From: a virus
Taxonomy: Duplodnaviria > Heunggongvirae > Uroviricota > Caudoviricetes
Virus record (IMG/VR): IMGVR_UViG_2541047679_000002
Length of the DNA: 6,008 nucleotides
Direction: 5' to 3' (one strand)
Shown: in pieces, positions 1 through 6,008 of the stretch
How the letters are laid out: each line of letters starts with the position of its first letter
Position numbering within the stretch: position 1 is the stretch's first letter
Translations under genes and position numbers: made by a program
Notes under the pieces: model-generated
The model's database searches: none
Seen by the model: only the letters and a program-made list of their open reading frames with translations
What the model was told of the DNA's origin: nothing

Positions 1-2
1 CT

Positions 3-3000
3 ACTGGTGCATCCATCTGGCTTGCCACGAAAAAAGATAAACGCTTTGACGCTGTGGTTGTCGCTGTATCCGCTAACAACATGGTTCATGTTGTGGAACA
101 ACTGGTAAACATGTACCCGGCGGCAAAAATCACCTGCGCACTGGATAATGACCGGAAATCAGCTACAGAAGGAAAAGGGAATACCGGCCTGCGGACTGGC
201 TATGAAATCTTATCGAAATTCAACGATGTCCGCTGCGTCTATCCAACTTTTGAAGACGATCCGCAAATGGAGTGCAGTGACTTCAACGACCTGCACAAAC
301 TACGTGGACTTCGTGAAACAGCACGTCAACTGTTTGCAACTGCAAACCGCCTGAAAACTGGCACTGATTTGCTATCTCTGACGCTCAACCGCCTGAAGAC
401 AATTAAGCGGGATAACCGTCGTACTTTTGCCAAAGAGCTGCTGAGAGCGGTGGATATTGGCATGCTAACCTGTCCGGTTCCTAACAGTCCGTCAGACTTA
501 TTTAACATGTTCTGCATCGTTCTGCGTGAAATGGGGCTGGAAAATATCTATCGCGCTACGGTAAAAGACCACATTGCCCGTCGCCTGAATAAAAAGTGCC
601 GTATTGCCCAGGCTCCGCGCTCATTCAGCGAACGCATAACTGATCCCAATAAACGTCCTCAACATATCACCTATAAGCGTTTTGAAACTTCGGTAATGAC
701 CGATGACGTCCTGAAGTACGTGCAATCACTACAGGGGATAGTCATCGTCCGTGCTGGTATGGGTTCCGGCAAATCTACTGGATTGTTACGACCGTTAATG
801 CATAGCTCAGAACGTGGTATCTCTGTTGCTCACCGTGTCTCCCTTATTGGTGGCCTGTGGGAAATGATGACAGAAGGAAAAGGTGTAAAAGCCGATATCC
901 TGCACTATCAGGACCCTGGCTATCAGGAAATGGCTCCATACGCCAGTAAACTGACCATCTGCATAAACTCGATTGTTAAAAACTGCTGGCAACCGTTGAT
1001 GCGCCAGCACGACTATTTTGGCTTTGACGAGGCCACACAAGGGCTACGTGCCGTTCTTTCCGGTCGGGCTATGGAAAACCCGGTGGCTGTATTCCATACG
1101 CTAATTGACGCGCTGGCCAGAACGGAACAACACCCAATCATGGTGGATGCTGATGCGAACGATCTGCTGGTTGACCTGGCTGAACTGGCTATGAAACGCC
1201 GTGAAGAACTAGGTTTACCGGCATGGCTGCAGATCCACGTAATTGAATTACCTGTTGATGTTCGCAACCGCGAAACAGGTGAGCCAATCCGGGTTTTTTA
1301 TACAGAAAAAGATCGCATTATGACCGAGGTGGTGAAAGCTGTATCGGATGGCGAAAAAATCATGTTGGCCACCGACAGCTCCACCTTTGCAGAAGATGTG
1401 ACAGCCACCCTGAGAATGCATTTTCCTGGTAAGAAATTTCTGTGTGTAAACCAGAAAAGTAAACAGGATGAAGAAGTCGATGCCTTTACCAACCAGCCAA
1501 AAGTAATGGTGATGAAATACGATGGACTGATCTACAGTCCGTCAATTTCCTCCGGGGTGTCATTTGAGAAAAAACATTTTGACCGTCATTTCGGCATGTT
1601 CTGCGGTGAAGTTGTGCCCAGCGACGCAGTGCAAATGCTACGCCGCGACCGTACAGCAAAAGAATTTATTATCGGCTTTGATAAAGCTCGTGCAAAACGC
1701 GAGACTGATCCGCAAAAAATAGAACGTGCATTCGCCCAGGCATTACTTGCTACCGCAGGCATGAACGGTGAACTGACGGATGTCGTTTTCGATGGCGACC
1801 GTATATCAATGGGGGTGGCCAATACCGACTTTACCAGGATGAAAATTAAAGCTGCCGCAATTGAAGCGTCTGCGCGTAACGACTACGCCAGCAACATGAT
1901 CTGCATCATGCACAGCGACGGTTATAAGGTATCGCCATTAGCTACCGATTATGCCGCGAATGATTTTGGTAAAGAGCTGCGCAAAGAAGCGCGGGATATT
2001 GTGTGGGAACAGACGCTGGATCTGCACCTCAATACAGAGACACCAGAAGAATCAGAGCGTGAAGAACTGCTAAAAAAACGTGCGCTAACGCTTGAAGAAC
2101 AGGCAAAACTGGTCCGCTGGGATATTGAGAACGAACTGAAATTACCGGTTGAAGAAGGCTCGCTGAAATTCTATTTCGATGGCGCTCGAGACAAAATTCG
2201 CCGTTATGAAACGATGCTGCTTGATGAAGTCACAGCCCGTCGTTATGACCGTGAAGAAGCGGCTATCAATTTTACATACGCGTACCGCCAGACCGGACAG
2301 TGGCAATATTTTGTGGTGACCGCGATGACGCGCGAGCAGGCTGATGATGTATTCAAAGCGAAATTTCCAGGAATAATCGACTACAAGGTAAAAGCTACCC
2401 CTGCTGTTGAGGTCGGCATGCGCGGATTCTATGCGCTTAAATCAGCGACTCTCCGGCAGTACTTTATCGACTGCGGTATCGACCCTGAAACTATGACCGG
2501 CGAAGCGACGCAGGAACGTCTCAAGTTCGCTAGAGACAACCTAATGACAGCAGAACGCCGTGATATGTTGAATAACGTTCTGCACATTGGTGGCTTTATG
2601 ACACCAAAAGGGAAGCCTAAAGTGCCGGAAGCACTGTTTAAAAACATCTGCGACTCTCTCGGCCTAAAAACAGGAAAACGTCGCGGCAGAGATGGCGATA
2701 AGCGCCCGACATTGCGTTTTGTTGAGCCTGAGTCTGTAGCATTTATACTTGATATTCTTGCGCAACGTCAGGAGGACGGTATGACGTTGAAAGCTCGCAA
2801 GGCGGAAAAATCAACGACCGAAGTGGATCGCGATTTGTCATTAAATATATATATGAATGGTGAAACGCGATCCACAAACACGGTGGAACAGGATTCCCCT
2901 CGTTCAGCTATATCACAGGCTTTGGCCGTATTGCCGGTGGCTGTTCCTGAGTCCTGGGCGATGAGTGCTCTGCCATCAGCTGAACTGGAATCTATCAGGG

Positions 3001-3143
3001 GGTGGTCAGTTGACAGCATCGCATACACGTTTGCAGCCCTTTATATGACTGAGTTTATGGATTTGCTGTCCGGTCATGAGATTAAGTTGCTGAAGGCTTT
3101 TATAGGCCCACGACATGCCAGCGATGAGTTTTGTGTAGTTTAG
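3..3143 (+). CDS. Replication protein, primase/helicase-like (Toprim-like motif plus P-loop NTPase); 5'-partial, continues upstream of the window
   Basis: Continuous ORF (track 54..3143, 1029 codons) whose frame stays open back to nt 3 with no stop, so the true start is upstream. Motifs read directly: DND at nt 144-152 within KITCALDNDRK (Toprim-like DxD); Walker A GMGSGKST at nt 756-779; Walker-B-like FGFDE at nt 1017-1031. Stop TAG at 3141-3143. Domain calls are from motif recognition only. Confidence 0.78.
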   Translation, partial: TGASIWLATKKDKRFDAVVVAVSANNMVHVVEQLVNMYPAAKITCALDNDRKSATEGKGNTGLRTGYEILSKFNDVRCVYPTFEDDPQMECSDFNDLHKLRGLRETARQLFATANRLKTGTDLLSLTLNRLKTIKRDNRRTFAKELLRAVDIGMLTCPVPNSPSDLFNMFCIVLREMGLENIYRATVKDHIARRLNKKCRIAQAPRSFSERITDPNKRPQHITYKRFETSVMTDDVLKYVQSLQGIVIVRAGMGSGKSTGLLRPLMHSSERGISVAHRVSLIGGLWEMMTEGKGVKADILHYQDPGYQEMAPYASKLTICINSIVKNCWQPLMRQHDYFGFDEATQGLRAVLSGRAMENPVAVFHTLIDALARTEQHPIMVDADANDLLVDLAELAMKRREELGLPAWLQIHVIELPVDVRNRETGEPIRVFYTEKDRIMTEVVKAVSDGEKIMLATDSSTFAEDVTATLRMHFPGKKFLCVNQKSKQDEEVDAFTNQPKVMVMKYDGLIYSPSISSGVSFEKKHFDRHFGMFCGEVVPSDAVQMLRRDRTAKEFIIGFDKARAKRETDPQKIERAFAQALLATAGMNGELTDVVFDGDRISMGVANTDFTRMKIKAAAIEASARNDYASNMICIMHSDGYKVSPLATDYAANDFGKELRKEARDIVWEQTLDLHLNTETPEESEREELLKKRALTLEEQAKLVRWDIENELKLPVEEGSLKFYFDGARDKIRRYETMLLDEVTARRYDREEAAINFTYAYRQTGQWQYFVVTAMTREQADDVFKAKFPGIIDYKVKATPAVEVGMRGFYALKSATLRQYFIDCGIDPETMTGEATQERLKFARDNLMTAERRDMLNNVLHIGGFMTPKGKPKVPEALFKNICDSLGLKTGKRRGRDGDKRPTLRFVEPESVAFILDILAQRQEDGMTLKARKAEKSTTEVDRDLSLNIYMNGETRSTNTVEQDSPRSAISQALAVLPVAVPESWAMSALPSAELESIRGWSVDSIAYTFAALYMTEFMDLLSGHEIKLLKAFIGPRHASDEFCVV

Positions 3144-3160
3144 AGGGTAGAAGCGTGGGA

Positions 3161-3427
3161 ATGATGCAAGAGTGCCTCGTTTTGATTGAAGGGTATGATC
3201 CGTATGTTGTTAACGTCAGTAGAATGGATACTGGCTATAGCGACTACAAAACTGGTCGTGAACTGCCGTTCACCATCATCAGGATGAATAGCTTTGGCGA
3301 TGATGATGCTGTTTATTGCTGTATAGCCAGCGATAAAAACATGGAAGACCGGACAGATGAAGCCCGTATGCTATTGAGGAAATATAAGGTAAAGCCGTTA
3401 TCAGAGAATAACGCTGAGAGGGGTTAA
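3161..3427 (+). CDS. Hypothetical small acidic protein (about 88 aa), first gene of an AT-rich three-gene cassette
   Basis: ORF in track (3131..3427). ATG at 3161 is preferred over the TTG at 3131 and GTG at 3155; purine-rich GAGGGTAGAAG lies upstream. It begins 18 nt after the replication gene stop. Stop TAA at 3425-3427. No recognisable family; start codon uncertain. Confidence 0.5.
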   Translation: MMQECLVLIEGYDPYVVNVSRMDTGYSDYKTGRELPFTIIRMNSFGDDDAVYCCIASDKNMEDRTDEARMLLRKYKVKPLSENNAERG

Positions 3428-3429
3428 AA

Positions 3430-3825
3430 ATGGCAGTTCAATCATACAAATACGAATCCCCTTTGGATAAGGGATACATTCGTATCAAGTTAAGTCGTTC
3501 TCAGCATAAGGCTATTTTTAAGGTAAGGAAAATTCGCATATTGGATGCGTATGCGTATTACTACAACGGTGAAAATGTTGTTGTTGAACACTTTCTTGCA
3601 CGATGGTTTGTAGCTCTGATTTTTGTCCCTCTCCTGTTAATTGGTACTTTTGTGGATGGTTTTCCTAGTACATGGCGGGAGATAAAGAAAGGCTTATTCC
3701 CGCGTAAGTACGGCAGATTTTCGCAAGATAGCTGGCGAGTTATACCGGGTAAACATTCTGTGGATGAGCAACCGATTGTTGATTACTGGTTGAAGCGTAT
3801 GGCTGATGCTAAAAAAGTTGATTGA
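3430..3825 (+). CDS. Hypothetical membrane protein (131 aa) with one predicted transmembrane helix
   Basis: ATG at 3430 preceded by strong SD GAGAGGGG (3416-3423, 6-nt spacer), 2 nt after the upstream stop. Hydrophobic segment WFVALIFVPLLLIGTFV, basic flanks. About 38% GC by hand count over 3430-3489. Confidence 0.65.
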   Translation: MAVQSYKYESPLDKGYIRIKLSRSQHKAIFKVRKIRILDAYAYYYNGENVVVEHFLARWFVALIFVPLLLIGTFVDGFPSTWREIKKGLFPRKYGRFSQDSWRVIPGKHSVDEQPIVDYWLKRMADAKKVD

Positions 3826-3843
3826 GTTGTGGAAGGAGTATTT

Positions 3844-4068
3844 ATGAACTGTAACAAAAATGAAGAAACTCGCCTGGTTTGGACGGTAGTAATCGGAGAT
3901 AAAAAGGGCGGTGAAGAGCCTCATTTTGATTATTCTGTGGCTTTGCAGGCTCTCATCCTTGAAGCTCAGATATACCAACAAGAGATGCAGAAGAACCCTC
4001 AATTGGAACCTCTACCAATTGGCCTATTTTGCGAGCGAGTATCAGCGGCGGAACTCCCTGATATCTGA
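3844..4068 (+). CDS. Hypothetical small protein (74 aa)
   Basis: ATG at 3844 preceded by strong SD GGAAGGAG (3831-3838, 5-nt spacer); track ORF 3829..4068 starts at an upstream GTG. Stop TGA at 4066-4068. No recognisable family. Confidence 0.58.
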   Translation: MNCNKNEETRLVWTVVIGDKKGGEEPHFDYSVALQALILEAQIYQQEMQKNPQLEPLPIGLFCERVSAAELPDI

Positions 4069-4081
4069 TGCCCTCCAACAG

Positions 4082-4100
4082 CTGATCAGGTTCTGATCAG
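4082..4100. promoter_or_regulatory. Two copies of the palindromic octamer CTGATCAG separated by 3 bp, each containing a Dam GATC site; candidate operator or weak hairpin
   Basis: CTGATCAG at 4082-4089 and 4093-4100; the octamer is its own reverse complement; GATC at 4084-4087 and 4095-4098. Lies 14 nt after the stop of the 3844-4068 ORF. Confidence 0.3.
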
Positions 4101-4129
4101 TTAGTAAAGCAAACTATAAAAACACCTGT

Positions 4130-4149
4130 CCCCGTGACTGGTCACGGGG
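4130..4149. promoter_or_regulatory. Perfect 9-bp inverted repeat CCCCGTGAC-TG-GTCACGGGG; candidate protein-binding palindrome or hairpin
   Basis: Left arm 4130-4138 and right arm 4141-4149 are exact reverse complements. Not followed by a T-run on the + strand, so not a canonical intrinsic terminator; on the minus strand a T5 run starts 6 nt after the stem. Confidence 0.3.
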
Positions 4150-4169
4150 TAAAATGTCTTTGCAAATTA

Positions 4170-4199
4170 TTGACGTGTGCGTCGTTTTGACGGTAAAGT
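4170..4199 (+). promoter_or_regulatory. Candidate sigma70-type promoter TTGACG-N18-TAAAGT
   Basis: TTGACG at 4170-4175 and TAAAGT at 4194-4199 (18-bp spacer); predicted start near 4207. Hexamer match only. Confidence 0.3.
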
Positions 4200-4206
4200 T
4201 ACTCCG

Positions 4207-4282
4207 CTGCGGTAAATCCCGCAGTCGGGACTCTCAACCCCGAAATCCGAACGACGCACAACACGCGCCAGCGTGTTTTTTT
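4207..4282 (+). ncRNA. Candidate small terminated transcript (about 76 nt): sRNA or leader/attenuator
   Basis: Bounded by the candidate promoter and the intrinsic terminator. Contains hairpin CTGCGG/CCGCAG (4206-4211 / 4219-4224) and a second possible stem CGGG/CCCG whose loop carries ACTCTCAAC (4230-4238). The overlapping track ORF 4154..4369 runs through the terminator and is unlikely to be coding. Confidence 0.3.
4260..4282 (+). terminator. Rho-independent terminator
   Basis: Stem ACACGC (4261-4266), loop GCCA, stem GCGTGT (4271-4276), followed directly by a run of T ending at 4282. Confidence 0.6.
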
Positions 4283-4364
4283 GTGTGTATAAGCCTGCGC
4301 ATATCCGAATTATGGTGGCTCAGGCGGGGCAGCCGAAAGGCTGGCCGGTGTCGTTTGGGCCGGT

Positions 4365-4420
4365 GTTGAGAACCCCGCTTGGGCTACCACCCTATAGAGA
4401 TTCTCAACTCTGGTGGTAGC
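4365..4420 (+). promoter_or_regulatory. Interleaved complementary boxes in the icd-like leader; candidate antisense-RNA/target pairs (P1 c4-type) or RNA pseudoknot
   Basis: GTTGAGAA (4365-4372) is the exact reverse complement of TTCTCAAC (4401-4408); GCTACCACC (4383-4391) is the exact reverse complement of GGTGGTAGC (4412-4420). Order is A, B, A', B' (crossing), ending 29 nt upstream of the icd-like ATG. Confidence 0.4.
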
Positions 4421-4448
4421 ACTGTTCTTCCAAACAAGAGTGCATACC

Positions 4449-4613
4449 ATGTTCAAATTCAAATTTGCGGCAGTCGTTCGCACAGACAAAAAGTCACACA
4501 TCCATCATCTTTCCACTATCGCGTCATCTGAACGGGAAGCTCGTCGCCAGTTCGCCAGCCGGTTTGTCCTGGTATTGTCTGCCCGTATTCCGGTGCGCGA
4601 GGTGGCTGCATGA
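4449..4613 (+). CDS. icd: Icd-like protein (host cell division inhibitor Icd family), 54 aa
   Basis: ATG at 4449 with weak SD AAGAG upstream. Translation MFKFKFAAVVRTDKKSHIHHLSTIASSEREARRQFASRFVLVLSARIPVREVAA shows the SEREAR and AR(I/L)PV pattern I recall for Icd-like proteins of enterobacterial prophages. Track ORF 4413..4613 starts at an upstream GTG lacking an SD. Confidence 0.7.
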   Translation: MFKFKFAAVVRTDKKSHIHHLSTIASSEREARRQFASRFVLVLSARIPVREVAA

Positions 4614-4843
4614 ATCAGGTAAAAATGAACACTGTTGGCCTGCTGGAATCGTTGGATGAACGTCTGGCTCAGGTCTATGCGCTTGTGTCATCAGCCCATC
4701 GTACAGTCTCCAGTTGTGAGGCGTCGATTTATCTCTCAGAAGCCGGGAAGCTCCTTCAAATCGCGTGTGAGTTGACACACGAAGCACAGGGGTATTCAGC
4801 ATCTCTCTCGTCGCAATTGCAGCACAATAAGGAGGCCAAATGA
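4610..4843 (+). CDS. Hypothetical protein (77 aa), translationally coupled between icd-like and antirepressor genes
   Basis: ATG at 4610 overlaps the icd-like stop (ATGA, 4610-4613); its own stop overlaps the next start (ATGA, 4840-4843). Predicted helical, no recognisable family; an internal ATG at 4625 is an alternative start. Confidence 0.55.
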   Translation: MNQVKMNTVGLLESLDERLAQVYALVSSAHRTVSSCEASIYLSEAGKLLQIACELTHEAQGYSASLSSQLQHNKEAK

Positions 4844-5616
4844 GCGCGTTAGCTGTATTTTCGTTTCAGGAAGAGCATCAGGTTCGTGTAGTGATGATTA
4901 ACGGTGAGCCGTGGTTTGTTGCATCTGATGTGTGTATGGCGGCGGGTATTGATTCTACGGCCATTAGAAAGTTGGATGAGGACGAAAAGGGTCTGCATTT
5001 AATGCAGACCCCTGGCGGATACCAGAATGTTTCAATCATCAACGAGTCAGGTCTATACACCCTGATCCTCCGCTGCCGTGACGCGGTGAAGCAAGGCACA
5101 ACAGCTTGGCGGTTTCGCAAATGGGTAACGAACGAAGTCTTGCCCTCTATTCGCAAAAATGGAGAGTACGTTTACATCGAGCCTGAGCCAATGCGAGCAG
5201 CGGAGCCGTTGAACGGGAGGCAGAAAGCGTATCTGCGAGGGCTGATTAACGATATAGCACAAAGTTTTCGGTGCCGAAATGCCTGGATCAGTGGAATATG
5301 GTTGGCTTTGCGTCGGGCGTGTCGTAATCCATCCCCGAACCCCATAACGGTTGATGATTTGCCAGCAATTGCGGCAGAACTGCGCAGGATTTTGACGGCT
5401 GCTGAGTCGGCATTGAGGAACATGCGCACGTATGAACGGGAGTTGTTGCGTGATGTTGTTCGTGGGGGTAGGCGGAGTATGTCGTGTGGTGATTTGCCCA
5501 TCATCGATATCAACTCTGATCTGGAAAAGGCGTTACCCGCACATTTTGAACTGGCAGTTCAAAAACTTGAGCAGTTATCCGCGCAGTTAAAGCCAGCAGA
5601 AATCACTAATAAATAG
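4840..5616 (+). CDS. Bro-N domain antirepressor-like protein (258 aa)
   Basis: Strong SD AAGGAGG (4829-4835) 4 nt before ATG 4840. N-terminal about 110 aa match the Bro-N pattern (FSFQ...GEPWFVASDVC...LDEDEKG...GGYQ...INESGLYTLILR...WVTNEVLPSIRKNGEY). C-terminal about 140 aa not recognised. Stop TAG at 5614-5616. Confidence 0.85.
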   Translation: MSALAVFSFQEEHQVRVVMINGEPWFVASDVCMAAGIDSTAIRKLDEDEKGLHLMQTPGGYQNVSIINESGLYTLILRCRDAVKQGTTAWRFRKWVTNEVLPSIRKNGEYVYIEPEPMRAAEPLNGRQKAYLRGLINDIAQSFRCRNAWISGIWLALRRACRNPSPNPITVDDLPAIAAELRRILTAAESALRNMRTYERELLRDVVRGGRRSMSCGDLPIIDINSDLEKALPAHFELAVQKLEQLSAQLKPAEITNK

Positions 5617-5752
5617 GGTTGGCCAGCCCGAATTTATGCCCTTCTTATTGAGGGGAAGCCTCGCAGTCTGGGCGGTGATGTCTGTGGTTGCAGCCGCGTT
5701 TCCTCCGTTACTTCTGCCCTTTGCAGGGGGCAGGCGAGGCAGGCCACATAAC

Positions 5753-5777
5753 AAGGCACCGATTAATTCGGTGCCTT
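5753..5777. terminator. Candidate bidirectional terminator hairpin between convergent genes
   Basis: 10-bp perfect stem AAGGCACCGA (5753-5762) / TCGGTGCCTT (5768-5777) with loop TTAAT. Only short T-runs on either side. Sits 137 nt after the Bro-N stop and 11 nt after the minus-strand gene stop. Confidence 0.45.
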
Positions 5778-5788
5778 TAACGTATGCT

Positions 5789-6008
5789 TTAGCCGAAATA
5801 TGTCAGCCATGCTAACTGCATTGCTGACATGGGGCTGTTTGCACTGCCTGACCACGCATAATTCTGGCCATTATAATGAAACTCAACAACGTATGAGCCA
5901 TCACCAATATTTCTCACAGGCTTAAATACCGGCTTAGATACAGGTGAAGAAGGCGCGGGCGGTTGCTGTTCTTCTACGCTCTCTTCCTCTTCCTCTTCCT
6001 CTTCCTCT
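5789..6008 (-). CDS. Hypothetical protein, 3'-terminal part only (gene start lies beyond the right window edge); poly-Glu tract, Pro-rich linker, small C-terminal domain
   Basis: Hand translation of the reverse complement from nt 6007 gives 72 sense codons with no stop: EEEEEEEEESVEEQQPPAPSSPVSKPVFKPVRNIGDGSYVVEFHYNGQNYAWSGSANSPMSAMQLAWLTYFG, ending at TAA (complement of 5789-5791). Not in the ORF track because it has no start in the window. Confidence 0.55.
   Translation of the reverse strand, partial: EEEEEEEEESVEEQQPPAPSSPVSKPVFKPVRNIGDGSYVVEFHYNGQNYAWSGSANSPMSAMQLAWLTYFG
5981..6008. repeat. Hexanucleotide tandem repeat (CTCTTC)n, at least 4.7 copies, running off the window edge
   Basis: CTCTTC repeated from 5981 to the end of the window; on the minus strand this reads (GAAGAG)n = Glu-Glu repeats inside the partial CDS. 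Confidence 0.85.

Follow-up and report, generated by a model that had tools for sequence, protein, structure and literature searches.

RepA of an N15-like linear phage-plasmid: a domain map of its primase-helicase and a candidate origin of replication within its gene

Introduction

Which protein is encoded by a reading frame that spans half of a short piece of viral DNA, what could the long stretch behind its helicase motifs do, and where might replication of such an element begin? The stretch of DNA analysed here, called the window (6,008 nucleotides of the IMG/VR virus record IMGVR_UViG_2541047679_000002), opens inside this frame, which is stop-free from 3 to 3140 and ends with TAG at 3141-3143. 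An earlier note, made from the letters alone, read it as an unusually large replication protein to be compared with P4 alpha and the primase-helicases of satellites, with about 700 unassigned residues after the P-loop domain that could hold origin-binding, helper-interaction or other activities. The RepA proteins of the telomere phages N15 and PY54 have been the subject of two decades of genetics and biochemistry, and this RepA serves as the replicon in pJAZZ, a commercial series of linear vectors. Our analysis indicates, with a probability of about 0.85, that the frame encodes RepA, the one replication initiator that an N15-like linear phage-plasmid (Ravinvirus) encodes itself, and that its gene carries a putative intragenic origin in a 53-bp element near the 3΄ end (Table 1).

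Results

The open frame is the 3΄ part of repA

In nucleotide sequence the window has 98% identity with YDC107_1, an Escherichia phage of the genus Ravinvirus. The protein fragment shares 99% identity with the RepA of this phage, 74% with N15 gp37 and 50% with PY54 RepA, the last two over 99% of the fragment, and phrog_4913 ('replication') matches aa 1-1034 over profile positions 269-1288 of 1290 (E = 0). With the N15 and PY54 proteins the fragment is collinear over its whole extent, equal in total length and provided with the same Toprim and SF2 motifs; their genes have the same neighbourhood and carry a GATC/A+T-rich element at the same codon positions. The last ~12 residues of RepA in the window differ from those of most relatives.

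The frame is open to the window edge, as the earlier note had recognised in placing the protein above 1046 aa: 1046 codons can be counted, with no stop before 3141. The completion of the frame upstream that it called for is provided by YDC107_1, whose full-length repA (4160-8143 in the numbering of locus L002) codes for 1327 aa; the fragment corresponds to residues 282-1327, and the window begins after the first ~281 codons. What did not survive is the unusual size, since N15 gp37 has 1324 aa, PY54 RepA has 1330 aa, and homologues down to ~41% identity, more than 100 relatives in all, have 1305-1340 aa. With 111 database homologues, 161 related loci in IMG/VR and an AlphaFold2 (AF2) model of mean pLDDT 87.5 (pTM 0.79), repA is a real gene. 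The RepA allele belongs to a protein cluster with ~1,200 database members.

The surroundings of the gene follow the order cI/cro, repA, variable genes, antirepressor operon and convergent protelomerase, with the prophage repressor upstream of repA and the protelomerase less than 10 kb downstream. This repressor/repA/convergent protelomerase arrangement is a hallmark of linear plasmid-like phages (PMC10432266). The element from which the window comes is a tailed telomere phage of 46 kb that encodes its own structural proteins. In such phages repA alone suffices for circular replication (PMC10612081), and the RepA proteins of N15 and PY54 have been described as SF2 helicases carrying a DnaG primase at the N-terminus, their replicative helicase role being shown experimentally; primase, helicase and origin-specific initiation activities are reported for them (PMC4889955, citing Mardanov 2004 and Ziegelin 2005). 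The protein of the window is, then, the already known RepA of N15-type telomere phages.

Table 1. Features of the repA region; positions are those of the window, residues (aa) those of the 1046-codon fragment
Feature	Position	Strand	Basis
repA coding sequence (C-terminal 1046 codons + stop)	3..3143	+	open frame; homology to YDC107_1 RepA and N15 gp37
Toprim (DnaG-type) primase catalytic domain, C-terminal two thirds, aa 1-118	3..356	+	phrog_2249, Toprim_3
Helical bridge between primase and helicase, aa 119-215, net charge +8	357..647	+	AF2
SF2 helicase core, two RecA-like lobes, aa 216-560	648..1682	+	Pfam, PDB profile search, Foldseek
Motif I GMGSGKST, aa 252-259	756-779	+	sequence
Motif II DEAT	1026-1037	+	sequence
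DADAN	1146-1160	+	sequence
YSPSISSGVS	1533-1562	+	sequence
QMLRRDR, motif VI-like	1632-1652	+	sequence
Helical domain after helicase, aa 561-753	1683..2261	+	NCBIfam CyRepA1, AF2
Lineage-specific folded region, aa 754-930	2262..2792	+	AF2 model
Disordered linker, aa 931-964	2793..2894	+	pLDDT <50, also residues 380-406 of second model
Candidate origin core, 53 bp	2823..2875	.	repeat search, conservation, N15 annotation
C-terminal helical tail, aa 965-1046	2895..3140	+	AF2
telN 3΄ end	5789-6008	-	locus annotations

A Toprim primase is joined to a UL9-like SF2 helicase

The reading of the frame as a replication primase-helicase was borne out at both ends of the motif series. At the N-terminal side of the fragment, phrog_2249 ('DNA primase') matches aa 1-118 with an E-value of 2e-18, and Toprim_3 matches aa 274-383 of a full-length relative (E 1.6e-4; 22.5 bits, under the Pfam gathering score of 27.2); a Pfam search with the fragment aa 1-246 returned nothing significant. 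The DND triplet that had been called Toprim-like is the DxD motif of this domain (aa 48-50, nt 144-152). It is invariant together with the neighbouring GNTG, and D48, N49, D50, G59, N60 and G62 are the same in 58 sequences. The conserved Toprim glutamate (consensus EGFATGAS) lies just upstream of the window and is present in the YDC107_1 gene. The bridge that follows is modelled as helices over residues 123-206, with pLDDT 83-96.

Walker A (GMGSGKST, ~202 aa after DND, for an estimate of about 200) and the Walker-B-like FGFDE (aa 339-343, nt 1017-1031) had both been assigned correctly, and there is no variation among homologues in motifs I, II and VI. Pfam Herpes_ori_bp (PF02399) scores 27.5 bits on aa 241-393, where the cutoff is 20, over only positions 46-198 of the 820 of its profile. 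The herpesvirus protein UL9 was the sole match with a meaningful E-value (1e-7) in the PDB profile search, and the best Foldseek matches were the UL9 structures 9hgi/9hgj (E 3.6e-15), ahead of DEAD-box and RecQ helicases. HSV-1 UL9 is thus the closest match to the RepA core in sequence and in structure, and judged from motifs, profiles and the predicted model the helicase is a UL9-like SF2 enzyme with a DEAT box.

These results bear directly on the comparison with satellites. P4 alpha has 777 aa and an SF3 helicase. A satellite or PICI primase-helicase resembling P4 alpha that had acquired ~550 aa of novel sequence, for helper interaction or another task, would also join a primase, an NTPase and further sequence in one polypeptide, and the motifs on which this idea was built are confirmed. 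Against it, Pfam, NCBIfam and PHROGs gave no match to an SF3, D5 or P4-alpha family, and the helicase is of the SF2 type, with UL9 as its best match. Nor is the element a satellite: as an N15-like telomere phage-plasmid it has cI/cro upstream of repA, a convergent protelomerase downstream and structural genes of its own. Finally, a length of ~1320 aa is constant in more than 100 relatives, so nothing was recently added. If the helicase superfamily and the genomic context stand, the satellite reading is already refuted, and we give it a negligible chance. What RepA and P4 alpha have in common is that a single polypeptide primes, works as an NTP-driven helicase and presumably recognises the origin; for the motor this is an analogy and not a homology.

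The region after the helicase is modelled as largely folded, and its last part matches no solved structure

How much of the sequence behind the P-loop domain is then left to explain? The count of about 700 unassigned residues was right in length, with 703 aa following the Walker-B-like motif, and too high in what it left unassigned. Because the helicase is of the UL9-like SF2 type, ~220 of these residues are the rest of its two-lobed core, and the NCBIfam model CyRepA1 (NF042913) extends over aa 244-753, corresponding to profile positions 2-498 of 595, and scores 253.6 bits where 200 is the cutoff. The CyRepA1 (Slr7037) proteins, which serve the replication of cyanobacterial plasmids, have a Toprim-related N-terminus and a DEXDc helicase linked by helices (PMC10079941). 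The curated CyRepA1 model stops at aa 753; the module of aa 754-1046, the intragenic origin element and the telomere-phage context are outside the description of that family. The earlier suspicion of novel sequence, measured against domains of known families over the full length, has for the most part given way to phrog_4913 and CyRepA1, and it holds for aa 754-1046, which have no Pfam, NCBIfam or solved-structure match.

In the AF2 model only aa 931-964 and the final 9 residues are disordered. The helical domain after the helicase is predicted with pLDDT ~90 and is shared with distant primase-helicase initiators (~1050-1400 aa), which match the C-terminal query over its residues 1-200 only, aa 556-755 of the fragment. 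In the lineage-specific region, whose fold is predicted with confidence, a four-stranded alpha/beta unit (aa 755-800) is followed by helices, and residues 875-924 form a basic helix-strand-strand-helix unit that contains KTGKRRGRDGDKRPTLRF. The tail is modelled as five helices over aa 966-1034 (pLDDT 81-91), with the consensus A..P.P..W....L...EL..LA..P...I..T.AGLY, in which the P, W, L and E positions are conserved. Pfam searches with the fragments aa 555-930 and 930-1046 gave no match, and NCBIfam on the whole RepA fragment gave none past aa 753. PDB sequence-profile searches returned chance-level matches only, the PBX1 homeobox for aa 556-932 (E 0.39) and MecI/Crp helix-turn-helix regions for the tail (E 0.15-0.4), and a Foldseek comparison of the C-terminal model with the PDB gave none below E 0.04, its weak matches to winged helices of the LuxR, MarR and RepE type not being interpretable.

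The suggestion that the C-terminal sequence holds origin-related functions is a reasonable one, and we regard aa 754-930 as a candidate origin-recognition module. Alternatively, aa 561-930 could be a diverged form of the UL9 C-terminal origin-binding domain, RepA being then a primase joined to a complete UL9-type protein with nothing specific to its lineage. A UL9-type C-terminal sequence-specific DNA-binding domain with its RVKNL motif was not found in RepA, and we consider the proposal unlikely.

A candidate origin element coincides with the disordered linker

In the repA fragment there is a single peak of synonymous constraint, at about aa 931-965. Over the linker, amino-acid identity is ~0.3, and synonymous-codon identity reaches 0.68-0.82, where the baseline is 0.44 (z = 8.3). 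Here lies a perfect 10-bp inverted repeat, GTGGATCGCG / CGCGATCCAC, whose arms are separated by a 33-bp A+T-rich spacer containing TTAAATATATATATGAAT. The element is kept as a nucleotide sequence in both N15 and PY54, it coincides with three 11-bp repeat_regions annotated in the N15 record (U63085.1), and across 37 diverged repA genes the pattern GGATC..ATATAGATAT..GATCC is conserved. Each arm has one GATC (sites at 2826 and 2869); in the whole window GATC is not over-represented, with 17 sites for 22.6 expected. A reading of the arms as DnaA boxes (ATCCACA) was dropped, since conservation across clades is limited to the GGATC core. N15 and the 94% clade have an inner GGATC repeat; the lineage of the window, to which YDC107_1 and an E. 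fergusonii plasmid also belong, has lost it and keeps just the clean 10-bp inverted repeat, which makes any count of its protein-binding sites tentative. As single-stranded DNA the element folds into a hairpin (z = -4.7).

Could the constraint on this DNA have another cause? The same place might be taken by a different cis element, be it the sopC partition site, a promoter or terminator inside the gene, a structured RNA or a small overlapping gene: an N15 centromere has been placed within repA (PMC2847241), and the element is capable of forming a hairpin. However, the dispersed palindrome of N15, GTGAC-NN-GTCAC, which is likely sopC, is a different sequence; its copy within repA is at ~aa 208, upstream of the window, and the sole copy in the window is at 4134-4145. 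We therefore rejected the centromere as the source of the synonymous peak, and likewise an overlapping reading frame, since no alternative frame stays open over the element across the family. A scan with Rfam gave no match at the element. The combination of an A+T-rich core, GATC repeats, inverted arms and a location in the 3΄ part of repA fits the published N15 and PY54 origins, and another type of cis element is improbable. From its conservation and the published statements on N15 and PY54, we take the 53-bp element to be the probable intragenic origin of replication.

Discussion

In this work, the long reading frame at the start of the window was assigned to RepA of an N15-like phage-plasmid, with a candidate origin core inside the gene. 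We propose a mechanism of initiation by analogy with HSV-1 UL9 acting on OriS and with the published work on N15 and PY54. The arms of the inverted repeat would be recognised by RepA, most likely through the post-helicase module of aa 561-930, and the A+T-rich spacer would then be opened by the SF2 motor. The Toprim domain would lay the primers, bidirectional replication by the host polymerase would come next, and the replicated hairpin telomeres would be resolved by the protelomerase encoded convergently downstream. Similarly to UL9, RepA is an initiator that joins origin recognition with unwinding. The likeness extends to the DNA, since in OriS inverted boxes flank an A+T-rich spacer (PMC12543377), and in both elements a hairpin is possible once the DNA is unwound.

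As a discovery the identification carries little weight, the identity and size of RepA being already known. It adds a domain map for the part of the protein on which profiles are blank, where aa 754-1046 are conserved and folded and have no match among solved structures. The structures of HSV-1 OriS and UL9 were published only in 2025-26, and the likeness to them makes a structure-guided test of origin opening by RepA straightforward.

What may be the reason for a cis-acting site inside an essential gene? The origin core and the sole disordered, amino-acid-variable stretch of the protein coincide within a few codons, which offers a rationale: because the linker tolerates almost any protein sequence, its DNA would be free to come under constraint as a binding and melting site. 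A wider and tentative reading, which we hold to be possible and somewhat less than even in its chances, is that aa 754-930 are an undescribed origin-recognition module, that the tail of aa 965-1046 is a new regulatory or host-contact domain, and that the placing of the origin in the DNA for the linker is a selected design in which initiation is coupled to translation or transcription of repA. In PY54 the origin is said to comprise 212 bp, and the 3΄ end of repA that carries it is reportedly dispensable for RepA in trans, which would leave the tail domain with no role assigned to it. If the wider reading is true, the constraint on the protein would be relaxed at the linker so that the DNA can act as an origin.

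RepA and its relatives

Read from base 3, the repA frame holds 1046 open codons up to a TAG stop at 3141-3143 (an ORF listing limited to frames that start inside the window gives 54..3143 for the same frame), and the earlier note described it correctly, as it did the DND, GMGSGKST and FGFDE motifs and their spacing. Escherichia phage YDC107_1 (genus Ravinvirus) matches the whole window at 98% identity, and many linear 'plasmids' from E. coli, E. fergusonii, E. albertii and Shigella match it at 93-96%. The complete YDC107_1 repA product has 1327 aa, of which the window carries residues 282-1327; residue numbers here are those of this fragment unless stated otherwise. In tblastn searches, N15 gp37 (RepA) and PY54 RepA were 74% and 50% identical, each over 99% of the fragment, followed by the RepA proteins of VP882 (32% over 84%) and phiHAP-1 (29% over 80%). 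In related records repA comes after a cI-like repressor gene and cro and is itself followed by a few small genes, then an Icd/antirepressor operon and lastly a convergent protelomerase gene. For linear plasmid-like (telomere) phages, convergent repA and telN are the hallmark (PMC10432266).

To judge by its sequence, which shares every sequence-testable defining feature of the N15 and PY54 proteins, the product is a member of this RepA family, and calling it a replication protein was right. PHROGs assigned phrog_4913 'replication' to aa 1-1034 (E = 0). Its size, which had been considered unusual, is the family norm, since full-length members of a set of 111 database homologues measure 1305-1340 aa down to ~41% identity (N15 gp37, 1324 aa; PY54 RepA, 1330 aa); the nearest 90% cluster alone has 1187 members. 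The suggested likeness to phage P4 alpha and satellite elements is by analogy only: RepA has an SF2 helicase where P4 alpha has an SF3 one, and it comes from a complete telomere phage rather than a satellite.

The YDC107_1 record (CP025712.1) has a mirror-image duplication at 32.0-40.0 kb, where each strand carries Bro-N, gp31-like and protelomerase genes, the second protelomerase copy being broken into fragments, and in several records the window matches at two places. The YDC107_1 duplication looks like assembly reading through a hairpin telomere, or a head-to-head dimer.

Features of the window and predicted domains of the RepA fragment (AlphaFold2 domain map)
Feature	Position	Strand	Remarks
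53-bp element	2823-2875		GTGGATCGCG-ATTTGTCATTAAATATATATATGAATGGTGAAA-CGCGATCCAC
Inverted repeat	4118-4161 (core 4134-4145)		centre GTGACTGGTCAC
isrK	4206-4281	+	Rfam gathering-level match, 54.7 bits
C4 antisense RNA	4308-4394	+	Rfam gathering-level match, 73.8 bits
Icd-like ORF	4413-4613	+	just downstream of isrK/C4 matches
gp31-like ORF	4610-4843	+	antirepressor operon
Bro-N/Ant antirepressor	4840-5616	+	antirepressor operon
telN (protelomerase) 3' end	5789-6008	-	corresponds to L002 (YDC107_1 record) 10789-12690
DND	aa 48-50		position confirmed
GMGSGKST	aa 252-259		position confirmed
FGFDE	aa 339-343		includes DEAT 342-345, SF2 motif II
Toprim core	aa 1-118
Helical bridge	aa 119-215
RecA-like lobe 1	aa 216-415
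RecA-like lobe 2	aa 416-560
Helical domain	aa 561-753
Four-stranded alpha/beta unit	aa 754-808
Helices	aa 809-866
Basic helix-strand-strand-helix unit	aa 867-930
Disordered linker	aa 931-964
Helical tail	aa 965-1046		five helices at aa 966-1034

Domain organization

Pfam gave a single match on the fragment, Herpes_ori_bp (aa 241-393); the NCBIfam model 'plasmid replication protein, CyRepA1 family' covered aa 244-753 with 253.6 bits, above its curated cutoff of 200, and phrog_2249 'DNA primase' matched aa 1-118. On a full-length relative Toprim_3 matched full-length aa 274-383 (E 1.6e-4, under the Pfam gathering score), and therefore the window begins inside the Toprim domain, just past the conserved glutamate. 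The RepA proteins of N15 and PY54 combine an SF2 helicase with a DnaG-type primase at the N terminus, and their replicative helicase role has been confirmed experimentally (PMC4889955); the Toprim-related and DEXDc layout is shared by cyanobacterial CyRepA proteins (PMC10079941).

An AlphaFold2 model of the fragment, built from 58 aligned family sequences, reached a mean pLDDT of 87.5 and a pTM of 0.79, with pLDDT below 50 only at aa 931-964 and in the final nine residues. The two RecA-like lobes together carry the invariant motifs I, II, DADAN, YSPxISSGVS and QMLRRDR. When the family sequence profile was compared with the PDB, UL9, the HSV-1 origin-binding helicase, was the only match at a meaningful E-value (1e-7); DEAD-box and RecQ helicases were among the lower-ranked Foldseek matches (E >= 6e-8). 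Of the 703 residues that follow the Walker-B-like motif, the '700 unassigned residues' of the earlier note, ~220 are therefore assigned to the rest of the two-lobed SF2 motor and ~190 to the curated CyRepA1 model, while the description holds for the ~290-aa C-terminal module.

This module was pursued by modelling aa 555-1046 separately (pLDDT 87.7). With that model as query, no Foldseek match scored below E 0.04 and the 50 matches listed included no UL9 chain; profiles built from aa 556-932 and from the tail found no solved relative. When the last 491 residues were searched with phmmer against 1.84 billion representative proteins, only 62 clusters were hit; the long matches (roughly 900-1400 aa) all align in their own C-terminal part, and the distant ones only with the first ~200 residues of the query, the helical domain. 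From these results, aa 754-1046 is a conserved, folded region confined to the telomere-phage RepA lineage and without detectable structural precedent. Its invariant residues include R807, G825, G833 and R922, and it is most basic at aa 867-930 (net charge +5), where KTGKRRGRDGDKRPTLRF sits between helix and beta-hairpin.

[quoted passage not shown] By elimination, and by a loose analogy with UL9, in which a helicase-proximal subdomain is followed by a small DNA-reading subdomain and then by a C-terminal extension, aa 561-930 is taken here as the putative origin-recognition part.

A candidate origin within repA

In a codon alignment of 37 diverged repA genes from IMG/VR loci, we scored how often pairs sharing an amino acid use the identical codon. 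One peak alone, at aa 931-965 (0.68-0.82, z = 8.3), stands out from the baseline of 0.44 (sd 0.046), all other windows staying at or below 0.58; it falls on the linker that the model shows as disordered, and on the lowest amino-acid identity of the whole protein (~0.3). Weak bumps in the Toprim region, at window ~123-170 and ~246-296 (aa 41-55 and 82-98; 0.56-0.58 vs 0.44, about 3 sd), are far weaker than this peak.

The 53-bp element found there has an A+T-rich core flanked by a perfect 10-bp inverted repeat with GATC in either arm. GGATC repeats, a ATATAGATAT-like core and GATCC were seen in every clade, the VP882-like ones included, and the N15 counterpart coincides with three depositor-annotated 11-bp repeat_regions (U63085.1). 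As single-stranded DNA the element forms a hairpin far stronger than shuffled sequences (z = -4.7). An overlapping gene was rejected, no alternative reading frame being conserved across the element; an Rfam-type RNA was excluded, as Rfam has no match there, and so was a partition site, the dispersed palindrome of N15 that probably has this role differing in sequence and lying elsewhere.

In 2005 Ziegelin et al. reportedly mapped the PY54 origin to 212 bp of the 3' part of repA, and reportedly found that RepA can act in trans without the 3' end that carries it. Both findings agree with the present map, and would leave the tail domain with no essential role in initiation.

In the lineage of the window, YDC107_1 and the E. 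fergusonii plasmid, the inner GGATC repeat of the element has been lost: at window 2833-2850 this lineage reads TTTGTCATT or TTTATCGTT where N15, locus L007 and others have TTTGGATCT, which leaves only the two outer GATC-bearing arms.

Other features of the window

The isrK and C4 matches and the Icd-like, gp31-like and Bro-N/Ant ORFs together are a P1/N15-type RNA-controlled antirepressor operon, and the mechanical ORFs 4154-4369 and 4273-4419, which overlap the two RNAs, are probably not genes. The GTGAC-NN-GTCAC palindrome at the centre of the inverted repeat at 4118-4161 has three copies in N15 (28549, 33237 and 39269), of which that at 33237 lies inside repA at ~aa 208, upstream of the present window; it is probably a dispersed sopC-type centromere, and an N15 centromere has been located within repA (PMC2847241).

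Window 3131-4068 (+) is the variable repA-telN slot, here a cassette of three small ORFs (phrog_18790, phrog_15458 and phrog_21657) with low GC (~0.42) and strong GC skew; a single segment of the 131-aa ORF at 3430-3825, aa ~60-78, is strongly hydrophobic. In other telomere phages the slot is occupied by a TelA-ImmA toxin/immunity pair (PMC12042878) or by TF-smORF lysis modules (PMC10432266).

Initiation of replication

From homology or the literature, RepA is the sole phage protein required for initiation and has primase and helicase motifs, initiation takes place inside repA and is bidirectional, and the telomeres are subsequently resolved by the protelomerase. In PY54 both sets of motifs were reportedly essential in an alanine-scan study (Ziegelin 2005). 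According to PMC10612081, which cites Ziegelin 2005 and Mardanov & Ravin 2006, circular replication needs only repA.

We propose that RepA uses its post-helicase module to bind the 53-bp element at the GATC-bearing arms, and that the A+T-rich spacer would be melted by the UL9-like SF2 motor. The extruded hairpin may act as an intermediate, as in OriS*, and the Toprim domain would prime both strands for the host polymerase. The origin may have settled in linker-coding DNA because only there in the gene is protein constraint almost nil. The finding is already known biology, and a modest residual interest lies in the neat coincidence of candidate origin and disordered linker and in a ~290-aa C-terminal module without structural precedent.

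Follow-up and report, generated by a model that had tools for sequence, protein, structure and literature searches.

The window analyzed here, a stretch of DNA of 6,008 nucleotides taken at its full length, is by sequence part of an N15-like linear telomere phage-plasmid. It is 98% identical to Escherichia phage YDC107_1 (genus Ravinvirus). The element is a telomere phage-plasmid rather than a satellite, which the initial annotation had considered beside a prophage-like element. The window has the repA-telN layout, with the gene for a CyRepA1-type RepA convergent with the protelomerase gene, and homologous records annotate both ends. The 5' end of repA lies ~840 nt beyond the window and its stop codon is the TAG at 3141–3143. 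The repA region shows 98% identity to the YDC107_1 repA CDS and to genes annotated "plasmid replication protein, CyRepA1 family." The telN assignment was additionally made by tblastn with the 72-amino acid C-terminus. See Table 1 for the coordinates of all features.

Table 1. Features of the 6,008-nucleotide window.
Feature	Position	Strand	Basis
repA, 3' three quarters (CyRepA1-family replication protein)	1–3143	+	frame open from base 3
ORF1, 90 aa, N15 gp36 family, acidic (pI 4.7), soluble	3155–3427	+	phrog_18790
ORF2, 131 aa, phrog_15458 family, basic (pI 9.8)	3430–3825	+	profile match
ORF3, 74 aa, phiKO2 Gp31 family, acidic (pI 4.5)	3844–4068	+	phrog_21657
Perfect palindrome CCCCGTGAC-TG-GTCACGGGG	4130–4149	.	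conserved sequence resuming right of the variable slot
immA locus start	4170–4394	+	promoter scan and Rfam
Pa-like promoter	4170–4199	+	promoter scan
a1/b1 targets with isrK-like RNA and its terminator	4193–4281	+	Rfam isrK 54.7 bits, c4-a1b1 30.4 bits
C4-type CA RNA	4308–4394	+	Rfam C4 73.8 bits (gathering threshold 45)
icd-like, antA-like and antB-like genes	4440–5616	+	PHROG and Pfam matches, homologous-record annotation
antA-like gene	4610–4843	+	PHROG/Pfam and homologous records
Bro-N antB-like antirepressor gene	4840–5616	+	PHROG/Pfam and homologous records
telN 3' end (protelomerase), convergent with repA	5789–6008	-	YDC107_1 and related-plasmid annotation at equivalent position

The right part of the window, previously taken for an immunity module, is actually the anti-immunity locus immA, with a C4 RNA, an isrK-like RNA (4206–4281), icd, antA and a Bro-N antB. 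The order of the N15 immA locus, a C4-type CA RNA and then icd and antirepressor genes, is found here as well. The Pa -35 hexamer follows the palindrome at a distance of ~20 nt, and the palindrome arms are identical in 28 related loci in which the neighboring bases differ. It was considered as a Sop partition site and ruled out, as the motif is unlike the annotated phiKO2 partition site.

Between repA and immA, three small plus-strand ORFs are arranged head to tail, as the initial annotation described, with gaps of 11 nt (repA-ORF1), 2 nt (ORF1-ORF2) and 18 nt (ORF2-ORF3). The Shine-Dalgarno sites it named for the second and third ORFs are also present (GAGAGGGG upstream of ORF2 and GGAAGGAG upstream of ORF3). 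The left border required correction, since the cassette start placed at 3131 is merely a TTG inside repA. The sizes of 131 and 74 amino acids hold for ORF2 and ORF3, but 88 amino acids for ORF1 applies only to a start at ATG 3161. The likely ORF1 start is GTG 3155, because the resulting MGMMQECLV aligns with MGKQRECLV of N15 gp36 and because GenBank (YDC107_1) and NCBI protein P0008 both use it. A Shine-Dalgarno site, AGAGGG, lies 7 nt 5' of this GTG and overlaps the repA stop. The promoter scan showed no plus-strand promoter-like site between 2900 and 4170, and the sole terminator-like match in this interval is a weak hairpin within ORF3 (3999–4022; three G-C pairs and an 8-nt loop). Because of these features, the gaps of 2–18 nt and the Shine-Dalgarno overlap, the three ORFs are probably on the repA transcript. 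Their translation from it would be low in the plasmid prophage and strong after CB derepression. A minus-strand ORF of 102 amino acids (3694–4002) overlaps two of the conserved plus-strand genes and has no support for coding.

The substitution patterns mark all three ORFs as real protein-coding genes that evolve under purifying selection. When compared to N15 and phiKO2-type loci, ORF1 and ORF3 have pN of 0.15–0.21 versus pS of 0.73–0.91; dN/dS for ORF2 is 0.07–0.27. The word "undescribed," which the initial annotation used of a candidate system, is right for the function but not for the genes themselves, as all three are catalogued PHROGs of no assigned function and "hypothetical proteins" in GenBank. 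Pfam and NCBIfam scans of the three proteins gave no match, PADLOC-DB 2.0 defense HMMs gave no family at E values up to 10, and profile searches of PDB sequences with all three families returned nothing meaningful. We found no functional data in the literature on N15 gp33–36, phiKO2 gp31–34 or P840 ORF32.

The initial annotation also pointed to a low GC content of the cassette. Its 60-bp counts of 38.3% and 58.3% are exact, but the repA sample was unrepresentative, and the true dip is ~6 points rather than 20 (repA 48.4%, cassette 42.5%; ORF2 40.4% with a GC3 of 37.1%). The dip persists under windowed analysis: at 41.8%, it has the lowest GC of any 938-bp stretch in the 6 kb, versus a mean of 49.3% (sd 1.4) for non-overlapping windows. 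In six of six elements of differing GC, however, the ORF2 homologue is lower in GC than its own repA. Therefore, the low GC of ORF2 is a family trait and poor evidence of recent foreign origin.

ORF1 matches phrog_18790 with an E value of 7e-54 over profile positions 3–82 of 82. Its protein identity to N15 gp36 is 74%, with synonymous sites saturated, and members of this family are always the first gene after repA, including in N15 and phiKO2. The AF2 model of ORF1 was poor (pLDDT 59.7, shallow alignment), too poor for a structure search. ORF3 matches phrog_21657 with an E value of 1.5e-50 over positions 1–74 of 74 and has 71% protein identity to the phiKO2 Gp31-type gene, with a dN/dS of 0.06. 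Members of this family are always last in the slot, and in E. albertii pEA26_5, ORF3 is the sole slot gene. There is a weak resemblance between gp35 and ORF3 (E 0.003, hhalign probability 11%), and gp35-like slot proteins are related to the N-terminal part of Eaf/DUF5448 (hhalign probability 92%). An assignment of ORF3 itself to DUF5448/Eaf is unsupported, with no PF17526 hit at E values up to 1 and an hhalign probability of 0.1% versus Eaf-like proteins.

ORF2 matches phrog_15458 with an E value of 8.9e-92 over positions 1–131 of 131. The 143 relatives aligned with it all fall in this PHROG too, and its family has 164 representatives. The hydrophobic helix with basic flanks seen by the initial annotation was reproduced. 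One strongly hydrophobic, proline-containing helix spans residues 58–76 (Kyte-Doolittle 19-mer 2.27 at residues 60–78), and the N- and C-terminal regions on either side are positive, with whole-region net charges of +6 and +5. Across 133 family members, the 19-mer value is at least 1.6 in 92% and a proline lies inside the 19-mer in 95%; the flanks are positive on both sides of the helix family-wide, with mean charges of +5.4 and +2.3. Membrane association thus appears to be conserved throughout the family. The AF2 model of ORF2 is confident (pLDDT 95) and places a strand after the helix, which may complete the N-terminal sheet. Because both flanks are positive and a strand follows the helix, a periplasm-exposed exclusion protein is not favored. 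Fold searches found no solved relative of the predicted fold, a Pfam scan of the 143 relatives gave scattered single hits only, and a scan of representative bacterial genomes for the motif QKKYGSFSS found no relative.

Four telomere-phage lineages carry an ORF2-family gene downstream of repA, namely N15-like elements, Yersinia P840, the metagenomic L059 and L060. In P840, the gene is third after repA and last before telN, in L059 it lies alone between RepA and TelK, and in L060 its start overlaps the repA stop. The ORF2 and RepA identities track each other in the latter three, distant lineages (ORF2/RepA 54.9/52.7, 44.4/49.7 and 34.4/44.1). Among elements whose RepA proteins are 85–93% identical, ORF2 alleles of 34–99% identity are shuffled, a pattern that looks typical of host-interaction or exclusion genes. 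Further relatives occur in large phage contigs, in small-gene arrays beside replication and nucleotide-metabolism genes, which we read as early regions. These contigs appear to be virulent; among them are a contig that encodes a T4-type Gp23 capsid protein, one of 500 kb and 115-kb Aeromonas phages. A place in the early regions of such phages fits a function in the infection phase and not one confined to the prophage. Homology between ORF2 and N15 gp33 is unsupported (hhalign probability 2–3%; HMM scores of 8–10 bits, confined to the helix region).

We compared the slot across related loci, in which between 547 and 2908 bp separate the repA stop and the C4 region. The cargo slot supposed by the initial annotation is indeed variable, with 27 gene arrangements among 35 distinct slots, and the repA-telN interval has been called variable and cargo-bearing before (PMC10432266, PMC12042878). 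The ORF2 family occurs in 12 of the 35 slots, gp36 in 9 and Gp31 in 6. All three occur together in only two, the window and YDC107_1. Elsewhere, ORF2 has other neighbors or stands alone, and gp36 and Gp31 accompany the gp33 family rather than ORF2. An E. albertii plasmid of 98–99% identity keeps ORF3 alone, and the deletion variants L005 and L064 are 98–99% identical to the window up to position 3227. Near-identical plasmids without ORF1 and ORF2 indicate that these genes are dispensable. The ORF2 module is 99% identical to that of a plasmid group whose flanks are 90–93% identical, with the junctions at gene borders, and has been exchanged as a unit. Of the 35 slots, 27 contain a member of one of two families, ORF2 or gp33, none contains both (Fisher p 2e-4, with no phylogenetic correction), and 8 have neither. 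A toxin-antitoxin pair of basic ORF2 and acidic ORF3 was ruled out for lack of co-occurrence. Among the other genes seen in the slot are one for a protein whose N-terminus we read as signal-peptide-like and one for a putative lipoprotein (weak LPAM_1 match, E 0.33).

N15 genes 33–36 and phiKO2 genes 31–34 resemble the window genes in position, strand and packing, and they share the same flanks (repA, C4-type RNA, icd, antA, antB and telN). They differ in the middle, where N15 has gp35, gp34 and gp33, and phiKO2 has, among others, Gp32 and an Eaf-like protein of the P22 Eaf/DUF5448 type (PF17526). In the window, this place is taken by just one gene, a phrog_15458 member, which both phages lack. 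The telocin-immunity cassettes of Klebsiella telomere phages also lie in the repA-telN interval, from which it follows that the slot carries exchangeable cargo, and the telocin and immunity genes are expressed in lysogens (PMC12042878, Sci Adv 2025). Cassettes of this type, with a Colicin_im-like 181-amino acid protein, were seen in L029, L031–L033, L036 and L051. In L029, the slot holds a colicin-immunity-like gene and a convergent 377-amino acid gene that we read by eye as a putative pore-forming toxin. Unlike these, the window has a "Tel0" arrangement, with no bacteriocin-like or colicin-immunity Pfam match. The TF-smORF and VqmA-Qtip modules, which show that small proteins from repA-telN loci can control phage fate, occupy the same locus, which is described as varying within an otherwise conserved region (PMC10432266, Nature 2023). 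That study left the N15-type loci out. They are the majority of repA-telN loci (210 of 271, PMC10432266), yet their small genes have been skipped by functional studies. A TF-smORF module consists of a DNA-binding transcription factor and a counter-oriented smORF, whereas the window has three co-oriented genes, with no HTH or other DNA-binding domain match in ORF1–3.

T4 Imm, P22 SieA and SieB, and HK97 gp15 are small, dispensable, membrane-anchored exclusion proteins of temperate and virulent phages. Their likeness to ORF2 is one of possible working only. No sequence, profile or fold relationship was seen, and none of these families was hit in Pfam, PHROG or fold searches. The single helix of ORF2 is also positive on both sides, unlike that of a typical bitopic exclusion protein. 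The phi29 proteins p16.7 and p1 are membrane organizers of linear-genome replication. Like ORF2, they are ~130 amino acids long, basic, have one hydrophobic anchor and are encoded with replication genes on a linear phage genome. However, their anchor is N-terminal and the ORF2 helix central, no homology was detected, and ORF2 is dispensable and missing from N15 itself.

We consider it fairly probable that the three genes are independent accessory modules in a swap-prone slot, each acting early on the host. The evolutionary part of this reading is well supported by the comparison of slots. As ORF1, ORF2 and ORF3 move independently, they are ordinary mosaic accessory genes and not a new three-part system, and the cassette is a chance combination of three modules recombining at gene borders. 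The candidate new system in a satellite is thus corrected to the usual mosaic accessory slot of phage-plasmids from a well-known family. The functional part, including a role for ORF2 at the membrane, is a tentative guess. The weak terminator-like hairpin within ORF3, the positive charge on both sides of the ORF2 helix and the Klebsiella lysogen proteome, in which the small unknown genes of the slot are missing, count against it, and no family, defense-system or structure match gives a hint of function. Each protein would probably be an early accessory protein that acts on the host without the other two. In the model for ORF2, its alpha/beta domain faces the cytoplasm and is anchored to the inner membrane by the helix. 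Its early function there would most likely be superinfection exclusion, or else a kindred activity at the envelope or in host takeover. ORF1 and ORF3, as small acidic soluble proteins, are probable binders of host or phage proteins. ORF2 is a concrete target for further work, with a large family, a confident but unmatched predicted fold, recurrence behind repA and the either/or relationship with gp33, and its function would tell what most telomere phages keep behind repA.

The initial annotation favored one undescribed defense, abortive-infection, toxin-antitoxin or anti-defense system, formed by a membrane effector and two soluble partners. The tight same-strand packing in a cargo slot, the basic membrane protein adjoining two small acidic proteins and the competition cargo in the slot of relatives fit such a system. 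Nevertheless, the co-inheritance expected of its components was not seen in the 35 distinct slots, and the independent occurrence of each gene, including the natural variant with ORF3 alone and the pairing of gp36 and Gp31 with the gp33 family, largely refutes it. With the empty PADLOC search, we regard it as highly improbable. Lysogenic-conversion cargo, serving phage exclusion or competitor killing and immunity from the plasmid prophage in the manner of the telocin-immunity cassettes, is also improbable, though less so. RepA is detectable in lysogens (PMC12042878), and therefore the repA operon is transcribed there; the signal-peptide-like protein and putative lipoprotein in relatives' slots would also suit such cargo. 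However, the slot's small unknown genes are absent from the nine phage proteins detected in the Klebsiella telomere-phage lysogen proteome (PMC12042878), ORF2 is unlike colicin-immunity proteins, a toxin gene is absent from the window, and the ORF2 family is common in apparently virulent phage contigs, which have no lysogenic state.

A further possibility is that ORF2, and perhaps gp36 as well, assists RepA in replicating or maintaining the linear replicon, for example as a membrane tether of the replisome or the plasmid, like phi29 p16.7 or p1. This is consistent with the recurrence of the family behind repA in four lineages, the tracking of ORF2 and RepA identities, the basic character of ORF2 and the overlap of the ORF1 Shine-Dalgarno site with the repA stop. 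The alternation of ORF2 and gp33 also suggests a semi-core role in two forms. However, linear plasmid replication is stated, with references, to need only repA, telN and telRL, and circular replication repA alone (PMC10612081). N15 and phiKO2 do without the ORF2 family, some slots hold neither ORF2 nor gp33, near-identical plasmids lack ORF1 and ORF2, distant ORF2 relatives lie far from any RepA-like gene in large phage contigs, and the alignments do not make ORF2 and gp33 homologues. We consider a replication role rather unlikely, and the independent early modules remain our preferred reading. A more speculative proposal, to which we give little credence, is that the ORF2 family and the N15 gp33 family, which exclude each other in the slot, both serve a single semi-core function of telomere phages, through a membrane-anchored protein encoded in the repA operon and with a previously unseen fold. 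Its role would be to couple the hairpin-ended replicon to the membrane during replication or segregation, or it would be a new exclusion family shared with large virulent phages.

Megablast and blastn searches placed the 6-kb window among the N15-like linear phage-plasmids (telomere phages). It matches Escherichia phage YDC107_1 (genus Ravinvirus) at 98% identity over its full length, as well as 199 plasmid records, chiefly from Klebsiella and Escherichia and nearly all non-mobilizable. By sequence, the source element is a phage-plasmid and not a satellite, one of the two settings suggested in the initial annotation. Annotated relatives share the gene order Q, cro, cB repressor, repA (CyRepA1 family), a few small hypothetical genes, icd-like, antA-like, Bro-N antirepressor, and a convergent protelomerase gene. 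The region 3' of the three-gene cassette had been read as an immunity module; its C4-type antisense RNA, isrK-like RNA, a1/b1 target element, and promoter (Pa) match the N15 immA anti-immunity locus instead.

Features of the window and of compared loci (window numbering unless a locus is named)
Feature	Position	Strand	Evidence or remark
repA	window's first bases to 3143		open reading frame
ORF1	3155-3427		N15 gp36 family; phrog_18790
ORF2	3430-3825		strong Shine-Dalgarno site; phrog_15458
ORF3	3844-4068		strong Shine-Dalgarno site; phiKO2 Gp31 family; phrog_21657
Weak terminator-like hairpin	3999-4022		inside ORF3
Perfect palindrome	4130-4149		CCCCGTGAC-TG-GTCACGGGG
71-aa "hypothetical protein" CDS	4154-4369		annotated in CP025712.1 (GenBank)
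Sigma-70-like promoter (Pa)	4170-4199		promoter scan
isrK-like RNA	4206-4281		Rfam, 54.7 bits
C4-type antisense RNA	4308-4394		Rfam, 73.8 bits
a1/b1 target element			Rfam match in window
TelN C-terminus	5789-6008	-	nine-glutamate run (EEEEEEEEES...), ~60 residues before the C-terminal end
L029 (IMG/VR locus), 181-aa multi-helix colicin-immunity-like protein	6625-7170	+	PF03857, E 2.6e-5
L029, 377-aa glycine-rich protein, hydrophobic C-terminus	7197-8330	-	convergent with 181-aa gene
ORF2 relative, Yersinia telomere phage P840			last gene before telN
ORF2 relative, locus L059			sole gene between RepA and TelK
ORF2 relative, locus L060			start overlaps repA stop
ORF2-family gene, locus L052	5983-6366		amid long runs of small unannotated genes
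ORF2-family gene, locus L065	2372-2719		amid long runs of small unannotated genes
ORF2-family gene, locus L056	3989-4381		amid long runs of small unannotated genes

All three ORFs first noticed in the cassette were found. GTG 3155 is the most likely start of ORF1, as MGMMQECLV then aligns with MGKQRECLV of N15 gp36; its Shine-Dalgarno site (AGAGGG) overlaps the repA stop codon. The gaps from repA through ORF3 are 11, 2, and 18 nt. Each ORF is under purifying selection, with pN 0.17-0.21 and pS 0.77-0.91 for ORF1 against N15-type genes, dN/dS of 0.07-0.27 for ORF2, and 0.06 for ORF3 against the phiKO2-type gene. ORF1 and ORF3 are acidic. ORF2 has a pI of 9.8 and, as first described, a single strongly hydrophobic 19-mer (residues 60-78, Kyte-Doolittle 2.27) between basic flanks, the whole N- and C-terminal regions carrying net charges of +6 and +5.

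Windowed GC analysis confirmed that the cassette is AT-rich, at 42.5% (ORF2 40.4%, GC3 37%) compared to 48.4% for repA. The dip is the lowest 938-bp stretch of the window and clearly separated from the other windows, whose mean is 49.3% (sd 1.4). The original 60-bp counts are correct, but the stretch sampled in repA is not typical of the gene, and the contrast is ~6 points instead of 20. Nor is low GC good evidence of recent foreign origin: ORF2 homologues lie below their own repA in 6/6 elements and, therefore, the low GC belongs to the family as such.

Remote homology searches yielded no named family. Pfam, NCBIfam, and PADLOC had no match to any of the three proteins, profile searches of PDB sequences gave no meaningful hit, and the PHROG matches are all to function-unknown classes. 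Word-indexed homology searches returned close relatives in enterobacterial elements only. The AF2 model of ORF1 is poor (pLDDT 59.7). ORF3 has a longer relative of 105 aa, and ORF3/Gp31 shows weak similarity to the core of gp35-like proteins (hhalign E 0.003, probability 11%).

Next, we compared the slot, defined as the interval between the repA stop and the C4 region, in 47 IMG/VR loci fetched by the RepA C-terminus plus annotated phage and plasmid loci. The proposal that this is a variable cargo slot holds up well: the 35 distinct slot sequences (L001-L051 and the window) have 27 gene arrangements, more than 20 ORF families, and lengths of 547 to 2908 bp. The first position is taken by gp36 (the ORF1 family), a 63-75-aa hydrophobic protein, or a 98-aa helical protein, and the middle by genes of gp35-like, gp34-like, Eaf-like (DUF5448), gp33, or ORF2-family type. 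Certain slots encode a small protein whose N-terminus looks like a signal peptide (read by eye), a 270-aa putative lipoprotein (weak LPAM_1 match, E 0.33), or a colicin-immunity-like membrane protein with a convergent gene resembling a pore-forming toxin. This last pair, in locus L029, resembles the telocin-immunity cassette of Klebsiella telomere phages and occupies the identical slot; the + strand ORFs called there by script (families I and J) are likely to be shadow ORFs of the toxin gene. In profile comparison, gp35-like proteins resemble diverged paralogues of the N-terminal part of Eaf/DUF5448 proteins (hhalign probability 92%). Gp34-like proteins, at 62% against Eaf and 0.1% against gp35, may be related to this group as well, and an N-terminal helix is common to slot proteins of all three types (L003, L004, L020, L022, L035).

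The cassette genes are conserved protein genes that are dispensable, occur independently of one another in a recombination-prone slot, and do not form a system. Of the 35 slots, 12 have the ORF2 family, 9 have gp36, and 6 have Gp31; the full trio is confined to the window and YDC107_1. A group of ~46-kb E. coli plasmids is 93% identical to the window up to 3062, 99% over 3415-3831 (ORF2 with its Shine-Dalgarno site), and 90% from 4084. Locus L005 and E. albertii plasmid pEA26_5 follow the window at 98-99% identity as far as 3227 and then jump to 4084 or 3799, and ORF3 is the sole cassette gene kept in pEA26_5. Breakpoints between slot variants are sharp. Therefore, the trio is a recent recombinant combination of separate modules, and the three-gene system first proposed is largely refuted. 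Recombination or deletion junctions with close relatives are not limited to intergenic DNA: 3062 lies within the final 80 nt of repA and 3227 at ORF1 codon 25 (counted from GTG 3155). The last ~12 residues of RepA vary between RepA subgroups, and tblastn matches end at residue 288 or 293 of 300.

The repA-telN interval has been described as a variable locus within an otherwise conserved region by Silpe et al. (PMC10432266). In Vibrio phages, it carries transcription-factor and small-ORF modules that trigger induction; N15-type loci (210/271) were set aside from that study (PMC10432266). In Klebsiella telomere phages, bacteriocin (telocin) and immunity cassettes lie between repA and the protelomerase gene and are expressed in lysogens, and the remaining genes are drawn as "unknown function" (Sci Adv 2025, PMC12042878). 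The lysogen proteome contained only nine phage proteins, RepA among them (PMC12042878). The P840 paper gives no data on the small genes of its locus (PMC10612081), and we found no functional information in the literature on N15 gp33-36 and relatives.

ORF2 is the only real lead among the three proteins, and phrog_15458 and its relation to gp33 are what the cassette leaves to test. A full HMMER scan gave 164 representatives (27 at E <=1e-10), mostly 110-130 aa, all phrog_15458 and none named. They share the pattern Y.Y..P...GY....KKQHN..F, a hydrophobic helix with a conserved Pro, and QKKYGSFSSD; the hydrophobic segment is kept (Kyte-Doolittle >=1.6) in 92% of members and the internal Pro in 95%. 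Both flanks of the helix may lie on the cytoplasmic side, since both are net positive and a strand follows the helix. Close relatives lie 3' of repA in three further telomere-phage lineages (P840, L059, L060), where ORF2 identity follows RepA identity; among N15-like elements the two are discordant (34-99% for ORF2, 85-93% for RepA). Distant relatives sit in small-gene arrays adjoining replication and nucleotide-metabolism genes of large phage contigs, which we take to be virulent. Members of the family occur in an AT-rich viral contig of 500 kb (L052), in a phage contig that encodes a T4-type Gp23 capsid protein (L065), and in 115-kb Aeromonas phages (Plateaulakevirus; L056).

The gp33 family occurs in 15/35 slots and never together with the ORF2 family (0/35; Fisher p 2e-4, kinship ignored). 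N15 gp33 is also ~115 aa with a Pro-containing hydrophobic helix (both families are about 115-130 aa). Sequence and profile comparison could not demonstrate homology between the families, and they may be functional equivalents. We tentatively, and with low confidence, favor a membrane-level early function for ORF2, such as superinfection exclusion, because the gene occurs in temperate and apparently virulent large phages, is dispensable, and has shuffled alleles. A role accessory to replication or maintenance, the main rival, seems slightly less likely still: it would suit the recurrent position 3' of repA and the either/or relation to gp33, but repA and telN suffice for replication (with telRL for the linear plasmid; P840 paper, PMC10612081), and N15 has no ORF2-family gene.

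The way the genes are arranged fits expression from the repA transcript: spacing is tight, a promoter scan gave no promoter-like site on the + strand in 2900-4170, and the Pa promoter and a conserved palindrome lie downstream. The cassette proteins would be made alongside RepA, at a low level in the prophage and a high one upon derepression, and each would act alone on the host. The only terminator-like match in 2900-4170 is the weak hairpin within ORF3. About 20 nt separate the palindrome from the Pa -35 hexamer downstream of it. Across 28 related loci, the arms of the palindrome do not vary, although the adjacent bases do. Neither strand has a good U-tract there, and the palindrome may act less as a classic terminator than as an insulator or protein-binding site where the repA operon ends. 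We rejected it as a phiKO2 partition site, as it differs from the motif of that site (TGCGACCACGGTCGCA).

The 71-aa CDS of CP025712.1 runs across the isrK-like RNA with its terminator and into the 5' part of the C4 RNA, and is probably a spurious call over RNA genes. Furthermore, several IMG/VR contigs have two oppositely oriented copies of the repA locus (L015/L016, L031/L032, L033/L051, L038/L039, L040/L041), and many plasmid records likewise have two match places. Hairpin-ended linear plasmids assembled as head-to-head dimers could account for this, as could replication intermediates.

Follow-up and report, generated by a model that had tools for sequence, protein, structure and literature searches.

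An N15-like immA operon with a probable leader-derived C4-type antisense RNA in a telomere phage

Gene content and genomic setting

The stretch of viral DNA analyzed here (the window; 6,008 nucleotides, IMG/VR record IMGVR_UViG_2541047679_000002) is a segment of a telomere phage (Ravinvirus) with the gene order repA, cargo ORFs, immA and telN. At its 5' end, a profile search found a RepA of the CyRepA1 family, and at the other end the C-terminus of telN lies on the minus strand from 5789 (stop codon 5789-5791). The immA locus is placed between repA and the convergent protelomerase gene, as is an immA of the N15 type. This repA-cargo-immA-telN synteny is common to the window, N15 and Ravinvirus YDC107_1; DNA identity is 97% to YDC107_1 and, over the leader and icd, 80% to N15. 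The cargo between repA and immA differs from that of N15, with gp36 alone common to both. In addition, all E. coli matches (25/25) are plasmid-borne.

The immA operon is made up of icd, antA and antB (PMC4488713), and three corresponding genes follow one another on the plus strand of the window. The first, icd (4449-4613), encodes a 54-aa Icd-like inhibitor of host cell division, which scores 67 bits on the NCBIfam model NF033153 (phage_ICD_like; cut-off 25), on which P1 Icd scores 52.6 bits, and has 94% identity with N15 gp32 over the C-terminal 54 aa of the latter. The PHROG name for this family is "transcriptional repressor". The second gene (4610-4843, 77 aa) had been called unknown in a previous reading of this DNA (the sequence-only reading), which needs to be corrected: it is the orthologue of the N15 antirepressor AntA (gp31, 63% identity). 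It matches PHROG 6301 and PHROG 10889, "anti-repressor", a Pfam search of it gave no match, and in the phiKO2 record the homologous protein carries a label of similarity to N15 antirepressor AntA. The third gene (4840-5616, 258 aa) is the antB orthologue, with an N-terminal Bro-N domain (Pfam PF02498, 68.8 bits), 71% identity to N15 gp30 and matches to the PHROG Ant families. The phiKO2 record labels AntB auxiliary, and according to a later review its function is still not elucidated (PMC4488713). Both the Icd-like and the Bro-N assignments proposed previously thus held in profile searches. The three genes also overlap by ATGA as had been described, with junctions at 4610-4613 (icd/antA) and 4840-4843 (antA/antB). 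Between antB and the convergent telN, a 10-bp hairpin assigned to neither strand (5753-5777; -17.7 kcal/mol, z = -7.1) lies where phiKO2 is annotated with a "putative bidirectional" terminator, and it is probably a bidirectional terminator that closes the immA operon.

The sequence-only reading had also remarked that no protein repressor is present. This is literally true in the window, where a Pfam scan of seven ORFs matched a helix-turn-helix in none of them (0/7), but it is not a feature of the element. In the 97% identical YDC107_1, a helix-turn-helix repressor gene (cB) and cro sit directly upstream of repA, and the absence is therefore an effect of the window edge.

Upstream block and promoter

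A block on the plus strand 5' of the promoter (4081-4150) is kept in 10 of 10 telomere-phage loci, whatever the upstream cargo. It contains two palindromic CTGATCAG octamers (4082-4089 and 4093-4100) and an 8-bp GC-rich hairpin at 4130-4149 (-15.5 kcal/mol, z = -3.1), and may insulate the operon from, or terminate, the repA-cargo transcript coming from upstream. The octamer was found nowhere else in the loci examined. The palindromes (4082-4100) were considered as CB operators and set aside, as the cB-cro repeats of YDC107_1 look different.

The sigma-70 promoter (4170-4199, plus strand; the Pa equivalent) consists of a -35 hexamer TTGACG, an 18-nt spacer and a -10 hexamer TAAAGT, with 9 of 12 matches in a consensus scan. 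Across 11 phages the -35 hexamer is invariant and the -10 hexamer nearly so. Transcription probably starts at about 4205-4206, and the match to the Rfam isrK model begins at 4206. The promoter spacer (4177-4187) and the b1 region (4250-4260) form an inverted repeat, which was put down to chance: visual inspection of an alignment showed that it is lost in relatives with a differing b1.

Leader RNA and C4-family RNA

A structured non-coding leader had been predicted upstream of icd, and the folding analysis bears this out: the region 4206-4470 folds at -110.8 kcal/mol compared with -83.5 +/- 5.3 kcal/mol for shuffles (z = -5.2). A covariance-model scan placed two Rfam families above their gathering scores in this leader, both where they had been predicted; they are two of the three models (C4, P4 CI and IsrK) that the sequence-only reading had named. 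One is isrK (RF01394), which matches 4206-4281 over model positions 1-77 of 77 with 54.7 bits (gathering threshold 50) and defines a leader RNA at 4206-4284 on the plus strand, equivalent to IsrK, P4 seqA and P1 a1b1. This RNA comprises hairpin 1 (4206-4225), seen in the fold and in compensatory changes; hairpin 2 (4226-4242), with a single-stranded spacer on its 3' side; and an intrinsic terminator (the Ta equivalent), found by terminator scan and fold, with its stem at 4260-4277 and its U-run at 4278-4284. The N15 record annotates a terminator at the homologous leader position. Among 11 phages, the intramolecular leader structure is 96.8% paired, with 9 compensatory pairs.

The other family is C4 (RF01695), which matches 4308-4394 on the plus strand over model positions 1-87 of 87 with 73.8 bits (threshold 45; E = 1.5e-13) and is the equivalent of the N15 CA RNA. 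The C4 RNA folds at -50.6 kcal/mol (z = -4.9), with compensatory pairs in the outer stem and in hairpin 1, and placing it in register with P1 c4, whose ends are annotated, predicts a mature RNA of 78 nt from 4314 to 4391. Promoter, intrinsic terminator and small-RNA gene are thus all arranged in this order upstream of icd, which is the N15-type layout. When 3800-6008 was searched for additional RNAs with Rfam at a low threshold, the sole extra match was c4-a1b1 (RF03163) on the leader, under its gathering threshold (30.4 bits against 46.7).

Despite that low score, complementarity of the C4 RNA to a1 and b1 is present by direct comparison. The antisense boxes are b' (GUGUCGUUUGGG, 4348-4359), mainly in the loop of C4 hairpin 2, and a' (GUUGAGAA, 4365-4372), in the single-stranded 3' junction. 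The upstream targets are a1 (UCUCAAC, 4232-4238), in the loop of leader hairpin 2, and b1 (UCCGAACGACGC, 4246-4257), in the spacer directly 5' of the terminator; they complement a' over 7 nt and b' over 12 bp including G-U pairs, respectively. The downstream targets are a2 (UUCUCAAC, 4401-4408), which is perfectly complementary to a' over 8 nt and occupies the loop of a short hairpin (4395-4412), and b2 (CCAAAC, 4430-4435), which matches b' over just 6 nt and adjoins the icd Shine-Dalgarno sequence AAGAG (4436-4440; the two together span 4430-4440). All six boxes are on the plus strand. A hairpin at 4413-4450 holds b2 and the Shine-Dalgarno sequence, with the first two start-codon bases paired in it as well, and the icd ribosome-binding site is partly sequestered by this local hairpin even without antisense RNA.

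It is very improbable that the leader instead codes for a small protein repressor, the historical "cA secondary immunity repressor", from a 71-aa ORF (4154-4369) or a 48-aa ORF (4273-4419). GenBank U63086 does have a cA CDS, several records annotate ORFs in this place, and the PHROG label of the Icd family would fit a repressor. However, the ORF from the conserved AUG (4312) shifts in frame and length, with 35 codons in the window and, over 11 relatives, a range from 28 to more than 53 codons spread across three frames; the substitutions compensate one another within RNA helices; and two covariance models fit the leader region. A coding uORF running through C4 was rejected for its shifting frame and length, whether as a cA protein or as an analogue of orf45 of Gifsy-1.

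Co-variation of antisense and target boxes

Comparative data give strong evidence for pairing of a' with a1 and a2 at the RNA level. In 11 phages the a':a2 helix is 90.9% paired, compared with 63% after shuffling and no more than 48% for slid controls, and 5 of its 8 pairs show compensatory change. In a broader set of 40 unique related leaders from IMG/VR and GenBank, with a match defined as at least 7 nt, a' matched the cognate a1 in 38 of 40 leaders and a1 of other-allele leaders in 5 of 1236 comparisons; for a2 the figures were 38/40 and 0/1236. Similarly, cognate pairs dominate the cross-matrix of C4-to-target duplex energies. The co-variation of a1 with a' is as tight as that of a2, so a1 is selected for pairing.

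Seven alleles of a' and 16 of b' occur in the 40 leaders, joined in 24 combinations. Each a' allele is matched by its own a1 and a2, and each b' allele, less cleanly, by its own b1 and b2. The window combines the a' allele of N15, matching a1 and a2, with a b' allele found otherwise in Klebsiella telomere phages, and in the latter it differs from N15 (GUCGUUUGG:CCGAACGAC in the window, CUUCUUGU:ACAAGAAG in N15).

Proposed mechanism

We consider it very probable that an N15-like linear plasmid-prophage carries its immA ("anti-immunity") operon here, with icd, antA and antB silenced by a leader-derived C4-type antisense RNA. The RNA-controlled antirepressor module resembling P1 immI that the sequence-only reading had put forward is supported by the C4 and isrK matches, the Icd and Bro-N genes and the P1-like layout of the boxes. 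A constitutive sigma-70 promoter (4170-4199) would make a leader that carries a1 in a hairpin loop and b1 in a spacer, followed by the terminator (4260-4284), at which the majority of transcripts would end as a short IsrK/seqA-like RNA. Read-through RNA would hold the tRNA-like C4 element, from which RNase P and 3' trimming would excise a stable RNA of about 78 nt (4314-4391). Through b' in its hairpin loop and a' in its 3' junction, the C4 RNA would pair with a1 and b1 on nascent leaders and strengthen leader termination, as for N15 and for P4 t1. It would also pair with a2 and b2 by the icd ribosome-binding site and block icd translation, as in P1, and silencing of icd would silence antA and antB as well, because the ATGA overlaps link the three genes. 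When the C4 RNA is scarce or mismatched, as early in infection or with a superinfecting relative that carries other alleles, Icd, AntA and AntB would be made, and the primary repressor CB, whose gene is outside the window, would then be inactivated.

The weighting of termination against the translational block is tentative. With loop-loop kissing outside the model, equilibrium folding gives the terminator stem a probability of 0.8-1.0 without C4 RNA, scarcely altered with it, and cofolding of leader and C4 RNA yields a net gain of just -2.6 kcal/mol, because the outer stem of C4 has to open. As the terminator hairpin forms without the C4 RNA, any effect on termination would be kinetic or take another route. 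Such a hairpin, equally formed in silico with or without C4 RNA, is what would be expected if regulation were purely of the P1 type, a possible but less probable reading in which the C4 RNA essentially occludes the icd ribosome-binding site at a2/b2, loss of translation brings Rho-dependent polarity on antA and antB, the leader terminator does no more than attenuate constitutively, and a1/b1 serve as decoys or help the RNA to fold. The position of b2 next to the Shine-Dalgarno sequence and a box order and spacing nearly as in P1 are in its favor, and the P1 record marks a2/b2 for "repression of icd ant translation" and a1/b1 merely as "putative" targets. It does not, however, account for a1 co-varying with a' as tightly as a2 (38/40). 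Ravin and colleagues reportedly found in 1999 that the CA RNA of N15 works through premature termination at Ta. In P4, the seqA/IsrK-like element is essential to establish the lysogenic state (PMC3632133).

A positive switch like that of IsrK in Gifsy-1, replacing or added to repression, is rather unlikely. The terminated leader RNA (4206-4284) would then act in trans, either on read-through RNA or on the C4 RNA, displacing the cis a1b1:a'b' helix or titrating the antisense RNA, and so turn on translation of icd, antA and antB. The isrK match above threshold would suit such a switch, as would the roughly 45 bp over which the leader complements C4 in the 3' half of the latter (-84 kcal/mol for the inter-strand duplex). 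In addition, the full-length fold flips between a long-range a1b1:a'b' helix and a modular form on the addition of just 10 nt, a behavior reminiscent of Gifsy-1, whose structures A and B are nearly isoenergetic (PMC4825925). Against it, the small CA RNA of the orthologous N15 operon is reported to regulate antirepressor synthesis negatively (PMC10732415), and the Gifsy-1 model needs translation of orf45 across the C4-like region, for which a conserved orf45-like frame was not found across the telomere-phage family (11 relatives).

Relation to known immunity systems

The kind of operon seen here has already been characterized in N15 immA and P1 immI. The sequence-only reading took P1 as its model, and the layout does match P1, but the closest known system is the orthologous N15 immA (Pa, Ta, CA RNA, icd, antA, antB; Ravin, Svarchevsky & Deho 1999), which also shares the position between repA and telN. 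P1/P7 immI (c4, icd, ant1/ant2) has a C4-family RNA, a leader that has b1, a hairpin resembling a terminator, and a1 within a hairpin loop, a2/b2 preceding the icd ribosome-binding site, an Icd in the same NCBIfam family and an ATGA joining icd to the next gene. The distances from a1 to b1 (14 nt) and from a2 to b2 (29 nt) are the same in both, and b2 lies 18 nt from the AUG in P1 and 19 nt in the window. There are also differences. On the P1 leader the c4-a1b1 model scores above threshold and isrK does not, with the opposite outcome in the window; the Icd proteins of P1 and the window have diverged beyond the reach of BLASTP; and the P1 promoter region has an annotated C1 operator, with no counterpart identified in the window. 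P1 Ant1 bears a KilAC/ANT domain (PF03374), whereas AntB bears PF02498, and BLASTP found no significant similarity of AntA or AntB to Ant1 (best E about 0.5).

In P4 immunity (seqA, CI RNA, seqC), the CI-type RNA belongs with C4 to Rfam clan CL00128, seqA is a structural homologue of IsrK, and an antisense RNA processed from the leader targets sites up- and downstream of its own position (PMC3632133, PMC4825925). According to the literature, however, termination in P4 controls the replication (alpha) operon, and P4 is without icd or antirepressor genes. The Salmonella Gifsy-1 locus isrK/orf45 (STnc1160)/anrP shares an IsrK leader, a leaky terminator followed by a leader-complementary region, a stable processed RNA downstream of IsrK and a translationally coupled antirepressor; it differs in being without icd and in its published mechanism, which is activation by short IsrK in trans with translation of orf45 required. 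The APSE phages of Hamiltonella have isrK, then C4, then a Bro-N gene, with a'/b' boxes, annotated in GenBank, but neither icd nor antA between the RNA and the Bro-N gene.

Implications

The locus opens no new kind of mechanism, and its main value is for annotation. Deposited relatives are without both RNA genes, and their records place spurious "hypothetical protein", "Icd-like" or "transcriptional repressor" ORFs over them; the 77-aa AntA homologue is mostly unnamed. In addition, the locus offers a clean example from nature of co-evolution between an antisense RNA and two copies of its target.

The mildly new point is the existence of combinatorial a'/b' specificity alleles among telomere phages. 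We tentatively suggest, at somewhat less than even odds, that a' and b' together act as a combinatorial code of specificity. Were control to depend on both boxes, telomere phages would divide into many "anti-immunity" specificity groups, with recombination reassorting them. Relatives that are co-resident or superinfecting could then silence one another's antirepressors, or fail to do so, in an RNA-level heteroimmunity network on top of the protein repressor. The allele diversity may be useful for predicting which telomere phage-plasmids, a common group in Klebsiella and Escherichia, are cross-immune.

Genomic Context of the Locus

Megablast comparison groups the window with the N15-like linear plasmid-prophages: the Ravinvirus YDC107_1 is 97% identical over 4100-5700, and N15 is 80% identical over 4103-4722. 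Matches were found in 18 of 5426 complete E. coli genomes, always on plasmids, and in 199 PLSDB plasmids, chiefly from Klebsiella and Escherichia. The plus strand carries the 3' 3.1 kb of a replication gene (to 3143; NCBIfam CyRepA1 family, PHROG 4913 "replication"), three small ORFs between repA and immA (3161-4068), a non-coding stretch of 380 nt and three overlapping genes (4449-5616), and the C-terminus of a protelomerase lies on the minus strand (stop at 5789-5791). N15 genes 37 to 29 follow the same order of repA, small ORFs, immA and convergent telN. Of the small ORFs, only the first (3161-3427) is represented in N15 (gp36, 77% identity); the next one, 3430-3825, belongs to PHROG 15458 and encodes a hydrophobic segment. 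Klebsiella relatives hold other cargo in the repA-immA slot, including colicin-like "telocin" toxin and immunity genes (PMC12042878), which are annotated in phage Kpn74 (L007), and 3161-4068 appears to be a site where the cargo varies. Near its C-terminus the protelomerase frame (minus strand, 5981-6007) has nine glutamates in a row and then a proline-rich stretch, which explains the CTCTTC repeats at the window end. The YDC107_1 record (L002, CP025712.1) has two inverted copies of the immA operon and of parts of telN (6001-7716 and 11847-13601), flanking fragmented "protelomerase domain" ORFs. This arrangement looks more like an assembly that continued across the hairpin telomere than like a true duplication.

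The sequence-only reading had noted that no protein repressor is visible. This holds for the window but not for the element: YDC107_1 has an HTH repressor gene and cro directly upstream of repA, and the absence is therefore an effect of the cut position.

The icd-antA-antB Genes

The Icd-like gene proposed earlier matches NCBIfam phage_ICD_like (67 bits, cut-off 25), as does P1 Icd, and the Bro-N gene was confirmed by its domain (68.8 bits) and by matches to many PHROG Ant families; ATGA overlaps occur at both gene junctions. The window Icd aligns at 94% identity with the last 54 residues of N15 gp32, and the 77-aa and Bro-N proteins are 63% and 71% identical to gp31 and gp30, respectively. 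In the phiKO2 record, the counterparts of these genes are described as similar to N15 icd, "antirepressor ... AntA" and "auxiliary anti-repressor ... AntB". In telomere-phage reviews, immA is an operon of icd, antA and antB, and what AntB does is still to be elucidated (PMC4488713), and antA cloned from a Yersinia relative blocks lysogenisation according to the literature. Sequence identity, labels and published work together show that the 77-aa gene, present as proposed but not of unknown kind, encodes the homologue of the N15 protein that carries the antirepressor label; the accessory one is the Bro-N protein.

Anatomy of the Leader

The leader folds much better than shuffled sequences (z = -5.2), in agreement with its earlier description as structured, and two of the covariance models named in that reading scored above threshold: isrK at 4206-4281 (54.7 bits, curated threshold 50) and C4 at 4308-4394 (73.8 bits, curated threshold 45). 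On the plus strand, a sigma-70 promoter (-35 TTGACG at 4170; -10 TAAAGT ending at 4199), whose -35 is invariant and -10 nearly invariant across 11 phages, precedes a leader RNA starting at about 4206. Folding predicts hairpins at 4206-4225 and 4226-4242, followed by a single-stranded spacer, and folding and a terminator scan place an intrinsic terminator at 4260-4277 (stem) plus seven U. The C4 match is full-length, with the 17-bp outer stem typical of the family, two internal hairpins and a single-stranded 3' junction. Placed in register with mature P1 c4, whose ends are annotated, the predicted mature RNA should span 4314-4391 (78 nt, ACC end).

With boxes named as in the P1 record, b' (GUGUCGUUUGGG, 4348-4359) lies mostly in the C4 hairpin-2 loop and a' (GUUGAGAA, 4365-4372) in the 3' junction. 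Upstream of C4, a1 (UCUCAAC, 4232-4238) occupies the leader hairpin 2 loop and b1 (UCCGAACGACGC, 4246-4257) the spacer; downstream, a2 (UUCUCAAC, 4401-4408) forms the loop of a small hairpin, and b2 (CCAAAC, 4430-4435) adjoins the icd Shine-Dalgarno AAGAG, with the AUG at 4449. The icd ribosome-binding site is predicted to be partly sequestered already by a local hairpin (4413-4450).

A block of about 70 nt 5' of the promoter (4081-4150) is kept in all 10 telomere-phage loci compared, despite differing genes before it. It contains a GC-rich hairpin (4130-4149) and two palindromic octamers CTGATCAG, each with a Dam site, at 11 nt spacing (4082, 4093), arranged as AACTGATCAG-GTT-CTGATCAGTT. No further copy of the pair occurs in the window or in the N15 and YDC107_1 loci, and the octamers look unlike the repeats that lie between cB and cro.

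Co-variation of the Antisense and Target Boxes

In aligned leaders of 11 telomere phages, the intramolecular helices showed 96.8% pairing, and in 9 pairs both partners had changed. Neither figure was equalled by any shuffle, and pairing in slid controls did not exceed 46%. For the a':a2 helix, pairing was 90.9%, whereas shuffles gave 63% and slid controls no more than 48%; five of its eight pairs were compensatory. Five a' classes occurred among these phages, and a1 and a2 were exactly complementary in every class; matches were 7-8 nt for cognate boxes versus mostly 3-5 nt (maximum 6) between classes, and cognate duplex energies dominated the cross-matrix.

A scan of IMG/VR with the conserved 5' strand of C4 gave 40 unique parsed leaders, in which 7 a' and 16 b' alleles form 24 combinations. 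Matches of at least 7 nt occurred in 38 of the 40 cognate comparisons for both a':a1 and a':a2, against 5 and 0, respectively, of 1236 comparisons with other-allele loci. Mean b':b1 and b':b2 matches were 7.0 and 6.5 nt within a locus versus 5.2 and 4.8 nt with other loci. The only two exceptions, contigs L067 (142-473) and L081 (7411-7745), each have two copies of the conserved strand on one strand, 317-320 nt apart; their parsable copies have an a' without a match of at least 7 nt to flanking a1/a2-like sequence, and they may be tandem or rearranged modules.

Such three-way co-variation is expected if an antisense RNA acts in trans on two copies of its target. A protein-coding reading cannot yield it, and the ORF that opens at the conserved AUG of the C4 5' strand varies in length and frame among the 11 phages; a protein "cA" repressor was therefore rejected. 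Deposited relatives annotate protein genes over isrK and C4 (L002 6055-6270; L001 5221-5346; L009 1634-1768; L011 1670-1846; cA in U63086), variously as "hypothetical protein", "transcriptional repressor" or "secondary immunity repressor cA", as a second "Icd-like protein", or by extending N15 gp32 at its N-terminus. These annotations appear spurious, and the PHROG label "transcriptional repressor" on the Icd family is probably a legacy of the old cA annotation.

Proposed Mode of Control

RNA-based control of the antirepressor, as suggested by the sequence-only reading, is supported by the leader RNA matches and by the co-variation of a'/b' with their targets, and the N15/P1 model is the most likely form of it. 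The promoter would be constitutive, with most transcripts stopped at the leader terminator; read-through would supply a C4-type RNA that is processed and accumulates. Its a' and b' would pair with a1/b1 on nascent leaders and enforce termination, as at N15 Ta and P4 t1, and the same RNA would pair with a2/b2 and block the icd ribosome-binding site, as in P1, holding antA and antB silent via ATGA coupling. CA RNA reportedly works via premature termination, a result said to be that of Ravin et al. in 1999. The terminator hairpin is predicted both with and without C4 RNA, and thermodynamic folding thus leaves the termination effect unexplained; a purely translational mechanism of the P1 type is possible, though rather unlikely. 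N15 CA RNA is described as a negative regulator of antirepressor synthesis (PMC10732415).

The leader is complementary to the C4 3' half over about 45 bp, and the predicted full-length folds flip on a 10-nt extension, from a long-range cis helix of a1/b1 with a'/b' (4206-4470, -110.8 kcal/mol) to a modular form with leader hairpins and C4 element intact (4206-4480, -118.3 kcal/mol). These modelled conformations are probably close in energy, as is reported for structures A and B at the isrK locus of Gifsy-1 (PMC4825925), which the flip brings to mind. An activating role for the short leader RNA, as in Gifsy-1, is nevertheless unlikely, and the ORF equivalent to the orf45 that this model requires is not conserved among the 11 phages.

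Relation to Known Systems

The likeness to P1 immI proposed earlier holds for architecture, which the locus shares with P1/P7 immI, but not for the antirepressor proteins, which are unrelated: P1 Ant1 has a KilAC/ANT domain and no significant similarity to the window AntA or AntB. The locus is the orthologue of N15 immA. Spacings from a1 to b1 (14 nt) and from a2 to b2 (29 nt) are the same in P1 and the window, and b2 lies 18 nt from the AUG in P1 and 19 nt in the window. The P1 leader has a terminator-like hairpin and a sub-threshold isrK match (35 bits), and the window leader has a sub-threshold c4-a1b1 match (30.4 bits); thus, both Rfam leader families describe one element. The equivalences of IsrK with seqA and of C4 with CI have been drawn across P4, P1, P7 and N15 (PMC3632133), and APSE phage records already annotate the order isrK, C4, Bro-N gene. 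Given the N15 orthology, the immI architecture and the APSE annotation, the locus is already known.

One observation had no precedent in the accessible literature: the a' and b' alleles assort combinatorially. In the window, the N15 a' is joined to a b' allele that otherwise occurs in Klebsiella phages, and this allele comparison suggests that there may be many reassorting RNA-level specificity groups.

Follow-up and report, generated by a model that had tools for sequence, protein, structure and literature searches.

The closest known relatives of the locus presented here are the leader and antisense RNAs of P4, N15, P1 and Gifsy-1. In P4, the intrinsic terminator t1 reportedly works more efficiently in the presence of the CI RNA together with seqA, and does so even in vitro (a finding ascribed to Briani and colleagues, 2000); t1 also serves the autoregulation of CI. 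The CA RNA of N15, which is processed from the leader transcript, is reportedly needed for premature termination of the transcript that starts at Pa (a finding ascribed to Ravin and colleagues, 1999), and the c4 RNA of P1 is known, from Citron and Schuster, to act by blocking the translation of icd. IsrK-like RNAs have been equated with P4 seqA and C4-like RNAs with P4 CI, with the N15 system being structurally similar (Barquist 2013, PMC3632133). In Gifsy-1, a part of the IsrK transcripts escapes termination and extends into the antirepressor operon, and STnc1160, the homologue of C4, relies on the isrK promoter (Hershko-Shalev 2016, PMC4825925).

The locus considered here comprises a promoter, a leader of the IsrK / P4 seqA-t1 class and the intrinsic terminator of an N15-like antirepressor operon, and very probably these elements act together as an antisense-responsive attenuator. 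They lie in a 6,008-nt stretch of viral DNA (henceforth the window) that, judged by its sequence, derives from an N15-like linear telomere phage-plasmid, a replicon with protelomerase, SopAB and RepA; the long ORF at 54-3143 corresponds to the 3' portion of the gene for RepA. When the region 4100-4650 was compared with 5426 complete E. coli genomes, it matched plasmids only (in 18 genomes), the best match (98%) being a 46.7-kb linear plasmid that carries a protelomerase, SopAB and a CyRepA1 replication protein. In the phage collection, the identity was 98% to phage YDC107_1, ~80% to N15 and the Klebsiella telomere phages, and 75% to phiKO2. The aligned region of N15 is the immA secondary immunity (anti-immunity) locus. 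The elements recognised in the window are the following.

4170..4199, + strand: predicted sigma-70-type promoter, equivalent to N15 Pa (9/12 match and conservation)
4206..4281, + strand: IsrK-family leader RNA, a predicted short transcript of ~76 nt (Rfam RF01394, our own covariance model and fold)
4206..4225, + strand: SL1, a hairpin of 6-7 bp with the loop UAAAUC (fold and changes on both sides)
4226..4242, + strand: SL2, a CGGG/CCCG stem presenting box a1 in its loop (fold, duplex and co-variation)
4246..4257, + strand: b1, the single-stranded spacer UCCGAACGACGC, predicted target of the b' hairpin loop (duplex and co-variation)
4260..4283, + strand: intrinsic terminator with the stem 4260-4266/4271-4277, the loop GCCA and a U run at 4276-4282 (scan, fold and conservation)
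4308..4394, + strand: C4-family antisense RNA, homologue of N15 CA, P1 c4 and P4 CI (Rfam RF01695)
4396..4440, + strand: predicted downstream mRNA targets a2 and b2 (duplexes, co-variation and P1-like layout)
4449..5616, + strand: controlled operon of icd (4449-4613), antA (4610-4843) and antB (4840-5616) (N15 protein identity and Bro-N)

The names of the a and b boxes follow the P1 record. The operon is defined by the identity of its products to those of N15 (94% for Icd, 63% for AntA, which is gp31 in N15, and 71% for AntB, gp30) and by the Bro-N domain in the antB product (Pfam, 6.2e-19); the notes in the phiKO2 record call its operon products Icd, AntA and AntB as well. A terminator is marked at the aligned spot both in N15, as a 'putative rho-indep. 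transcription terminator', and in phiKO2, simply as 'terminator'.

When the whole window was scanned against Rfam, three matches were obtained, all on the + strand: isrK (RF01394) at 4206-4281, which spans the full model (1-77) with an E value of 5.5e-10 and 54.7 bits, just 4.7 bits above the cut-off of 50; c4-a1b1 (RF03163) at 4193-4246, with 30.4 bits under a cut-off of 46.7; and the C4 antisense RNA (RF01695) at 4308-4394, with 73.8 bits against a cut-off of 45 and an E value of 1.5e-13. With 49.1 bits, a relative that is 98% identical and has a shorter U run falls slightly under the isrK cut-off. No tRNA or tmRNA was found in the window by ARAGORN. The surroundings are those of an isrK element too, given that a C4-family RNA follows directly downstream on the same strand and is itself followed by a Bro-N/antirepressor operon. 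By score, by architecture and by context, 4206-4281 is thus an IsrK-family leader. As to c4-a1b1, the score falls short, yet the two boxes complementary to the adjacent C4 RNA are there, and several relatives do pass the cut-off, e.g. Klebsiella phage 020009 at 52.2 bits. The tandem arrangement of isrK and then C4 recurred in each of the 17 further phages and plasmids that were checked with both ends available; it was found in N15, phiKO2, PY54, six Klebsiella telomere phages, APSE-3, P4, P1, four lambdoid/Stx phages and one Aeromonas telomere phage.

Could the unit itself be a c4-like antisense repressor? Its length of ~76 nt, taken alone, does recall the 77-nt c4 RNA of P1, a likeness to which the initial annotation of this DNA had drawn attention. 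In the Rfam scan of the window, however, the C4 covariance model, which describes a long tRNA-like stem enclosing two hairpins together with the antisense boxes, gave no match on 4206-4281 and fell on 4308-4394; the unit holds the sense-strand targets a1 and b1 and is devoid of antisense boxes; and the P1 record designates the equivalent stretch as the target sites a1/b1. We regard this identity as extremely improbable, refuted as it is by the position of the C4 match, and the likeness in size as a coincidence, the c4 homologue being the next element along the strand. That annotation was right about the unit as such but missed its partner, the C4 RNA whose targets the unit carries.

The sequence 4206-4283 folds with -26.8 kcal/mol (z = -3.43), a stability equalled by 0 of 200 shuffles, and the MFE and centroid structures both display SL1, SL2, an unpaired spacer and a terminator with its U run, i.e. 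the three-hairpin architecture of isrK. The stem of SL1 (4207-4212/4219-4224) comprises 6 bp, to which G4206-U4225 may add one more, and that of SL2 (4226-4229/4239-4242) closes the 9-nt loop ACUCUCAAC at 4230-4238. The terminator, AACACGC-GCCA-GCGUGUU, occupies 4260-4277, its U run comprises seven U (4276-4282), and the 3' end of b1 lies only 3 nt ahead of its stem; in folding of the nascent RNA, the terminator hairpin has a probability of ~1. Hence the 6-bp hairpin and the possible second stem-loop that had been proposed from the letters correspond to SL1 and SL2, respectively, both of them in the predicted fold, and the terminator (described as ACACGC-GCCA-GCGTGT plus a T-run) and the promoter-like motif (TTGACG-N18-TAAAGT) that had been proposed along with them are indeed present.

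Comparison with relatives bears this architecture out. A covariance model, R1, was built on 13 leaders, then used to align 19, and gives the window leader 87.6 bits. In this 19-leader alignment, which was fitted to the structure and hence favours it, standard pairs occupy 94.9% of the pair cells (shuffles: 84.7%; slid controls: 30-48%), and the structure measures were reached by 0 of 500 shuffles. Changes on both sides occur in seven pairs of these 19 sequences; five of them are in SL1, where they affect 5/7 pairs and 96.8% of cells are paired, and the other two are in the terminator stem, where 2/7 pairs show compensatory changes. The columns of SL1 and of the terminator are in register already in a plain MAFFT alignment.

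The unit is overlapped by an ATG-initiated ORF of 71 codons (4154-4369). A reading frame that starts with ATG does therefore exist at this place, but that it codes for a 71-residue protein is hardly believable: stops or frameshifts interrupt the same frame in 11/11 homologues, N15 included, its product has no Pfam match, and the substitutions across the unit track RNA pairing. The 98%-identical pPEC1013-3 likewise has a broken ORF, and its U run is shorter by 2 nt. The initial annotation had considered this ORF to be probably spurious and had suggested that conservation of the stem-loops be weighed against that of the frame; the outcome, stems with compensatory changes and a frame broken in all homologues, agrees with that suspicion.

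The promoter consists of a -35 element, TTGACG (4170-4175), an 18-nt spacer and a -10 element, TAAAGT (4194-4199), and the motif scan found it to be the sole promoter-like site on the + strand within 3800-4900. In 12/12 homologues the -35 region ATTGACG is unchanged and the -10 is retained as TAnnGT, with spacers of 16-18 nt, whereas the spacer sequence and the flanks, unlike the hexamers, vary. The isrK model begins (its position 1) 7 nt past the -10 hexamer, i.e. where transcription is expected to start. Between the terminator and icd the motif scan detected 0 promoter-like sites, and so the C4 RNA as well as icd-antA-antB should depend on read-through.

Two further features of the promoter region deserve mention. 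A perfect 11-nt inverted repeat joins the promoter spacer (4176-4186) with b1 and its flank (4250-4260); the spacer was considered as a cis partner of b1 and gained no support, since among 12 genomes the own spacer was no better than foreign ones. An operator for the primary repressor (CB-type) was sought near 4100-4210 with the palindrome TTATAGCCAGCTATAA, which was taken from the cro/repressor intergenic region of a 98%-identical plasmid, and no site was found there. The sole match to this palindrome, with 2 mismatches, is at 3321-3336.

Could mere chance have brought a terminator-like hairpin together with a promoter-like motif in an intergenic region? Counted by themselves, neither motif class is enriched: the 2 promoter-like motifs compare with 1.0+/-1.1 in shuffles and the 3 terminator-like motifs with 1.2+/-1.3, both within chance. 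What places the unit beyond chance is not these counts but the family match (E = 5.5e-10) and the comparison with relatives, across 19 sequences of which the hexamers, the stems with their compensatory changes and the U run are kept, and where the unit co-varies with the neighbouring C4 RNA. The comparative data exclude chance co-occurrence, to which we give next to no credence.

The C4 RNA begins 26 nt downstream of the leader and displays its two boxes in distinct settings, b' as the hairpin loop GUGUCGUUUGGG (4348-4359) and a' as the joint GUUGAGAA (4365-4372). Each finds a predicted partner on either side of the antisense RNA.

a1 with a': the SL2 loop UCUCAAC (4232-4238) and the joint GUUGAGA(A) (4365-4372, of which 4365-4371 pair), + strand, 7 bp, -9.3 kcal/mol
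b1 with b': the spacer UCCGAACGACGC (4246-4257) and the hairpin loop GUGUCGUUUGGG (4348-4359), + strand, 12 bp, -19.2 kcal/mol
a2 with a': UUCUCAAC (4401-4408) and the a' joint, + strand, 8 bp, -10.2 kcal/mol
b2 with b': CCAAAC (4430-4435) and the b' loop, + strand, -8.5 kcal/mol

Of the two downstream boxes, a2 sits in the loop of a hairpin (4396-4411) and b2 abuts the Shine-Dalgarno sequence of icd (AAGAG, 4436-4440), the start of which is 55 nt beyond the C4 RNA. Both of them co-vary with the C4 boxes. Averaged over 12 genomes, the own and the non-own duplexes amount to -9.2 versus -3.3 kcal/mol for a'-a1, -9.2 versus -3.4 for a'-a2, -14.9 versus -8.6 for b'-b1 and -10.9 versus -6.9 for b'-b2. 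With the entire leader paired to the C4 RNA, the means in 16 genomes are -35.1 kcal/mol for own and -21.5 for non-own partners, and the own partner is the best one in 14/16.

The SL2 loop and the C4 box co-vary in 5-6 specificity classes: the window and N15 share the a-type GUUGAGA, PhiR46_1 and Kpn74 have UUGCGAA, phage 020009 has GUUCCAA, KpLi5, phiKO2 and PY54 have UUCCUAC, NAR688 and P4 have UUCUCAC, and APSE-3 has AUGCGAA. The complement of each a-type appears in the SL2 loop and in the downstream hairpin loop alike, and it is this three-way co-variation that constitutes the strongest evidence that the SL2 loop would make a real RNA-RNA contact. The window pairs the a-type of N15 with the b-type of the Klebsiella telomere phages, which suggests that the two specificity boxes may both be exchanged independently between phages.

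How might these parts work together? Transcription would begin near 4206, and the nascent RNA would fold SL1, then SL2 with a1 in its loop, would next expose the single-stranded b1 and would form the terminator hairpin last. Most polymerases would halt at the U run and release an RNA of ~76 nt with its end at 4278-4283, and the fraction reading through would go on to the C4-type RNA (4308-4394) and then to icd-antA-antB. The C4-type RNA is presumably cut out by RNase P and trimmed at its 3' end, as are P1 c4 and P4 CI, and the mature antisense RNA could use its b' loop together with the a' joint to pair with the two sets of targets. Its pairing with a1/b1 on new leaders would, by analogy with P4 t1 and N15, lead to more termination and thereby to autoregulation of its own synthesis, and its pairing with a2/b2 beside the icd ribosome-binding site would keep the antirepressor off.

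Family membership, the architecture, the orthology to N15 immA and the co-varying base-pairing are thus shown by the sequences themselves; the transcript ends, the processing and the direction of the regulatory effect are inferred, the last by analogy with P4 and N15. No antiterminator fold was found in nascent RNA that began at 4206, 4176, 4154 or 4100 and ran to 4277, be a1/b1 free or blocked, and the terminator hairpin retained its probability of ~1 with or without a1/b1 blocked, so that folding offers no simple structural switch, and secondary structure alone does not explain how an antisense RNA would raise termination. Moreover, the gap of 3 nt between b1 and the terminator stem would leave a very short kinetic window for an RNA acting in trans unless the polymerase pauses. 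The attenuator reading corresponds to P4 t1 and N15 Ta, and the two functions that the initial annotation had offered, an attenuator or a trans-acting sRNA, each have a counterpart among the homologous elements, the former in P4 t1/N15 Ta and the latter in Gifsy-1 IsrK.

The second of these functions leads to a decoy or activator role. Like IsrK, the ~76-nt RNA might titrate the C4/CA RNA away from a2/b2 and so turn on the translation of icd-antA-antB, by pairing in trans with a'/b' of either the C4/CA RNA or the read-through transcript; this would be compatible with attenuation, and we consider it a possibility to be taken seriously, though one that falls short of being probable. In Gifsy-1, short IsrK supplied in trans boosts the translation of the downstream antirepressor >100-fold by pairing at the STnc1160 region (PMC4825925). 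In the window, the leader outbinds the mRNA target at the antisense boxes (-19.2 and -9.3 kcal/mol for the leader, against -8.5 and -10.2 for the mRNA), its duplex with the C4 RNA is, at -40.7 kcal/mol, the strongest among the 16 genomes, and the MFE structure of the read-through RNA 4206-4470 (-110.8 kcal/mol, z -5.2) pairs a1/b1 with a'/b' in cis, much like 'structure A' of Gifsy-1. By contrast, cofolding of the structured leader with the C4 RNA yields a gain of only -3 kcal/mol over the monomers (loop-loop initiation lies outside this model), and the small ORF that is regulated in Gifsy-1 overlaps the C4 homologue, whereas icd lies 55 nt past it here. With icd outside the C4 RNA and provided with a2/b2 sites of its own, the translational switch cannot be identical in detail to that of Gifsy-1. 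The mature-like C4 RNA cofolded with its downstream target gained 0 in the same kind of model, with loop-loop initiation again outside it.

One may go a step further and imagine that the terminated leader serves, in this lineage, above all as a decoy devoted to the CA/C4 RNA, which it would bind ~10 kcal/mol better than does the mRNA target. The ratio of the short RNA to CA RNA, set by the read-through of a single terminator, would then make up a bistable antirepressor switch, and the independently swapped boxes would give rise to combinatorial immunity types with partial cross-immunity. We deem this extended scheme rather unlikely.

What, then, does the proposed antisense-responsive attenuator add to what has been described? 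The leader is of a known kind, being the orthologue of the N15 leader and belonging to the class of P4 seqA-t1 and Gifsy-1 IsrK, and standard Rfam annotation would label it. The type of element and its logic have already been described for P1, P4, N15 and Gifsy-1, and no new question is opened; only two points are mildly new, the mixture of an N15 a-box with a Klebsiella-phage b-box and the possible decoy role in telomere phages. The leader matters all the same as the gate of the antirepressor operon, which decides the quiescence of the N15-type linear plasmid prophage; in N15-derived vectors, expression of AntA lifts the copy number about ten-fold (PMC2847241). Public records set protein CDSs over the leader and the C4 RNA, such as N15 gp32/'cA secondary immunity repressor', 'transcriptional repressor' and 'ash family protein', so that naming both elements as RNAs helps annotation and also disposes of the spurious 71-codon ORF. 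Finally, co-variation of the boxes offers a simple means of predicting to which immunity class, at the level of RNA, a phage-plasmid of this sort belongs, and such phage-plasmids are frequent in clinical E. coli and Klebsiella.

Set against the known systems one at a time, the locus combines shared and distinct traits. The order of elements is that of the P1/P7 immI region (P51 promoters, a1/b1, c4 RNA, a2/b2 and icd-ant1/2), with the two boxes repeated both upstream and downstream of the antisense RNA, icd as the first gene and the antirepressor next. The two Rfam models rank the leaders differently, though, with c4-a1b1 and isrK scoring 30.4 and 54.7 bits in the window and, in reverse, 51.0 and 35.1 in P1, where the hairpin and U run preceding c4 are longer and less terminator-like than those of the window. 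The P4 leader (PLE promoter, seqA, t1, CI RNA and seqC) matches isrK with 60.8 bits at 8692-8615 (- strand), its CI matches C4 with 74.9, and it likewise has SL1, an SL2 loop box, a spacer box and an intrinsic terminator. In P4, however, the gap between leader and antisense RNA is ~108 nt instead of the 26 nt in the window, further terminators follow downstream of CI, and the genes controlled are those for replication (the alpha operon) rather than an icd-ant operon.

IsrK of Gifsy-1 is the type member of RF01394, the family matched by the window leader, and there, too, a terminated short RNA and a read-through mRNA come off one promoter, with the C4 homologue STnc1160 and an antirepressor gene downstream (PMC4825925). 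As in Gifsy-1, the central part of the leader is predicted to pair in cis with the C4 region in the window as well. Hfq binding is a further mark of isrK RNAs, and the window leader carries the U tail of a terminator. The proven role of Gifsy-1 IsrK is the trans-activation of orf45-anrP translation, with orf45 overlapping the C4 homologue (PMC4825925); the window differs in that the C4 RNA ends before icd, the first ORF of the operon, and that a2 and b2 are separate sites.

The closest counterpart is the immA locus of N15, with Pa, a leader and terminator, the CA RNA and icd-antA-antB (Ravin, Svarchevsky and Deho 1999), to which the locus described here is orthologous, with ~80% DNA identity over 4100-4650. 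The gene order is the same, from repA and small ORFs through the leader, C4, icd, antA and antB to a convergent protelomerase gene, and the isrK and C4 matches of N15 fall at aligned positions. AntA is just 63% identical between the two, and the b-box differs (GUGUCGUUUGG / CCGAACGAC in the window, CUUCUUGU / ACAAGAAG in N15), whereas the a-box, GUUGAGA/UCUCAAC, is identical in both.

Twenty-six nucleotides past the IsrK-family leader RNA of the phage-plasmid lies a C4-family antisense RNA (Rfam RF01695, 73.8 bits), which is the true homologue of P1 c4, N15 CA and P4 CI. Its position is listed below with those of three further elements of the window.

4082-4100: the palindrome CTGATCAG in two copies separated by 3 nt, shortly after the stop codon of ORF 3844-4068
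4130-4150: strong hairpin CCCCGUGAC-UGG-GUCACGGGG, some 20 nt ahead of the -35 element of the leader promoter
4308-4394, + strand: C4-family antisense RNA
5757-5777: hairpin GGCACCGA-TTAAT-TCGGTGCC, in the interval that separates antB, ending at 5616, from the convergent protelomerase gene

In the public records of relatives, the region of the C4 RNA is overlaid by protein CDSs, labelled gp32 or 'cA secondary immunity repressor' in N15 and 'transcriptional repressor' or 'ash family protein' elsewhere; in the Klebsiella telomere phage KpLi5, a second 'Icd-like' CDS is annotated over it.

The a-box of the window (4232-4238 in the leader, with its C4 side within 4348-4372) is identical to that of N15, whereas the b-box (4246-4257, C4 side likewise within 4348-4372) is unlike that of N15 and belongs to the type found in the Klebsiella telomere phages Kpn74, KpLi5 and 020009. 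This mixed specificity suggests that each box can be exchanged by recombination independently of the other, and that the window's element and N15 would show partial cross-immunity.

In the long stem of the C4 RNA, the 3' strand (GCUACCACC, 4384-4392) is predicted to have an alternative partner in GGUGGUAGC (4412-4420), a pairing that would enclose the hairpin that presents a2, the downstream mRNA target of the antisense RNA, and this helix is present in the minimum free energy structure modelled for the read-through RNA. The equivalent helix would join UCACCACC with GGUGGUGA in phiKO2 and would rely on G-U pairing in APSE-3 (the alignment being read by eye), so that the pairing seems to co-vary among relatives. 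It may represent a precursor conformation that rivals the tRNA-like fold required for processing.

The leader itself varies among close relatives. In the 98%-identical plasmid pPEC1013-3 (8100-8175, aligned with window 4206-4281), the U run consists of 5 U, 2 nt fewer than in the window, and because of this shorter run its isrK score, 49.1, falls below the Rfam cut-off; the Kpn74 counterpart reads UUUUUGUG. Such differences in length may tune read-through. The promoter spacer (4176-4186, TGTGCGTCGTT), which is also similar to the C4 b' loop, forms a perfect inverted repeat of 11 nt with the leader box b1 and its flank (4250-4260, AACGACGCACA). Since spacers match their own b1 no better than foreign spacers do, this repeat is probably either vestigial or a side effect of the conserved GUGCG/CGCAC.

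Upstream of the leader promoter, each CTGATCAG copy contains a GATC (Dam) site, and the pair could be a protein-binding site. The hairpin at 4130-4150, nested in a longer imperfect inverted repeat (4118-4161), is probably a terminator or insulator for the upstream repA-side operon; it has a poor U run when read on the + strand. Farther upstream, GTATAGCCAGCGATAA (3321-3336, + strand) differs at two positions from the palindrome TTATAGCCAGCTATAA, which occurs repeatedly between the cro and repressor genes of the 98%-identical plasmid. Chance alone would give about 0.03 matches this close, and the site, within ORF 3161-3427, may be an additional operator for the primary repressor.

At its other end, the window closes with a run of CTCTTC/CTCTTCC repeats (5975-6008), which appear to lie where the protelomerase gene codes for the C-terminal region and, read on the - strand, would encode a Glu-rich tail. 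At the place equivalent to the hairpin at 5757-5777, phiKO2 carries an annotated 'putative bidirectional' terminator.

Follow-up and report, generated by a model that had tools for sequence, protein, structure and literature searches.

A predicted C4-type antisense RNA and a conserved third complementarity upstream of icd in an N15-like phage-plasmid

One of the closest described counterparts of the locus considered here is the immA (anti-immunity) locus of N15, in which a CA RNA is reportedly followed by icd, antA and antB, an arrangement attributed to Ravin, Svarchevsky and Deho in 1999. For phage P1, the final step of the corresponding control is said to be Rho-dependent termination, a result credited to Biere, Citron and Schuster in 1992. 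The c4 RNA of phages P1 and P7 is an antisense repressor of 77 nt that is processed by RNase P; its b' box occludes the ribosome binding site, and its a' box gives specificity (PMC5320573; PMC12197685). In Gifsy-1, the homologous a1:a' pairing has been validated by the compensatory mutants G28/C162 and G31/C159 (PMC4825925); our own counting of Gifsy-1 sequence positions assigns the two G residues to a1 and the two C residues to a'. For Gifsy-1, and only there, the short form of IsrK is known to accumulate, to bind Hfq and to activate the long transcript in trans (PMC4825925), and in that work the RNA downstream was not regarded as homologous to C4 (Hershko-Shalev et al. 2016). The CI RNA of P4 and phiR73 (seqA, seqB, seqC) resembles the present system in being a small RNA that is processed from the leader of its own operon and has complementary boxes on both sides (PMC7567579). 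However, it belongs to another RNA family, which has no Rfam match here, and CI causes premature transcription termination, whereas b2 in the present locus lies at the ribosome binding site.

The window, which is the whole stretch of 6,008 nucleotides analysed from the virus record IMGVR_UViG_2541047679_000002, is 98% identical throughout to the N15-like Escherichia phage YDC107_1 (Ravinvirus). Its leader shares about 80% identity with the immA/cA region of N15 over 588 nt (AF064539, U63086), the gene order is the same as the cA-icd-antA-antB order of N15, and the site likewise falls between the repA-side genes and telN. This leader is matched by 177 plasmid records, and the elements are common in Klebsiella and E. 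coli. The region is very likely the regulatory leader of a secondary-immunity (immA/immI-type) antirepressor operon of an N15-like phage-plasmid, encoding a C4/CA-type antisense RNA that acts in trans through a'/a2 and b'/b2, with B/B' as a possible third contact. The locus is thus a further example of a classic phage immunity device, of a kind already known. Public annotations name the region as a protein ('secondary immunity repressor', gp32), and because public records still do so, reannotation would be worthwhile. The features of the locus are as follows.

4170-4199, + strand: predicted sigma-70 promoter (consensus scan: TTGACG, 18-nt spacer, TAAAGT).
4206-4283, + strand: predicted leader or short IsrK-like RNA, with hairpins at 4207-4224 and 4225-4243 and an intrinsic terminator at 4260-4277 plus U run (terminator scan).
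4232-4238, + strand: a1 box TCTCAAC in the loop of the second leader hairpin, complement of a'.
4247-4257, + strand: b1 box CCGAACGACGC, complement of b' (P3 loop) with 11 bp, 2 of them G-U.
4314-4391, + strand: predicted mature C4/CA antisense RNA of 78 nt (stem P1, 4313-4329/4373-4389; P2, 4330-4343; P3, 4344-4364).
4349-4359, + strand: b' box UGUCGUUUGGG in the P3 loop, the true counterpart of b' in phage P1.
4365-4372, + strand: a' box GTTGAGAA, arm A, in the single-stranded junction from P3 to the 3' strand of stem P1.
4383-4391, + strand: B, GCTACCACC, arm B, the last 9 nt of the predicted mature C4 (6 in the closing stem, 3 forming the ACC tail).
4395-4412, + strand: small hairpin UAGAG/CUCUG (from folding), with a2 (TTCTCAAC, 4401-4408; arm A') in its loop.
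4412-4420, + strand: B' box GGTGGTAGC, arm B', between a2 and b2, complement of the C4 3' end and 5' strand of the start-site hairpin.
4413-4450, + strand: predicted start-site (TIR) hairpin, 4413-4423/4439-4450, with one bulge.
4430-4435, + strand: b2 box CCAAAC, complement of the b' loop, adjoining the Shine-Dalgarno sequence AAGAG (4436-4440).
4449-4613, + strand: icd-like ORF of 54 aa, first gene of the operon (NF033153 phage_ICD_like, 67 bits against a cutoff of 25).
4610-4843 and 4840-5616, + strand: antA-like ORF and antB-like Bro-N antirepressor ORF (Pfam Bro-N; PHROG anti-repressor families; AntA/AntB annotation in phiKO2).

With N15, the window has the promoter, the terminator, the C4 fold and the B/B' boxes in common, and the a boxes of the two are identical (GTTGAGAA, TTCTCAAC and TCTCAAC). 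The b specificity differs, with UGUCGUUUGGG as b', CCAAAC as b2 and CCGAACGACGC as b1 here and UUUCUUCUUGUA, UACAAGA and ACAAGAAG, respectively, in N15. Therefore, the window joins the N15 a type to another b type. The immI region of P1 and P7 presents the same order of promoter, a1, b1, terminator-like hairpin, c4, a2, b2, icd and ant, places a' at the junction and b' in the loop of P3, has the ACC tail and the UUAU/GGU context, and encodes an Icd of the same NCBIfam family. A box resembling B' likewise lies between a2 and b2 in phage P1, namely GGTAGCAGG against CCTGCCACC (8/9). In contrast, the box sequences are unrelated, the antirepressor here consists of AntA and the Bro-N protein AntB rather than Ant1/2, and b2 of P1 covers the Shine-Dalgarno sequence and stops 10 nt short of the ATG, whereas b2 here adjoins that sequence, with 13 nt between its end and the ATG. 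The IsrK/STnc1160/anrP system of Gifsy-1 (Hershko-Shalev et al. 2016) similarly comprises isrK, C4, a2, B' (GGTGGTGAT), a b2 overlapping the Shine-Dalgarno sequence, and an antirepressor. It differs in being without icd, so that the antirepressor follows directly and is translationally coupled to 'orf45', which is read through the C4 region; the equivalent frame ends here at the TAG at 4417-4419, inside B'.

Attention was first drawn to this leader by two exact inverted repeats in crossing order. Both are found at the positions given for them in the original prediction, GTTGAGAA (4365-4372) with TTCTCAAC (4401-4408) as pair A and GCTACCACC (4383-4391) with GGTGGTAGC (4412-4420) as pair B, and no Watson-Crick extension is possible at either end of either helix. 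The arrangement had been judged unlikely to arise by chance, and indeed none of 5000 dinucleotide-preserving shuffles of 4190-4470 contained a crossing pair of 8 and 9 nt; single exact inverted repeats within 60 nt occurred in 13% (at least 8 nt) and 3.2% (at least 9 nt) of the same shuffles. The additional same-sense copy of TCTCAAC noted at 4232-4238 is also present, in the loop of a hairpin (4225-4229/4239-4243) predicted both by folding and by the Rfam isrK and c4-a1b1 alignments. Among homologous leaders, where the original prediction had suggested looking for covariation, both box pairs show compensatory changes.

The repeats had been described as lying just upstream of the icd-like start. 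They do lie upstream, with the correction that the icd-like ATG is at 4449-4451, 28 nt past the second box; the GTG at 4413, which some annotations use as the start, was rejected. Homologous ORFs of 165 nt are annotated as Icd in phiKO2, PY54 and KpLi5, and phage P1 Icd itself scores 52.6 bits against NF033153. A BLASTP comparison of the icd-like ORF with P1 Icd gave no match, and the relationship is visible only through this family model. Likewise, a Pfam search with the icd-like and antA-like ORFs matched no family. The icd-, antA- and antB-like ORFs are joined by ATGA overlaps.

The C4 assignment is carried by a full-length match to the Rfam C4 model (RF01695) at 4308-4394, which scores 73.8 bits against a gathering threshold of 45 (E = 1.5e-13); phage P1 c4 scores 68.8 bits against the same model. 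Together with the identity to N15 immA/cA and the NF033153 match, this bears out the placement of the locus in the P1 c4 family. The minimum of the predicted fold (MFE -50.6 kcal/mol, z-score -4.9) is the Rfam structure. The ends of the RNA were inferred by model position from the annotated 77-nt c4 of phage P1 (18344-18420), and a processing context like that of P1 c4 is present in register with the annotated c4 ends, with UUAU/GGU at 4310-4316 and the ACC tail at 4389-4391. In 36 relatives, stem P1 is 100% paired, and P2, which has a GAAA loop, shows compensatory changes in four of its five pairs. When the C4 stems, the leader hairpin and the start-site hairpin are counted together, the overall pairing in these relatives is 94%, 18 pairs have changed on both sides, and none of 500 shuffles equals this result.

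The predicted promoter is kept in N15-like relatives, and the start predicted near 4206 is where the Rfam isrK model also begins. This model (RF01394) matches 4206-4281 with 54.7 bits against a gathering threshold of 50, and the overlapping c4-a1b1 match on the leader reaches 30.4 bits, which is under its gathering threshold of 46.7. The leader fold has a z-score of -3.4, and the first leader hairpin is 100% paired in the 36 relatives, with four compensatory pairs. GACGGTAAAG (4189-4198) was considered as a b1-like partner of arm B and was rejected, as it falls within the predicted promoter and precedes the start site.

In the relatives, a'/a2 is 91% paired and five of its eight pairs have changed on both sides in 3-20 of the 36 sequences (17-20 for four of these pairs), while a1/a' is also 91% paired, with both sides changed in five of seven pairs; a', a2 and a1 covary together through five specificity types. 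A downstream complement of a' of at least 7 nt is found in 154/154 C4 loci, compared with 6% when boxes from other loci are used. For these 154 diverse loci, complements in the own flanks occur at 100/93% for a' (6% with other loci) and at 81/69% for b' (4% with other loci). The a2 box is predicted to be accessible, with an unpaired probability of 0.85, and the stem of its hairpin is 93% paired in the 36 relatives and hardly variable.

The b' box covaries with both b1 and b2. The b1/b' duplex (-18.9 kcal/mol) is 82% paired with six compensatory pairs, and a match of at least 7 nt is found at 69% with the own locus and at 4.6% with other loci. The b'/b2 duplex is short, with 6 bp and -8.6 kcal/mol, and b2 adjoins rather than covers the Shine-Dalgarno sequence. 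Own-locus complements for b'/b2 are nevertheless found at 81% versus 3.6% with other loci, and the covariation is also visible by eye; a column-based count gives only 69% paired because the register shifts. RNAcofold of the mature C4 with its target found no intermolecular pairs, but loop-loop contacts are outside its model and this null result is therefore uninformative.

At the start of icd, the loop of the predicted start-site hairpin holds b2 and the 5' part of the Shine-Dalgarno sequence, whereas the stem takes up the final two Shine-Dalgarno bases (4439-4440), the spacer, and the first two bases of the ATG. The unpaired probability is 0.13 for the spacer and AUG and 0.04-0.07 for B'. This hairpin is 88% paired in the 36 relatives, with five compensatory pairs. 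In the predicted fold, B' would best be read as an anti-start-site strand.

Pair B joins this strand to the 3' end of C4. Arm B has two possible partners, the 5' arm of stem P1, where the helix includes G-U pairs, and B', where the match is perfect. Pairing of B with B' reaches 100% in the 36 N15-type sequences, with a compensatory change in phiKO2, and the complementarity is conserved and covarying across 132 C4 loci. In a table of 29 distinct family triples, where the B' register was picked by best pairing and the rows are non-independent lineages, its pairing is 94% and five of nine pairs show compensatory changes. The pairing score is 8.5/9 within the own locus and 7.1 with swapped loci. 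The 5' arm, B and B' covary three ways, as in TGGCGGG, TTCGCCACC and GGTGGCGA, and the order a2-B'-b2 is fixed in 134/134 loci. To our knowledge, this complementarity has been mentioned in the literature only in passing, as a possible terminator.

Tentatively, B/B' might be a third, family-wide regulatory helix of C4 systems. The start-site hairpin, B:B' and the closing stem would then form a three-way toggle through which leader pairing or RNase P processing affects how icd and the antirepressor are translated. When the rest of C4 is folded, the complete closing stem is favoured over the inner stem plus B:B' by 4-5 kcal/mol in 35-36 of the 36 relatives, and whether B:B' appears in the full-length MFE depends on the chosen 3' end. 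Two specific versions were set aside. One is a timer in which the outer closing stem of the nascent transcript spontaneously gives way to pairing with B', which this stability of the full stem does not support. The other is a switch conformer combining leader:C4 pairing with B:B', which in many relatives comes out as the MFE for an RNA ending at ATG+13 and is lost in the window with an end at 4480. A role for the C4 3' end as a natural external guide (EGS) for RNase P on the mRNA is also unlikely: RNase P requires the ACC tail to be free, and in the conserved B/B' register this tail is paired.

The crossing order itself suggested a cis pseudoknot, and such a structure is sterically possible. 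The functional form would then be a pseudoknot of the H type, in which a':a2 and B:B' coexist on the transcript before it is processed, and it would control processing or translation without a trans RNA. Its loops of 10, 9 and 3 nt should be compatible with both helices, each of which is individually backed by covariation, and some full-length MFEs do include B:B'. However, B:B' requires that the outer closing stem be melted, at a predicted net cost of 4-5 kcal/mol, the homologs P1 c4 and IsrK act in trans, and covariation can neither separate cis from trans nor show that two helices exist simultaneously. Overall, we regard this structure as a doubtful candidate for the functional form.

A different cis-regulatory idea, raised by Weinberg et al. 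(2010), would have B:B' act as a terminator or attenuator, a hairpin in competition with the closing stem of C4. The isolated hairpin is stable (-18 kcal/mol, z-score -4.9), and A/U-rich tails such as TTTTCTAAAA come after B' in loci of the lambdoid type. Here, however, the 8 nt after B' are ACTGTTCT, with 4 T, and N15-type sequences have a mean of 2.1 T in these 8 positions. The hairpin loop is 20 nt, unlike the short loop and U-tract of an intrinsic terminator; a terminator scan called no site there, although its loop limit of 3-8 nt excludes this hairpin anyway. Attenuation by B:B' therefore seems improbable at this locus.

Very little credit can be given to a literal mapping in which both pairs are the P1-type a'/a2 and b'/b2, with GCTACCACC as b' and GGTGGTAGC as b2. 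The original prediction had likened the boxes to the P1 c4 arrangement, the boxes are exact complements near the icd-like gene, and much of this mapping stands: the C4 family is correct, an antisense arrangement precedes the icd-like gene, pair A is a'/a2, and the copy at 4232-4238 is a1. Pair B, however, is not b'/b2. The annotated b' of phage P1 is the P3 loop (UCACUAAC), which lies 5' of a', so that a'/a2 and b'/b2 are nested rather than crossing, and b2 of P1 lies 10 nt before the icd ATG. The P3 loop here has its own covarying partners at 4430-4435 and 4247-4257. Moreover, GCTACCACC is closing stem plus tail and is nearly invariant rather than specificity-determining, and a copy of B' upstream of C4 is found in 2% of the C4 loci, which is background. 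It is scarcely credible that the repeats are not RNA elements at all and instead reflect chance, operator palindromes in the DNA, or coding sequence, as in the older reading of cA/gp32 as an ORF for a 'secondary immunity repressor'. Although the N15 and YDC107_1 records annotate ORFs across the region and ORFs at 4273-4419 and 4413-4613 exist, the shuffles never reproduced the arrangement, the covariance-model match is strong, the stretch from B' to the Shine-Dalgarno sequence has indels without frame conservation, and the pairs covary through G-U variants that are compatible with RNA of the + strand only.

For the preferred reading, a C4-type RNA acting in trans, we infer the promoter, the RNA ends, the processing and the trans action at this locus, and the following series of events can be proposed. 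A promoter near 4170-4199 would drive a leader with the target boxes a1 and b1, and most transcripts would probably end at the terminator at 4260-4283 to give a short IsrK-like RNA. Transcripts that read through would carry the C4 RNA (about 4314-4391), a2, B', b2, the Shine-Dalgarno sequence and icd-antA-antB. By homology with P1 and N15, C4 would be excised by an RNase P cut 5' of the GGU at 4314 and would then act in trans, with a' pairing to a2 in its hairpin loop and the P3 loop b' pairing to b2 beside the Shine-Dalgarno sequence. Pairing at a2 and b2 would block icd translation and thereby antirepressor expression. The a1 and b1 boxes of the leader or of the short RNA would compete for a' and b', as demonstrated for Gifsy-1 IsrK. 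In addition, the 3' end of C4 could capture B' once the closing stem opens, either in an unprocessed transcript or in a C4-mRNA complex. Access to the icd start would thereby depend, in one direction or the other, on how C4 is folded or processed.

Among N15-like phage-plasmids, 5 a types and about 9 b types occur, and the two kinds of box assort independently of each other. Because of this assortment, and because the elements are carried by many plasmids, the a/b combinations map predicted secondary heteroimmunity groups. The B/B' complementarity is conserved from P1 through N15 to lambdoid prophages, and if it is functional, the textbook a/b model of c4 would be incomplete. If the toggle reading is true, C4 would be more than a trans repressor and would also serve as one arm of a conformational switch over the icd start.

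Over all 6 kb, the window shares 98.0% identity with the Ravinvirus Escherichia phage YDC107_1, an N15-like linear phage-plasmid. A 600-nt stretch surrounding the repeats shows ~80% identity to N15 sequence annotated as cA, gene 32, and gene 31, and is also matched by phiKO2, PY54, and several Klebsiella telomere phages; the leader was found in 177 PLSDB plasmids, the majority from Klebsiella. Rfam searches of the window yield the C4 antisense RNA at 4308-4394 (73.8 bits; gathering 45), isrK at 4206-4281 (54.7 bits; gathering 50), and, below threshold, the a1/b1 target model at 4193-4246 (30.4 bits; gathering 46.7). The element belongs to the C4 family, and its ortholog in N15 is the CA RNA locus. 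The original prediction, which placed it in a P1 c4-like family, was right by both the C4 score and N15 cA orthology.

The gene order is a RepA-like replication protein, small ORFs (unlike N15 genes 33-36), the leader, a 54-aa ORF, a 77-aa ORF, a 258-aa Bro-N protein, and a protelomerase on the opposite strand. Counterparts of the three ORFs are annotated as Icd, AntA, and AntB homologs in the phiKO2 record. The 54-aa ORF scores 67 bits on NCBIfam NF033153 (phage_ICD_like), on which P1 Icd scores 52.6 bits, and BLASTP of this ORF against P1 Icd gives no alignment. The 77-aa and 258-aa ORFs match PHROG anti-repressor families and Pfam Bro-N. An icd-like start does lie downstream of the repeats, as had been proposed, at ATG 4449 rather than at 4450 or GTG 4413. 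The long ORF at 54-3143, listed as 1029 aa from an internal GTG, falls within the N15 RepA-like replication protein (Herpes_ori_bp-type match); its gene is cut by the left edge of the window, since YDC107_1 annotates the protein from well upstream of the matching region.

The ends of the mature C4 RNA were placed by aligning the window and P1 Rfam hits, with c4 annotated at 18344-18420 in the P1 record. The features are as follows.

Features of the leader, C4 RNA, and icd start
4170-4199, + strand: predicted sigma-70-like promoter (TTGACG, 18 nt, TAAAGT; the start would be near 4206)
4207-4224, + strand: leader hairpin 1 (predicted fold)
4225-4243, + strand: leader hairpin 2, with TCTCAAC as loop (predicted fold)
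4260-4277, + strand: intrinsic terminator, then a T run (terminator prediction)
G4314-C4391, + strand: predicted mature C4 RNA (alignment to annotated P1 c4)
4313-4329/4373-4389, + strand: C4 closing stem P1 (Rfam and fold)
4330-4343, + strand: C4 stem P2, GAAA loop (Rfam and fold)
4344-4364, + strand: C4 stem P3, loop 4349-4359 (Rfam and fold)
4365-4372, + strand: single-stranded C4 junction, a' (Rfam and fold; the C4 3' end is an ACC tail)
4395-4412, + strand: 5-bp hairpin presenting TTCTCAAC as loop (predicted fold)
4413-4423/4439-4450, + strand: predicted start-site hairpin; loop of CCAAAC (4430-35) and the 5' part of the Shine-Dalgarno AAGAG (4436-40)

In the start-site hairpin, the two 3'-terminal Shine-Dalgarno bases, the spacer, and the first two bases of the start codon are predicted to be paired. 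A hairpin of 8 perfect, GC-rich base pairs without a T run (CCCCGTGA-CTGG-TCACGGGG, 4129-4148) directly precedes the leader promoter; its 3' half is kept in relatives (ACGGGGTAAAAT), and the hairpin may mark where the upstream operon ends or may be a palindrome that binds a protein. In the leader terminator, the 5' half (4258-4272, ACAACACGCGCCAGC) is 80% complementary to the C4 P2/P3 junction (4340-4354, GCTGGCCGGTGTCGT), which prolongs the a1/b1 complementarity; C4 acting on the nascent leader might thus disturb terminator formation and alter its own read-through synthesis.

Two inverted repeats in crossing order, A (4365-4372 with 4401-4408) and B (4383-4391 with 4412-4420), had been reported together with a third copy of TCTCAAC. 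All four arms and the third copy are present exactly at the positions given, and neither helix extends further. Among 5000 dinucleotide-preserving shuffles of 4190-4470, a lone exact inverted repeat within 60 nt is not rare at 8 nt or more (13%) and occurs at 9 nt or more in 3.2%; the crossing 8+9 arrangement never appeared (0/5000), in keeping with the claim that it is improbable by chance. Both pairs also covary in homologous leaders. The accompanying assignment of boxes was half right: A is a'/a2, and B is not b'/b2.

In pair A, the junction box a' corresponds to GTTGAGAA and a2 to TTCTCAAC; TCTCAAC at 4232-38 is a1, which covaries with both and sits, as suspected, in the loop of a predicted leader hairpin. 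Across 36 distinct N15-type leaders the three boxes vary jointly through five types (TCTCAAC, TCGCAA, TGGAAC, TAGGAA, and TGAGAA). The a'/a2 helix is 91% paired, with five of eight pairs altered on both sides in 3-20 of the 36 sequences (17-20 for four pairs), and a1/a' covaries similarly. In a wider set of 154 diverse C4 loci, drawn from IMG/VR by structural pattern, a complement to a' of at least 7 nt occurs in the locus's own downstream flank in 154/154 and upstream flank in 93%, compared to 6% for boxes of other loci. The Gifsy-1 mutations of Hershko-Shalev et al. (PMC4825925), G28 and G31 with C159 and C162, map to a1 and a' of that locus by our own position count in its sequence; thus, the a1:a' helix is backed by compensatory mutations in a homolog.

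The b boxes lie elsewhere. The P1 record gives b1 as GTTAGTGC and b2 as GTTAGTGA, the latter ending 10 nt ahead of the icd ATG, and their complement, UCACUAAC, is the c4 P3 loop, 5' of a'. This places the P1 a and b helices in nested rather than crossing order. In the window too, b' is the P3 loop, with partners of its own and nested with the a helix. This loop (UGUCGUUUGGG) forms 6 bp with CCAAAC (4430-35, b2), which adjoins the Shine-Dalgarno (-8.6 kcal/mol), and 11 bp including two G-U with leader CCGAACGACGC (4247-57, b1; -18.9 kcal/mol), making b1 a far better partner than b2. Among N15-type relatives, the b boxes covary through about nine types that assort independently of the a types, for example UCUUGUA / UACAAGA / ACAAGAAG in N15, UAGCUGAU / AUCAGCUA / CCAGUCAGC in phiKO2, and AACCAAAC in KpLi5. 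There are six compensatory pairs in b1/b'; counted by alignment column, b'/b2 comes to only 69% paired, since loops of differing length move the register. Complements of at least 7 nt to the b' loop occur downstream in 81% and upstream in 69% of the 154 C4 loci (control ~4%). The window shares its a boxes with N15 and differs in its b set, which makes it a recombinant specificity type.

Box B (GCTACCACC) is the final 9 nt of the predicted mature C4, six closing-stem nucleotides plus the ACC tail, and B' (GGTGGTAGC) lies 3 nt past a2 and 9 nt ahead of b2. In the N15-type set, 100% of B/B' cells are paired, with G-U-compatible variants and a compensatory change in phiKO2 (GUCACCACC with GGUGGUGAU). 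There are 12 B variants among 132 C4 loci, the main family-wide pairs being CTACCACC/GGTGGTAG, CTCACCACC/GGTGGTGAG, TTCGCCACC/GGTGGCGA, and CCATCACC/GGTGATGG. Own-locus pairs score 8.5/9 (at least 8 in 95% of loci), versus 7.1 (at least 8 in 20%) when B is swapped from loci of other types. Counted over 29 different triples (5' arm, B, B'), pairing in the B:B' helix is 94%, five of nine pairs are altered on both sides, and 0/500 shuffles reach its covariation score; the outer closing stem gives comparable numbers, and three-way changes exist (e.g., TGGCGGG / TTCGCCACC / GGTGGCGA). The order a2-B'-b2 holds in 134/134 loci, with B' always 8-11 nt from b2 and 27-30 nt from the ATG, and no B' copy was found in the leaders of the C4 loci compared. 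In P1, GGTAGCAGG between a2 and b2 is complementary to CCTGCCACC at 8/9 positions, and in Gifsy-1 B' GGTGGTGAT stands opposite CTCACCACC. As segments, B pairs with B' by Watson-Crick pairs only (-18.0 kcal/mol) and with the closing-stem 5' arm using G-U pairs (-15.2 kcal/mol). A direct repeat (4308-4318, AATTATGGTGG; 4406-4416, AACTCTGGTGG) gives B' a context resembling the predicted RNase P cleavage context at the C4 5' end, and GGUGGU/ACCACC permits a 3-nt slipped register, seen as raised pairing at slide +3.

B' is also part of a local start-site structure in each subfamily examined. In N15-type loci it also supplies the 5' side of the hairpin covering the icd start, whose helix is 88% paired with five compensatory pairs (GCAC/GUGC becomes GUAC/GUAC in one relative, L043). 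This hairpin is robust to context; the spacer and AUG have a P(unpaired) of 0.13, and a2 and b2 one of 0.85-0.87. In Gifsy-1, it is b2 (AUCACC) that the 3' part of B' (GGUGAU) complements, and the lambdoid types have B' at the top of a stem that sequesters the Shine-Dalgarno.

The existence of a B:B' interaction is well supported; it may act in cis or in trans. A putative cis pseudoknot, with a':a2 and B:B' formed together, is sterically possible, as loops of 10, 9, and 3 nt are compatible with it. Reading B:B' as a terminator fails, because N15-type loci offer no U tract in its support. A chance, protein-coding, or DNA-operator origin of the repeats is excluded by the shuffles, by the indels and unconserved reading frame in the stretch from B' to the Shine-Dalgarno, and by covariation through G-U pairs, which fit only RNA of the + strand.

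An ORF at 4312-4419, equivalent to Gifsy-1 'orf45', runs from the invariant ATG of the C4 5' arm (TTATGG) across all of C4 and a2 and ends within B' at a TAG (4417-4419). In a set of 86 distinct C4 loci (IMG/VR, L072-L191; lineages not independent), this frame reaches or passes the downstream start without a stop in 55 (the two alternative frames do so in 21 and 11), and in 45 it matches the reading frame of the downstream gene. Its fusion to icd in N15 accounts for the old 96-aa gp32/cA annotation. Public records extend the icd-like gene N-terminally, from GTG 4413 in YDC107_1 and from within C4 in N15 ('secondary immunity repressor'); such annotations cover 4413-4613 in the window and, in database loci, 4814-5014 (L003) and 1724-2014 (L001). 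Relatives vary, with indels, in the stretch from B' to the Shine-Dalgarno, and the 165-nt ORF is the one called in four other records. These extensions are probably misannotated RNA region. Some IMG/VR prophage contigs carry two or three tandem C4 modules on the same strand, ~653-659 nt apart (L104, three copies; L075, L087, L088, and L146, two each; L121), with differing a, b, and B types and their own matching a2-B'-b2 after each.

Alongside the family membership, fold, covarying a, b, and B complementarities with their fixed geometry, and downstream operon identity documented here, a mechanism can be proposed. By analogy with P1, P7, and N15, C4 would be excised from read-through transcripts, with RNase P cutting 5' of GGU, and would accumulate in lysogens. 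There a' and b' would pair with the a2 and b2 loops, blocking icd translation and hence antirepressor synthesis. A Rho step in P1 was reportedly described by Biere, Citron, and Schuster in 1992. Gifsy-1 and a proposal by Citron and Schuster suggest that repression may be counteracted by a1/b1 competing for a'/b', either in cis or from the short leader RNA left by termination.

The family-wide covarying B/B' complementarity is the only part of this picture beyond the accessible literature, where the sole mention found is by Weinberg et al. (2010), in passing, as a possible terminator. Fold predictions on B:B' versus the closing stem are equivocal. When the rest of C4 is kept folded, the closing stem is favored by a predicted 4-5 kcal/mol in 35-36 of 36 relatives; with the leader included and the RNA ending at ATG+13, a conformer combining leader:C4 and B:B' is predicted to be more stable in 30 of 36, and it is not favored for the window with the RNA end at 4480. 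Our best inference is that three helices compete: the closing stem, B:B', and the start-site hairpin. In the compact C4 fold, B would be buried and B' would close the icd start. If the closing stem were opened, perhaps by leader pairing or by a full duplex with the target, B would be free to capture B'.
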